From a virus, in IMG/VR virus record IMGVR_UViG_3300027143_000001, positions 1 through 64,000 of that record: a stretch of 64,000 bases of DNA; one strand, given 5' to 3'. This document shows positions 1 to 64,000 of the stretch, piece by piece (position 1 is the stretch's first letter; each line of letters starts with the position of its first letter). A program made the position numbers and the translations under genes. The notes under the pieces are model-generated. The model was given only the letters and a program-made list of their open reading frames with translations, did no database searches and had not been told where the DNA came from.

Positions 1-8247: not shown

Positions 8248-8716
8248 TGCAGTAATCCCCAGCTACGCTAAGCCGGGTGATGCAGGTATGGACCTGACCG
8301 CCATCTCTCAACGCACTGAGACAGGCACTGATGAGAACGGAGACTACCTGGAGTATGGTACAGGTCTCGCTATTGAAATTCCTGAGGGCCATGTAGGCCT
8401 GATCTTTCCCAGATCATCTGTCAGTAAGAAAGACTTGTTCCTGGCAAATGCAGTAGGTGTAATTGACTCTGGTTACAGAGGAGAGATCAAGCTTCGCTTC
8501 AAACTGGAGCAGACGTTTGACGCTTTAGATTCCTGGGTAGATGACCAACTGTACTACAAAGAAGGTGACCGCAGGTTTTACGCCAACGTATACAAAGTGG
8601 GTGACAAGATCGGCCAGTTGATGATCATCCCTTACCCACACGTAGAGTTGGTAGAGACTGAAGAACTGGGTAGTTCAGACCGTGGTGAAAGTGGATTTGG
8701 CTCAACAGGAAAGTGA
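8216..8716 (+). CDS. dut: trimeric dUTPase
   Basis: Motifs AGMDL, PRSS, GVIDSGYRGEI, GQL, RGESGFGSTG. Confidence 0.97.
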   Translation: MKIQIKKLHIDAVIPSYAKPGDAGMDLTAISQRTETGTDENGDYLEYGTGLAIEIPEGHVGLIFPRSSVSKKDLFLANAVGVIDSGYRGEIKLRFKLEQTFDALDSWVDDQLYYKEGDRRFYANVYKVGDKIGQLMIIPYPHVELVETEELGSSDRGESGFGSTGK

Positions 8717-8871
8717 TGAAAGGAACTATAGGTTTTAACACAACACGCTTCGGGGTTTGTCTCTATGCCAAGAGACAGCCCCTTAGGGAGCGCTACCGCT
8801 ACAAGATTCTGGTACATGTACTGGTTCTTGAAGCAACACTTAAATTTAATCCGCCATGGAAATCAACATGA
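8716..8871 (+). CDS. 51-aa hypothetical protein (not in ORF track)
   Basis: TGATG overlap with dut and ATGA overlap with next gene. Confidence 0.5.
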   Translation: MKGTIGFNTTRFGVCLYAKRQPLRERYRYKILVHVLVLEATLKFNPPWKST

Positions 8872-9224
8872 ATAGCGGCCAAGTAGAGGTGATTAGCCCC
8901 TACGGTCGCATCTATTTGTATACTCATGATCATGCCGCCCGGCTGACCAATGACGTATACTCAGCCCTTGCTGCCGGTCAGCGCTGGGATGATGCAGACT
9001 ATCTTGCAAAGATTGTATTCTGTCATATGGTACCACTGGAGTGCTGGGAACAAGACAGAGGTTACGGTATTGGTACACAGTTGTACGTTGACATAAACCT
9101 GCTGATTACAGTAGACACCGTCAAGCAACAAGTCACCATTACTTCAGCCAAAGACAAGTCGTTCAGATACCAGGGCACATTCCAGGAATTTGTAGAAGAG
9201 TATACCAGAGGTGCACAATTTTAA
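8868..9224 (+). CDS. hypothetical protein
   Basis: IYLYTH...RWDD.DYLA..VF motif; ATG 8868 preferred (8856 possible). Confidence 0.75.
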   Translation: MNSGQVEVISPYGRIYLYTHDHAARLTNDVYSALAAGQRWDDADYLAKIVFCHMVPLECWEQDRGYGIGTQLYVDINLLITVDTVKQQVTITSAKDKSFRYQGTFQEFVEEYTRGAQF

Positions 9225-9256
9225 ACTTTGAAAGTTTAAACTTTTGTATACATTTG
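9222..9256 (+). promoter_or_regulatory. putative promoter with overlapping palindromes upstream of att core and integrase
   Basis: TTTG 9227-9230 plus TACATTTG 9249-9256; palindromes TAAACTTT-G-AAAGTTTA (9222-9238) and AAAGTTTAAACTTT (9231-9244). Confidence 0.5.
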
Positions 9257-9427
9257 TGGAGATACGTGGATGATTGACCAAAAGCTTTTGAAACGCAGTG
9301 TGGTAGCGGGTTTTAACGGGGGTTCGAATCCCTCTCTCTCCGCTGGTTGCACCTAACTCGTTGATAATCAATGGTTTTGTCAGTGTAAAACAGGTCATAA
9401 ACAGTGATTCTTTTGTGGAGTTACGTG
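9253..9427 (+). other. attP-like attachment site
   Basis: Core 9317-9343 CGGGGGTTCGAATCCCTCTCTCTCCGC (T arm and 3' acceptor of a tRNA-Ser); direct repeats TTTGTGGAG(A/T)TACGTG at 9253-9268 and 9412-9427; IHF consensus on minus strand at 9354-9366. Confidence 0.8.
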
Positions 9428-9495
9428 TATGGTTTGAAAATCTGAAAACTGTTCAAAAGCCCTGTCCACGCTATCATAGGTAAAAAATAAACCAT

Positions 9496-10671
9496 ATGAT
9501 AGTATACTTCTTTACAAGACCTGGCAGAAGGGAACAGCGTTACCTGTACTGCAGGCTCACTTACAAAGGTAAGAATGCGGAGTTTAAACTGAACTATGTT
9601 ATAACCCCTCTGGACAACCAGGTGGGTACGTACAAAGCTCAGGTCATGCAGGATCTGATGGAGCTGTTTAACCTACGCCTGATCAGGAACCTTACCACAG
9701 ACCCCCAGGTTATTAAGCATCTGTACCTGAACAAAACGGAGGAGCACTACCTGCTGAAGCTCTATGAGGAATTCATGGACAAGAAGATCAAACCCAAGGT
9801 AGAGAAGAATGACCTGGGTAAAGCCACGCTGGAGAAGTTCATGTGTGTATACGAACACCTCAAAGACTTTCTCAACAGCCGTGGCAAAAGCGACATCAAC
9901 CTGTTGCTGGTTACCGCTTCCTTTGTCGAAGAGTTTGATGACTTTCTCAGGCAGTTCAACGGGCATAACACCGCTATGAAAAACCTTTACAGGCTAAAGG
10001 CTGTGACTACCTATGCCTATAAAGTAAAGCGCTACATCACCGAGGACCCGTTTGCGGGTAAGCTCCTTACCCTTAAGAAAGTATCACCTGTGTACCTCAC
10101 AGAAACGGAGCTTAAGATGCTCATTGCTAAAACGATGGCGATGCCAAGACTGGAGCATGTCAAGGACTTGTTCTTGTTCCAATGCTTTACCGGCCTGGCT
10201 TACGCTGACATGCGCAATCTAAGGAGAGAGTGGATAGATCAGATGATAATCAAAACTACCAGGCAAAAAAGTGGAGAACCAACACTTGCATTTATGTATC
10301 AAACTGCACGCAACATATTGGAAAAATACCACTACAAATTGCCAATAGTTTCAAATCAGAAAATGAATGCGTATCTTAAGGAAATCGCAGACATTTGTTG
10401 CATATCTAAGAAACTCACCACGCACGTAGCACGACACACATACGCAACAACCGTAAACTTAAAAAATGGTGTATCATTGCAAACAGTTCAAAAGTTGTTG
10501 GGTCATGCGACAATCAAACAAACGGAACACTATGCACGTTTGGATGAAAATGACATACGTTTGACGTGCAAAAAGGCAAGTAAGAAAGTAAACAAGCTGT
10601 ACAATTTACCTGCACAGCTACAATTTTTTGACACACAAATTCCAGTTAATGGCAAAGAAGAAAATCAGTGA
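9496..10671 (+). CDS. int: Bacteroidota-type tyrosine integrase
   Basis: N-terminal arm-binding-like region, SAM-like middle, FTGLAYAD, RQKS, SNQKMNAYLKEIA, HVARHT, LLGH, TEHYA (catalytic Tyr). Confidence 0.95.
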   Translation: MIVYFFTRPGRREQRYLYCRLTYKGKNAEFKLNYVITPLDNQVGTYKAQVMQDLMELFNLRLIRNLTTDPQVIKHLYLNKTEEHYLLKLYEEFMDKKIKPKVEKNDLGKATLEKFMCVYEHLKDFLNSRGKSDINLLLVTASFVEEFDDFLRQFNGHNTAMKNLYRLKAVTTYAYKVKRYITEDPFAGKLLTLKKVSPVYLTETELKMLIAKTMAMPRLEHVKDLFLFQCFTGLAYADMRNLRREWIDQMIIKTTRQKSGEPTLAFMYQTARNILEKYHYKLPIVSNQKMNAYLKEIADICCISKKLTTHVARHTYATTVNLKNGVSLQTVQKLLGHATIKQTEHYARLDENDIRLTCKKASKKVNKLYNLPAQLQFFDTQIPVNGKEENQ

Positions 10672-10987
10672 TGTTCAACTCAAAGTTCTAAAGGACATGG
10701 TTACACAAGGCATCACACCAGAAGAGATTAGTAAACATTTTGGCATTGCAGTAAGCAGTGTACACAATTACAAGCGCCAGCTAAAAGATGCCGGTGTAAG
10801 TATTCCTGACATCAGGGGTAAAAAACCTTCTGACAAAGATGGTCCCGCGGTAGAAACACTTCATGCTATTACTCCTGCCAAGAACGCCCCCGGATTTACC
10901 GTGATCATAAACGGTATCTCTATCTACGTAGCCAACTCCGCCAAGCATGTGTCTGTCGGTCCTGACACCCTTACCGTAAGCTTCTAA
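10649..10987 (+). CDS. HTH DNA-binding protein (candidate directionality factor or repressor)
   Basis: GITPEEISKHFGIAVSSVHNYK helix-turn-helix; overlaps int 3' end; ATG 10649 preferred. Confidence 0.8.
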   Translation: MAKKKISDVQLKVLKDMVTQGITPEEISKHFGIAVSSVHNYKRQLKDAGVSIPDIRGKKPSDKDGPAVETLHAITPAKNAPGFTVIINGISIYVANSAKHVSVGPDTLTVSF

Positions 10988-11012
10988 AGTTTTCTCTGCA
11001 TATAAATTGCAC

Positions 11013-11041
11013 AAGCCATCTCCGAAAAGGGATGGCTTTTT
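11013..11041 (+). terminator. intrinsic terminator closing int-HTH unit
   Basis: AAGCCATC-TCCGAAAAGG-GATGGCTT followed by T run. Confidence 0.85.
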
Positions 11042-11078
11042 GCTGTGCATAATTAATTATAGCAATGTAGTGGCAAAG

Positions 11079-11117
11079 ATGTAGAAGTGTTCATATATTT
11101 GTAGACCTACCTCTACA
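11079..11117 (+). promoter_or_regulatory. promoter of replication operon with TGTAGA motifs
   Basis: TATATTTG 11094-11101; TTGTAGAC 11099-11106; CTCTACA 11111-11117. Confidence 0.55.
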
Positions 11118-11157
11118 GTTTTGGTATACTTTAGTGACTAGTTTTTAGACTTGCACT

Positions 11158-11442
11158 ATGTTATATCAGCTACCCAACGGTAAGTGTGTGGAATTGACCA
11201 TAGAGCAGTTCTTGCGGATGACAGATGAAGAACTGAAAGGAATGGTAGCCTTCAATGCTGGGGATGAGGTCAACGACCCGTTTGCCCTGAGTGTTTTGCG
11301 CTACGGTCCTCATCACCTGAGTGAGGATGTAGAGGACGTTGACGATTACAAAGAAGTCCCTCTTTCTGATCTTACGGAAGTTGACCTGGAAGAAAAGCTT
11401 TATGATGATGACTTCATAGACTTTGACAACCTGGAAACCTAA
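11158..11442 (+). CDS. acidic hypothetical protein
   Basis: MLYQLPNGK...TIEQFL.MTDEEL; acidic tail. Confidence 0.8.
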   Translation: MLYQLPNGKCVELTIEQFLRMTDEELKGMVAFNAGDEVNDPFALSVLRYGPHHLSEDVEDVDDYKEVPLSDLTEVDLEEKLYDDDFIDFDNLET

Positions 11443-11502
11443 CTGTATTGCATATACGGTTAGTCACTGTAGCATTACGCTGCCTGAAAAAACTATGCAC
11501 CT

Positions 11503-11916
11503 ATGCAAGCTAAACCTAAAATGTGCGCAGGTTGCAGTGAGCTCAAGCCTATATGGAAGAACCATGAAGGTAAGAAGTACTGCAAGGACTGCTGGCACAA
11601 ACAAGATGTCGTAAAGACACCCTCCCAACGCAGGCCACTGAAGCCTGTCTCTGACAAGAAAGACGTCCTGGATGTCTTATACTCAAAAATGCGCAAGGAA
11701 TTCCTGGAGAAACCAGAGAACGCCACCTGTCGCGCCAAGCTGCCCGTATGCCAGGGTGGATTTAAACAACAACTCACCGTACATCACACCAAGGGTCGTG
11801 GCAGGTATTACCTGGACGCCACCACCTGGGTGCCGTTATGTATGGCATGCCACCGCTGGGTCGAGGAACACCATGCGGAAGCCAAAGATATGTTCCTATC
11901 ACAACACAGAAATTGA
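11503..11916 (+). CDS. Zn-finger + HNH-like nuclease
   Basis: CAGC, CKDC; HH..GRG...LCMACHRWVE. Confidence 0.75.
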   Translation: MQAKPKMCAGCSELKPIWKNHEGKKYCKDCWHKQDVVKTPSQRRPLKPVSDKKDVLDVLYSKMRKEFLEKPENATCRAKLPVCQGGFKQQLTVHHTKGRGRYYLDATTWVPLCMACHRWVEEHHAEAKDMFLSQHRN

Positions 11917-11918
11917 CT

Positions 11919-12158
11919 ATGAAAAAGTTTATTGGTTACTACATCATTGGTGCGCAAAATCAACAAGACGCACAAAGCGAAAAAGGATTGTTGTTATGGA
12001 CAACAGTTAAACCCAGCTGGTTTAAACGTACACTGAATCGTGTGCTGTTAAACATCTATTGGGTAGACAAAGAGCGCTACAGCGCTGAGAAAGAAAGTAG
12101 AAATCCTGATGTCCAGTTACATAAAGTACGCTGGAGCAAACAACCAAACGAAAAATAA
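11919..12158 (+). CDS. hypothetical protein
   Basis: ATG 11919 right after upstream stop; TAATG overlap downstream. Confidence 0.65.
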   Translation: MKKFIGYYIIGAQNQQDAQSEKGLLLWTTVKPSWFKRTLNRVLLNIYWVDKERYSAEKESRNPDVQLHKVRWSKQPNEK

Positions 12159-13288
12159 TGATAAGCACAGGATCATCTAAACGTGAGATGATCCAGCAGG
12201 AGGCCCTGGCAGCCACAGTGGGTAAATACCGCTGTGGTCTTGCCGTCTCTATGGGTGTAGGTAAAACATACATTGGCTTGCAGCACATGCAGCGCGAGTA
12301 TACCTATGCTCAACAGATGGGCACTATCCCCAAGTTCCTGGTAGTGGCACCCAAGGTGGCCATATTCCAGAGCTGGAAAGACGACGCTGAAAAGTTTGGC
12401 CTCGATCACCTGCTGGAGTTCATCAATTTTACAACGTACATATCGCTGTCCAAACAGCACAATGACTATACCTGTATCTACCTGGACGAATGTCACAGTT
12501 TGTTATACAGCCATGAATTCTACCTGGGCACGTTCCCTGGTCAGATCCTGGGATTAACCGGTACACCACCGCGCTACAAAAATTCTGAAAAGGGTGAGAT
12601 GGTCAGCAAGTTCTGTCCCATTGCATACAGCTACATCACTGACGATGCAGTTGATGACAAGATCCTTAACGATTACAAGATCATTGTACACCAATTGGAA
12701 CTGTCCACTCAGAAGAACTATCCTGTCAAGACAAAGACAGGTGGGCAGTTCATGACCTCTGAGCAGGATCATTATGCATACTGGACCAATCGCATTGCAG
12801 ATACCACCAATTTTGCACAGCAAAAGATCTTTCGCATCATGCGCATGAAAGCCATGATGGAGTACAGAACCAAGGAGAACTACAGCAAGGCATTGCTTGA
12901 CATGATCCACGACAAGTGTATTGTGTTCTGTAATACTACTGAACAGGCCGACCGCATCTGCCGCGACAGCTACCACTCTAAAAATCCTGACAGTGAAGAC
13001 AATCTCATTGCGTTCAAGGATGGCCAGATTGAGCAGCTTAGCTGCGTGTTGCAACTCAGCGAAGGTGTGAACATTCCAAACCTCAAAGCAGGTATTATCC
13101 TGCATGCGTACAGCAATGAACGCAAGAGTGCACAGCGAATAGGCAGGTTGCTTCGCCTTAATCCTGATGACAAGGCTGTGATTCACATACTGATGTACCG
13201 CGGTACGCAGGATGAGCAGTGGGTGCAGGAAGCACTTAAGGATCTGGACCCTGAGAAAATAAGTTATACGTACTCTATGATTGACTGA
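12158..13288 (+). CDS. superfamily 2 (DExH) helicase
   Basis: GVGKT, DECH, LTGT, EGVNIP, QRIGRLLR. Confidence 0.95.
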   Translation: MISTGSSKREMIQQEALAATVGKYRCGLAVSMGVGKTYIGLQHMQREYTYAQQMGTIPKFLVVAPKVAIFQSWKDDAEKFGLDHLLEFINFTTYISLSKQHNDYTCIYLDECHSLLYSHEFYLGTFPGQILGLTGTPPRYKNSEKGEMVSKFCPIAYSYITDDAVDDKILNDYKIIVHQLELSTQKNYPVKTKTGGQFMTSEQDHYAYWTNRIADTTNFAQQKIFRIMRMKAMMEYRTKENYSKALLDMIHDKCIVFCNTTEQADRICRDSYHSKNPDSEDNLIAFKDGQIEQLSCVLQLSEGVNIPNLKAGIILHAYSNERKSAQRIGRLLRLNPDDKAVIHILMYRGTQDEQWVQEALKDLDPEKISYTYSMID

Positions 13289-13289
13289 T

Positions 13290-13682
13290 ATGCAGAACGC
13301 TACAGTACATTACATCAAAAAAGATGGACAGCTGGTACTTGCATCCGACCGTGATGCGGGTGCCCTCAAGCTGTTCAACATGTCTCTCAAAGAGGGCGAC
13401 ACCATTGAGGTGTATTTGACAAAAACAGACGGCAACAAGAAGACTCTTGGTCAACTGGCCAAGATCCACAAGATGATACGTGACCTGGCCAACTTTACCG
13501 GCAATGATTTTGACGATTTGAAGGATGAAGTTAAACGACGGGCAGGTCTCTATGTCATCACAGGGACAGATGAAAAAGGCACAGAACTCAAAAGCTTTGC
13601 AGAATGCTCCAAAGAAGAGATATCCTCAGCCATTGAGATCTGTGTACAGCTCGGTCACCTTGTGGGTTTCTACGCTGATTAA
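13290..13682 (+). CDS. NinB/Orf-like recombination-associated protein
   Basis: KT.GQLAKIH.MIRDLA.FTG..FDDLK..VK pattern. Confidence 0.55.
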   Translation: MQNATVHYIKKDGQLVLASDRDAGALKLFNMSLKEGDTIEVYLTKTDGNKKTLGQLAKIHKMIRDLANFTGNDFDDLKDEVKRRAGLYVITGTDEKGTELKSFAECSKEEISSAIEICVQLGHLVGFYAD

Positions 13683-13990
13683 AGCTCAGAGTCAAGCATG
13701 TCTCGCAGTTCTTCTGCAGTGACTTGCTTGATGAATCCCTGTTCTTTTGCCATGGCTTCAAACTCTTTGCAAAGAATGAGCATGGTTTCATAGTGCTTCA
13801 CCCAGTCTTCTGTAATCGTTTGGTTACGGATCTGATCATGAGCACCGTTGATCTGTTCGGAGTTCTTGCCTTTCACAAAATGGGCAGTTGCCTCCTGAAT
13901 ACGACGATAGTAACCTGAGCTCATCTTGACGCTGACTACAGCTTCCTGCGTAATCACGTCAAAGCGTTGTTCTGATTTTGGAGTTTCCAT
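13679..13990 (-). CDS. hypothetical protein, lone antisense gene
   Basis: ATG ORF filling the gap, with its own upstream -33/-7-like promoter. Confidence 0.75.
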   Translation of the reverse strand: METPKSEQRFDVITQEAVVSVKMSSGYYRRIQEATAHFVKGKNSEQINGAHDQIRNQTITEDWVKHYETMLILCKEFEAMAKEQGFIKQVTAEELRDMLDSEL

Positions 13991-14012
13991 GTAAACTTAA
14001 GATAGATATTGT

Positions 14013-14050
14013 TCTACAAATGTAAACGTAAATTAATCTGACTCTACAAA
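14013..14050 (-). promoter_or_regulatory. minus-strand promoter with TTGTAGA motifs
   Basis: Minus strand TTTGTAGAG (14050-14042) ... TACATTTGTAGA (14024-14013). Confidence 0.55.
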
Positions 14051-14051
14051 C

Positions 14052-14768
14052 ATGACACAAAATGTTACAGTAAATCATGAAGAGGTTGTAAAAAAGCTCT
14101 CCAGTATGCTTAAAGACTCCGGCTGGCACAATGTGCTTAAGGGTTTCCTGGTTTCTGAGGATTTCAAAAATATCCTGATGACCTTAAACACCATGGTCAA
14201 TGACGGACAGCGGTTCACACCACCGCTCAAACAGGTGTTCAGGGCATTTCAAGAGTGTCCATACGATCAGTTGCGTGTGGTTGTAGTGGGCCAGGACCCT
14301 TACCCCCAGTTGGGAGTTGCGGATGGCATTGCCTTTTCATGTGGCAACACTAAAAAACCTGAAGCATCACTACGCCACATTCTAAAAGCTGTAAATGAAA
14401 CAGTGTACAGCGGTAAACTAGACATAAAAGAAGTTGATCCTGATCTGACACGCTGGTCAAACCAGGGAGTACTTATGCTTAACACGGCTCTGACAACCGA
14501 GGTAGGCAAGATAGGTAAACACTTTGACATATGGCAACCTTTTATTGCATATCTCATAGACATGCTTAGCAAGAACGACCGCTCGCTTGTATGGGTATTC
14601 ATGGGTAAACAAGCCCAGGCACTCTCAGATATGGTGGATGATCATCATACGGTGCTTACCTGTTCACACCCTGCGTCTGCTGCATACCAAAAACAACAGC
14701 TATGGAACTGCAACGACGTATTCAACAAGGTGAACGAAGCGCTGATTCATGATCCCATTGTGTGGTAA
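14052..14768 (+). CDS. ung: uracil-DNA glycosylase (family 1)
   Basis: GQDPYP, ADGIAFS, QGVLMLNTALT, SHPAS. Confidence 0.96.
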   Translation: MTQNVTVNHEEVVKKLSSMLKDSGWHNVLKGFLVSEDFKNILMTLNTMVNDGQRFTPPLKQVFRAFQECPYDQLRVVVVGQDPYPQLGVADGIAFSCGNTKKPEASLRHILKAVNETVYSGKLDIKEVDPDLTRWSNQGVLMLNTALTTEVGKIGKHFDIWQPFIAYLIDMLSKNDRSLVWVFMGKQAQALSDMVDDHHTVLTCSHPASAAYQKQQLWNCNDVFNKVNEALIHDPIVW

Positions 14769-14793
14769 AAAGTTATGAACACCGCTCAATTTT

Positions 14794-14840
14794 TTTGTAG
14801 AGGTAAGTTGCAATAGCTCTACAATATGCATATCTTAGCA
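14794..14840 (+). promoter_or_regulatory. promoter/operator upstream of dnaB
   Basis: Inverted pair TTGTAGAG (14795-14802)/CTCTACAA (14817-14824); TATCTTAG -7-like. Confidence 0.5.
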
Positions 14841-14860
14841 AACTCTTTTCCGCATATTTA

Positions 14861-15871
14861 ATGTATTCACCAACGCCTGCTGGAACCGCCAGCACCACTA
14901 AATCCGTCTCTTCAAAACCCTGGAAGAAGTACACGGAAATCATGCAACAGGGTATTGACTACATATCCTCCCGCGCAAAGGGAGAGATTAAATCCTTAAG
15001 GACTCAGTGGGAAGGGTTCAACAAGATCGGACTCAACGGTATTGAGTGGCAATCGCTTTACGTACTGGCAGCCAGACCGGGCGTAGGTAAGACATTGATT
15101 GCATCCTCACTTACCCGTGAGTTGCAACGCCTCAACAAAGACCAGGACTTTGCAGTGCTGCACTTTCAGTTTGAGATGCTGGGTCGCAACATTGCATTGC
15201 GTGAGTTGTCCAGTGCCAACCGTTTGAACATCCGTTATCTGCAAAGTTCAGGAGATGACGACATGCCACCGCTTACTGCAAGTGATATGAAAAAACTCAC
15301 TGACTATGTAGCTACGCAGGGACACCGCCAGGACTATGTCATTGACACGGCCCTTACGGTAAGCGAGATGCGCAAAGCCCTTATTGATTTTTACAAAGAC
15401 GTAAAAAAACCTTTTGTGGTTACACTGGACCATACGCTCCTGGTTAAACAAAGCGGAACAGAGACCAGTCGCCAGCAAACATTGCAGAACCTGGCAACCA
15501 TGCTGACAGAAATGAAGAACGCTCTTCCTGTTACCTTTCTGATCCTCACCCAGCTTAACCGTGAGATCGATGACCCTGAACGCCAGCGACCTGGCTCGTT
15601 GAGCAACTACCCTACAGAGGCGGACGTGTATGGCTCTGACTACCTGCTGCAATGTGCAGACGTCATGGTGGCATGGAACCGTCCTGCCAAGTACAATCTG
15701 AGTATCTATGGTCCGCTGAAGTACATCATCACTCCTGATGATAAGTTTCTGCTGGCCATGCACGTACTCAAAAATCGTTTTGGTGACACCGGTATCCAAT
15801 GGTATCGTGCAGAGTATGCACTGATGACCGTCACAGAGACCGCCACACCGCATCAACAACCTAGAAAGTAA
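14861..15871 (+). CDS. dnaB: DnaB-like replicative helicase
   Basis: AARPGVGKT, FEM, LDH, LTQLNR, LKNRFG. Confidence 0.93.
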   Translation: MYSPTPAGTASTTKSVSSKPWKKYTEIMQQGIDYISSRAKGEIKSLRTQWEGFNKIGLNGIEWQSLYVLAARPGVGKTLIASSLTRELQRLNKDQDFAVLHFQFEMLGRNIALRELSSANRLNIRYLQSSGDDDMPPLTASDMKKLTDYVATQGHRQDYVIDTALTVSEMRKALIDFYKDVKKPFVVTLDHTLLVKQSGTETSRQQTLQNLATMLTEMKNALPVTFLILTQLNREIDDPERQRPGSLSNYPTEADVYGSDYLLQCADVMVAWNRPAKYNLSIYGPLKYIITPDDKFLLAMHVLKNRFGDTGIQWYRAEYALMTVTETATPHQQPRK

Positions 15872-15883
15872 ACAGTTACACGT

Positions 15884-16537
15884 ATGAGTTACACAAGTAC
15901 TGAATCCAAAAAACACATCACGGAAATCACCGCAGAGTGGCGCCCGTTTTGGCAAACGGTGTTTGACACACACCCCAACACCAACCCATTCTTTTCCGCC
16001 AAGCTTTGCTATATGGGCAAAGAGTTCAGCGGAGGTTCATCGCGTGAGGAATGCATTCGCTTCTTCCCCAATGAACTCAACAATGAAGACGGTGTATACT
16101 GTGAGTTGTTCAATTGGGAGCAAGGACACTACCATGAAGGCTACAGGGTGCTTTATCATCTGCCCTATGACCCGCACTGGAGAACAAGCCCTGACTACAA
16201 AGAGGTGACTACCACTGCATCCGGTGCCAAGCTGACCACACCTACCTATGTGGTAAAGCTTAGCCACCTTAAGCAAGTGAACAAGACAACCGTAAAGGCA
16301 CTCGTGCCTGAGATGACAAGTAAAGAAGCAGCGACGCCCGATCTTTTTTCAGCCAAGATTGAGGACCTGCTTGACGAAGAAAAGTACACAGAAGCGTACA
16401 GCGAGATGGATGATGATCACTACACCAAGATGACCATCCGCGACCTGTACTGCATCATGCAGAACGTTCCTTTGTCCAACAAGAAATGGCTGAATCAACT
16501 TATTCATAAAGGTAAACAATGGCAGAATCAAAAGTAG
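15884..16537 (+). CDS. hypothetical protein
   Basis: ORF in replication block; C-terminal MTIRD...P.S.K.WLN.LI. Confidence 0.8.
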   Translation: MSYTSTESKKHITEITAEWRPFWQTVFDTHPNTNPFFSAKLCYMGKEFSGGSSREECIRFFPNELNNEDGVYCELFNWEQGHYHEGYRVLYHLPYDPHWRTSPDYKEVTTTASGAKLTTPTYVVKLSHLKQVNKTTVKALVPEMTSKEAATPDLFSAKIEDLLDEEKYTEAYSEMDDDHYTKMTIRDLYCIMQNVPLSNKKWLNQLIHKGKQWQNQK

Positions 16538-17319
16538 CAGAAAAGAAAACGGTGGTTGGAGCTGATATTCCACAACCAGAATTTGTGTTGCCCACTAAGA
16601 AAATCAAAGCTGTGTCACAGAATCCCAAGAACATGATCATTTTCAGTAAGCCCAAGGTGGGTAAGACCACATTGCTGGCCACGCTGGATGACTGTTTGAT
16701 CCTGGATTTGGAGAACGGCTCTGATTATGTGGATGCGATAAAGCTGAAAGCTCACAGTATCTCTGATATCGTGAAGATTGGTACGCTTATCATCTCACAA
16801 GGCAGACCTTACAAATACATTGCGGTAGATACCATCACCGCGCTGGAAGAAATGTGCATCCCGTATGCAGAGGAGTTGTACAGCAAGACTCCGATGGGTA
16901 AGAACTGGTTCACGGATGGTAAGACAAAGTATGGCTCGATCACTAACATGCCTAACGGTGCAGGTTACCCATATCTTCGCCAGGCGTTTGAGAAAATCAT
17001 TGCTTATATCAAGACGCTTGCTCCACATGTGATCTTGCTGGGTCACGTAAAAGACACGTTGCTGGAGAAAAACGGTACAGAGTTCAACGCACTTGACTTG
17101 CAACTTACCGGTCGCATCAAGAGCATTACGGCTGCGTATTCAGACGCCATCGGTTATCTGCACAGAAAGGGTGACAAGAACATCCTGAGTTTCAAAACAA
17201 CTGACGAAGTAAACTGCGGTGCCCGTCCTGAGCATCTGCGCAACAAAGAGATTGAGATCTCAACCATTGACAAAGACGGCAACATGACTGTTGACTGGAG
17301 TAAAATTTTCATAGACTAA
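16519..17319 (+). CDS. AAA_24/Sak4-like ATPase
   Basis: SKPKVGKTT, LDLENG, VDTIT, LLGH, DAIGY. Confidence 0.88.
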   Translation: MAESKVAEKKTVVGADIPQPEFVLPTKKIKAVSQNPKNMIIFSKPKVGKTTLLATLDDCLILDLENGSDYVDAIKLKAHSISDIVKIGTLIISQGRPYKYIAVDTITALEEMCIPYAEELYSKTPMGKNWFTDGKTKYGSITNMPNGAGYPYLRQAFEKIIAYIKTLAPHVILLGHVKDTLLEKNGTEFNALDLQLTGRIKSITAAYSDAIGYLHRKGDKNILSFKTTDEVNCGARPEHLRNKEIEISTIDKDGNMTVDWSKIFID

Positions 17320-17340
17320 AAATCATAATTAACAACGAGT

Positions 17341-18078
17341 ATGTTTAAAGCATCAAACTTCAACCCCAACGCGGGTTCTAATGTACCTAAAATCTTAACA
17401 CCAGGTACCCACTACTGTCGCATCATTGAGATGAAATTGGACACGCCTCCATATGATCCTCAGGCGTACAGCATCAACTTGCTTTTGGAAGGCACCGACC
17501 GTGGTGATGATTTCCAGGGTGTAGCTATTGACAAACACCGTCCGGAGTTAGGGACGTACCGTGGCCAAATTGCCAACGTGCGTTCAGGACGCTATCCTTT
17601 CTCAACCTATACCTACCAGGGTAAGGAAATTCAGCGCGACGAGCAGATCTTCCGTTGGGTAAACAACCTTGCCAAGCAGATGGGTATGTTGGAAAAGATG
17701 AATGCAGACGGTGTGCAGGCAGAGACCATTGAGGACTATGTATCTGCCGTTGCCAAGTATTTGACTGACCCTGAATTGTGGGCATACTTCACCGTTGGTG
17801 GCCAGGAGTATTTCACAGACGGGTATGACAAACCAAACTACCGCATGTTCTTCCCAAAGAACGAAGGCAAGTTGTTCCCATTCTCAGCATTGGAGAATGA
17901 CGACCGTCAGCCGCTGAACCTGTTACCATTTGACCGTGAGAAGCACATCATCGCAGACAAGAACCGTCCACAGGAGGGTGCTGTTGAAAGCGTGAGTGGC
18001 TTCGGTGGCCAAGCTGATCCACTTGGTGGATTAGGTTCTGCTCCTTCAGCAGGTCTTGGTGACTTACAGTTGCCATAA
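17341..18078 (+). CDS. putative ssDNA-binding protein
   Basis: PG.H..RI N-terminus, low-complexity tail ending DLQLP, position after Sak4-like gene. Confidence 0.6.
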   Translation: MFKASNFNPNAGSNVPKILTPGTHYCRIIEMKLDTPPYDPQAYSINLLLEGTDRGDDFQGVAIDKHRPELGTYRGQIANVRSGRYPFSTYTYQGKEIQRDEQIFRWVNNLAKQMGMLEKMNADGVQAETIEDYVSAVAKYLTDPELWAYFTVGGQEYFTDGYDKPNYRMFFPKNEGKLFPFSALENDDRQPLNLLPFDREKHIIADKNRPQEGAVESVSGFGGQADPLGGLGSAPSAGLGDLQLP

Positions 18079-18096
18079 TCAACTTAAGAATAACGT

Positions 18097-18126
18097 AAGG
18101 GGGAGGGTGAATGCTCTCCCCTTTTT
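18097..18126 (+). terminator. intrinsic terminator
   Basis: GGGGAGGG...CTCTCCCC followed by TTTTT. Confidence 0.75.
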
Positions 18127-18137
18127 ATTCTCATCAC

Positions 18138-19163
18138 ATGTTCTCAAGTAAAAGCTTTATAGATGATGTGCATGCTGTGCCTGCGCACTGGATCTTTGAG
18201 ACCTACCTGGGTCTTGAACCGCTAAGCGGCCAGCGTGTACGTATTCATAGCATGTTCAACCTTGCTGACAAAACCCCGTCCATGTTTATCTACTACAACA
18301 AGGACGCAGAAGCGTATCGCTACAAATGTTTCTCTACCGGTAAAGGTGGTAGTGCCATCGATTTGATGATGCATATGTGGAGCATGAACTTTGCCCAGGC
18401 AGCAGAGCGTATCATGACCGACTACAGCCACTATATCAAAACGGGACGACGCTGTGACACGCGCATCATTGAACATGCCAGCTGGAAGGTTGCTGATTTC
18501 ACAGAACGTAGCTGGACAACAGCTGATGCAGAGTTCTGGAGCCCGTACAATATCTCCAGTCAGTTGCTGGAGCGCTATAACGTACGTCCACTGGAACGAT
18601 ATGTCATGAGCAAAACCATGGATGATGGTATCCAGGTACAGGAGTTTGTGGTAACCAACCGCAACATCTATGGTTACTTCACCGCAGACGGTGTGCTGTA
18701 CAAGATTTATCAGCCTAAGAACAGAGAGCGCAAGTTCATCAAGATCTGTGATTACCTGCAAGGTGAAGACCAGTTGCAGGGTCACCGTTACCTGGTGATT
18801 GCCTCCGGTCTTAAAGACTGCATGAGTTTGCAAAGCCTGCCGCTGCTCAAAGTGGACGTAATCGCCCCTGACTCTGAGAACACAATGATTTCAGAGGATA
18901 GGATCCTGGAGTTCAAAGAACGTTACAGTGCAGTGGTGACCATGCTTGATTCTGATCAGGCGGGTATTACCAGCATGCATAAATACAAAGAACTCTACGG
19001 CCTTCCTTATGTATACCTGCCTAAGGAAAAGGATGTGAGCGATATCATCAAAGTGCACGGTGCACGCAACGCGCTGCACTATATTGTCCCTATACTGGAC
19101 CGTGCGGTAAATAGTTATCAAGGTTTACAAAATAATTTTGTAGACCAGGAACACACATTGTAG
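18138..19163 (+). CDS. DNA primase
   Basis: N-terminal DKTPS...YKCFSTGKGG; TOPRIM KD.M, DSDQAG, KDVSD; ATG 18138. Confidence 0.88.
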   Translation: MFSSKSFIDDVHAVPAHWIFETYLGLEPLSGQRVRIHSMFNLADKTPSMFIYYNKDAEAYRYKCFSTGKGGSAIDLMMHMWSMNFAQAAERIMTDYSHYIKTGRRCDTRIIEHASWKVADFTERSWTTADAEFWSPYNISSQLLERYNVRPLERYVMSKTMDDGIQVQEFVVTNRNIYGYFTADGVLYKIYQPKNRERKFIKICDYLQGEDQLQGHRYLVIASGLKDCMSLQSLPLLKVDVIAPDSENTMISEDRILEFKERYSAVVTMLDSDQAGITSMHKYKELYGLPYVYLPKEKDVSDIIKVHGARNALHYIVPILDRAVNSYQGLQNNFVDQEHTL

Positions 19164-19180
19164 AGGTTGATTATATTTGT
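19137..19180 (+). promoter_or_regulatory. promoter with tandem TTGTAGA motifs
   Basis: TTGTAGAC 19138, TTGTAGAG 19158, TATATTTG 19172-19179. Confidence 0.55.
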
Positions 19181-19195
19181 ACACGCTTATCCCCT

Positions 19196-19648
19196 ATGAA
19201 CAACTGGATTTATGTACCCTCTGGTGATGAGATTACCAAGGTGCACCAACTGCCTAATCATGAAGCCACTGTTGGCTTTGTCTACAAAATTACTAACCTG
19301 AAAACAGGTAAGTTCTACATAGGCCAGAAGAGCCTATACCATTCACGCAAGAAAAAGATATCTGCCACTGAGAAGCGTCTCACCGGAACCCGCAAAAAGT
19401 TCCGCATAGAGATCAAAGAATCAGACTGGTTGCTGTATCACGGGTCCTCCAAGGATCTCAGTGAAGACATCAGTAAGCTGGGCAATAAGTATTTCAAGCG
19501 TGAAATCCTGGAGCTGTGTTGCTCCAAAAAATATCTGTCCTACTGCGAGCTCAGTTGGCAGGTCAAGCTTGACGTCTTGAAAAAAGAAAGCTACAACGGT
19601 AACATCCTGGGCCGTTACTTCAACCGGGATATGGAAAACTGCAATTAA
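19196..19648 (+). CDS. GIY-YIG nuclease family protein
   Basis: GFVYKIT...FYIGQK...Y.GSS...REIL...E...YN. Confidence 0.88.
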   Translation: MNNWIYVPSGDEITKVHQLPNHEATVGFVYKITNLKTGKFYIGQKSLYHSRKKKISATEKRLTGTRKKFRIEIKESDWLLYHGSSKDLSEDISKLGNKYFKREILELCCSKKYLSYCELSWQVKLDVLKKESYNGNILGRYFNRDMENCN

Positions 19649-19650
19649 CT

Positions 19651-20706
19651 ATGGCATCATCGCTAACCAAGTCCTTTGTAGCGCCACCTCCTGTGAGCGA
19701 GCGCTATCAGAAAGAAGATGAGTTCTTCAATAAGCCATTCCTGATGTCTTACTCTGGACTCAACAGACTACTATACAGCCCTGCGCTGTTTTACCAGCAC
19801 TATGTGCTGAAGCAACGAGATGATACCACCGACCAGAATATGATTGAGGGTAGCCTCATTCACTGTCTGCTCCTTCATCCTGACAATTTTGACAACCAGT
19901 TTGTGTTGTCTGTACAAGATCCACCCAGCGATAATCCACGCAAGGTTCTTGACACCTTGCTTGTACATCATAAAGAACTTAAGGCACATGGTGACACGCG
20001 CATTGAACTTTCTGAGTTTGGTGACGCCATCCTGGACATCCTGCGTGACATGAACTTGTATCAGTCTTTGAAAACAGATGCACAGCGCCTGGAGAAAATG
20101 ATCACACCAAGACATGACGAGTACTGGAAGTATCTTACAACCATGGAAGGCAAGATCGTTGTAGGCCAGGAGACCTATGAGTTCTGTAAAGCCGTGGTAG
20201 AAAAGATCACCGCCAATCCTACAGTGATGGACCGCATGGGTTACTTTGGTGACAGCTTCAACGGCATTACCAAAGAGAACGAGAAGGAAATCATCAGCTT
20301 TCCTGAAGGTTTGCCTTTTGGCTTGCGTGGTTTTGTTGACAACCTGGTGTTTGATCCGCAGAACAAAGTCATCCGCGTCAACGACGTAAAAAAGACCAGC
20401 AAGGATCTCAACAGTTTTTCTGACAGCATTGAATACTTCCGCTACTGGTTACAGGCAGCAATGTACGCAATGCTTGTAGAAGACCAGTACTTGTCCAAGC
20501 CGGAGTATACAGGGTGGAGCGTTGAGTTCAGGTTTATCGTCATTGACCCTTACATGCAAATCGCGCCTGTTAAAGTGAGCGAAGAAAAGTTGAACCAATG
20601 GATCAGTGATACCAAGGAGAAGTTGAATGAAGCTGCTTACCATTTCAGTAAGCGTGACTTTAGCTTACCCTTCCAGTACCTGATTCATGAAGAGGTAACA
20701 CTATGA
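19651..20706 (+). CDS. PD-(D/E)XK exonuclease (RecE-like)
   Basis: SYS.L, GS.IH..LL, E, G.VD, NDVK, Y.LQAAMY. Confidence 0.88.
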   Translation: MASSLTKSFVAPPPVSERYQKEDEFFNKPFLMSYSGLNRLLYSPALFYQHYVLKQRDDTTDQNMIEGSLIHCLLLHPDNFDNQFVLSVQDPPSDNPRKVLDTLLVHHKELKAHGDTRIELSEFGDAILDILRDMNLYQSLKTDAQRLEKMITPRHDEYWKYLTTMEGKIVVGQETYEFCKAVVEKITANPTVMDRMGYFGDSFNGITKENEKEIISFPEGLPFGLRGFVDNLVFDPQNKVIRVNDVKKTSKDLNSFSDSIEYFRYWLQAAMYAMLVEDQYLSKPEYTGWSVEFRFIVIDPYMQIAPVKVSEEKLNQWISDTKEKLNEAAYHFSKRDFSLPFQYLIHEEVTL

Positions 20707-21254
20707 TATCTGAGATCTATAGAAAGTATTTTCAAAAGTCCTACACATTTTTGTACCCGCTACTTGGATTCCACAAAACTAAGCACCCCAAGCCTGACCA
20801 AACCTTTGTGTCATGGACTGGGGTGTTTGGCACTGGTGATCGCAAGTTGATCTGCGTATTTGAAAAAGAGGACACGGATGCATGGCGCAAGTTTGAAAGT
20901 GAGGTATTGATTACCCACAAGTTCCTTGACCACTGCACACCCATTGATGACAAGAATATTGCATATGTGTTTGACTTAAACAGCATTGCAGAAGATTACG
21001 ACAACTTCATAAAAGGCAAGTACTCTCGCATGAGCGCAGAGGCCAAGAAGATACTTACTGACTATTATGGTGTACACACTCCAGAGTGGGTGTACATCGA
21101 GAGCTTCCTGTTTCCAGAGAAGTACTACAAACAATACGCTGACATACTGGCCATCGAGGAAGAACTCCTCCGTGAAGTGGGTGAGCTTTGTGAGATGTAC
21201 GACCCTGTACAGGAAGACTATGCTAACTCTGAATTAATAACCAACAATCCTTAA
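20703..21254 (+). CDS. hypothetical protein
   Basis: ATGA-coupled; KS..FLYPLL, F..GKYS. Confidence 0.8.
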   Translation: MISEIYRKYFQKSYTFLYPLLGFHKTKHPKPDQTFVSWTGVFGTGDRKLICVFEKEDTDAWRKFESEVLITHKFLDHCTPIDDKNIAYVFDLNSIAEDYDNFIKGKYSRMSAEAKKILTDYYGVHTPEWVYIESFLFPEKYYKQYADILAIEEELLREVGELCEMYDPVQEDYANSELITNNP

Positions 21255-21259
21255 CAGCT

Positions 21260-21661
21260 ATGCAAAACATGCTTGCTTACAGTACCGACTGGTACGGACA
21301 CAAGACGTTCCGTCTTATGCCAATCACTAACGACTGCCCATTTGTAGAGGCAATCTATGACCCATCTACTAAGGTGCTTGCCATCATTGGTAAGACCAAC
21401 GTGGAAAAACCACTGATGCTCCCTAAGCTAAACGACAAGGGGCAAACCATGCCTATCAAAGGTGCTGAGCCCGGACGCGTAGTAGAAGAGCGTCGCATCA
21501 TGAACACGTTCACAGAGTACTACATGGACAACATGGGTGATATCACCTCGTTCATTGAGCGCTTTGTAGTAAACAAAGATGCTGAAGTAATCAGTGAAAC
21601 ATTGTTTCCAAGTCCTCAACAAGCCGTAGAGTCTATCCAGCAACCTGAACAAGCGCAGTAA
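21260..21661 (+). CDS. hypothetical protein
   Basis: ATG ORF immediately upstream of PolB. Confidence 0.8.
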   Translation: MQNMLAYSTDWYGHKTFRLMPITNDCPFVEAIYDPSTKVLAIIGKTNVEKPLMLPKLNDKGQTMPIKGAEPGRVVEERRIMNTFTEYYMDNMGDITSFIERFVVNKDAEVISETLFPSPQQAVESIQQPEQAQ

Positions 21662-21663
21662 TT

Positions 21664-23643
21664 ATGAGACAGCGAAAGTTCTGGGTAATGGACTATGAGA
21701 CCATTGTCAATTCTTTCATCGCTGTGTTTGAGGATGTCTTCAGTGAGGAGCGTAAAGTCTTTGTGGTAGGCCCCTATCAGAATGATATGCGCTCCTTCAC
21801 GGAGTTCCTCATTGAATCACGCGTGAGTGGAGACTGGCACTTTGGTTTCAACAACCTTGCGTTTGACGCGCAGATAACGGAATACATACTGGCAAACCAG
21901 GAAATGTTCTGCCGCAAAGATATAGATGCGGATACATATACGACGGTGATATACCAGTACGCTCAATCTGTCATTGAGAAATCCAGAAACGGTGAGTTCC
22001 TCGACTACCCAGAATTCAAACTGTCCATACCCTGTGTGGATATCTTTAAGCTTAACCACTGGGACAACCGCGCCAAGAGCAGCAGTCTGAAGTGGATACA
22101 GTTCTCTATGGACTGGCACAATGTGGAGGAGATGCCTCATCCACACTATGAAGTTGTCCGCGATCTTAGGACAACTGAAATGATTGTCAGCTATTGTATC
22201 AATGACGTGCAAAGCACCAAGTCGATCTTCAACAGGACCAGCCCCAAGGGTGAGAAGGTCATGTTCTCCCAGATCAACCTGCGTGCAGAGCTCAGCAAAC
22301 GATACAACATCAAGCTGTACAGTGCATCTGAGCCACGGATATCCAAGGAGATCTTCCTGTATTTCCTAAGCGATAAGCTTGGAAAAGACAAGAAAGTGAT
22401 ACGCAACATGCGCACCCACCGTGACCAGGTGGTGGTTCGTGACATCCTGCTACCCTATATCAAGTTTGAGACACCCGAATTCATCGCGGTGCACAACTGG
22501 TTCAAAGCCCTTACCATTGACACTACGGTGGACATGGATGAGCTGGAGAAGAAGAAGGGTCCCAAGTACAGGATGAACTACCGCAAGGTCCCCACCGATT
22601 ACGCACTGGGTGGTCTGCATGGTTGTATTGCATCAGGCATATATGAAGCAAAAGATGGTAAAAAGATCATGTCTGCGGACGTAACCAGCTTCTATCCTAA
22701 CCTGGCCATCAGAAACAAATGGTCGCCAGCACATCTGCCTAAGCATGAATTCTGTGAACTGTATGAATGGTTCTTTGAGGAACGTAAAAAGTATGACAAG
22801 AAAGATCCGCTCAACTACCTGTTCAAGATTATCCTGAACGCCACCTACGGCCTGAGCAAGGACAAGCACTCGTTTTTGTATGACCCGGAGTTTACCTTCC
22901 GCATTACCATCAACGGTCAGCTCCTGCTCAGCATGCTCTATGAGATGCTTGCCACCCGGATACCTGGGGCGCAACCGCTCATGCAAAACACCGATGGTTT
23001 GGAGTTCATGATAGATGAGGAACACGAGGAGCTGTTCTATCAAATATGCAGGGAGTGGGAAACCATGACCAACCTGCAACTGGAGACAGTCGAATACAGC
23101 AAGATGATCATTGGCGATGTCAACAACTACATTGCTGTATTCAAAGATGGCAAGACCAAGTGCAAGGGTCGCTTTGAGTTTGATGAGCTCGCCCTGCATA
23201 AAAACAAAAGCATGCTTATCATTCCCAAAGCGTGGTATGCATACTTCATACACGGCACAGATCCCAAAGAGTTTGTACAAAACAACAGGGACATTCATGA
23301 CTACTGTGCAGGTGCTAAACTAAAAGGCGACTGGTTCTTCATACGTCAGTTTGTGGAAGACGGTCTGTATAAGGAGGAGACACTCAAGAAACTGGTGCGC
23401 TACTACAACTCCCGCAAGGGATCCAAATTGCTGAAAGCCAACCCTGACGGTCGGTCTATGCAGTTGGAAAGTGGCAGCATACACCAGACCATTTTCAACA
23501 AGTTTCAGGAGAAAACCTGGGAGGAGTATGATGTGGATGAGAAGTACTACCTGGACAAGATCTATGACGAGATCGCCAAGATAGAAAAACAAGCATCTGT
23601 GTTACCCGCACATTTAGTAAATCAACAATTAAGTCTGTTTTAA
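21664..23643 (+). CDS. family B DNA polymerase
   Basis: Exo DYE, GFNN..FD, YCINDV; pol motifs DVTSFYPN, KIILNATYG, NTDG, DVNNY. Confidence 0.95.
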   Translation: MRQRKFWVMDYETIVNSFIAVFEDVFSEERKVFVVGPYQNDMRSFTEFLIESRVSGDWHFGFNNLAFDAQITEYILANQEMFCRKDIDADTYTTVIYQYAQSVIEKSRNGEFLDYPEFKLSIPCVDIFKLNHWDNRAKSSSLKWIQFSMDWHNVEEMPHPHYEVVRDLRTTEMIVSYCINDVQSTKSIFNRTSPKGEKVMFSQINLRAELSKRYNIKLYSASEPRISKEIFLYFLSDKLGKDKKVIRNMRTHRDQVVVRDILLPYIKFETPEFIAVHNWFKALTIDTTVDMDELEKKKGPKYRMNYRKVPTDYALGGLHGCIASGIYEAKDGKKIMSADVTSFYPNLAIRNKWSPAHLPKHEFCELYEWFFEERKKYDKKDPLNYLFKIILNATYGLSKDKHSFLYDPEFTFRITINGQLLLSMLYEMLATRIPGAQPLMQNTDGLEFMIDEEHEELFYQICREWETMTNLQLETVEYSKMIIGDVNNYIAVFKDGKTKCKGRFEFDELALHKNKSMLIIPKAWYAYFIHGTDPKEFVQNNRDIHDYCAGAKLKGDWFFIRQFVEDGLYKEETLKKLVRYYNSRKGSKLLKANPDGRSMQLESGSIHQTIFNKFQEKTWEEYDVDEKYYLDKIYDEIAKIEKQASVLPAHLVNQQLSLF

Positions 23644-23647
23644 CATT

Positions 23648-24457
23648 ATGAAAAGGACAATCAAAGGCATGCCAGCGTATGCTACCATCATAGGCGCTCC
23701 GCTGCCTGAGCGTACAAAATCTTATACACCCATATCTCACACACAGGTTATCAACCGTGTGAGAAGCGAGATCACCAACGCTGGGTTTGTCATTACTGGT
23801 GAAGACTATCGTTGTTCCAACAACGGTGACATTGCTACTGGTTCATTCCGCATCAACTACAAAGAAGACATGGATATTGAACTGGCGGCCAACTTTATGA
23901 ATTCTTACAACAAGCAGTATGCCTTCAGGTTCAACCTGGGCGGCATGGTGAAGGTCTGTATGAACGGCATGATGATTAACAACAGCAAGTTCGGTGCGTA
24001 CCGCAGGGTGCACACCGGCACTGCTGATGTGTTGGCTGAAGGCCACATCGCGGAGTACATCCGCCAATCTGACGAATACTGGCGTACCCTGGTGCGTCAC
24101 AAGGACAACATGCGTGATCGCAACTTGACCAGGACAGACCGTCATCACATCCTGGGTACACTCTTCTTTGAAGAAAATGTACTCAACGGGATGCAGATGG
24201 GTATTGTCAAGAGTGAGATGAACAAACCCAGCTTTGATTACAAAGTAGACCCTGAGTCTGCATGGGCACTGTACAACCACATTACTTTGGCACTAAAAGA
24301 AGGTCACCCTGCTGACTGGATGAATGACCAGGGCAAAGTACACCAGGTGTTTGACAACCTCTTATACCTGGAGCCTAAGACTGCGGTTCTGCCTACAGGC
24401 GAATCACTATTGCTGATCCCAAGAGTTGAAGAACTGGCGGCTGAAGCTGGATTTTAA
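23648..24457 (+). CDS. DUF932-like protein
   Basis: Y.PISH, NSY.K, G..V.VC.NGM, HTG, W.LYN..T..LK. Confidence 0.75.
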   Translation: MKRTIKGMPAYATIIGAPLPERTKSYTPISHTQVINRVRSEITNAGFVITGEDYRCSNNGDIATGSFRINYKEDMDIELAANFMNSYNKQYAFRFNLGGMVKVCMNGMMINNSKFGAYRRVHTGTADVLAEGHIAEYIRQSDEYWRTLVRHKDNMRDRNLTRTDRHHILGTLFFEENVLNGMQMGIVKSEMNKPSFDYKVDPESAWALYNHITLALKEGHPADWMNDQGKVHQVFDNLLYLEPKTAVLPTGESLLLIPRVEELAAEAGF

Positions 24458-24466
24458 ATACAAATC

Positions 24467-24512
24467 AGAGATGCCGGTTACAGATGGTTACAATTTGTAA
24501 CCGGTTGTCTCT
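24467..24512. repeat. nested inverted repeat with GGTTACA/TGTAACC core
   Basis: CCGGTTACA (24474-24482) or GGTTACA (24486-24492) can pair with TGTAACC(GG) (24496-24504); outer AGAGA/TCTCT. Confidence 0.7.
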
Positions 24513-24525
24513 TTATCTACTACCT

Positions 24526-24684
24526 ATGAAAGAAGACGTAATCTATGAGGAGTTCTGCAAGGTAGCAGAGCGACCCTCCCGCACCAACAAAGTGTACTTA
24601 CTTATGCGATACCTCAGGCTGAAGTATCGCATTACGATTGACAAATACAGCCTGGTTAAACGCATTAAGACTTACAACAAATGA
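24526..24684 (+). CDS. small basic hypothetical protein
   Basis: ATG 24526; ATGA overlap with kinase gene. Confidence 0.6.
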   Translation: MKEDVIYEEFCKVAERPSRTNKVYLLMRYLRLKYRITIDKYSLVKRIKTYNK

Positions 24685-25472
24685 ACACCAACCTCATTGG
24701 CATCTCTGGCAAAATTGGCAGTGGTAAGGATACCGTTGCCCGCATCATACAGTACCTCAGTTTAGAACCTGAGATATACAGTATGACCAACGGTGATATT
24801 ATCGCTGACCTTGAGCACAACGGCTATGTAGCACGTGGCTCTCATTACAAAATCAAAAAGTTTGCAGGTAAGCTTAAGCAAACTGCTTCTTTATTGACTG
24901 GCATTCCTGTAGAAAAGTTTGAAGACCAGGAGTTCAAGAAAGAATACCTGGGCCCTGAATGGAACTACTACACCGTTTCTCTTATCATGAACGGTCAACT
25001 CATACAACAGTCCGGTCGCTTTGTGAAAAAAGAAGAAGCAGAAGCAGCTGTTGCTATCATGAAAGAATCTTTTGGTACATTGAATATCGAGTATGTGGTT
25101 GGTATGCAGCGGATGACAGTGCGCCAACTGTTGCAGGAACTGGGTACAGAAGCCATGCGCAAAGGATTGCACGAGAACGTGTGGGTTAATGCACTGATGG
25201 CAGACTACAGGTTTCCTAAACTGTCACAGTATAACCCCAGCTATTGGATCGTTACAGACGTGCGTTTTCCCAACGAAGCTGAAGCAATCAAAAATCATAA
25301 CGGATTACTATTGCGCATAGATCGTCCTGAACGTAAACAAGATGATCATCCTTCTGAGACAGCTCTTGATGATTATCCATTCACACACGTAATCGTCAAC
25401 GACGGTGACCTGAACGACCTGATCAACAAGGTCAGAAAACTAACGACAGAACTTAACATCATTGAACAATGA
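24681..25472 (+). CDS. deoxynucleoside monophosphate kinase (T4 gp1-like)
   Basis: GISGKIGSGKDT, FA..LK, RQLLQELGTE, VTDVRFPNE, H.SE. Confidence 0.92.
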   Translation: MNTNLIGISGKIGSGKDTVARIIQYLSLEPEIYSMTNGDIIADLEHNGYVARGSHYKIKKFAGKLKQTASLLTGIPVEKFEDQEFKKEYLGPEWNYYTVSLIMNGQLIQQSGRFVKKEEAEAAVAIMKESFGTLNIEYVVGMQRMTVRQLLQELGTEAMRKGLHENVWVNALMADYRFPKLSQYNPSYWIVTDVRFPNEAEAIKNHNGLLLRIDRPERKQDDHPSETALDDYPFTHVIVNDGDLNDLINKVRKLTTELNIIEQ

Positions 25473-25795
25473 GACATTACATTTTAGATACCACTGATGA
25501 CAGCATCAAGTATTACGTAGACGAACTTATTGATGACCAGACAGGCTTGGACGTATGTCGCCTAAGTTACAGCAACAGCAACGACTGGAGCGAACATGTC
25601 AGAGGTCTGACCATTCTGACAGTGACCAATGACGGTAACGGGTTCAAGATCAAATGGGAGGAAAAGCCTAAGAAGAACTACCTGGATTACAGCCAGATGC
25701 GTGAACTTCAACTGGTGCTTTCCTTTATACAGCACATAGATCCTGTTGACAACAACGTCATGATTCTGAAGCACGAGGAACTGACACGTCTATGA
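25469..25795 (+). CDS. hypothetical protein
   Basis: ATGA-coupled last gene of + block. Confidence 0.75.
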   Translation: MRHYILDTTDDSIKYYVDELIDDQTGLDVCRLSYSNSNDWSEHVRGLTILTVTNDGNGFKIKWEEKPKKNYLDYSQMRELQLVLSFIQHIDPVDNNVMILKHEELTRL

Positions 25796-25800
25796 ACACA

Positions 25801-25870
25801 AAGCCCCCACCGTTGTGAGGGCCTTGCGGAAGAAACCAACTATAAATAAACTACTGAAGTAGTCTTTTTT
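25801..25870. terminator. possible terminator(s) between convergent units
   Basis: Imperfect GCCC..GGGC stem and ACTAC-TGAA-GTAGT followed by T run. Confidence 0.35.
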
Positions 25871-26526
25871 TAAATGCTTTTGAGCATCTCTACCATCTTA
25901 GGATGAGGATAGATGTCTATCTTATCTTTTCTGACAGAGTTGTGGGTAAACACTCCTGCCTCTCCTTTGAGAGCGCGGGGTGTTACGTCCCATATGTCCT
26001 CATCATAAGTCAGAGGTATGCCGTATTTGTTTTTCCACAACAACAACAGTTGCTTTACAGATTCAATCTGTTTATCCGTGTAGTTGTGAAAGTACTTATT
26101 TCCTTTGTATGGAGTAGCTAATTCACATACCTCATCCGCAGGAACTTCCTTACCTACATAGTTATAAAATTTACCTTTCTTAAGTGTAAGCTGTCCCCAG
26201 TTGCAAATCTCTATGCCAATGCTGATTTTGTCCAATGCTTTATACGGCACCTTGTAGTCTTTGAATACTTGTTCCTTGACGCCCAGGTGGTACGCCCAGA
26301 ACTTAGAAGGAAAGCCTTGCACGATTTGACCGTCCAGTTCAGGTTTACCCTTGAGTTTACCAGTGATGGTAACGCAGGTTGCGATACGTTCAGGATTGTT
26401 AGCCCAGCTTTTAAACACCGCTTCACCATCTGCATTGCCTGCCGTGTGGTGAATATAGATCTGGCGCTTAGGATGTTCCTCCTGCAAATACTGCGTGGCA
26501 GGGAATTCAACTTGTTTGAGGTTCAT
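25870..26526 (-). CDS. endolysin, N-acetylmuramoyl-L-alanine amidase (Amidase_2)
   Basis: IHHTAG, WAYHLG, SIGIEICN, FTH, K.D..P. Confidence 0.9.
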   Translation of the reverse strand: MNLKQVEFPATQYLQEEHPKRQIYIHHTAGNADGEAVFKSWANNPERIATCVTITGKLKGKPELDGQIVQGFPSKFWAYHLGVKEQVFKDYKVPYKALDKISIGIEICNWGQLTLKKGKFYNYVGKEVPADEVCELATPYKGNKYFHNYTDKQIESVKQLLLLWKNKYGIPLTYDEDIWDVTPRALKGEAGVFTHNSVRKDKIDIYPHPKMVEMLKSI

Positions 26527-26530
26527 AGGG

Positions 26531-27151
26531 TTAGCGTTTAAAGGATATCTTCCAGTAAGATGACAGCGAGTACGTCATGACACCTCTTGTGTCAAGGCCT
26601 ACGCTTAAGCCAAACACCTGGTCTTTTTTATTCTTGAACAACATCCCTGCCTGCACACTGGATATAGCAACAGGATAGGTGGCACCAATGGCACCACCCA
26701 CAAACACCTGTCGCTTAGGTGGTAGAGGAATAGTCTTAGTGATAGTAATCGTAGGGATCTTGTAATTATGGATATACATACGTTCTGCAAGCATGTTCTT
26801 GCGGACGGTATCTGTCAATACCAGTGTGCCTATAGAGTCAATGTATATGGTGTCACGATAGATGTTTTTGACAGCGTATCGATTGACAAGCTGTTCAAAC
26901 TGTTTTTTAAGTGTTGCATAGTTTGTGTCAGGAACCATCCACGGTTCTTTGACATACTGTATGTCTGTTTTGTATACAGGTACGCGTTGCACCTCTGTCT
27001 TAACAACTTCCTTGTACAAGGTGTCCACATGGACACTTGGCTCAGGGGTGGACACTTCCTCACACTTAGGCGTGCACGCACGTTGTAAGAGAATAATAAA
27101 AACCAGGACCAGAATGATCCCGGTGTAGAAGCTGGTTTTACGGTCTATCAT
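26531..27151 (-). CDS. membrane-anchored lysis accessory (spanin-like candidate)
   Basis: N-terminal TM, DT repeats, C-terminal amphipathic beta strands; lies between holin and endolysin. Confidence 0.6.
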   Translation of the reverse strand: MIDRKTSFYTGIILVLVFIILLQRACTPKCEEVSTPEPSVHVDTLYKEVVKTEVQRVPVYKTDIQYVKEPWMVPDTNYATLKKQFEQLVNRYAVKNIYRDTIYIDSIGTLVLTDTVRKNMLAERMYIHNYKIPTITITKTIPLPPKRQVFVGGAIGATYPVAISSVQAGMLFKNKKDQVFGLSVGLDTRGVMTYSLSSYWKISFKR

Positions 27152-27156
27152 AGGGG

Positions 27157-27612
27157 TTAGATATCAGGCGTCGCCTCTTGTTTTTTGGCGGCCTTGGTTT
27201 TTGGCTTAGGCTCAGAGTCTTCTCCCATAGCGTCAACAAGGTCATCGCTCTTGCGTCCAATCAAAGACTTGATTCGACTCCATATGTCCTGCTTAGTTAC
27301 CGCTTCAATGCTTTCAATGATGCTCTTGAATTCTATAATGGCAATCACGGTGCCTACCAGTTTAGCTATGGGTAACATTTCTGTGATGACATACTTCTCA
27401 ATGAGAAAAGAGGAGATGATTGCCAATTGATACAGCAAAAGCTTGGTGACTGTGTCACTCATTCGTCTTGAGCGAATGCGTTGTTTGAGCTTCATGGCTT
27501 TCCATAAACCAACCACCAGGTCAGCGAATACTAGGAAACCTATGGTCAGCATCAGTTCTTTGATCGGTAGTAAAACGGACAGTGACGCCAATAACCAGAT
27601 CTTGGTTTTCAT
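27157..27612 (-). CDS. holin
   Basis: Three TM segments, D.V.G.WKA...I.S.RM..TV.K...Y, IE..SI.E, basic tail; ATG 27612 (or 27630). Confidence 0.82.
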   Translation of the reverse strand: MKTKIWLLASLSVLLPIKELMLTIGFLVFADLVVGLWKAMKLKQRIRSRRMSDTVTKLLLYQLAIISSFLIEKYVITEMLPIAKLVGTVIAIIEFKSIIESIEAVTKQDIWSRIKSLIGRKSDDLVDAMGEDSEPKPKTKAAKKQEATPDI

Positions 27613-27746
27613 AAGAAATGCAAAGTTCATATTGTAGAGATAAGAAGTACTTCTCCACCACCCTCTACAAGAATATACGGAATTATGGTGACACAGCACG
27701 CACTTTAAAAAACTTAATTAATATGTGCAGATTGTCTGGAAATTAT

Positions 27747-27792
27747 TTTGTAGACTATATGTGCAGGTCTACAATATGCTGTTATATTTGCA
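27747..27792 (+). promoter_or_regulatory. nrdJ promoter with inverted TTGTAGAC/GTCTACAA
   Basis: TTGTAGAC 27748-27755, GTCTACAA 27767-27774, TATATTTG 27783-27790. Confidence 0.65.
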
Positions 27793-27834
27793 GCCCTCAA
27801 TTAAGTACACACACTAATTTTTAATCCCAACCTT

Positions 27835-29754
27835 ATGGCAGAAACACCACTCAGCCCAGGGGACTTGTCGTCTTCAACACCCTGGGGACCAGTAGGTTAC
27901 GTAACCTACAAGCGCACCTATTCGCGCCCAACAAAGAATGGAAAGACAGAAGAATGGCATGATACCATTGACCGCGTGGTTAAGGCTTGCCGCGAGCAGT
28001 TGAACGTAGGCTTTACGCCATCGGAGGAAGCTGCGGTTCGTCATATGATGATGAACCTAAAAGGTACTGTGGCAGGACGATTCCTGTGGCAGTTAGGTAC
28101 AAAAACGGTAGACCGTTTAGGTTTGCCTTCATTACAAAACTGTGCGTTTGTTGTCGTAGACGCACCAATCAGACCCTTCACCTGGACATTTGAAATGCTG
28201 ATGTTAGGTTCTGGTGTTGGATTTAACATCCAACGCGAGCACGTATATCAGATTCCCAAGGTACTGAAGAAAGTAAAGATTGAGCGCAAAGATGTAAACG
28301 ACGCAGACTTCATCGTACCAGACTCAAGAGAAGGCTGGGTAGAGTTATTGCAGCGTGTATTGGAAGCATCATTTGTTACAGGTAAAGGCTTCAGCTTTGC
28401 CACTCATCTGATCCGCTCCAAGGGTTCACCCATCAAAGGATTTGGCGGGGTAGCTTCTGGACCGGAGGATCTGGTCTGGGGCATGACTGCAATCAATGAT
28501 TTGCTGAACACTCGTGCTGGCAAACGCCTACGCCCTATTGATTGCCTGGACATCATGAACATTATTGGCCGCATTGTCGTTGCCGGTAACGTAAGACGCT
28601 CAGCCCAGATTGCCCTGGGTGACTATGACGATTTTGAATTCCTGCGTGCAAAACGCTGGGACCTGGGTGGCATTCCCAACTGGAGAGCGATGAGTAACAA
28701 CTCCGTGATCTGTGATGATGTGACCAAGTTACCAGAAGAGTTTTGGGAAGGATACAAAGGTAATGGTGAACCATATGGCCTCATCAACCTGGAGGCAGCC
28801 CGTCGCATGGGTCGCACCGGGGAGATCCAGTATCCAGACCACGACGTGATGGGATTCAATCCATGCGCAGAGCAGTCCCTGGCAAACTATGAGACTTGCT
28901 GTTTGGCAGAGATATACCTGCCCAACATCACCAGTGTAACTGAATTGTATGAGGTAGCAAGATTGCTGTATCGTATCAACAAACATTCCCTGGCAATTAA
29001 GTGCGCGGTACAGGAAACGGAAGACATCGTACACAAAAATATGCGTATGGGTATTGGAGTGACAGGGTACTTACAAGCTACTGAAGAACAAAAGAGCTGG
29101 TTATCATACTGTTACAAATACCTGAGAGCCTATGACGAGGAGTACAGCAAAGCCAAAGGATTTAATCCTTCTATCAAACTGACTACCGTGAAGCCTTCTG
29201 GTACATTGAGCTTACTGGCCGGTGTGACTTCAGGCGCTCATCCAGGTTATTCGCAGCACTACATCCGTCGTATCCGCATGGCTTCTGACAGCCCGATTGT
29301 ACCTGTGTGCAAAAGTCACGGTTACCATGTAGAGTTCCAACGCAACTTTGATGGAACTGAAGATCACTCAACGGTAGTGGTATCGTTCCCATGTAAGTTT
29401 CCTGAAGGAACTATGTTGGCTAATGACATGACTGCACTGGATCAGTTGGAAGTAATCAAACGCTTACAAGCCGAATGGTCTGACAACGCAGTATCAGTCA
29501 CCATCTACTACCGCAAGGAAGAGTTGGAAACGATCCGTCAGTGGTTGGCTGAGAACTACATCAATGTGAAGAGTGTATCCTTTCTGTTACACAACGAGCA
29601 CGGTTTTGACCAGGCTCCACTGGAAGAGATCACAGAAGAAAAGTACCTTGAACTATCTGCAGGTGTAAAGACCATCTCCAGTTTTGATGACACCATCAAC
29701 CTGAATGACATGGACATCTCAGATTGTGAAGGAGGTGCTTGCCCTGTACGCTAA
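27835..29754 (+). CDS. nrdJ: class II (B12-dependent) ribonucleotide reductase, monomeric RTPR type
   Basis: KRTYSR, LQNC, G.GVGF, DSREGW, GNVRRSA, NPCAE, TTVKPSGT, C-terminal CEGGACP. Confidence 0.95.
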   Translation: MAETPLSPGDLSSSTPWGPVGYVTYKRTYSRPTKNGKTEEWHDTIDRVVKACREQLNVGFTPSEEAAVRHMMMNLKGTVAGRFLWQLGTKTVDRLGLPSLQNCAFVVVDAPIRPFTWTFEMLMLGSGVGFNIQREHVYQIPKVLKKVKIERKDVNDADFIVPDSREGWVELLQRVLEASFVTGKGFSFATHLIRSKGSPIKGFGGVASGPEDLVWGMTAINDLLNTRAGKRLRPIDCLDIMNIIGRIVVAGNVRRSAQIALGDYDDFEFLRAKRWDLGGIPNWRAMSNNSVICDDVTKLPEEFWEGYKGNGEPYGLINLEAARRMGRTGEIQYPDHDVMGFNPCAEQSLANYETCCLAEIYLPNITSVTELYEVARLLYRINKHSLAIKCAVQETEDIVHKNMRMGIGVTGYLQATEEQKSWLSYCYKYLRAYDEEYSKAKGFNPSIKLTTVKPSGTLSLLAGVTSGAHPGYSQHYIRRIRMASDSPIVPVCKSHGYHVEFQRNFDGTEDHSTVVVSFPCKFPEGTMLANDMTALDQLEVIKRLQAEWSDNAVSVTIYYRKEELETIRQWLAENYINVKSVSFLLHNEHGFDQAPLEEITEEKYLELSAGVKTISSFDDTINLNDMDISDCEGGACPVR

Positions 29755-29759
29755 TCAGA

Positions 29760-29793
29760 AAGGGGCTGTAATTTGTGCAGCCCCTTCTTTTTT
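29760..29793 (+). terminator. intrinsic terminator
   Basis: AAGGGGCTG...CAGCCCCTT followed by T run. Confidence 0.85.
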
Positions 29794-29804
29794 AAACCAA
29801 CACT

Positions 29805-30431
29805 ATGAAAGAGTTATATGATTACCTGGTGCGTGAAAAGATCACTCCCAATGGATTGTTCATCCTGCACGCCACCTATCATAATTACATGTACACGGGG
29901 TTTGTCAACTTCAAGCATGAACAGTACAGGCTCAGCCTGACCGGTCATCTGCAAGAACTCAAGACAGATCAGATGCTGTCACCCACGTACAAAATCACTG
30001 ACAAAGGCCTGCACGTTATCAGAGAAGCTGAGAATACCCTTGGCAAAATCAAACGTGCAAAGAAGACCGACGTACCTTTCTCTGAGTGGGAAGCCTATAT
30101 TGAAAAGTATAACAGCTTTTTTCCCAAGGGTAAGAAAGAAGGTTCATCGGTTAGTTTCAGAACCAATCCCAAAGATCTGTTTGAACGGTTCAGATGGTTC
30201 TTCAAAGAGTACCCAGACTACAGCTGGGAGGATGTGCTGGATGCCACGGAAAAGTATGTCCGTGTGTATGAGGAAGCATCAGACTTTACCTTCATGCAGA
30301 CCAGCAAATATTTTATCAAAAAAGAAGACAAGAGCAAAACCACAACCTCAACGCTGGCAGACCTTTGTTACAACATAAAGTCTGGCAACAATGATGATGT
30401 GAGCTCAGGTTTTCACTACTTTGGTCCTTAA
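29805..30431 (+). CDS. wHTH-containing protein, possible replication initiator/helicase loader
   Basis: ITDKG wing motif; C-terminal FP.G...AT..YV...MQTS.YFI.K...S.LAD. Confidence 0.55.
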   Translation: MKELYDYLVREKITPNGLFILHATYHNYMYTGFVNFKHEQYRLSLTGHLQELKTDQMLSPTYKITDKGLHVIREAENTLGKIKRAKKTDVPFSEWEAYIEKYNSFFPKGKKEGSSVSFRTNPKDLFERFRWFFKEYPDYSWEDVLDATEKYVRVYEEASDFTFMQTSKYFIKKEDKSKTTTSTLADLCYNIKSGNNDDVSSGFHYFGP

Positions 30432-30432
30432 T

Positions 30433-30813
30433 ATGAAATCAATTTACATTGACACGGCAACCCAGTTTGTTGGTCAAGTGGATGTGGAAACGACCGCGGA
30501 TATCGATGTGTATCTGCGGTCTTCTACATTCAGAACCAAACACTGTGCGTTCAACGGTATACCTGTGATGGTATACGTCCCTGATGGGATTGCGTTTATG
30601 CCTGCTGAGAAAGTAGGTGACGCTTTTACTTTGGCATTCCTGCCAGATGTGGTTATCTTCAACAGTGCGTTACTGTTCACCAATGACGGCACCAATCACC
30701 GCAGCGATTGCACGGTGAGCGCGGTCGAGATTGCTGAACACTTGCGCATTCTTACAGAAGAAGAAAGAACCAAGGTGTACGACAAGATCTTAAATCCTGA
30801 AGTACCCTTCTAG
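30433..30813 (+). CDS. hypothetical protein
   Basis: ATG 30433 immediately after upstream stop. Confidence 0.65.
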   Translation: MKSIYIDTATQFVGQVDVETTADIDVYLRSSTFRTKHCAFNGIPVMVYVPDGIAFMPAEKVGDAFTLAFLPDVVIFNSALLFTNDGTNHRSDCTVSAVEIAEHLRILTEEERTKVYDKILNPEVPF

Positions 30814-30851
30814 TATAAAGAGATAAGCCTGCTCTGGCTTATATTTAGGGG

Positions 30852-30893
30852 TGAAGTTGTGAGGGGACTGTGATGAGGTCCCCTTGCACTTCA
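30852..30893. terminator. hairpin between convergent units
   Basis: TGAAGT-T-GTGAGGGGAC...GTCCCCTTGC-ACTTCA long stem. Confidence 0.65.
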
Positions 30894-30894
30894 A

Positions 30895-31302
30895 TTATAA
30901 ACCCAGCAGTTTGAAGAACACAGGGTAGAATCCCTCTGTCTCTACTGCACTGAAATCCTCAATGTTGAAGGCGGGATGTTCAATCTCCTCTTCCACTTTC
31001 AGGAGTTCATTCACTGCGTCACGAAGTGTGATGTAGTCCTCATTGACCTTACCATCGACAAACTCAGGTACGCTGATCGCGCCTGTTTCATCTGCTGCAC
31101 CCAGCTCCTTGATCTTTTCGTTGCGCACCGTCTCAAAATTACTTTTGTGTTCAGCGCAGACCTTGGCCAGCTTAGTCAAATAAAACTTAGTGGTTAGAGA
31201 AAGTTTCTGAGAAAGCAGGGCAGCTTGTGTTTCCGTGCCTGTCAGTTCTCCGTGCAGCGCCCATAGTTCTGCTACACTCAGTTTGGTTTTGGTGTTTTCC
31301 AT
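30895..31302 (-). CDS. helical hypothetical protein
   Basis: ATG ORF at end of late unit. Confidence 0.75.
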   Translation of the reverse strand: MENTKTKLSVAELWALHGELTGTETQAALLSQKLSLTTKFYLTKLAKVCAEHKSNFETVRNEKIKELGAADETGAISVPEFVDGKVNEDYITLRDAVNELLKVEEEIEHPAFNIEDFSAVETEGFYPVFFKLLGL

Positions 31303-31307
31303 AGGTG

Positions 31308-31445
31308 TTATCCCTGTCCGTTGTAAAGTTTTTTGTAGTTCTTAGAGCCTTTCAACTGAGAGGCTTTAGTCTTTGCGTGCACGCCCGGACGTTTGCGACG
31401 TGGCTTGGGTGCAAAGTTATTCGAAGTTCCTTTTGCTTTTGCCAT
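31308..31445 (-). CDS. 45-aa very basic protein (not in ORF track)
   Basis: MAKAKGTSNNFAPKPRRKRPGVHAKTKASQLKGSKNYKKLYNGQG. Confidence 0.75.
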   Translation of the reverse strand: MAKAKGTSNNFAPKPRRKRPGVHAKTKASQLKGSKNYKKLYNGQG

Positions 31446-31462
31446 AATTATAGAGAAAAAAA

Positions 31463-33478
31463 TTAGTCTGTTAAGTCAAGTACGTCTGCCACCTGCAGGT
31501 AATCCAGGTCAGGCGTAGTGCTGTAAGCATAAGTTTGCATGTTGCTACCTTCCATACTGTAAGACGGATAACGTTGCCAGGTTTCCCCAGTATCCAACAA
31601 GAACATCATCTTGTATTTGGTACCAAAAGGCTGTTTTATCAGCGGGTTGATAATCTCTGTGTTGTAGAATGCATCCACAAACTTAAAGTGCGTGGTCATG
31701 CCATTCACATAGAAAATGCTTGTTCCACGGTTGCCAGGATCATGAGAGTAACACGCGTTCAGTACGGTAGCTTCATTGGCAAAATCAAACGCACTGTTGT
31801 TGTTGCGGTAGTACATGCGCTGGATCAACTCTTCTCCGTCATTCCAACCGGTATGAAACTGAACAGGCAACGTTGCATGCTGGTATACAGGTGTGTCAAT
31901 GTTGGGTTTGTTACCCAGCAATGTCCACAAGGGTGCATCGTTTGCATCCACGCTTCCGGTGTCAGGCACACAGTAGTTTGTTTGAGGGTCGCACGTAAAA
32001 CCTTGAGGGCAATCTGCATCAATAGCACATGGGCAACCCGAATTACCATTAGGGTTGAGAATAGACTTAAGCCTTCTTCCTAAAGGTCCTCCAGTTCTAC
32101 GCGGAGACCTTGTTCCAAATTTTACATACCCATAATCTTCTGTTTCTAAGACACCATACACGCGCAGTTCTTCTCTTTGATCCCATCCGGTGTGGAACTC
32201 TATGCCGCCATTACCATTAGGATCGTGCATCTGAGAGCCTGGGCCGCGGTAGATCTCACCTCCAGAAGGTTTAGCACCGACTTTCTGCCATTGGTTAGTG
32301 TTATTGATATCAACAACAGAAAGACCCTCAACACACTTGAAACCTTCAGGGCAATCCCCATTTTCCGTGCATTCAAATCGAGTGTAACTAGTACTTACCT
32401 GCAACTGTCGTACTTGCTTGCCTTCAATACAGGTATATCCATAACGTGTTGTCTGAGCGTCACCACCGCAGAAATCATAATTCTGCTGTCCATATACCAG
32501 GTAACTGCTGCCGTCAAACGCAAACTGGTGTAAGGGTCCTACGTCATCTATGGTAAAGGTCATGGGTACGTTTACTGTTACCCTGTAGTTATACGGCTGT
32601 CGACCACGGTCGATGTTGTTCTCTGCTCCACAGGTAGACAATGTTACAGACTTAGTGGAACGCAAAAAGAATCCCAGTCCTGACAGCTTTGTCAGACAGC
32701 TTTCCAGTGTGGTGTATTGTTCTTCTTTAATGTGAAATCCTGCAAGCTTGCACAACTCCGCACGACAAGACTCAATGATGTTGCTCTTACCGCCATCCAT
32801 CATGTATCCATGACCACCAGCGTTAAGCACCGTGCAGTTCTTCAATGCTGAACTGCGTGCACCCAGCATGTAAATGCCATGGTTACGCGCGCCATCCACC
32901 AGCACATTGCTCAGCACTACATCATCAATGAATTCAGTACTGGAAAACGGGCTGCCTTTGATGATGTGCAAACCACCAGCGCCTGTTCTTGTGTATACAG
33001 TGCTCTCGTTGTCATCGTCCACCTCAATCAAAGATGCAAGTCCTTTAAGTTCTATGTCATGCAGTTCAAACCCGTGGCGTGATACCCAGCTCTGTGTTTC
33101 TGCCATCTCAGCGGTAGCACCCACAAAAATGTGGTAGCCTGCGCCCTGCGTGGTCATAAACAAACGGGTCACGCTTTGATCCGTAGTACTTACACCTGCG
33201 CGGCTGACACCCTTGATTTTTACATTGGGTGCGTACACATTGAACATGTTGGTGTTCCCTGCCCCTGTATAACCCAGGGTGATGTTACCAAAAAGCAATG
33301 TGACAGAACGAGTAATGTTAATGGGTGTTCTGAAATTGACACGTCCTGCGTAAGACGTGCAGTCAATGACAGTACCAGGCGCTGCGTTGTTCACAGCGTT
33401 TTGCAGTTTAGCAACAAAGTTCGTTGCTGATACTTGCGGTGTACCAGGAGCAAAGGTTTCAAGTTTTATAGTGGCCAT
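31463..33478 (-). CDS. beta-helix tail spike/depolymerase-like protein with Cys-rich insert
   Basis: LQNAVN..PG N-cap, repeated GIY/G.M/GFH/GFF rungs; two C..DxDCP.GF.C modules. Confidence 0.75.
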   Translation of the reverse strand: MATIKLETFAPGTPQVSATNFVAKLQNAVNNAAPGTVIDCTSYAGRVNFRTPINITRSVTLLFGNITLGYTGAGNTNMFNVYAPNVKIKGVSRAGVSTTDQSVTRLFMTTQGAGYHIFVGATAEMAETQSWVSRHGFELHDIELKGLASLIEVDDDNESTVYTRTGAGGLHIIKGSPFSSTEFIDDVVLSNVLVDGARNHGIYMLGARSSALKNCTVLNAGGHGYMMDGGKSNIIESCRAELCKLAGFHIKEEQYTTLESCLTKLSGLGFFLRSTKSVTLSTCGAENNIDRGRQPYNYRVTVNVPMTFTIDDVGPLHQFAFDGSSYLVYGQQNYDFCGGDAQTTRYGYTCIEGKQVRQLQVSTSYTRFECTENGDCPEGFKCVEGLSVVDINNTNQWQKVGAKPSGGEIYRGPGSQMHDPNGNGGIEFHTGWDQREELRVYGVLETEDYGYVKFGTRSPRRTGGPLGRRLKSILNPNGNSGCPCAIDADCPQGFTCDPQTNYCVPDTGSVDANDAPLWTLLGNKPNIDTPVYQHATLPVQFHTGWNDGEELIQRMYYRNNNSAFDFANEATVLNACYSHDPGNRGTSIFYVNGMTTHFKFVDAFYNTEIINPLIKQPFGTKYKMMFLLDTGETWQRYPSYSMEGSNMQTYAYSTTPDLDYLQVADVLDLTD

Positions 33479-33479
33479 A

Positions 33480-33752
33480 TTACGATAGAGTTAAATTCAG
33501 TTGGTCAGCTGCCCAGATAAACGCTTCTGGTGTTGCATTAGCACCGGTGTTCCAGGTGGTATATGCGGCACCGCTCAGCGTAAGATTACCATTGGTGACA
33601 ATATCGTCATCTGTGGTACGCAGCTCATAATAGAACACGGCCTGACTGTACAGGTCGTCTGCTATTACCCGCAGTAAAAGTTTAGTAGCTGATTGTGTGA
33701 TTCCGTCCTTCCAGATGTTTACCGGAGAGATGTCATTGATCATGTCATTCAT
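33480..33752 (-). CDS. small tail-associated protein
   Basis: FYYEL...GNLTL.G..Y..W...W.A.QLNL; follows tail fibre gene. Confidence 0.7.
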   Translation of the reverse strand: MNDMINDISPVNIWKDGITQSATKLLLRVIADDLYSQAVFYYELRTTDDDIVTNGNLTLSGAAYTTWNTGANATPEAFIWAADQLNLTLS

Positions 33753-33780
33753 TTATACTTGTGAAAAAATAAGGTTGGAC

Positions 33781-33912
33781 TTATGGTGCTGGGTCTGGGT
33801 CAGGTACTTCCTCCCAGATCTCTACATAGTTGCCGTGAGCCTGGGCCTCCTCCAGACTTAGCGTTTCAATATACCCGTTGTCAAATAGCATCCTGTACTT
33901 ATGCATGATCAT
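33781..33912 (-). CDS. 43-aa hypothetical protein (not in ORF track)
   Basis: MIMHKYRMLFDNGYIETLSLEEAQAHGNYVEIWEEVPDPDPAP; TAATG overlap with tail fibre gene. Confidence 0.55.
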   Translation of the reverse strand: MIMHKYRMLFDNGYIETLSLEEAQAHGNYVEIWEEVPDPDPAP

Positions 33913-36900
33913 TATTTGGTATTTGTGTATGTCTGCCTATAGTAGAGATAATCAGCGAAGAAAGTACGTGACGTGGTACCAACAGCTTTTGCAATATTTA
34001 GTTTTGCAACTATTGTTTGTGATGCACCCGTTGGTATGTTAGTACTATGCGTTGCCACAGCCACAGCCATGTCGTTAATAAAGTATTGTGCAGAATTACC
34101 TGCAGCATTGATGACGACCTTTAGTTTTACCCATGCACTGTTTGACACTGCCACCGCCGTAGTAGTCTGTGTTCTCACAGAGTTTGCGACGGAAAGGCAC
34201 TGCCAGTTGGCAGAAGCGACCGATCCATTGAGTGTGCCACCCTCATCATAAGTAAAAAATACACCATTGGTTTCTGCGGAATTGGTGGCAACACTACCAT
34301 ACCCTATAACAATACGGTACCTCTCAGTAGCGGTACTCAGAATTGGTATAAAAACCGATGTTTCATACACCATCTCGCCACCACCAGTAATCAAAAAATT
34401 AGATGCAGTGGTTGTGCCAAAAATACCAGAAACACCGGTAGCAGTTGTACCTGTAGCAGGCTGAATAAACCCTTGTTGGTTGGTAGCCCTAACAGTAGGA
34501 ACCGAACTTGGTACAACGGTCGCGCCAGCACCGCTCCAAAAAGCTGTATGACCTGAACCATCAGTACCGCCTGATGTAGAAACCGTAGTTAAAAAATCAT
34601 TGAAAAATTCGTAACCGTATTTTGAACGGTCACCATCAAACACAAGTTCATTGCCTGATCCCAATAGCGTATCACCGTGTATACTTTTGATGTTGGTACC
34701 AGATACCAGTGCAGCCTGTTTACCATTGAACGTGTTCCAGTGTGCAGCAGACAAGTAACCGTCAGTTGTGGTAGTGGCTTGCGTAATGCTGAATACCCCT
34801 GTGGTGTTGTTATACTGAACAGGTGCTGTTGCTGACAAGTCTGTCAGTGCAATGCCGCCACCAGGTGCCGTCTGGAATTCAACTTCACCAGATGCGGGAT
34901 CAACCAGCGTCAGCACGTCTCCCGTAGAAGCAGATGAGTAGTTTAGCGTTTTGATATATATACCCGTAGGCATTACATCAATACCTGCAGCTCCACTGGC
35001 ACCTGATGCAATCAGTGTAATATAAGCGTCTCCTCCACCAAACACAGAGACCATGAGACGAGCTTGTTGCACACTATCGTCTACGTTTATATCCACAAAC
35101 TTGGTGGAATTGAACGAGTATTTACCAACGTTATCCCAAAAAAAGTCATATCCTGCCACATCAATGTTGTTGATCTGGTTGAGTAATGCATTGTTAGTTA
35201 TTACATCCTGCAAACCATACTGAGGCATTTCAGGTATTGATTGAGTAGACAATACACCTGCACTATCTGCAACCACCATTCTGGTATCTATTCCTGCAAG
35301 CACACGAAATTTTACCAACCCTGTTACCAGGTCCATGGCATAATGTGTCAGACCTGTTGTTGCAGTAACTGTAGGGTTGTAGTAAAACCCTGTGAACGTT
35401 GAAGTACCTGTTGTGTAGTTCAACGTTGGCATCAGGTTTATTCCATAGTTGTCAAGACCTGTAGTATTAACTGTGTTACCAATTGCATCACCTGTAAAGA
35501 TTTTAATCAGTGACTGTCCTCCAGTGTGTATGGTACCGTTGTTACTATAGGTAGCATTAAATGCAAATACAGATTTGATAGCAGCACTTGATGCAAATCG
35601 TAAGTCTCCTATAAAAGTCAGAGCATGCGCCCCTGCAGCATTATATGCACTTTGTCTGGTGAATCCATCGGCAGTATGCGATATATGCATCTGATCACGA
35701 AAAGAGTGTGCACCAGTTCTAATGTCTATACCGTAGAAAATACCTTGTGCTCTGACAGATCCGTTGACATCCAGTTTGTAACCGGCATCTGTTGGTGATG
35801 AGGATCCGATGACTACATTTCCATTGGCAAATATCTGCTGCCTTATAATATCCTGTGTTCTGAGCTCTAAGTTTCCTGTGCTGTATTCATTTGACAACAC
35901 CACGTTGAGTGTAGCGTTGTTGTAACCCAGGTACGATTTAGCAGAAGGAGAAAGTGTTGTCTGGTTTATGTAAAACTTCATAAACCCGCTGCTGGACTCC
36001 CTTTCAAATACCAGGTTGTTTGCTTCTGTTCTTAGTCTGGTCGCTGTACCTGCATATATAGTACTGGTAACACCTGTTGCAGTTATACCACCTACAGTAA
36101 TTGTGTTTAAGGTAGTGTTTCCCCTGGTTGTTACACTATTCAGCGTGTCTGCCTCTGCTGTAATATAACCAGCAGTACTGTGATCACCCCATCCGTAAGC
36201 TGTATTCCAGTTTGTAATATCTGTAGATGATATTGCTGCAGCAGCACTTGCCGTAAAAATCGGGTCTGTCTCTGTAAATGAAGTGATAAATCCAGCATCA
36301 TTGGTAAACTGACTAAGTGCTGTAGGTTTGTTCAGAATTTGTGCTTCACCTGTAGTAGCATTCCAGTCAGAAAGAATCTGGCGCAAACGATTACCTACGC
36401 CCAGATCTGTCCAATAAGCATTGCCACCTATAACAGGTGGTACACCATCGTTGTTAGCAAGTGCCGAGTATATATGACCCTGGTAGTACACCAGGTCACC
36501 TACTTCATACTGTGTTCCGTAACCGCTAAAGTGATAGCTGTCCAATTGTGTGGCAACTTTAAGTGGTGCGGATGCATTTTCCAGATTAGTAACACGACCA
36601 TCAATATCTGATGTCTGGCCATAAATGGTTACAATATCACCCTGTATCCCGGTTACAGCAGTTTCCAAGATGCTTACACTACCCTGCAGGTTAATGATAT
36701 CTGCTAGGATAATATCAATGCTGCCATAGATACTAGTGACATCCCCCTGTAAGGTGGTGATGTCGCCCTGTATATCAATGATGACCTGGCAGTTTAATAG
36801 CTCTGTGCAATCAATGCCACCGCCACCTGTTGTCTGAATGACCAGTTCACCACCTGTATAAGTTGCAGTACCGGTGACGTCACCTACTAATTTTAACGTG

Positions 36901-37151
36901 CTCAAGCTGCGCTGTATCTTTTCAATCGCACCAAGCACCGTGTCAGAAGCCATTACAGGATTTGCGTAACGGTCTACTTCTGTAAAACCGTCAAGCGGTC
37001 GCTGCAATACCAAATCAGTTTCCTCAATGCCTGTATGCTTTGTCCACCAACCATGTTTAATATAGGCGAGCACAAAACCAGGATCCGCTGTACTTACAGG
37101 GACTCCTTGATAATCAGGCAGTTCAAAAGGTACAAGAAACTTAGATGGCAT
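33912..37151 (-). CDS. tail fibre / receptor-binding protein
   Basis: Heptad coiled coil, CBM-like Y.VGD.V.Y.G..Y...W motif, ETDP motif, YKLDVNG, Gly/Thr-rich beta regions, lectin-like C-terminus. Confidence 0.85.
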   Translation of the reverse strand: MPSKFLVPFELPDYQGVPVSTADPGFVLAYIKHGWWTKHTGIEETDLVLQRPLDGFTEVDRYANPVMASDTVLGAIEKIQRSLSTLKLVGDVTGTATYTGGELVIQTTGGGGIDCTELLNCQVIIDIQGDITTLQGDVTSIYGSIDIILADIINLQGSVSILETAVTGIQGDIVTIYGQTSDIDGRVTNLENASAPLKVATQLDSYHFSGYGTQYEVGDLVYYQGHIYSALANNDGVPPVIGGNAYWTDLGVGNRLRQILSDWNATTGEAQILNKPTALSQFTNDAGFITSFTETDPIFTASAAAAISSTDITNWNTAYGWGDHSTAGYITAEADTLNSVTTRGNTTLNTITVGGITATGVTSTIYAGTATRLRTEANNLVFERESSSGFMKFYINQTTLSPSAKSYLGYNNATLNVVLSNEYSTGNLELRTQDIIRQQIFANGNVVIGSSSPTDAGYKLDVNGSVRAQGIFYGIDIRTGAHSFRDQMHISHTADGFTRQSAYNAAGAHALTFIGDLRFASSAAIKSVFAFNATYSNNGTIHTGGQSLIKIFTGDAIGNTVNTTGLDNYGINLMPTLNYTTGTSTFTGFYYNPTVTATTGLTHYAMDLVTGLVKFRVLAGIDTRMVVADSAGVLSTQSIPEMPQYGLQDVITNNALLNQINNIDVAGYDFFWDNVGKYSFNSTKFVDINVDDSVQQARLMVSVFGGGDAYITLIASGASGAAGIDVMPTGIYIKTLNYSSASTGDVLTLVDPASGEVEFQTAPGGGIALTDLSATAPVQYNNTTGVFSITQATTTTDGYLSAAHWNTFNGKQAALVSGTNIKSIHGDTLLGSGNELVFDGDRSKYGYEFFNDFLTTVSTSGGTDGSGHTAFWSGAGATVVPSSVPTVRATNQQGFIQPATGTTATGVSGIFGTTTASNFLITGGGEMVYETSVFIPILSTATERYRIVIGYGSVATNSAETNGVFFTYDEGGTLNGSVASANWQCLSVANSVRTQTTTAVAVSNSAWVKLKVVINAAGNSAQYFINDMAVAVATHSTNIPTGASQTIVAKLNIAKAVGTTSRTFFADYLYYRQTYTNTK

Positions 37152-37206
37152 ACGTAGATTATAGGAGAAGGCAGTGATACCTCCTCCTATATAATATACT
37201 CAATTC

Positions 37207-40200
37207 TTACTGATTTTTCTTCATCTGTTGCACTCTGTCTTCAGGGTCAAAGAAGTCGCGGAAGTTGCGGATACCAGTGAGATCTTCAATGTCTTTGACG
37301 ATCTTGGCATCACCCTCTTCAAAGCGTCCTGCCTTGCGGGTATAGAACGCATCTTTCCATATCTGGTAAGCTACATCCCCGTCATATTCAGGGTCTGGTT
37401 CTTCTCCACCGTTGTACATCATAGCCATGATATAGTTTAAACCATGGGAGCCAAAGCGCTTGATTGCGTTCAACTCTCGTGTATACACTGTCAGTGAAGT
37501 AAAGTTCCTGATGTACTCATCAGATCCCCCACCTAGCGGGAACATGGATGTGGTCTCCCCTTTCACACCCCACAGGACGCGCAGCATGTTTCCTTCCAGC
37601 ATGCTAATCTCTTCATCGTCATCATCCTTTCTTCTCAAATAACTCATGGCTGCCATAGACAACATACTCATAATGGCCATCATGATCATATCACGGCGGG
37701 CCTGCGCAATCTTGCGGGAGTAGAAATCCCCCTGGCGTTCTGAAGTCTGACCTGTGTCCTTGTCCATCACGTCAATCAGGTCCATGTTGCTGCCGAACTT
37801 TCTGGCAAGCTTGTCGCCCAGTACCAAGTGCTTCAGTGTATTTGCAGGACCGTAGTATTGCCATGCCATGGACACTGCTCTCCAGTAACCCACCGCTACC
37901 TCACCTGCCTCCCAGTTAGGTCTCAGGTATCCAAAGCGATTAAGTACTTGAGGAATAAGGTATTTACGGTAGAAAAACATCAGCTTACCCAGTACAGTTT
38001 GTTCAAACTTAGCTTGGTCAGACTGTGCGTAGTTACCCTGTGCACGACGAATCTCTGAGTAGATAATGTTTCTCAGGCGGTTCTCATCTTCTTCACTGTA
38101 CTCAACCATGGGATTACGCGTCAACATACCTGAGCTGTCCTTGTAATACGCCTCGTGTGCAGGGACCAATACATCGTTTCCTTCAGCATCCTTCTCATAC
38201 ACTGCTTTACCGCTGGCATCAAAGCTTGCGATCTTCTTGAACCTGTACTTGTTCATCACAGCATACATCACGGTCAAACCGATTTCTGTATCTCCTTTGT
38301 CCTGGATCATGTTACCCATCTCCTGGATGTTCATGACCTTACCCATCACACGGCGAGTGCTGCCTCCGGTTACGTCGCTGACATACTTGGTATAGTCTTT
38401 CTGCAATGGGTTAATCATGCGGTACAACATAGTGCTTTCGGTCAAGTCGCTGACCTTACCCCAGTCTTTGAAGTAGTTAGCCAAAAATCCGTCATATCCA
38501 TAGATCTTACCCTTGGCCCACATAAAGTCGCCCTGGCTAAAGTGGTCACTCTTGAAGTTACCTGCAGCAATCCAGGTCTGTACGTTACCAGAGATGTAGT
38601 TTTTCATCTGGTTAGCTACGTCAAAACCCATACGGATGAACGCCGTGTACGCCATTACCTGCTTAAGTCGCTTTCTCAGTACGCGTGCCTTGGAGTCTTC
38701 GTTCTCCTCCTGGCCGTATGCAAACTTCTTACGTTCAAACTTCAGCTGGTCAATGATCTTATCCAGCTCACGCTGGCGCACAGACATGTCTACCGGTTTG
38801 CGTTCTCCTGTTACAGGATCTGTCACATAAGTGGCACCAGCTTCAATCTCTCTTTTCAAACGACCGGACATCATCTCCAGATAAGTAATTGCGTTGTCTG
38901 CCATAGGCACAGCGTCTTGCATAGCAATGTTGAAGTTAGCCTCCAACACATACTTGATCATCGCACCGATGGCGTCCTGTGTCTGGATGTTAGGGTCAAG
39001 CTGCTCGGTAAAGCGCATGCGAATACGTCCTCCCAAATCTCCATACACGTTGGATACACGCTCTTGCTCTCCTACTGCTCTCACACTTTTATCCACAAAC
39101 TTGCTCCACTCTTTTTTCAGTCCACCCATGATTCCTTCTTCTGCCAGGTTCTCAATAAGGGACGCAGCATAACCGGGTACCATATATCCAACCTTGCGAC
39201 CCTCCACCTTTTTTTGCAGCTCAAAGAACATGTCCATCATCTTGTTGTAAAACGTCATGACCTTTGGGTCAGCCATCAACTTCTTATAGTTGTCATTGAT
39301 GTTTGGACTATTCTCATAACCAGGCATAATCTGGTAGTGGCCGTTGGCGTCTACTGTTATACCTTTAGGCATAGGGATACCGTCAGGGCTTTGCAAAAAC
39401 GCAGGGTTCTTGGCGCTCTCTCTGATACGCTTGATGCTATACTTTGGATGCGGTAACTCCGTATCCATGTATTGATCATACACAGATGGGTTTACCACCA
39501 CCTCTTCGTTAAATGTCTTTGGTGTTACGTTACCACGCACGTCATAACCTTTCGCAATAGACTGGTAAGGCTGATAGTGGTTCATATTATACCACTGCTC
39601 AAAGTCTGTTTCCACTACGTCAAACTGTACGGTGTAGAAACGCAAGTCTTTCTGCGCTTTCTTGATAACATCAGGATCACCCTTTGCACGTGCTGTGGCA
39701 AGATCATTCTCCGCGTTGATCATATTGCGGTATGCGCTGTCCAGCATGCGGTACTTATCGTCAAATAGTTCTGTGTAGTACTTACTCAACTGACGCATGC
39801 TCAGCATTTCCAGCGTTGCGTTTATTGCGCTTAGCTCCTGCTTTTCATCTTGTGTAAGTTTAGGGGCTGTCTTATCCTCCTGGCGCTCTGCTATGATATC
39901 CTGTATCTCTCCCTCAATTCTATCAAGCTCCTCAATCTCTTCAGCCTGCATGTACTTAGGATTGAACCTTCCTGCTGCATCTTTGTGTGGACGCATAATG
40001 GAACGTTTTTCCTCCATAAGTTTTTGGATACGATCGTCTGTACCAAATATGGCAGCACGCGCCTCATACAGTTCAGCCATCTTCTCATACCACTCAGCCT
40101 TTGGACGGTTAATGGTATTCTCTTTCAACCACTTGGCCCACATGTCAGGGTCATCAGCGTATCTGTTGAATGCGTTATCATACATACGCTTGAACAAACC

Positions 40201-43200
40201 TTCATTGGGTATAAACTCAAACAGTTTGTCAAACTCCTGCATGTAACGCGCATAGTCTGGGTTACGCTTCTTGGCCTCTGCCTTCAGCTTCTTGATCTCT
40301 ACATTGATCTCTTTTACACGGTCCAGGTCAGACTCCTCCAGCAACACTTCGTTGCGGGCACCTACCTGGTGCATGATCACCTGGATCTCCAGATACTTCT
40401 TCTGCATCTCGTCGCGGATGTCCTGAGGCAGAAGCTGCTGTAACTTATAGTAAGAATCTACATAAGGTAAGCTGGCATTCTTTTGCAGCCATGTCATGTA
40501 GTTGTCTACTTCCTTTTCACGCTCGCGCTTTTTATCCAAGTACGTTTTCTCCAGCGTTTTCATATCACGCTCTTTTTCACGCATCTCCTTTTCCAACTTA
40601 GTGTTGGTAGGATCTGCAGCCAGTGCTTTGGCAGCTTTGCTGTACACACTGAATGAAGCAATGTAATTGCGGTTGGCATCATACACCTGCTTATTCATCT
40701 CACGCATATTTGTAGAATACGCACGGTATGTCTGCTCGTATGCCTCACTCATGGGTTTGGTAAAGTTGAGCACACGTTTTTCTATTGTCTTACCGCTTTT
40801 TGAATCCACCCATTGTACTGTTCTCCATTCGCTTACAAGCTTGTTAAGATCGCCAATACTCATGGATTTCAGTAGCTCATCACGTGCGTTGTCAAAATCA
40901 AGGTTAACCATATTACGCATGGCTTCACGCTGGGCGTTGGCCTGGGCGCGCTTGAACATCTGTACATATGCACTAACAATCATGTTACTGTCACTCACAC
41001 CTGCAATCAGCTCTCCACCGGATACAATGTTACCAAGACCTGCAAACGCGCTGTTGTTGAAAATATCTTTAGACGCCATGTGAAAATCACTGTTGGGGTC
41101 TGTGACACCCTCGATGAACTTTCTCAAGTCTGCATCATCAAATGACACACCTGTCTCCAGGTATTGCTCTAGGTTCTTGATCTGTATTTCCAGTGATGTC
41201 ATCTCGCCTACCAGGCTGTTACCATTGGCACCCAGCTTCTCCGCAATCTTCTCCTTATACTCTTTACTCAAAAACGACAATGTTGTATTCTTTAGCCAAG
41301 GCATCACACCCGCAAACTCGCCTTTTTGTAACTTGGCAAGCTTGGCTTTCAGGGCATTGATCTTGGGTATCAAACTTTCTTCTGACTGACGTTTGACTCC
41401 CTCAAAGGTTTTCTCTCCCATCATCTTCGCAATCTCTACCAGGTTCTCTAGTCCAGCCTCAGAAAAGTTTCCTTCAATGCGGGCATTAGCCAGCTCCATA
41501 GATTGCAACTTCTTGCTGATCTCAGAGTCCAACCCCAGCTTTTCTTTATTGGCAGGATTACGACGGCCCTCATCCACTATCTCTTTCAGTGCCATGATTA
41601 CACTCCACATCCCGCGGGACTTGTTGTACACCATACCTATCTGAGACTTGTGACGGTTCTTCTCCTTCTGGTTGGTTGCGTTCTTTAGTCCAGCAATAGC
41701 CACGTCACTGGATTCTTCCAGCTGGATCAAGTCGTTTTGCAGGTAGTCCAATACCAGGGAAAAGTTTACACTGGCTGAAGCGTCCTGTCTGGCCAGGATA
41801 TCATCAAAGCTGCGCAGTGTTTCTCTGCGGTCAGCCAATACCTTTCTGCGCTCCGGGTCTTTGTTTTCAGACTTCTCCAGGTCCGCAATCTGTTTGATGA
41901 TGTCATCCAGTTCTCTTTTTACTGCGTTCTTCAACGCGGCCATCAAACGCTCCATGCCTGCCTTTGAAGGTTCAAAGTCAAAAATGTTAGCTTTCTTCTT
42001 AGCCTCCTCTGTCTTAGCAGAACCAGGATAAGGTACTTCCTCATCAATGATACGACGCATGTCTGCAATACGCTGGTCACTGGTGCTAAGTTTGGTCTCT
42101 AACTCATAGTTAGTACCGGGCTGCAGTACACCGCGGGCGTAATCGTAGTAGTTATCCTTGTTAAATATGTGCAGGTTAGCTGCACGGTAACTTCCGCTGT
42201 CCTGATCTGTCTCATACAACAATGCTACAATCTGGCTTTTGATGGTGTTGATACCATGCTGGGCCAGAATGTTTTCATACGTCTTCAGCTGCAAGGTCCA
42301 TGTGTCATACGCTGTACGGTATTGTTTCTTTAGTAATCTCAGCGTACCTGCTTTACCATCAACCTTCATGTTTTTATGTGCCAGATGCAACATCACAGCA
42401 GCCTTATCCATGTACGTTTCTCCTGTAACAGGGTCAGTCACGGTAGTACCGCTCACTTTCTTTGTCTTAAAGTCAAAGATCTCTACGTTACCATCAGAGT
42501 CAATAAGCAACATGTCTAGTCGACCAATCACCATGCTACCACTCTTGGTCATACCGGTAACGGTAATCTCTGGCAGGATCATGTAGTTTTCGTCTGCTTT
42601 GGCAGTTACCTGGATCGCAATACGCGTAGCCAGGTTAAACATCATGTCTTTAGGAAAATCCTTTACTTCTTTTTTCTTGCCCTCTACGTAGAACTTCTCA
42701 TAGCGCTTCTCAAAGAAATCACGTGTCAGTACCTGAGAGATGTTACGACCGGTGCTTAGTGCATCCTGCTGTGCAAGTTCAATCACTTCATGCATAAAGA
42801 TTCCAAACTCTTTGAACTCCTCATACTTGCTGGGATCACCCTTGAAGTCTGCGGAACCGAGCAGGTTGGATACGCTTACGGTCTTTACAGTCTGCTCACC
42901 ACGAGCTGCCTTATCAATGTTATCCTCAAGGAATCTCTGATAAGAACGGTTCATATTGATGAGCGTCTGCAGTTGTGCATTCTGTGCATCTGTACCGCGG
43001 AGCATCATGTTCTCCAGGTGCTTCTCCTGCTGCTTGGCACGTATGAGTTTAAACTCATCGCTGGACAGTGAGATCTGTTCATCTTTCTCCTGGGTAGGCA
43101 GACTTTGCAAAAGTTTGTGTGCGGTGGCTACATCAGGCACCTCAAAGTTGTTCATTTTGTAGACCGCTAGTGCATCACCCTCGCTGCCAAGTGCGGCAAC

Positions 43201-43245
43201 AAGGGATTTCCATGCGGGGTCGTTAGGGTTTGGGCAAGAGCTCAT
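37207..43245 (-). CDS. giant virion cargo protein with N-terminal PD-(D/E)XK nuclease-like domain
   Basis: G..MH, PE, GRLDML...IFDFKT, LQL..Y; long helical body; hydrophobic C-terminal segment. Confidence 0.8.
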   Translation of the reverse strand: MSSCPNPNDPAWKSLVAALGSEGDALAVYKMNNFEVPDVATAHKLLQSLPTQEKDEQISLSSDEFKLIRAKQQEKHLENMMLRGTDAQNAQLQTLINMNRSYQRFLEDNIDKAARGEQTVKTVSVSNLLGSADFKGDPSKYEEFKEFGIFMHEVIELAQQDALSTGRNISQVLTRDFFEKRYEKFYVEGKKKEVKDFPKDMMFNLATRIAIQVTAKADENYMILPEITVTGMTKSGSMVIGRLDMLLIDSDGNVEIFDFKTKKVSGTTVTDPVTGETYMDKAAVMLHLAHKNMKVDGKAGTLRLLKKQYRTAYDTWTLQLKTYENILAQHGINTIKSQIVALLYETDQDSGSYRAANLHIFNKDNYYDYARGVLQPGTNYELETKLSTSDQRIADMRRIIDEEVPYPGSAKTEEAKKKANIFDFEPSKAGMERLMAALKNAVKRELDDIIKQIADLEKSENKDPERRKVLADRRETLRSFDDILARQDASASVNFSLVLDYLQNDLIQLEESSDVAIAGLKNATNQKEKNRHKSQIGMVYNKSRGMWSVIMALKEIVDEGRRNPANKEKLGLDSEISKKLQSMELANARIEGNFSEAGLENLVEIAKMMGEKTFEGVKRQSEESLIPKINALKAKLAKLQKGEFAGVMPWLKNTTLSFLSKEYKEKIAEKLGANGNSLVGEMTSLEIQIKNLEQYLETGVSFDDADLRKFIEGVTDPNSDFHMASKDIFNNSAFAGLGNIVSGGELIAGVSDSNMIVSAYVQMFKRAQANAQREAMRNMVNLDFDNARDELLKSMSIGDLNKLVSEWRTVQWVDSKSGKTIEKRVLNFTKPMSEAYEQTYRAYSTNMREMNKQVYDANRNYIASFSVYSKAAKALAADPTNTKLEKEMREKERDMKTLEKTYLDKKREREKEVDNYMTWLQKNASLPYVDSYYKLQQLLPQDIRDEMQKKYLEIQVIMHQVGARNEVLLEESDLDRVKEINVEIKKLKAEAKKRNPDYARYMQEFDKLFEFIPNEGLFKRMYDNAFNRYADDPDMWAKWLKENTINRPKAEWYEKMAELYEARAAIFGTDDRIQKLMEEKRSIMRPHKDAAGRFNPKYMQAEEIEELDRIEGEIQDIIAERQEDKTAPKLTQDEKQELSAINATLEMLSMRQLSKYYTELFDDKYRMLDSAYRNMINAENDLATARAKGDPDVIKKAQKDLRFYTVQFDVVETDFEQWYNMNHYQPYQSIAKGYDVRGNVTPKTFNEEVVVNPSVYDQYMDTELPHPKYSIKRIRESAKNPAFLQSPDGIPMPKGITVDANGHYQIMPGYENSPNINDNYKKLMADPKVMTFYNKMMDMFFELQKKVEGRKVGYMVPGYAASLIENLAEEGIMGGLKKEWSKFVDKSVRAVGEQERVSNVYGDLGGRIRMRFTEQLDPNIQTQDAIGAMIKYVLEANFNIAMQDAVPMADNAITYLEMMSGRLKREIEAGATYVTDPVTGERKPVDMSVRQRELDKIIDQLKFERKKFAYGQEENEDSKARVLRKRLKQVMAYTAFIRMGFDVANQMKNYISGNVQTWIAAGNFKSDHFSQGDFMWAKGKIYGYDGFLANYFKDWGKVSDLTESTMLYRMINPLQKDYTKYVSDVTGGSTRRVMGKVMNIQEMGNMIQDKGDTEIGLTVMYAVMNKYRFKKIASFDASGKAVYEKDAEGNDVLVPAHEAYYKDSSGMLTRNPMVEYSEEDENRLRNIIYSEIRRAQGNYAQSDQAKFEQTVLGKLMFFYRKYLIPQVLNRFGYLRPNWEAGEVAVGYWRAVSMAWQYYGPANTLKHLVLGDKLARKFGSNMDLIDVMDKDTGQTSERQGDFYSRKIAQARRDMIMMAIMSMLSMAAMSYLRRKDDDDEEISMLEGNMLRVLWGVKGETTSMFPLGGGSDEYIRNFTSLTVYTRELNAIKRFGSHGLNYIMAMMYNGGEEPDPEYDGDVAYQIWKDAFYTRKAGRFEEGDAKIVKDIEDLTGIRNFRDFFDPEDRVQQMKKNQ

Positions 43246-43248
43246 AGG

Positions 43249-46200
43249 TTAGAGACAGGTAATATCTTCAATTATATCTTCAGTGAATTTCACGCCACGC
43301 GTCTTATCAACATATCGTTTTGCTTCCTCAGCAAATTTGTCAAACGGCATACGTTGGCTACTATTCTGGTACAAATATCGTAAAGCTTTGTCCGTCATGT
43401 TCAGGTCAACCAAATCTTTTTCAAGTGAGGCTTCCAGATTTCCATCTTCATCCTCAAACATGTCAGGCTGTAAGTCTTGCTGTTGCTGGGTTTGCGCAGG
43501 TTGTGCAACAAGAGCCATAATCGCCTTGCGGTTACCATCATTCTCTGCCCAGTTCATTTGTTTGAACGTTGCCATAGAGATGATGTTTCCTTTTGGTGTG
43601 ACCATGTACTGCTTGTCATTATACGTTACAATCTTTGCAGTCTGCGGTTGTGCGGTAAGGTTACGCTCTGCTACGGACACTTTAGAACCAGCTCCTTCTT
43701 TCGTTGGATTATAGATCTGTATGGTTCCGTTAGCGTTGATCTTTGTCACAATATAGACAGCATCATTAAACTTGACGTAGCGTCCAGGCTCGATGGTAAG
43801 TGTTGTTTCTTCAGCTTCTTCTACGGGCGCTTGCTCTTCAGTTTTCTCAGCTGGCTTTTGAGCAGGCTCACTAACTGTGATACCGCGTTTCTTCGCCAGG
43901 ATTCTAGCAGCCATACCCAGGTCACCAGAAATACCAGCACCCTCCGTCTCATCGACTTCTTCTTGTTCATCATTAGTTTCAATAACTTCTTCTTTTTCAG
44001 GAGTAGCTCTCAAGGTTTGTGTTGCTCTAAAATCTGTAGGGATGTAGTTTTCAAAATCATCATAGCTTACTTCCTCTACTTTCTCTACGCTCATCTCAGC
44101 AAATCTGTTGATCTCATCTGCATCAAAACCAAGTGGAGAGATGTTATTGCTCATCAGATTACCAGGTACAAGCGTGTAACGCGCAGTATCTCCAACCGTG
44201 TTGAAACCACCTTTCTTACCAGAAAGCGTGTCATACACACTCTGACCGATGGTGTTGCTTGTATCACTTCCTGCTCCCTGTAGCATGTATACAGAACCAT
44301 CCTGGAACTTAATCACCATGGGAAACATCCAGTTGTTCTCATCTCCCGGAGTAATGCCATAAGACATGGCAATACGCTGGATAGCAACATTGTTCAATCC
44401 ATAGATACCAAGTTTTTCACTAGACAAATCTAATATAAACTCAGGGCCCAGTTCTTTTTCACCCAATGGAAGTACGGTGTTACCACGCTGGCTGGTAGGT
44501 ACAATCTCACCGGCTTTACCAAACATGGCGTTCACCACATTGGTAACGGCTGCACGTTTCTCATCATCGCTCATGTCTACAGAAACCGGTAGGGTCTGCA
44601 TCAGGCGTTTGTTACCGCTGACGTTCAGGTTGTATCGGGTCTTGATGCGGGTGTTGTTGGGTTCTTTGATTGCGTTGTACACCATGTTGGTAAACAGCAT
44701 ATCAAAAGCATCATACACCGCGTCGTTGTCTGTTGCTCCAAAGTATTTCTGGATCATAGACTGGAACGCCTCTGGATCGTTGTGCGTGGTTTTCAGGGTG
44801 TCAACAAACATATCAATGTTGTTGCTTAGTTCTTTTCTGAATACGCGTGGCAGGAAGTTGTAGAACATGTTCTTCTTGTGCCCCATGCCTGCACGTGCAA
44901 GCTCATGGTAGAACAGTTTCTTTAGGAACAACTTACCTTCCTGGTCATTCATCAAACTCAATGCGTCATTGTATACGCCACTGGCCTCGTCGCTTTTCAG
45001 CTTTACCGTGTTGATCATCTTTATGAAACGCATAGGCAACTGCTCGTCACCCACCTGTGCAAGCTCAGATTCTACCACCTCTTCTTTAAGGAAGTTGAGG
45101 AACTTGTTGTTGGGGTACTTGGTCTGGAAGCTGCGAAGCTCCTCACCCAGCGTGTTTGTAAACCAGAACTCTGCGGTAAACGTATCTTGCAACGCTTTGT
45201 CTTCACGATCAATCAAACTCTGGATGTACTTATCACTTGACTTTCTGCTACCTGGTAACGTATCTCTCAAACGCTTGATAGCCACATAACCTACAATCGT
45301 CTTAGCAATCTGACTCTTGTCGTTGAACAACTCTTTAAACACGCGGTTGATCTCGCGGAAGAATGGTCCACGCTCCAGGAACAGGTTGGATGACTGTTGA
45401 TCCAGGTCGTTTGCCATCCTGTACAGCTGATTCCACACCTGATCGTTAATCATAGGTGCCATAGACTCTTCTGTAAAGATGCTCTCTGCCGTCATCATGG
45501 ATGACATGTTTTTGTAAATTGTATCAAAACTTGCAAAGTCAGGGTTAAGTGACTTGAGCATGTTGATCATGGAGCCTGCCGTTGAAATATCAAATGACTG
45601 AGCGGCTTGTTGTTCATACATAAACAACAGCACAAACTTCTTTGCTTCTTCTGACAAAACAGCTTTGCTCTTTAGTGCAGAAACATTGAATCCGATTTCG
45701 CCAATGCTGAGCTCATTATTCATCATGCGCTCGTCGTTGAGCATCTCACCACGATCTTTTGGTGTGGTAAACTCGATGACCAACTGGCTCTTGTTGAGCA
45801 TAGGCTCAAACATGGTAGAGTTTTCGTTCAATAAACCTGCCTCTTCCAGCTCCTGGTACACCTCTTCTGTCAATACAGCACTGGCTGCTTTTCTCACTTC
45901 TGAGGACAGTGATGCAAATTGCTGGTTGGTAGTAGAACGTAACGCGCGCTGTGTAGCAATTACATTTGCAGTTGCCTTGGCTATCTCAGGGATAAAGTTA
46001 AACCCAATGGCAAACTCAGGACGCAGACCCACACCGATCATGGCTAGGGTGACACCTGTGTTCACGTCGTTCATCTTCAGCGCAGATGGAATAGGCTCCT
46101 TAACACCATCAGCAAACATACCTAGTACGTTTCCTATCAGTGCAATTACACGCTGGTTCTCACCATTGATACTACCAAACTTGTTCAGACGATTCCAGTT

Positions 46201-49200
46201 CTTTCCGTCTGCTGTGGCATGGAACTGCCATACAGGCTTAGCCAACTCCAGCTGATACCAGCTAGCCATTGCCAAAAACTTGTTCATGTTGGCAGTGATA
46301 CCGATACCGTCCTTGAAGATACCATTGTCCGCCTTGGAGCGAATGATAGAACTGATGGTATAGTGGTTGGTCTTAAGACCTGAACGTTTCAGGTCAATGC
46401 CAAATTCTTTAGCAAGCTGTTTGAAACGATCCACGCTGGAACGCTCACGCTTGTACAGGTAGTTAAAGATATACTCGTTACCCAACATTGCCTGGCGTGC
46501 ATTCAGGTTCTGGTTCTGAAACTTATCCGCCACCAGGTCTTTCATGAACTCATGCTTCTCAAAAGCTTCAATGCTGATTGGGATATCAAACTTGCTAAAC
46601 ACATCAAACATGGCTTTTATCTTAGCAGCGCTGTACATAAACTTCTCTGCTGTAGATGCAGCCTCCCAAGACTCTTCCTGTAACGGACGGATGTTCTTGA
46701 TGGTGTCAAACAACTGTTGCTTTACGCCACGGATTTCTTCAATGGCTTTTCTGCGTCGCTCCTTGATATCCTTTATGCTGTTAGCACGCTTCTTGCCTTT
46801 CATCTTGGTCTCACCCAGCGCAATCTGATCTTTCAGATCATCCAGGTAATTTCCCAATTCATCACGCTGCTCAGAAAGTGCGTCAATATCTGATTGCATT
46901 TCATCCAGGCGTGCGCGAATCTGACCAAGGTTGACTGTTTTTACAAAGTCATCCTCAGTAAATCCAAGCATCTCCATGTAGCGGAAGATCTCTGAATCTG
47001 AGTCCATGTCAAATGAACCCTCTTCCATGATCTCACGCATGCGGTTAGCAATCAAATCACTAAACTCTTCTTTCTTGCTCATGAAGTGCATGAACTCTAC
47101 AAATTGTCCCTCACGTTCGTTACGGTAATTCTTGTAGTCTCCATACTTTACAAACTTGCCCATCATATTCTTGTAGTAAGAATACGCCTGTGCATACAAA
47201 GTGTCCACGTCAAAGTCAGAACCTGCTAGCAAGTGCACCATGTAAGGCACTACAATACCATTCAGGTTAGATGAGTCCATGTAGTCTACAGCTTTGAGGA
47301 TTACCATAGAACGCTTGTCCTCCGTAGGGATACGGGTAGCAAACATGCGGGTCAACTCCTGCTCAAAGAACTCTTTGAACTCAGGGTTGTCGCGGAATGG
47401 TTCTGGCAGAATACACTCTACCATGTAGATAGTACGACCGGTAGGATTACCGTCTTTGTCTAACTCTGCTTCCTGGGTTACGCCCAGTTTGCGGGTACCT
47501 ACATTGGTATACAGTTTTGGGTTCTTAGCATAGTCCGCAGTCTTGATCACCTTGCCGGTGGTCTTATCATAGAGTACGTCGTATCCAAACTGGCTGATGT
47601 GGATGTATTTACCTCCTGCTCCTTTCTCGTCAGTGACGTGCTTGGAATATTGAGAGAAGAAATAGTACTCCAGCATGCTGCGGATCTCCGGCATGTTGGG
47701 GCTATACAATGGTTTACCTGAAGCATCCAGTTCAAAGAGCTCCAGCATTTGCTGAGGCGCACCTTGTACAGACAAGTTCTCACGGATCATATCGTAGATC
47801 TTGCTGATCTTAAAGTTACCCGCTTCTACAATGTCGTTTACAATGCTCTCCGCCTGTTCTGCAATCTCTTTAGATACGCTGCTGTCATTGTTTAATGCGT
47901 CCAGTATCAAACGCGCATTTTGCTTATGGCGTTCTGTAACTGCTTTCTTACCCTTGAAGTCATTGATGACCACTGCCAGTTGACTGATCTGTGCTGCTGC
48001 ATCTGCAGATACATTCTCTGCTGCTGCGTTCTTAGAAAGTTCTTTCTGGCGGGCCGATGCATCTGAAGGCACCATGCCTCTCATAACATTAGTCAGGTAC
48101 AACAAGCGTGAACGTGTTGCGTCACGCAGCGAATCTTCATAGTCTTTTACAAGTCTCTCAGACAAATCGTCCAGGAACTTACGCTCTTTAGCATCCAACT
48201 TGCGATTGTCTGCAATCTCAATGAGGTCAGCCAGCATGTTAATGTCAGCTGGCAACAGCATCTTGGCTTGTACGGAAAGCTTGGCTTTATCTTTTACTCC
48301 TGAGGTTTCCACCTGCAGGAACTTAAATCGGTTGTCTACCTCCACCGCAATGAAATCAAGGTTCATGTAACCTTCTTTCTGTGGTGCAGTAAATACGCTG
48401 ATTGGCAACTTGGTTGTGTTCTTAGACGCCTCGTTATCCATCAACTGGTCAATCTGGAAGTACTCCATGGCATTGAGCATATCGTGCGCCATCTTACGGT
48501 GGGGCAATGGCTCATAGAATTCATGGATCATCTTTACAGTATCCTGGATCTGTCTAAATGTGCTGGCAGCGTCTTCACCATTAAGTCGCTGTGACTGGTA
48601 TACTTTACGCAAGTCATAGACTTTACTCCACATTGTGTGTAGCACATCATATACGTCCTGCTCTGTTTCAGCAGTACCGTCAAAGTACTCATCCTTGATG
48701 CGGCTGGTATCCAGACGGTCAAACAAGTTTTCAGATTGTTTGTGGTATGCATTGCGCGCTCCTACTACTGTCTTCTTAGCATTGTTCACCACCTTCATGG
48801 CCTGCAACGTCATGATCTCAGACTCTGTCAGTTTACGGTAGTGCTTTGCAATCAACAAATCGAGCACCTTGGACGTCAGACGACCCAGTTGTTCGTGCAT
48901 ATCTATCTGGTGCATAAGCAACGATATTGACTGACCGTCAAATATCTTTTGCAACATGCCTGCATACTTGCCACCAAAATCGTTTTCACCACTTTCTTCT
49001 GCAATGGCTTTCTTGTAATCATCCATCAGGATCTGCTTTACTTCAGCAGATGGTAATGGGTCATTCACAATCTCCTGTTCTGTAAAGTAAGGTCCATACT
49101 CAGGATAATCCTCGTGTATAAATCCTTTAATAGTTTCCAGCACAGCTGCGCGGTGATAACCTTCTTTCATGTTGTCACCACTGGCCAGGTATTTCTTGGC

Positions 49201-52200
49201 ACGCTTAACCATATCCTGCGCGTTCTTTACGTTCATCGCAGGGTTGCCGTCAAACACGTCGTTGAAATGCAGGGCGTTGGTCCAGTTGTTATAGAAGTAA
49301 TCTGCCAGGATATTCTCCCAGTTCATGCGGCTTACCGGTGAACCTTTCACCACGCCGTATTGCTCCATCAAACCAACAGGTTTCTGATAACCTATTTTCA
49401 GCTTGGATGGTAACATGGTGCTGGTGATGAATTCTACTTCAGCATCACCCGCAGCATTCTTTTCTTTTTTGCGCTCAATGATGTTGTTGAACTCCAGTAC
49501 TTTCAAGTACGTTTCAAACTGCTTCTTGGCATACTCTTCCAACAATAGTGGAAGACCGCCCAAATCAATCTCTTCAAACTCCAGTCCCTCTTCTGCTGAC
49601 TCTGCAAACACATCCTGGATAGCAGGGTTGGCTGCAAAGAAATCTTCAAGCTTGTGGAACTTGTATGCTTTCAGCGGATTACCATTGGCATCGGTGAACT
49701 GCACCTTGCCATTGGAATCACGACGACCGTTAAAGTCTTTGACAATGTTGTTGGCAGTATAAGACTCGTATTCTTTTTTCAGAGCATCACGACGGGCAAA
49801 CTCCTTACGCATGCTCATATACTCCTGGCGGATAACGCCTACCAGGTCTTCTACTACAGCAAGCACAGGTTTAGCCACACCATCCATCTTCACAGTTTTC
49901 ATACCGTCCTTGTTCGCAAACTCGCGGTATAGCGCTGATACTAAAAAGTTAGTGTTGGATGACTCCAGCTGATGAAACGTGCGTCGGTAAGTTTGTATGG
50001 TTACTTTACCATCTTTGGCATTGGAGGTTTCCTCCATGCGACTCAGAAATGATGTAAAGTTCAGGATGTGTAAAGCGTATTCATCCAGGTCCTTGAACGT
50101 CTTACCGTCCAGCACCGTGTCTCCCACCTTACCCTGCACACCACCAAACATCTCTACACGCAGGTTATTCAGCATAAGCTTGACCATCTTGGTCATCTCA
50201 TCGTCCTTACCCTGCATCACGCCACCCAACAAGTGGTTGTTGGCAATATAATCTTTCAGGTATGCCTCATAGTATGGGTCTTCCTGCAACATGCCATCCA
50301 GTCCTTTCTGGCGCACGTCTTCTGCAGTAATCACCATTGGTGAGTACTTCACATACTCATAGATTGGTTTACCTTCTGCATTGTACACCACCGAGCTGAA
50401 TGCTGTTGGGTCATACTTAACCATGAACTTGGCAGACTTACGCAGGATGCTATTGAAGCTTTTTACTTCAGTAGATGCTGTGTTCTCATCGTCCAGCATG
50501 TTCTCAAACATCTTACCGGGTGCTGTCTCAGAACCTGCAGCAGCTTCCAGTATGTTCTTCAGGTTGGTGAAGAATGTTTTCTCCAGGTATTCTTTCTCGT
50601 TGGCAAACGGACGGTCAAGCTCGTACTTGGCAAGGGTGTCTTCACTCAGTTTGCTGATGGTCTTCTCATTCTCCATCTCCTGGATAGCAATCAATGAAAA
50701 GCGCAACATGGATTTAGGAATCTGCAGACCAATAGCCCACATGTTCTTGTGCAAACTGTCTACCAGGTTGTCTAGTGTTTTCTGACTCTTGTCACCGGTA
50801 AACAGCGTCTCAGAAGAATCCACTTTGCTCATCAGTTTGATGAGTGCCAGCATAGCCTTGCGGTATTCTGGATTGTCCTTCTCAGACTTCTGTGTCAGGA
50901 TCATGCGTTCAACAAGCTTGTTTTTCTTGTTGTTGATGTCCTTGTATTGTATCTTGTCTGATATGCTGAAGCGAGGCGTGGTATCCTTTTGGATATCTTC
51001 ATCGCTCATCATGTCAATATCAACTGCTTCAGTGTACTGCATGTTGAACATCACATATCCAATGCGTGTTCCGTGCAGCACGTTCAGTATCATCTTGTAC
51101 ATCTGCACATTGGCCATAGGCATAGAGCCGTTGTCCAATAATGTCAGTTTCTTAATCTCATTGTATACCGCCTCCAGGTCCATGGCTTCGTTGATAAGAC
51201 CATCGTCATACCAGCGCTCATATACCATTTTCAAAGTAGGCAGGATTTGTTGTGGCTCTTTGTTAGCAGCAATCTTTAAAAGCGTAGGGGACATCTTGCG
51301 TCCGTCTACAATCGCTGGAACCAGGATGCCATACACAGGGTGAATATAGTCCCTGCGGATGGTGCTCAAGAACTTCTTGAATTCTGCAGGAAGAGAGTCC
51401 ATGCGGTTCAACTCATTGATGGATGCTTCAAAGTCACCAGACTCAGGATTCTCCTCACGGTTCTCTGCGTTCTCATCATGTGGTTTGACCGCTGCGTTCA
51501 TTGCATCTTCCAGGTTCTGCGTATTCAATGGATTGGTAGAGCTTACGTTGAACTCATTCAAACGCTTGCGCACCAGTGCCATCAATGCGGCCATAGATTC
51601 TTCACCATAGGTGTTGGTACCGTTGTCCAATACCATGGCATCATTGGTGTCTATGCCTGTGGTATTAATATCATACACATCTGTTTGCTTACCTGCTTTG
51701 TTATCACGCAGGCGCTGACCCAGGACAAAACGCATCTGGTTATACTTAGGCAAGAACTCCTTTTTGATGTCCGCGTGGAACTTAGGATCTGCCTGGCGCA
51801 GCAACATGTCTATGTTATACACTTCATTCAGCAGCACAGTAGCTGCGTCCTGAAACTTCTCTTCAAACTTTTTCTTGGTGTTGTCTGCCAGCATTTGGCG
51901 TACAACCATGTTAACCGCTTCTTTCTCCAGGTCATCCAGCAATATAGTAGGTCCACTCATCACACGACCCGTAGGTGTAGTGACCAGCTTTCTCAGACCC
52001 TTGATTTCAAAGGCTGCCTTGCCATCATATGCTTTTCCAGAGATAATACTTTCTTTGTACTTGCCAGTAGCGATGTCACTATATGTTTGTTCAATGACGT
52101 CACGGTTGGCTTTGAACATACCAATCAGTTTCTTGAGCAATTCAAACAACTTGCCTATCAGTCCTTTAGGGGCTGTGGCACGCTTGGCACGCATATAACG

Positions 52201-55200
52201 CTGGAACCCATCAGCTAGAATCTCTTCTGCTACCAGGTCCATCATCTCCGCTTTGTTGTACACAAAGTTGCGCACACGGGCAAACTCAATCAGGTTCTCA
52301 TCTCTGAACTGCTCTGCGTATTTAGGATTGCCAATAACCTCATTCAGCAACTCCCTGCGTTGCATGTCTGTCATCAGGTAGCGGAACACACCATGAAATG
52401 CTTCATGGAATACAATCCCTTTGCTCAGCATGGCTGCGTTGAGGTGCAATACGCGATCCTTAAACATACCCAACACTGTACCATCAATACGCATCAGGTC
52501 TGCAATGCTTTGCATGTCAGAAACCTCGATACCAAACTGACCCAATGCTTCCTTGAACCATGCAATCTCGCTCTTGATATCCTGCATGGATGCAGCTTCA
52601 TACTCGTCTGCAATCTTAAACGCCTCATCCTCCATACGGGGGATGTCAGGGAATGAACTTGGATTCTCTGCACTCTTAGCATCGCTTGCCATCATCTCAT
52701 TGACAATGCGCATTGCTTCTTCCATAGAAGGAACGTACTCTGCCACAACACCCTCCTCTTCGTGCTGGATGTCATAGCTGTCATTGATCTTCAAGATGGT
52801 GTAAGGACCCACCACCGCACTGTTGGCAGCAGGGTTGACCATGGCATCAATAGCATTAGATAACTCATCATACATCTGATTGAGGATGCTATCCAGTACA
52901 GCATTGACCACATCATCAGGTTGACCTTCCATTTGATCAGCCATCATTTCCATGCGACCCATAAAGTCGTTGTAGATCATGCTGTAGGTAGGATTGTTAA
53001 CCAGTTCCTGTTGTTGTGCGTTCAGCTCTTTAAGCGGAATACCATCTGCCAACATCTCAAATGCTTCAACAATTACATCTGCATTTACTACAGCTGCATC
53101 ATCGGTAAGCGTTGATGAGGGTTCTACAATATTCACAGGCGGTGCTGTGATAGACGTACCTTCACCAGACGGTGACGTAGGATTTACAATTACTTCTGTG
53201 GCAGGTGCTGTTGCAGTACTTGCCTTGGAGGTGATCAGGGTTTCTGCACGGTTGGAGTGCTTAACCGTAAAACGTTTAGCATTGCGATAGAACGATGGGG
53301 TGCCCGCTTCTTTTTTACGGTTCAGTCCCACGTGCGGCCACTTGTTACCTTCATTGTCTTTGTCTACTACCAGGTACTCCAGGTTAAACCCTTCGTTAGG
53401 GAATGTATAGGTACTGCGCAATGCAGCTTCTACCTCAGGGTGTTCACCCATTCTCTCTTGCAGCGGCTTAATCACCAAGTCAATCAGGAATTGTGCAAAC
53501 TTCTCACGGGTATCATTAAGATATTGTACAAGCTCTTGTGCAGATTCAGTCAGACTGTTGCTTTCTTCCATTACGCTTAGTGCACTGTAGAATGCCATAC
53601 GACCTTCTGCGGTACTAAGGTCATAGGATTTTAGTGATGGATTGTCAGCAATCGCTGCTTTAACCATCTTACCGTTAGGACCTAACTCATCTGCAAGACT
53701 AACCAGTCTGGCTTTGAATGCTTCTGAAAATGGAAACTGGAACGCGCTGCGATCCTGTAACATGACTCTCAGTGGACTGGTACTTGTTTTATCTTTAGGT
53801 ACAAGCTCAAACTTAAGCTTACCATTAAAGTATTCCAGGTTTAGGTAGAACGGTCCGCGTGCACCACTAAAACGGTACATAGCGTTAAACGCCTGGGCAG
53901 CTTTAGTGGGCTGTCCTTTACCAGTACGTTCCTTAGTGCTGACCATCTCTGACACCATGTTGATGAAATCCACAAACCCTTCATTTGTTTGCATGGGTTT
54001 CTGGTCTTCTAGTGTCAGGTAGCTGGAGGGTTGTCCGTCTTTGAAGCGTACTACAATCAGCGTATTCTTCTGGCTGTATTTGTTATCGCTAAATAATTCT
54101 TCTTTGATGAATGCATCAACATCTGTGATTCCCAGCTCATACTCAAAGTATTCAGCCTCATTGTATAAAGAGTCTCCAACCTTGATGCGCTCATTGGCAG
54201 CCAATACAGAGTTAGGCATAAAGAATGATGTCTCACGGTTACCAGTGCGATAAAATACAAAAGGCACTTTACGCTTGGTGGTGCTGATCACGTTCTCATC
54301 ATCGTCAATGGTAGCCACTTCCAGCTCCAGGCTCAGTGATGAATCCACGTTCATGAATTCCTCCAGGCTTGGGTTTTCCCTGGTGCGGCCTTGAGACATG
54401 TCAAAGCTCTCAAAGAACTCCTCTGTGAAATCCACAGAGTTTACGCCTTTGGAGAACATGTCATCCAGCATGTCAGCATGCTTTGCCTTAAACTGTTGCA
54501 ACTGGTTATAAGATTGCATCAGTGTAGACATGTCAGACTCGGTCAACTCCACCGGTCCCGCAGATCCGTTTAACAACGCCAGGCGCTGGAACTTCTCACG
54601 GTGTGCCGCATTATTGAAATCTACTTTCTCAGTAGTGTTGTTGTCGTATACAAATACGTAGTTGTCCAGAGTCCACAGGTTGAACAGGATGTTCTTTCCG
54701 TCTTCCATGGTGATCTCCCCTATCAGCTGAAACTTTTGCTCCTCCTGGCTAGGACGTGCCACAGACAATACCACACCACCTGGTGTGTTCTTCAGGAAGT
54801 TGATCTGTCCGGTGCTCTCAAATGTTTCATGCTTGCGATTGGCCAGTCCTGCCATCTCTGGATTTGATGCAGCCAGTTCCTGGATACGCTCCATACGGGC
54901 AGCAGCAATGCCTGGTCTTACCGCGTGGATTTTCACACGGCTCATGGGATTCTCCATGGCAGCCAGTTCATTTTTCAATCGCTCTCTGTCTTCTTCAAAC
55001 GCTGCCTGGATCTTCATCGCAGAGTGCAACATGGTTACAGGTACGCGCTCCTCTGAGGAATTACTCTCAAATGGTGCAGGTCTACCTGCTTTGTAGTTGC
55101 GGATGTCTTCTTTGCTTAACGCCACGGTCTCCCCTGTCTCGTCTATCATATACAGGATGCCGTCCTGGATGAATCCTTCTACCAGCTCGCGGTTGTTCAA

Positions 55201-55845
55201 GGATATCAGTACGTTGTTTAGCTCTGTTTCTGCAGGAAGTTCGTTCAGGTTAATATAACCTGTGTTCTGTAACAAGTCATCAAGCGCTGCACCCAGGTAC
55301 TTGCGCATGCTTGCGTTGTACGCAGTGTCTTCTGTATAGCTGTCGATGATATCGGTTACGCTTTTGCGGACCATGTCCACATAGCTGTCACGATCCTTTC
55401 CAGTGATACCGTTGGCGGTAAAGAATTGTCTGAGCAGGGTAATGATACCCTTGTCACCAAACAAATCACGGCCACGCTCAAACTCAGTTTGGCTGGCCAT
55501 CGCATCAATGCGGTCCTCAATGGTCTTGGCTGTAACAGCAGGCGCGGCTTTCTTGCCATACAAACCGTTCATGAACTTCATGTACGCTTTTGTGTCAGCA
55601 AGCAAGTGCACAGCACCCTTTACATCTGCAGCTTTACCAGGCTCGTAGAACTTAGCGTCTACACCGGCAAGCCCTTCATAAATGTAGGCCAGTTGATGGA
55701 TGGATAATTTTTTCTGCTCAGGAGTTAGGTCGCTGTCCATCACAAAGCGGACGGCATTGTCATAACTGCGGAAAGCAGCGGGATCATACTTGATCAGTTT
55801 TTGTACAAAAGAAATGTACTTGCCAGTTAGAATATCACAGGCCAT
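43249..55845 (-). CDS. virion-packaged two-barrel RNA polymerase fused to zincin protease domain
   Basis: RIPTE..RSM and GSDFDVD (47203-47217, aa ~2877) as in crAss-like virion RNAPs; HEAFH (aa ~1147) plus EEILAD zincin motif. Confidence 0.9.
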   Translation of the reverse strand: MACDILTGKYISFVQKLIKYDPAAFRSYDNAVRFVMDSDLTPEQKKLSIHQLAYIYEGLAGVDAKFYEPGKAADVKGAVHLLADTKAYMKFMNGLYGKKAAPAVTAKTIEDRIDAMASQTEFERGRDLFGDKGIITLLRQFFTANGITGKDRDSYVDMVRKSVTDIIDSYTEDTAYNASMRKYLGAALDDLLQNTGYINLNELPAETELNNVLISLNNRELVEGFIQDGILYMIDETGETVALSKEDIRNYKAGRPAPFESNSSEERVPVTMLHSAMKIQAAFEEDRERLKNELAAMENPMSRVKIHAVRPGIAAARMERIQELAASNPEMAGLANRKHETFESTGQINFLKNTPGGVVLSVARPSQEEQKFQLIGEITMEDGKNILFNLWTLDNYVFVYDNNTTEKVDFNNAAHREKFQRLALLNGSAGPVELTESDMSTLMQSYNQLQQFKAKHADMLDDMFSKGVNSVDFTEEFFESFDMSQGRTRENPSLEEFMNVDSSLSLELEVATIDDDENVISTTKRKVPFVFYRTGNRETSFFMPNSVLAANERIKVGDSLYNEAEYFEYELGITDVDAFIKEELFSDNKYSQKNTLIVVRFKDGQPSSYLTLEDQKPMQTNEGFVDFINMVSEMVSTKERTGKGQPTKAAQAFNAMYRFSGARGPFYLNLEYFNGKLKFELVPKDKTSTSPLRVMLQDRSAFQFPFSEAFKARLVSLADELGPNGKMVKAAIADNPSLKSYDLSTAEGRMAFYSALSVMEESNSLTESAQELVQYLNDTREKFAQFLIDLVIKPLQERMGEHPEVEAALRSTYTFPNEGFNLEYLVVDKDNEGNKWPHVGLNRKKEAGTPSFYRNAKRFTVKHSNRAETLITSKASTATAPATEVIVNPTSPSGEGTSITAPPVNIVEPSSTLTDDAAVVNADVIVEAFEMLADGIPLKELNAQQQELVNNPTYSMIYNDFMGRMEMMADQMEGQPDDVVNAVLDSILNQMYDELSNAIDAMVNPAANSAVVGPYTILKINDSYDIQHEEEGVVAEYVPSMEEAMRIVNEMMASDAKSAENPSSFPDIPRMEDEAFKIADEYEAASMQDIKSEIAWFKEALGQFGIEVSDMQSIADLMRIDGTVLGMFKDRVLHLNAAMLSKGIVFHEAFHGVFRYLMTDMQRRELLNEVIGNPKYAEQFRDENLIEFARVRNFVYNKAEMMDLVAEEILADGFQRYMRAKRATAPKGLIGKLFELLKKLIGMFKANRDVIEQTYSDIATGKYKESIISGKAYDGKAAFEIKGLRKLVTTPTGRVMSGPTILLDDLEKEAVNMVVRQMLADNTKKKFEEKFQDAATVLLNEVYNIDMLLRQADPKFHADIKKEFLPKYNQMRFVLGQRLRDNKAGKQTDVYDINTTGIDTNDAMVLDNGTNTYGEESMAALMALVRKRLNEFNVSSTNPLNTQNLEDAMNAAVKPHDENAENREENPESGDFEASINELNRMDSLPAEFKKFLSTIRRDYIHPVYGILVPAIVDGRKMSPTLLKIAANKEPQQILPTLKMVYERWYDDGLINEAMDLEAVYNEIKKLTLLDNGSMPMANVQMYKMILNVLHGTRIGYVMFNMQYTEAVDIDMMSDEDIQKDTTPRFSISDKIQYKDINNKKNKLVERMILTQKSEKDNPEYRKAMLALIKLMSKVDSSETLFTGDKSQKTLDNLVDSLHKNMWAIGLQIPKSMLRFSLIAIQEMENEKTISKLSEDTLAKYELDRPFANEKEYLEKTFFTNLKNILEAAAGSETAPGKMFENMLDDENTASTEVKSFNSILRKSAKFMVKYDPTAFSSVVYNAEGKPIYEYVKYSPMVITAEDVRQKGLDGMLQEDPYYEAYLKDYIANNHLLGGVMQGKDDEMTKMVKLMLNNLRVEMFGGVQGKVGDTVLDGKTFKDLDEYALHILNFTSFLSRMEETSNAKDGKVTIQTYRRTFHQLESSNTNFLVSALYREFANKDGMKTVKMDGVAKPVLAVVEDLVGVIRQEYMSMRKEFARRDALKKEYESYTANNIVKDFNGRRDSNGKVQFTDANGNPLKAYKFHKLEDFFAANPAIQDVFAESAEEGLEFEEIDLGGLPLLLEEYAKKQFETYLKVLEFNNIIERKKEKNAAGDAEVEFITSTMLPSKLKIGYQKPVGLMEQYGVVKGSPVSRMNWENILADYFYNNWTNALHFNDVFDGNPAMNVKNAQDMVKRAKKYLASGDNMKEGYHRAAVLETIKGFIHEDYPEYGPYFTEQEIVNDPLPSAEVKQILMDDYKKAIAEESGENDFGGKYAGMLQKIFDGQSISLLMHQIDMHEQLGRLTSKVLDLLIAKHYRKLTESEIMTLQAMKVVNNAKKTVVGARNAYHKQSENLFDRLDTSRIKDEYFDGTAETEQDVYDVLHTMWSKVYDLRKVYQSQRLNGEDAASTFRQIQDTVKMIHEFYEPLPHRKMAHDMLNAMEYFQIDQLMDNEASKNTTKLPISVFTAPQKEGYMNLDFIAVEVDNRFKFLQVETSGVKDKAKLSVQAKMLLPADINMLADLIEIADNRKLDAKERKFLDDLSERLVKDYEDSLRDATRSRLLYLTNVMRGMVPSDASARQKELSKNAAAENVSADAAAQISQLAVVINDFKGKKAVTERHKQNARLILDALNNDSSVSKEIAEQAESIVNDIVEAGNFKISKIYDMIRENLSVQGAPQQMLELFELDASGKPLYSPNMPEIRSMLEYYFFSQYSKHVTDEKGAGGKYIHISQFGYDVLYDKTTGKVIKTADYAKNPKLYTNVGTRKLGVTQEAELDKDGNPTGRTIYMVECILPEPFRDNPEFKEFFEQELTRMFATRIPTEDKRSMVILKAVDYMDSSNLNGIVVPYMVHLLAGSDFDVDTLYAQAYSYYKNMMGKFVKYGDYKNYRNEREGQFVEFMHFMSKKEEFSDLIANRMREIMEEGSFDMDSDSEIFRYMEMLGFTEDDFVKTVNLGQIRARLDEMQSDIDALSEQRDELGNYLDDLKDQIALGETKMKGKKRANSIKDIKERRRKAIEEIRGVKQQLFDTIKNIRPLQEESWEAASTAEKFMYSAAKIKAMFDVFSKFDIPISIEAFEKHEFMKDLVADKFQNQNLNARQAMLGNEYIFNYLYKRERSSVDRFKQLAKEFGIDLKRSGLKTNHYTISSIIRSKADNGIFKDGIGITANMNKFLAMASWYQLELAKPVWQFHATADGKNWNRLNKFGSINGENQRVIALIGNVLGMFADGVKEPIPSALKMNDVNTGVTLAMIGVGLRPEFAIGFNFIPEIAKATANVIATQRALRSTTNQQFASLSSEVRKAASAVLTEEVYQELEEAGLLNENSTMFEPMLNKSQLVIEFTTPKDRGEMLNDERMMNNELSIGEIGFNVSALKSKAVLSEEAKKFVLLFMYEQQAAQSFDISTAGSMINMLKSLNPDFASFDTIYKNMSSMMTAESIFTEESMAPMINDQVWNQLYRMANDLDQQSSNLFLERGPFFREINRVFKELFNDKSQIAKTIVGYVAIKRLRDTLPGSRKSSDKYIQSLIDREDKALQDTFTAEFWFTNTLGEELRSFQTKYPNNKFLNFLKEEVVESELAQVGDEQLPMRFIKMINTVKLKSDEASGVYNDALSLMNDQEGKLFLKKLFYHELARAGMGHKKNMFYNFLPRVFRKELSNNIDMFVDTLKTTHNDPEAFQSMIQKYFGATDNDAVYDAFDMLFTNMVYNAIKEPNNTRIKTRYNLNVSGNKRLMQTLPVSVDMSDDEKRAAVTNVVNAMFGKAGEIVPTSQRGNTVLPLGEKELGPEFILDLSSEKLGIYGLNNVAIQRIAMSYGITPGDENNWMFPMVIKFQDGSVYMLQGAGSDTSNTIGQSVYDTLSGKKGGFNTVGDTARYTLVPGNLMSNNISPLGFDADEINRFAEMSVEKVEEVSYDDFENYIPTDFRATQTLRATPEKEEVIETNDEQEEVDETEGAGISGDLGMAARILAKKRGITVSEPAQKPAEKTEEQAPVEEAEETTLTIEPGRYVKFNDAVYIVTKINANGTIQIYNPTKEGAGSKVSVAERNLTAQPQTAKIVTYNDKQYMVTPKGNIISMATFKQMNWAENDGNRKAIMALVAQPAQTQQQQDLQPDMFEDEDGNLEASLEKDLVDLNMTDKALRYLYQNSSQRMPFDKFAEEAKRYVDKTRGVKFTEDIIEDITCL

Positions 55846-55877
55846 AACAGGTTAGCGTATTATCAGAGGGTACTGGA

Positions 55878-58800
55878 TTAGAAGCATGCATGTATATCGC
55901 GGAGGATATTTACAAGGTCTGTCTTCGTCACCGGTGCCTCAGTTTTTGTAGATGTGTCCTCCTCTACAAATTTACTAATTTCCTGTGTATCTTGGTTAGC
56001 TTTAGCTTTAAATTCTGCAAGTTTTTCGTCAAGCTCTACAAAATCTTCAAAAGTTAAACTTGCTGCATTCGCTGTGGTAGTTGTCTCAAACAGTGGTACA
56101 TCCTCGCCTGCAGGGCTTTCCACTACCACCGGAGCGTCTGCCGCTTCCTGTGTAGTTCCCTTTTTCAGAATACGTGTGGCAATTCCTTTCAAGGTACTTT
56201 TTCCCTTAGGGGTTTTGCTAAACTCTTCCAGGCTTGAAAACGGTGTATCACGTTTAGCGTTAGCTCTTGCCAGTGCCTCCAGTGCTTTGGAGTGGAACTC
56301 ATTCTTCTGTGTAAGCGTTGCACCCGTCATGTAGTTGTACACCACATCCAGTTCACTGCGCGTGCGGTCCAGCGATTGCTGTAGTTCATCTGCCTGTTCT
56401 TCTGTCAGGGGTTGGTCATTTACAGGTGTACCGTTATTGTCCACCACGTTCATACCATTGCCCTGCTGTTCTGTATGAAAATTATCACCGCTTTCTTCAC
56501 GTGCAGCCTGCTGACGTTGTTGGCGCTTGTTCCTTAATAACTGGGCAGCACTCATGGCTCCTGACTCTCCTACACCTTCTGTTTCATCTACCTCTTCAGG
56601 TTCCGTTTGCTCAGGTTTAACAACTGGTGCATACTGTTCTAAAGCAGCTAGTTCTGCGTTATATTCAGCAATAATATCAAAAGCTTGTTTTGGTGCATTA
56701 AGTTTATCAGCAACCGCATAACCAATAGGATTAGCTTTTTGTAACCAACTAATATAAGTACCTTTTGATAAATCTTCGGTAAACTTGGGTATGCCTAATA
56801 CTTCTGCATAATAATCAAGAAGCATTTGAGTTACAGGGGTTCTAGTATTAGATTGTGTATCTGGAAAATCTTCTCTTTTATATTTAGCTTCTGTATCAGC
56901 TTTAGCATCTGTAGCAGAATCTTGACCTTCTTGTGAAGATTGTCCTGAATTTTCTGAAGATGCCTTTGCAACAATACGGTGTGGCTCTTGCATGACTTGG
57001 ATATCCAGATCAGGATATTTGTCAGACACTGCCTGGATAGCGTCCAGGATAGCCTGACGGTCTTCTGGTGAAGCGTTCTGTAAACCGGTAGCAATGTGTA
57101 CACCCCCGTTGAGGATGTCCTCCTCAATCTGCTGTACCATTACTTCATTGCCTTCTTCTACTTGTTCCGGTGTGGCATTCACTGCCTGGCCACCGTTGAG
57201 CTCAGCCAACTTGGCTTCTGCCTCACTGCGGTTCTTGGTCCAAAACGATTGACCGTTCTCATCATACCAGTAGTCGTTGATCGTGGAATCCAGAATGCTA
57301 AAACCAAGATACTTGTCTTCAGCCAGGATATACTTTGGACCTGCCGCTGCAGCAGGTTGTTCCTCTTCCTCTTCTTCTTCTGTTTGCTGAGGTGTTGCGC
57401 CTGCTGGTGCAGGAGCAGGTGAAGGACCTGTAGGGTTCTGTGGTGTAGCAGCCGGTGCAGGATTTTCTGTATCGTCCACCCTGGTTTCTGTCTGTGGTGT
57501 TGCTTCTACTTCTGCTGCTTTGTAATCGTTTACCACCTCATCAATGTCAGTGGTGTATTTATCATACACTTCCTGTTCACGGCTTGTCAGTGGGATTTCA
57601 TCAAATAACTTATTGGCAATGCGCACCATAACCTGAAACGACGGGCGCATGTCTTTCTTAAAATTCTCATACTGCTCATCACTTAGGTCAGCATAACCTT
57701 CCATACTGATGTTTCTGCGGTAGATCTTAGCCATGACAGCTTTAAGGTTGCTGCTGATCTTTTCCACCTGCTCTTGTGCATACTTGTTCATCTGCACACC
57801 AGCGTTAGGATCAAGCACAATAGTCTCCAGGTTTCTGTACTCTTCACTCTTAAATGTAGCAGCTGCAATCTCCTCACGAATACGGTCACGCTCAGCTTTC
57901 TCAGAGTCGCTGTCCCCAAAGATCTTAAGGTTCATCACCGCAACCATCCATTGTTTCTGTGCAAGTTCTTCTACACTATCCAAATACTGCATTACCAGGT
58001 ACTTGAAATTACCGTCCGTCATGCGGTACAGCATCATCTCAAAGTTCTCTGGGTTAAACAATACGTCTACTGCTTTCATGTACTCCTTAGCGTCCTTATC
58101 CAGGCGCATGTAGTCAATGATCTTTTGGAAAGGCTCCTGGTACGGAAAGGTCATGTTCATGTCCACGTCCAGTCCAGCCTGTTTGTTTTTGAGTTGCATC
58201 AGTCGCGCAAAGTTGGTAAACACCTCTGGGTCGTGCATGTCAAACTCATCATCTTCCTCTACGGTAGATGTTTCTGTAAGTGTGGTACCGTCTGCTTGTG
58301 TACGTTCACCACTCATGGTGCGATAGGTCTTGCGACCAGGCTTGCGCTTTCCAATGAATGATTCCAAATCGTCTTCTTCAATCTCTTCCTCCATCTCCTG
58401 ACCCTGGTCATTGGTCACCGTGTTCTTGGTTGTACGCATACTCCACCACGATGTCCACGTATCAAGCTCTTGCAGTTCACTTTTCTTATCAGCAATTTGT
58501 TGCTCCAGATCTTTCTTTTGCTCAGGGGTAAGACCCTCCGCCTGCATGTTCTGCATCAGGATGTTGATGTCTGCTGATATGTTACCAATCTCCGCTTTCA
58601 GGGCATTAGGGTTTGTCAGAATGCGCAGTGCATAATCTGCAGAGTCTGCAATTCCTGCAATAGAGCGGATGTCATTGGATAATTGTTGTACACGCTTAAC
58701 AGTCATCTCCCCTTTGATTGCATTGTATGCAATTACAGAGATTGCCTCGTCTTGTACCTGGCGCATTACAGCAGCCACGTAGCGGTCACGTGAACCTTCC

Positions 58801-61148
58801 TGGTATCTGAATGGGTCAGCTAACTGCCCTACCTTTCTTTTTACACCCTCAATGACCTCAGAGTATTTCTTGACATCACGGGCTACAGAGTCACTAAACT
58901 CAGCTGCACTAGAGTACTTGGTGTCTTCAATGTTAACACCCATCATCTTACTGAACTCCTCGTTGGACATTTCCATGCCCATGTTACGGATTGCACTCTC
59001 AAATGCTTTAACAGAGTTGGTACGCTGTGCTGCTAATACAGCATGTAGCAACGCGTTATCCTTACCGTTCTGAAATTCATACTGCTTACCTTGCGCAGCA
59101 GCCGCGGTCATTTCCTGGGCAGCTTCTGTTTGGGCAGCAAAGTTGAACATTTTGTGGCTCATGTTGTCCCCAGAGCTTAGCTGACGAAACGCTGCATTTA
59201 GTGTTTTCAAATCGTTGTCAAGTGCTTTCTCAGCTTGCTTGACGGGATCTGCAGCAGGGTCGTTTTTATACTGCATGCTGGTAGCAGCATTGCTCATCTT
59301 CTCCAGCAAACGTGATGTGGCAGCAGTGGGGATGCGTATCACCGATCCTGTCACAGCCCCCATCAAAAATGTCTTGAATCCCTGTTTGGTAAACTGCTCT
59401 TGAAATCCTTCACCAAACGCTTCTGTTAAACTCTTTTCTGCATTTTGCGCTTTGGCCATGTAGTATTCCTGCCATGACTTGGAACTCATTTCCTGCAAGT
59501 TTTCCTGCAAACCTTCTGTTACCTCCATGCGCAGCATGTCCTTGGTCAATGCTTTACCTACCTGGTATGCAGCTTCTTTCTTTCCAAAGTCCTTGGATAT
59601 CTGGCCCAGTACACCGTACGTGCCAAAGAATCCTTTCTTATAACCCTGAGTAAGTAATTTCTTAGTTGCAATATCACGTCCTTCCACAAACAGCATACGC
59701 TCTGCACCTTCTTCCAACAGGTCCTTGATTACTTTGTTGGCTGGTGTAAATCGGTTGAACAGGTTACCAAACTGTAACTTGTTGGTTACCATCAGGATAG
59801 CCAGGTTTGTATTGTAGTTAGATGCACTGGTATCTGTAGCAGCCTGCTTGAATTTTTCAAACTCTTCTTCAGGAGGTAGCAAGCCGTTGTTTCTGTCTTT
59901 ATAATCTTTGACAAGTTTGTCCAGGGTATCACCATATGACGTCACCGCTTCAAACGATGCCTCTGTTGCACTCATATTAAACTCCTGAGCCAGTCTTCTG
60001 ACACCCTGGAGTCCCATACCTGTTAACTCAAAAGCATTCTTTCCCGCCTTGGCTCCCGCTACAATCTTTTCCCCATAGCGCACGCCTGTACCTAACAAAG
60101 GTACACCACGCACAAACTGTCCTGCAAACTCACTGAAGTTCTTACTGCGCCACATACCACCAATATTGTTGGAGTACATGGTAAACGTATCAGCAATCGT
60201 ATCCTGCATGCGTGCAGAGAAAGAACGTCCTGTTGCAGCAGCCACCTCAGCAGCTTCATCTGCCTTACCGGCTACTTTAGCAGAAGCACGGATAGCATCT
60301 ACACTTTGATTGGCTTCAGTGAAACCTCTACCAATATCTGAAATAGCATCTGTAAACCTGAAGCCTGATTTGACTCCAGCCTCCACGCCTTCTTTAGCAA
60401 GCTTCTTGACTCCCATCTTGGCACCCAGCCTGGCAAAGGTGGCACCAAAGGATGCAATGCCTCCACCTGCGGTCAGTGCTGTGATAGCAGCATCTGCAGC
60501 CAGCTCGACGCCTAACGCACCAAATGTACCCAGGGCAAACCCGGAGTTGGAGATCAGGTCAGCTGCAAACTTCTTGTTGAATATACCTTCCTCATCTTCC
60601 TTGGACGCAAACACAAAGTTGCGGTTCATGTCAAGCTGGTCCTGGTAGTACTGATCAATCAGTGTCTGTTCGTCTGGGCGCAACTTGTCCCAGTCCATGG
60701 ACAATAATGCATCACCCATGCGACCATAGTCTTTCCACCAGTCCGTAAAAGTGTTACCAAATCTATAACCTGCTGAGTCAAATGCTTTGCCCATAGCAGT
60801 GCCCCATGTTTCATTATCAATGGCACGTTGGGTGTTATAGGCATCGCCAGGTGAAAATGCGTCACCTTTGAAATTTTCCTGTTGAATAAACTTATCAACC
60901 TGCTCTGCATTCCAGTATTCTGTACCAGGAGATTCAGCAGTGGTCAGGCTTTCCAAGAGACTCATCTTGGGAGGAGCAAAGTTTTCCTGCGCATACTGGT
61001 TGGCAGATTGCTCCATACTTGTTTTAAAAGAAGATGCAGGTCCTGAAGCGCCAGTTAACTGTCCGCTTTGGAATGCATCTGCTATTTGTCCAATGGTAGG
61101 TGGATCACCTCCACCTTCCTGCATATTCAAATCTAGTTCCTCCGCCAT
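55878..61148 (-). CDS. giant virion cargo/ejection protein
   Basis: Gly/Ala-rich hydrophobic segments, EG.QE..QE motif, coiled coils; adjacent to RNAP gene. Confidence 0.8.
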   Translation of the reverse strand: MAEELDLNMQEGGGDPPTIGQIADAFQSGQLTGASGPASSFKTSMEQSANQYAQENFAPPKMSLLESLTTAESPGTEYWNAEQVDKFIQQENFKGDAFSPGDAYNTQRAIDNETWGTAMGKAFDSAGYRFGNTFTDWWKDYGRMGDALLSMDWDKLRPDEQTLIDQYYQDQLDMNRNFVFASKEDEEGIFNKKFAADLISNSGFALGTFGALGVELAADAAITALTAGGGIASFGATFARLGAKMGVKKLAKEGVEAGVKSGFRFTDAISDIGRGFTEANQSVDAIRASAKVAGKADEAAEVAAATGRSFSARMQDTIADTFTMYSNNIGGMWRSKNFSEFAGQFVRGVPLLGTGVRYGEKIVAGAKAGKNAFELTGMGLQGVRRLAQEFNMSATEASFEAVTSYGDTLDKLVKDYKDRNNGLLPPEEEFEKFKQAATDTSASNYNTNLAILMVTNKLQFGNLFNRFTPANKVIKDLLEEGAERMLFVEGRDIATKKLLTQGYKKGFFGTYGVLGQISKDFGKKEAAYQVGKALTKDMLRMEVTEGLQENLQEMSSKSWQEYYMAKAQNAEKSLTEAFGEGFQEQFTKQGFKTFLMGAVTGSVIRIPTAATSRLLEKMSNAATSMQYKNDPAADPVKQAEKALDNDLKTLNAAFRQLSSGDNMSHKMFNFAAQTEAAQEMTAAAAQGKQYEFQNGKDNALLHAVLAAQRTNSVKAFESAIRNMGMEMSNEEFSKMMGVNIEDTKYSSAAEFSDSVARDVKKYSEVIEGVKRKVGQLADPFRYQEGSRDRYVAAVMRQVQDEAISVIAYNAIKGEMTVKRVQQLSNDIRSIAGIADSADYALRILTNPNALKAEIGNISADINILMQNMQAEGLTPEQKKDLEQQIADKKSELQELDTWTSWWSMRTTKNTVTNDQGQEMEEEIEEDDLESFIGKRKPGRKTYRTMSGERTQADGTTLTETSTVEEDDEFDMHDPEVFTNFARLMQLKNKQAGLDVDMNMTFPYQEPFQKIIDYMRLDKDAKEYMKAVDVLFNPENFEMMLYRMTDGNFKYLVMQYLDSVEELAQKQWMVAVMNLKIFGDSDSEKAERDRIREEIAAATFKSEEYRNLETIVLDPNAGVQMNKYAQEQVEKISSNLKAVMAKIYRRNISMEGYADLSDEQYENFKKDMRPSFQVMVRIANKLFDEIPLTSREQEVYDKYTTDIDEVVNDYKAAEVEATPQTETRVDDTENPAPAATPQNPTGPSPAPAPAGATPQQTEEEEEEEQPAAAAGPKYILAEDKYLGFSILDSTINDYWYDENGQSFWTKNRSEAEAKLAELNGGQAVNATPEQVEEGNEVMVQQIEEDILNGGVHIATGLQNASPEDRQAILDAIQAVSDKYPDLDIQVMQEPHRIVAKASSENSGQSSQEGQDSATDAKADTEAKYKREDFPDTQSNTRTPVTQMLLDYYAEVLGIPKFTEDLSKGTYISWLQKANPIGYAVADKLNAPKQAFDIIAEYNAELAALEQYAPVVKPEQTEPEEVDETEGVGESGAMSAAQLLRNKRQQRQQAAREESGDNFHTEQQGNGMNVVDNNGTPVNDQPLTEEQADELQQSLDRTRSELDVVYNYMTGATLTQKNEFHSKALEALARANAKRDTPFSSLEEFSKTPKGKSTLKGIATRILKKGTTQEAADAPVVVESPAGEDVPLFETTTTANAASLTFEDFVELDEKLAEFKAKANQDTQEISKFVEEDTSTKTEAPVTKTDLVNILRDIHACF

Positions 61149-61153
61149 ATCAA

Positions 61154-63817
61154 TTACTTGCCGCTTTCTGCGACTTTTCTGTTGGTTACATATTTTTCAA
61201 ACATATCCGTTACATAGGTTCCAGCACTCAGATACGAGGTAGGGTCATTTGGATTGTCAATCTTCTGAAATTTGTACAGCTTCTCGTTACGCTTTGTGCT
61301 AGGGTCAAAATACTGGAAAGTGATACCCAAGCCAAATGCACCAGAGACGTCACGCACACCAGCAGCGGTGTAATCAAAACCAACAGCGTTCATATAGCCA
61401 GGAGCTGTCACAATGGTGTTGGGATCAGCTGCAAATGCTGAGAAAGATCCTAGGTCAGTAGAGTTCACCGTATTCTTAGCCAGATACTTGTTGAAGCGTT
61501 CCAGCGGTAATGCGTTCTCACGGATGGTAGAATAAGGAAGTGTTACTGTTACAGTTTCTCCCTGCTTAAAACCTAAAGTTTTTGCAGCACTGGAATTAAT
61601 ATCAACCTTGAACTTTACCTTTACCTTCTCTCCCTGCGCATCATATGATACCGTGGCTGAATTACCCATCAGTTCTTTGATACTTACAGGAGACATGGAT
61701 GCTAACTTTTCAGGTGCAATCTTAGCACCGGTCTCTGCTACTTCTACAGAAGCAGCCGTATTTCCTGAAGCAGCGCCATCAATCAGCTGATACAATTCTG
61801 CGGAAGTAATCCCACTAAACTCAAATGTATCACCTGTTACACGCGCACGGTCATTGTATTGTGCGTCTACACGTTGGCTTAAATAAGATTGCTGAGCATC
61901 ACTTAGTCCGCTCAAATCATATACCGGTGTTCCGTCTTCTAATCTGTACAACAACTTAGCGCTTTCATATCCAGACTTAAGGTTGCCATATCCATCAGTA
62001 ATTTCTTTACTGATGTTTTTGGCATTACGTAGCAAGCTCTCGCGCTGTGTCATCAGTATGTTCATACTCGATAGCGACTTGCTGAACATATCCAACATCT
62101 TTGTGATTTCTTCTGTTTTCTTAATACCTGCATAGTCAGCAACAATCTCACGACCACGTGTATAAGTTGCTGCAGTAAACCCATCCAGCAATGATTGAGC
62201 TGCCTGCGGATTATTATTAGGATCTACAACTTTGGTATGTGTTTTCTTACCGTACTCTTTTAAGATTTCCTTGTCAGCATCTGTCAGCTGAATCCTGGTA
62301 TCACCATTGGCAATCTGCTGTACTTTATACATAATGTTATAGTACTTGCCATGTTCTGCCTCACCCACCACCAGGTTCATCAAACCGTTACCGGCTCCAA
62401 ACGTAGTGTTGAACAAATTATCGCGGTTCTTGGCCATACCATCCATCAATACATCTACCCCTGTAAAGACCTGTTGTCCAGCAGCATTACGTCCTAAGTA
62501 AGATTCAGACGGAAGATCGCCTTTACCTTGTGCAATTTTAACATCCAGAGCATACTCGCGATCCTTGTTCGCCTGCTCCTGGTTCATCTCCATGATCTTA
62601 AGCTCGCGATCCTGTTTCATCTTGGCGTAGGTTAGCTCTCTATCCTGTGCCATTTTCCATCTGGTAAGAACTACATCGTCAGACTTGATATCTACAGATG
62701 CTGTAGCATCGCTGTATCCTTTGGCCCACATCTTTGCAGTCTGGCTTTTAGCTTGTTGTGCAAAAATACCATGGATGTTTTGTGCTATAAAGTTTGCACC
62801 CTCTTCATCAAGTTTACTTGACAGAGATGATGCACCATCACGCTGGTTAATGTATGCGTCTTTTTCGTTGAGCGCATTGATGTACTTTTCTTTTACATCT
62901 GGATCCTCAATGCCATCAGGATATTTTTCTTCAATAAGCTTGATGCGTGATTCTATTTTCTCTAGCTCTGTGTCAGCTGTAGTAGTTTCTTCTGCGGTAT
63001 CAGTTTGCAATTGTTTTGCAAGCTGACCAGATACCATTTGTAACGCCTGCTCACGGGATACACCCTGAGATTGCTGAATGTTACGAATAGCGCTCTCTGC
63101 CTGCACCCAGCCTTGTTGCTGTAACTGACGGTCAAAGCGATTGCCCATCTGTGCCTGCGCCCAGTTGGTAAATGCTGCGTAAGACATCTTACCATTACCA
63201 TAAGTAACAATGTAAGGATTCTTACCATCTGCCGTAGCTACCTTAACGCCAATGTTTTGCTGCTTTGCTGCATCATTTAAGAATGTTGCAATATCATCCA
63301 TAGGCACAAACTCCTGCGGGCGAATCTTCTGAATAGACCCGTCACCACGTTTAGAGCTACGTAAATCTTCTTCTGCAAACCCAATAGCCTGACGACTAAA
63401 GTCATTATACTGCGCACGCATTTTAGGATCAGTACTGTTTTTGTACTGCTCCATACGTTGCTTTTGCTTTTGGTGAAACGAGGTAACCTGCATATCATAT
63501 GCGAGCTCCTGGTCCCTGGAGATTGGATTAAAGATTTCCTGCGCCTGCATTACGTTGGTAGGATTGGACAAGTCCACCCCTGCCAGACTCTTAATAGAGT
63601 TCTGCAGTTTCTTCATAACCTCCTGACGGTAGAGTTCGTTGGACTCACTGGTCAGGGGATTGTTAAGCGCAGAGTTATAGATACTCTTGACCATGTTAAA
63701 ACCACGGTCGTACTCCTGCTGACGCTGGCCATAGATCTCAGTCAAAAACTGGTAATCTGGCTTGTACACCTCAGCAGGTGTAATGTTGTCTGTTATACCT
63801 TGTATGAATGTTGACAT
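61154..63817 (-). CDS. virion cargo/structural protein
   Basis: N-terminal YKPDYQFL...RQQEYD.GF helical region; upstream of cargo genes. Confidence 0.75.
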   Translation of the reverse strand: MSTFIQGITDNITPAEVYKPDYQFLTEIYGQRQQEYDRGFNMVKSIYNSALNNPLTSESNELYRQEVMKKLQNSIKSLAGVDLSNPTNVMQAQEIFNPISRDQELAYDMQVTSFHQKQKQRMEQYKNSTDPKMRAQYNDFSRQAIGFAEEDLRSSKRGDGSIQKIRPQEFVPMDDIATFLNDAAKQQNIGVKVATADGKNPYIVTYGNGKMSYAAFTNWAQAQMGNRFDRQLQQQGWVQAESAIRNIQQSQGVSREQALQMVSGQLAKQLQTDTAEETTTADTELEKIESRIKLIEEKYPDGIEDPDVKEKYINALNEKDAYINQRDGASSLSSKLDEEGANFIAQNIHGIFAQQAKSQTAKMWAKGYSDATASVDIKSDDVVLTRWKMAQDRELTYAKMKQDRELKIMEMNQEQANKDREYALDVKIAQGKGDLPSESYLGRNAAGQQVFTGVDVLMDGMAKNRDNLFNTTFGAGNGLMNLVVGEAEHGKYYNIMYKVQQIANGDTRIQLTDADKEILKEYGKKTHTKVVDPNNNPQAAQSLLDGFTAATYTRGREIVADYAGIKKTEEITKMLDMFSKSLSSMNILMTQRESLLRNAKNISKEITDGYGNLKSGYESAKLLYRLEDGTPVYDLSGLSDAQQSYLSQRVDAQYNDRARVTGDTFEFSGITSAELYQLIDGAASGNTAASVEVAETGAKIAPEKLASMSPVSIKELMGNSATVSYDAQGEKVKVKFKVDINSSAAKTLGFKQGETVTVTLPYSTIRENALPLERFNKYLAKNTVNSTDLGSFSAFAADPNTIVTAPGYMNAVGFDYTAAGVRDVSGAFGLGITFQYFDPSTKRNEKLYKFQKIDNPNDPTSYLSAGTYVTDMFEKYVTNRKVAESGK

Positions 63818-64000
63818 TATCTTCCTGTCTTACGCTTGATTAATATTCTGAACATCTCGTCTGGTGTAACCACCGCTCCGCCCGTAGCAAAACCTCGTAC
63901 GCCACTCATGCCTGCAATGTCATAACCTGAATAGTTTGAATACCCTGCATAGGGATCTGCATACAACGCTGCTGCAGGATTACTTCTCAGAAGTGCATTG
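63817..64000 (-). CDS. 3' end of upstream structural gene (partial)
   Basis: Open frame ...GVRGFATGGAVVTPDEMFRILIKRKTGR*; TAATG overlap with next gene. Confidence 0.65.
   Translation of the reverse strand, partial: NALLRSNPAAALYADPYAGYSNYSGYDIAGMSGVRGFATGGAVVTPDEMFRILIKRKTGR

Follow-up and report, generated by a model that had tools for sequence, protein, structure and literature searches.

The integrase locus and its carrier phage

The genes for a tyrosine integrase (int) and a small HTH protein lie on the same strand, directly downstream of a 27-nt copy of a tRNA-Ser 3' end that is flanked by direct repeats (Table 1). The window, which is the whole 64,000-nucleotide stretch of DNA that was analysed, corresponds to the initial 64 kb of an IMG/VR virus record of 109,118 b, which is classified as linear and as 85% complete. 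A cluster of phage tRNA genes is found 3 kb upstream of the tRNA-like stretch.

Table 1. Features of the integrase locus, with positions counted in the window
Feature	Position	Strand	Remarks
Proposed cassette overall (attP, int, HTH, terminator)	9253-11045		1.8-kb unit
Left (P) arm repeat	9253-9279	+	Candidate arm-type integrase site; direct repeat of 9412-9438; overlaps a TAnnTTTG promoter-like box
Conserved spacer between left arm and core	9291-9316	+	GAAACGCAG..GGTTTTAA
attP core	9317-9343	+	27-nt copy of a tRNA-Ser 3' end, CGGGGGTTCGAATCCCTCTCTCTCCGC; presumed crossover region
Perfect match to WATCAANNNNTTR (IHF consensus)	9354-9366	minus	One site
Palindrome TTGATAATCAA	9361-9371		Overlaps the WATCAANNNNTTR match; joint feature 9354-9371; candidate site for an accessory DNA-bending protein or the HTH protein
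Right (P') arm repeat	9412-9438	+	Direct repeat of the left arm; probably overlaps the int promoter
Tyrosine integrase, 391 aa	9496-10671	+	PF13102, PF00589, phrog_1 integrase
HTH protein, 112 aa	10649-10987	+	True start ATG 10649 (alignment); overlaps int by 23 nt
Intrinsic terminator	11013-11045	+	10-bp stem 11013-11038, then T-run; closes the int-HTH unit

The TerL of this phage matches crAss-like phages only, at approximately 25% identity, and its portal and major head (capsid) proteins match PHROG families. Residues ~2675-2950 of a 4198-aa ORF, including a DFDVD motif, match 'RNAP catalytic subunit' genes of crAss phages (68 crAss-like records). As whole proteins, the giant ORFs gave no PHROG or PDB sequence matches. 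The preliminary description of this DNA had proposed a crAss-like phage with a virion RNA polymerase, and these gene matches agree with it. By its crAss-type TerL, portal, capsid and virion-RNAP homologue, the phage is a distant, environmental (river and freshwater) crAss-like lineage, where crAss-like denotes Crassvirales in the broad sense and the similarity is remote. Its DNA is present in at least 24 runs from riverine and freshwater metagenomes, and its TerL relatives form 4,596 clusters. A DNA search of GenBank phages returned nothing beyond a 125-b match to a Bohxovirus, and no foreign signature was seen in the GC content. In reviews, crAss-like phages are regarded as non-lysogenic, whether strictly lytic or at best plasmid-like (PMC10136315, PMC10983915), which accords with the earlier statement that integrases are lacking in the best-studied crAss-like isolates. 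A search for integrases in epsilon crAss-like phages failed (PMC11054128).

The integrase had been described as intact, and its 391-aa ORF indeed encodes the complete catalytic set of a tyrosine recombinase: R218, K258, H310, R313, H337 and Y346 are invariant in 26 relatives. PF00589 was matched at E 9e-11, and the SAM-like core-binding domain PF13102, as in heterobivalent integrases, at E 6.5e-12 over residues 92-187. The best match among solved structures is XerA (5hxy), with whose Arg I R218 aligns. In a profile-profile alignment, the whole length of the protein, from residue 1 onwards, pairs with Bacteroidota integrases bearing the arm-binding domain PF17293 (hhalign probability 100%), with a gap of about 15 residues. 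PF17293 was not detected by Pfam in residues 1-100, even at E values up to 10.

Among the matches listed, the nearest bacterial relatives of the integrase are 31-43% identical to it and nearly all belong to Bacteroidota. The layout had been likened to that of tRNA-targeting Bacteroidota elements, and this comparison holds: of 87 related loci, most of them bacterial, 64 have a co-oriented tRNA or tmRNA gene whose end lies 206-525 nt upstream of int. The targets in such tRNA- or tmRNA-linked loci include Ser (38), Pro (8), Asp (7) and tmRNA (6). A phylogenetic tree places all the phage integrases in a single clade (SH-aLRT 100), separate from 81 bacterial sequences, and the Ser, tmRNA and Asp core types described below fall inside the phage clade. 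The best annotated GenBank phage matches are Bacteroides LoVEphage, BI-TP1 and the Flavobacterium FPSV phages (24-31% identity), which are temperate Bacteroidota phages with integrases but are distant in sequence and not crAss-like. No crAss-like record matching the integrase was found in GenBank.

The HTH protein gave weak matches to HTH_23 and DUF2481, which are generic and lie below the Pfam cut-offs. Its structure model (pLDDT 65.7) comprises three helices and a four-strand C-terminal part, and a Foldseek search with this model returned no match at E below 0.1. The gene is present in every int-bearing relative whose locus extends far enough, and the best 120 relatives of the protein all lie on phage-sized contigs of 137 kb or less. 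No CI-like repressor family was recognised in ten neighbouring ORFs, which leaves the HTH protein as the sole candidate. Co-inherited with the integrase, it is a candidate directionality factor or regulator. A terminator closes the unit, as the preliminary description had reported.

Organization of the candidate attachment site

The core is made up of T-stem, T-loop, T-stem, the 3' acceptor strand TCTCTCC and the discriminator G. In an alignment, identity to tRNA-Ser(TGA) starts at 9317. A 23-mer of the core forms, without mismatch, the 3' end of annotated tRNA-Ser genes at six loci. Of 401 evenly sampled Bacteroidota genomes, 30 contain the exact 27-mer and none a reversed control. The core is thereby identical to a candidate host attB sequence, as in lambda-type attP sites, and the Ser-like tRNA 3' end that had been placed upstream of int is established as an exact match to bacterial tRNA-Ser 3' ends. 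It had further been suggested that a comparison with Bacteroidota tRNA-Ser genes would predict the host. Exact matches were found, but the 27-mer also occurs in 8 of 301 genomes of another phylum, so the core alone cannot name the host. A 25-mer within the core is single in the window (0 matches in 100 shuffles), in agreement with the earlier remark that no second copy was visible there, and it is single across the whole 109,118-b record as well. From the end of the core to the start of int, 152 nt are counted. By analogy, such an arrangement is expected of an attP from which the tRNA would be restored at attL.

The longer stretch 9258-9343 was also considered as a whole degenerate tRNA. This candidate was rejected, as no Rfam tRNA match was obtained even at E values up to 10, and a relative (L110) shows no co-variation between the left repeat and the acceptor strand. 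MAFFT is able to place the 86 nt of this stretch along whole tRNA-Ser genes.

The 16-bp repeats and the perfect WATCAANNNNTTR site named in the preliminary description are both present. Between the 16-mers at 9253-9268 and 9412-9427, 15/16 positions agree, and the similarity of the two copies extends to 23/28 over 9248-9275 and 9407-9434. The WATCAANNNNTTR match, however, is weak evidence, since 11 sites of this type are observed in the window against 3.45 expected. The 13-mer GTGGAGWTACGTG occurs in 109 kb only in the two arm copies; a weaker third copy of the repeat lies at 11093-11120, ahead of the next gene. A flanking repeat is found at the same relative position around the core in four related phages (L109, L110, L195 and L005), and alignment shows the arm repeats at the same position in five related attP regions. 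Repeats thus occur on both sides of the core, as in lambda-type attP sites, and arm-type binding is predicted from their sequence. The repeats overlap Bacteroidota-type promoter -7 boxes and may have a dual role. The flanking repeats were not taken to be promoters alone: past the TTTG box, their sequence is repeated at attP only, and its position is kept in relatives.

The remaining parts of the site are conserved as well. The spacer 9281-9316 is not tRNA sequence, and 25-28 of its 36 positions are identical in L109, L110 and L190. The palindrome TTGATAATCAA is single in the 109-kb genome and is kept in L109, L110 and L005, approximately 19 nt beyond the 3' side of the core.

Several known systems resemble this arrangement. 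The integrase shares its protein family (PF13102 plus PF00589) with IntDOT of CTnDOT, IntN1 of NBU1 and IntN2 of NBU2. NBU2 uses the 3' end of a tRNA-Ser gene, and NBU1 that of a tRNA-Leu gene. As with the integrases of Bacteroidota IMEs, the int gene is just downstream of a tRNA gene sequence, which in those elements is most often tRNA-Ser. NBU-type elements adjoining a Ser-tRNA gene have been described (PMC13597742). Unlike the bacterial members, the phage integrase falls in a separate clade, at the identities given above for the matches listed, and its putative N-terminal arm-binding domain is about 15 residues shorter and is undetected by Pfam. In contrast to CTnDOT and the NBUs, the carrier is a phage of approximately 120 kb and not a transposon, and the partner of int belongs to an HTH family that, among its best 120 relatives, is seen on phage-sized contigs only.

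The earlier comparison with lambda attP is likewise sustained by a core that is a tRNA-Ser end, arm repeats on both sides and an adjoining int. In both systems, the core is shared with the host site, direct arm repeats stand to either side of it at ~65-70 nt, there is a possible site for a bending protein, int adjoins attP, and the unit includes a small accessory DNA-binding gene. This is a likeness of design and not of close sequence, and the PDB matches of the integrase are generic tyrosine recombinases. Unlike in lambda, the accessory gene follows int, with which it overlaps, and the target is the end of a tRNA gene.

The corresponding slot in related phages

A survey of int in related phages had been recommended, and it revealed the same layout with Ser, tmRNA or Asp cores, together with a majority of relatives that are without int. 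In L109, the integrase is 66% identical, and the same upstream gene, the arm repeats and the same tRNA-Ser core are found. The two cores are identical at 27/27 positions, whereas their flanks are 48-78% identical. L110, a 123.8-kb contig, has backbone and neighbouring genes that are 76-96% identical to those of this phage, against 52% for int and 49% for HTH, and a tmRNA 3' end serves as its core. In G001, a complete, terminally redundant genome of 136 kb (TerL 63% identical), there is one core, a tRNA-Asp 3' end, which is flanked by direct repeats and followed by the palindrome. The same tRNA-Asp core, again flanked by direct repeats, is present in L195.

The slot for the cassette lies between genes for a 122-aa and a 94-aa protein. 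In most IMG/VR contigs found via the downstream helicase, this slot is an empty gap of 100-270 nt. Int and HTH fill it in a minority, and most of the ~30 related loci that span the slot are without both. Neither int nor HTH occurs anywhere in five genomes of 96-100% completeness; as a positive control for this survey, HTH was found in 3/3 int-bearing records. The closest backbone relative among those examined (L190/G411) is int-less and has kept the left arm and the spacer. Its sequence jumps from inside the core to just past the HTH stop, and the terminator is kept directly after. This junction is a deletion scar. Taken over these genomes, the comparison shows the cassette to be optional, to be re-targeted (Ser, tmRNA, Asp) at the same slot in a nearly unchanged backbone, and to be open to loss by clean deletion. 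Since most relatives are without it, the cassette is dispensable and may be on its way out.

Integration state, alternative explanations and proposed mechanism

Contigs from several runs bridge attP uninterrupted, so the copy seen is the unintegrated form, as had been supposed. A further expectation, that contigs would join phage sequence to a full tRNA-Ser gene at the core, was not borne out, as no such junction was present among the contigs of four runs. No loose contig end at the core was found in these same contigs, which drop rare variants. A depth spike was observed at 9312-9462 in X23. Recombined attL or attR forms were not found in the contigs of the four runs, 401 Bacteroidota genomes or the listed relatives, and a prophage search for the TerL of this lineage in the 401 sampled Bacteroidota genomes was negative. 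No host-sized contig was encountered among the int relatives of at least 41% identity, the best 120 TerL relatives and the best 120 HTH relatives, all of which lie on contigs of 137 kb or less; the int relatives at 66-68% identity are encoded on contigs of 121-127 kb. The phage is probably able to insert into a host chromosome, judging by its genes and sites; integration and lysogeny themselves are what we infer from the same source. On balance, we consider it likely that the attP, int and HTH of 9253-11045 make up an optional cassette for site-specific integration in a distant freshwater crAss-like phage.

The same locus could be a relic of a lineage that once integrated and is now lytic, in which attP, int and HTH drift unused towards loss. 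The many slot-spanning relatives without the two genes, the deletion scar in L190/G411, the lack of a prophage or chromosomal contig in the 401 Bacteroidota genomes and the listed relatives, and the failure to recognise a repressor in the ten neighbouring ORFs would all suit such decay. However, wherever the locus of an int-bearing relative extends over the two ORFs, both are intact; the catalytic residues do not vary in 26 sequences, the core is fully kept between phages with diverged flanks, and the core type differs by integrase lineage (Ser, tmRNA, Asp). This last pattern requires selection for function. We regard a relic as unlikely. Int and HTH might instead constitute a separate small mobile element that was inserted into the phage and stands outside the phage's own life cycle. 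Their cassette-like presence or absence at one slot would fit, and the low identity of int and HTH next to that of the flanking genes in near relatives suggests exchange as a unit. Against this stands the single core in both the 109-kb record and the complete G001, which leaves no second end to bound an element. Moreover, the left arm remains in the int-less L190, the 1.8-kb unit has no mobilisation or replication gene, the phage integrases are a clade of their own apart from bacterial elements, and the best 120 HTH relatives are confined to phage-sized contigs. This explanation appears very unlikely.

Hardly any weight is given to the third alternative, namely that the tRNA-like stretch is a decayed phage tRNA gene and that the integrase resolves multimers or inverts DNA, with no chromosomal integration. 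The phage tRNA cluster 3 kb upstream and the MAFFT placement of the 86 nt along whole tRNA-Ser genes would speak for such an origin. They are opposed by the failure of tRNA models to match 9258-9343 at any E value up to 10 and by the left repeat of L110, which shows no acceptor-strand co-variation. In addition, relatives carry exact 3' ends of three different host RNAs at the same spot, and the relatives of the integrase, which are mostly bacterial, adjoin tRNA genes.

For an integration cassette, the following mechanism can be proposed. The integrase would belong to the tRNA-targeting tyrosine recombinases of Bacteroidota and would be heterobivalent, with two kinds of site: the two direct arm repeats, contacted by its N-terminal part, and the 27-nt core, on which its catalytic part would act and inside which the crossover would fall. 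The circularised phage genome would recombine with a host tRNA-Ser gene and thereby become inserted. The phage copy would restore the 3' end of the tRNA, with int then lying just downstream of that tRNA. The HTH protein may bind an arm of attP, possibly at TTGATAATCAA, and either steer excision or regulate the unit.

A broader and more tentative reading is that this very abundant freshwater crAss-like lineage uses no more than attP, int and a single HTH gene as a plug-in lysogeny cassette, which is gained, lost and re-targeted at one slot. The HTH protein would then be a new directionality or immunity factor that silences a phage whose early genes use an injected virion RNA polymerase. We offer this as a possibility that is more doubtful than the cassette itself.

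The unusual part of the system is its carrier, as an integration module is here found in a crAss-like phage. An environmental branch of crAss-like phages with a complete-looking integration module would provide a test case for whether phages that bring their own virion RNA polymerase can lysogenise, and for what factor silences them. It would also be a test case for the evolution of integration specificity. The integrase and its three natural attP variants may represent site-specific integration tools for environmental Bacteroidota.

A deletion scar in an int-less relative

The closest int-less relative of the window's phage is locus L190 of record G411. There, positions 4755-4880 retain the left arm and spacer of attP, while the core (the copy of the tRNA-Ser gene 3' end) has lost its 3' part, and the right arm, the tyrosine integrase gene int and the overlapping HTH gene are all missing. 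A clean deletion has left this scar, with its end at the stop codon of the HTH gene. L190 also keeps the hairpin that covers the 122-aa gene's stop codon (see table), as do the relatives that carry int in this slot.

Structured elements and contig depth near attP

The region that starts int translation is bracketed by an inverted repeat, which is longer in the related phage locus L109 than in the window and could limit translation of the integrase. In sequencing run X23, contigs aligned to the attP site reached a summed depth of 20.6 over window positions 9312-9462, compared with approximately 5 on both flanks. The additional contigs may come from host tRNA-Ser genes or from other sequence joined at the core.

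In the tRNA-like gene upstream of the integration cassette, the acceptor stem and the D and T arms are normal, and approximately 30 nt stand in place of a normal anticodon arm. The motif WATCAANNNNTTR occurs 11 times in the whole window, against 3.45 occurrences expected from shuffles.

Features located in the window
Feature	Position	Strand	Remark
tRNA-like gene	6549-6638		ARAGORN: 'tRNA-Tyr (ata)'; Rfam tRNA model, 44.3 bits
Hairpin TTTAAACTTTGAAAGTTTAAAC	9221-9243		over stop of 122-aa gene
Inverted repeat CTATCATAG / CATATGATAG	9471-9507		brackets int ribosome-binding region and start codon
2012-aa ORF	37207-43245	minus	adjoins giant RNA polymerase gene

Other genes and relatives

The N-terminus of the 2012-aa ORF matches a PD-(D/E)XK nuclease (E 1e-5). 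Among TerL relatives, cluster P0200 has a length of 1082 aa and contains PF05203; this terminase of a related phage looks like one with an intein or homing-endonuclease insertion. A Bacteroidota-type integrase with 39% identity to that of the window was found at locus L075, in a MAG labelled Candidatus Peribacteria (a CPR bacterium). It groups with uncultured Bacteroidetes sequences in the integrase tree. This placement points to mis-binning or transfer.
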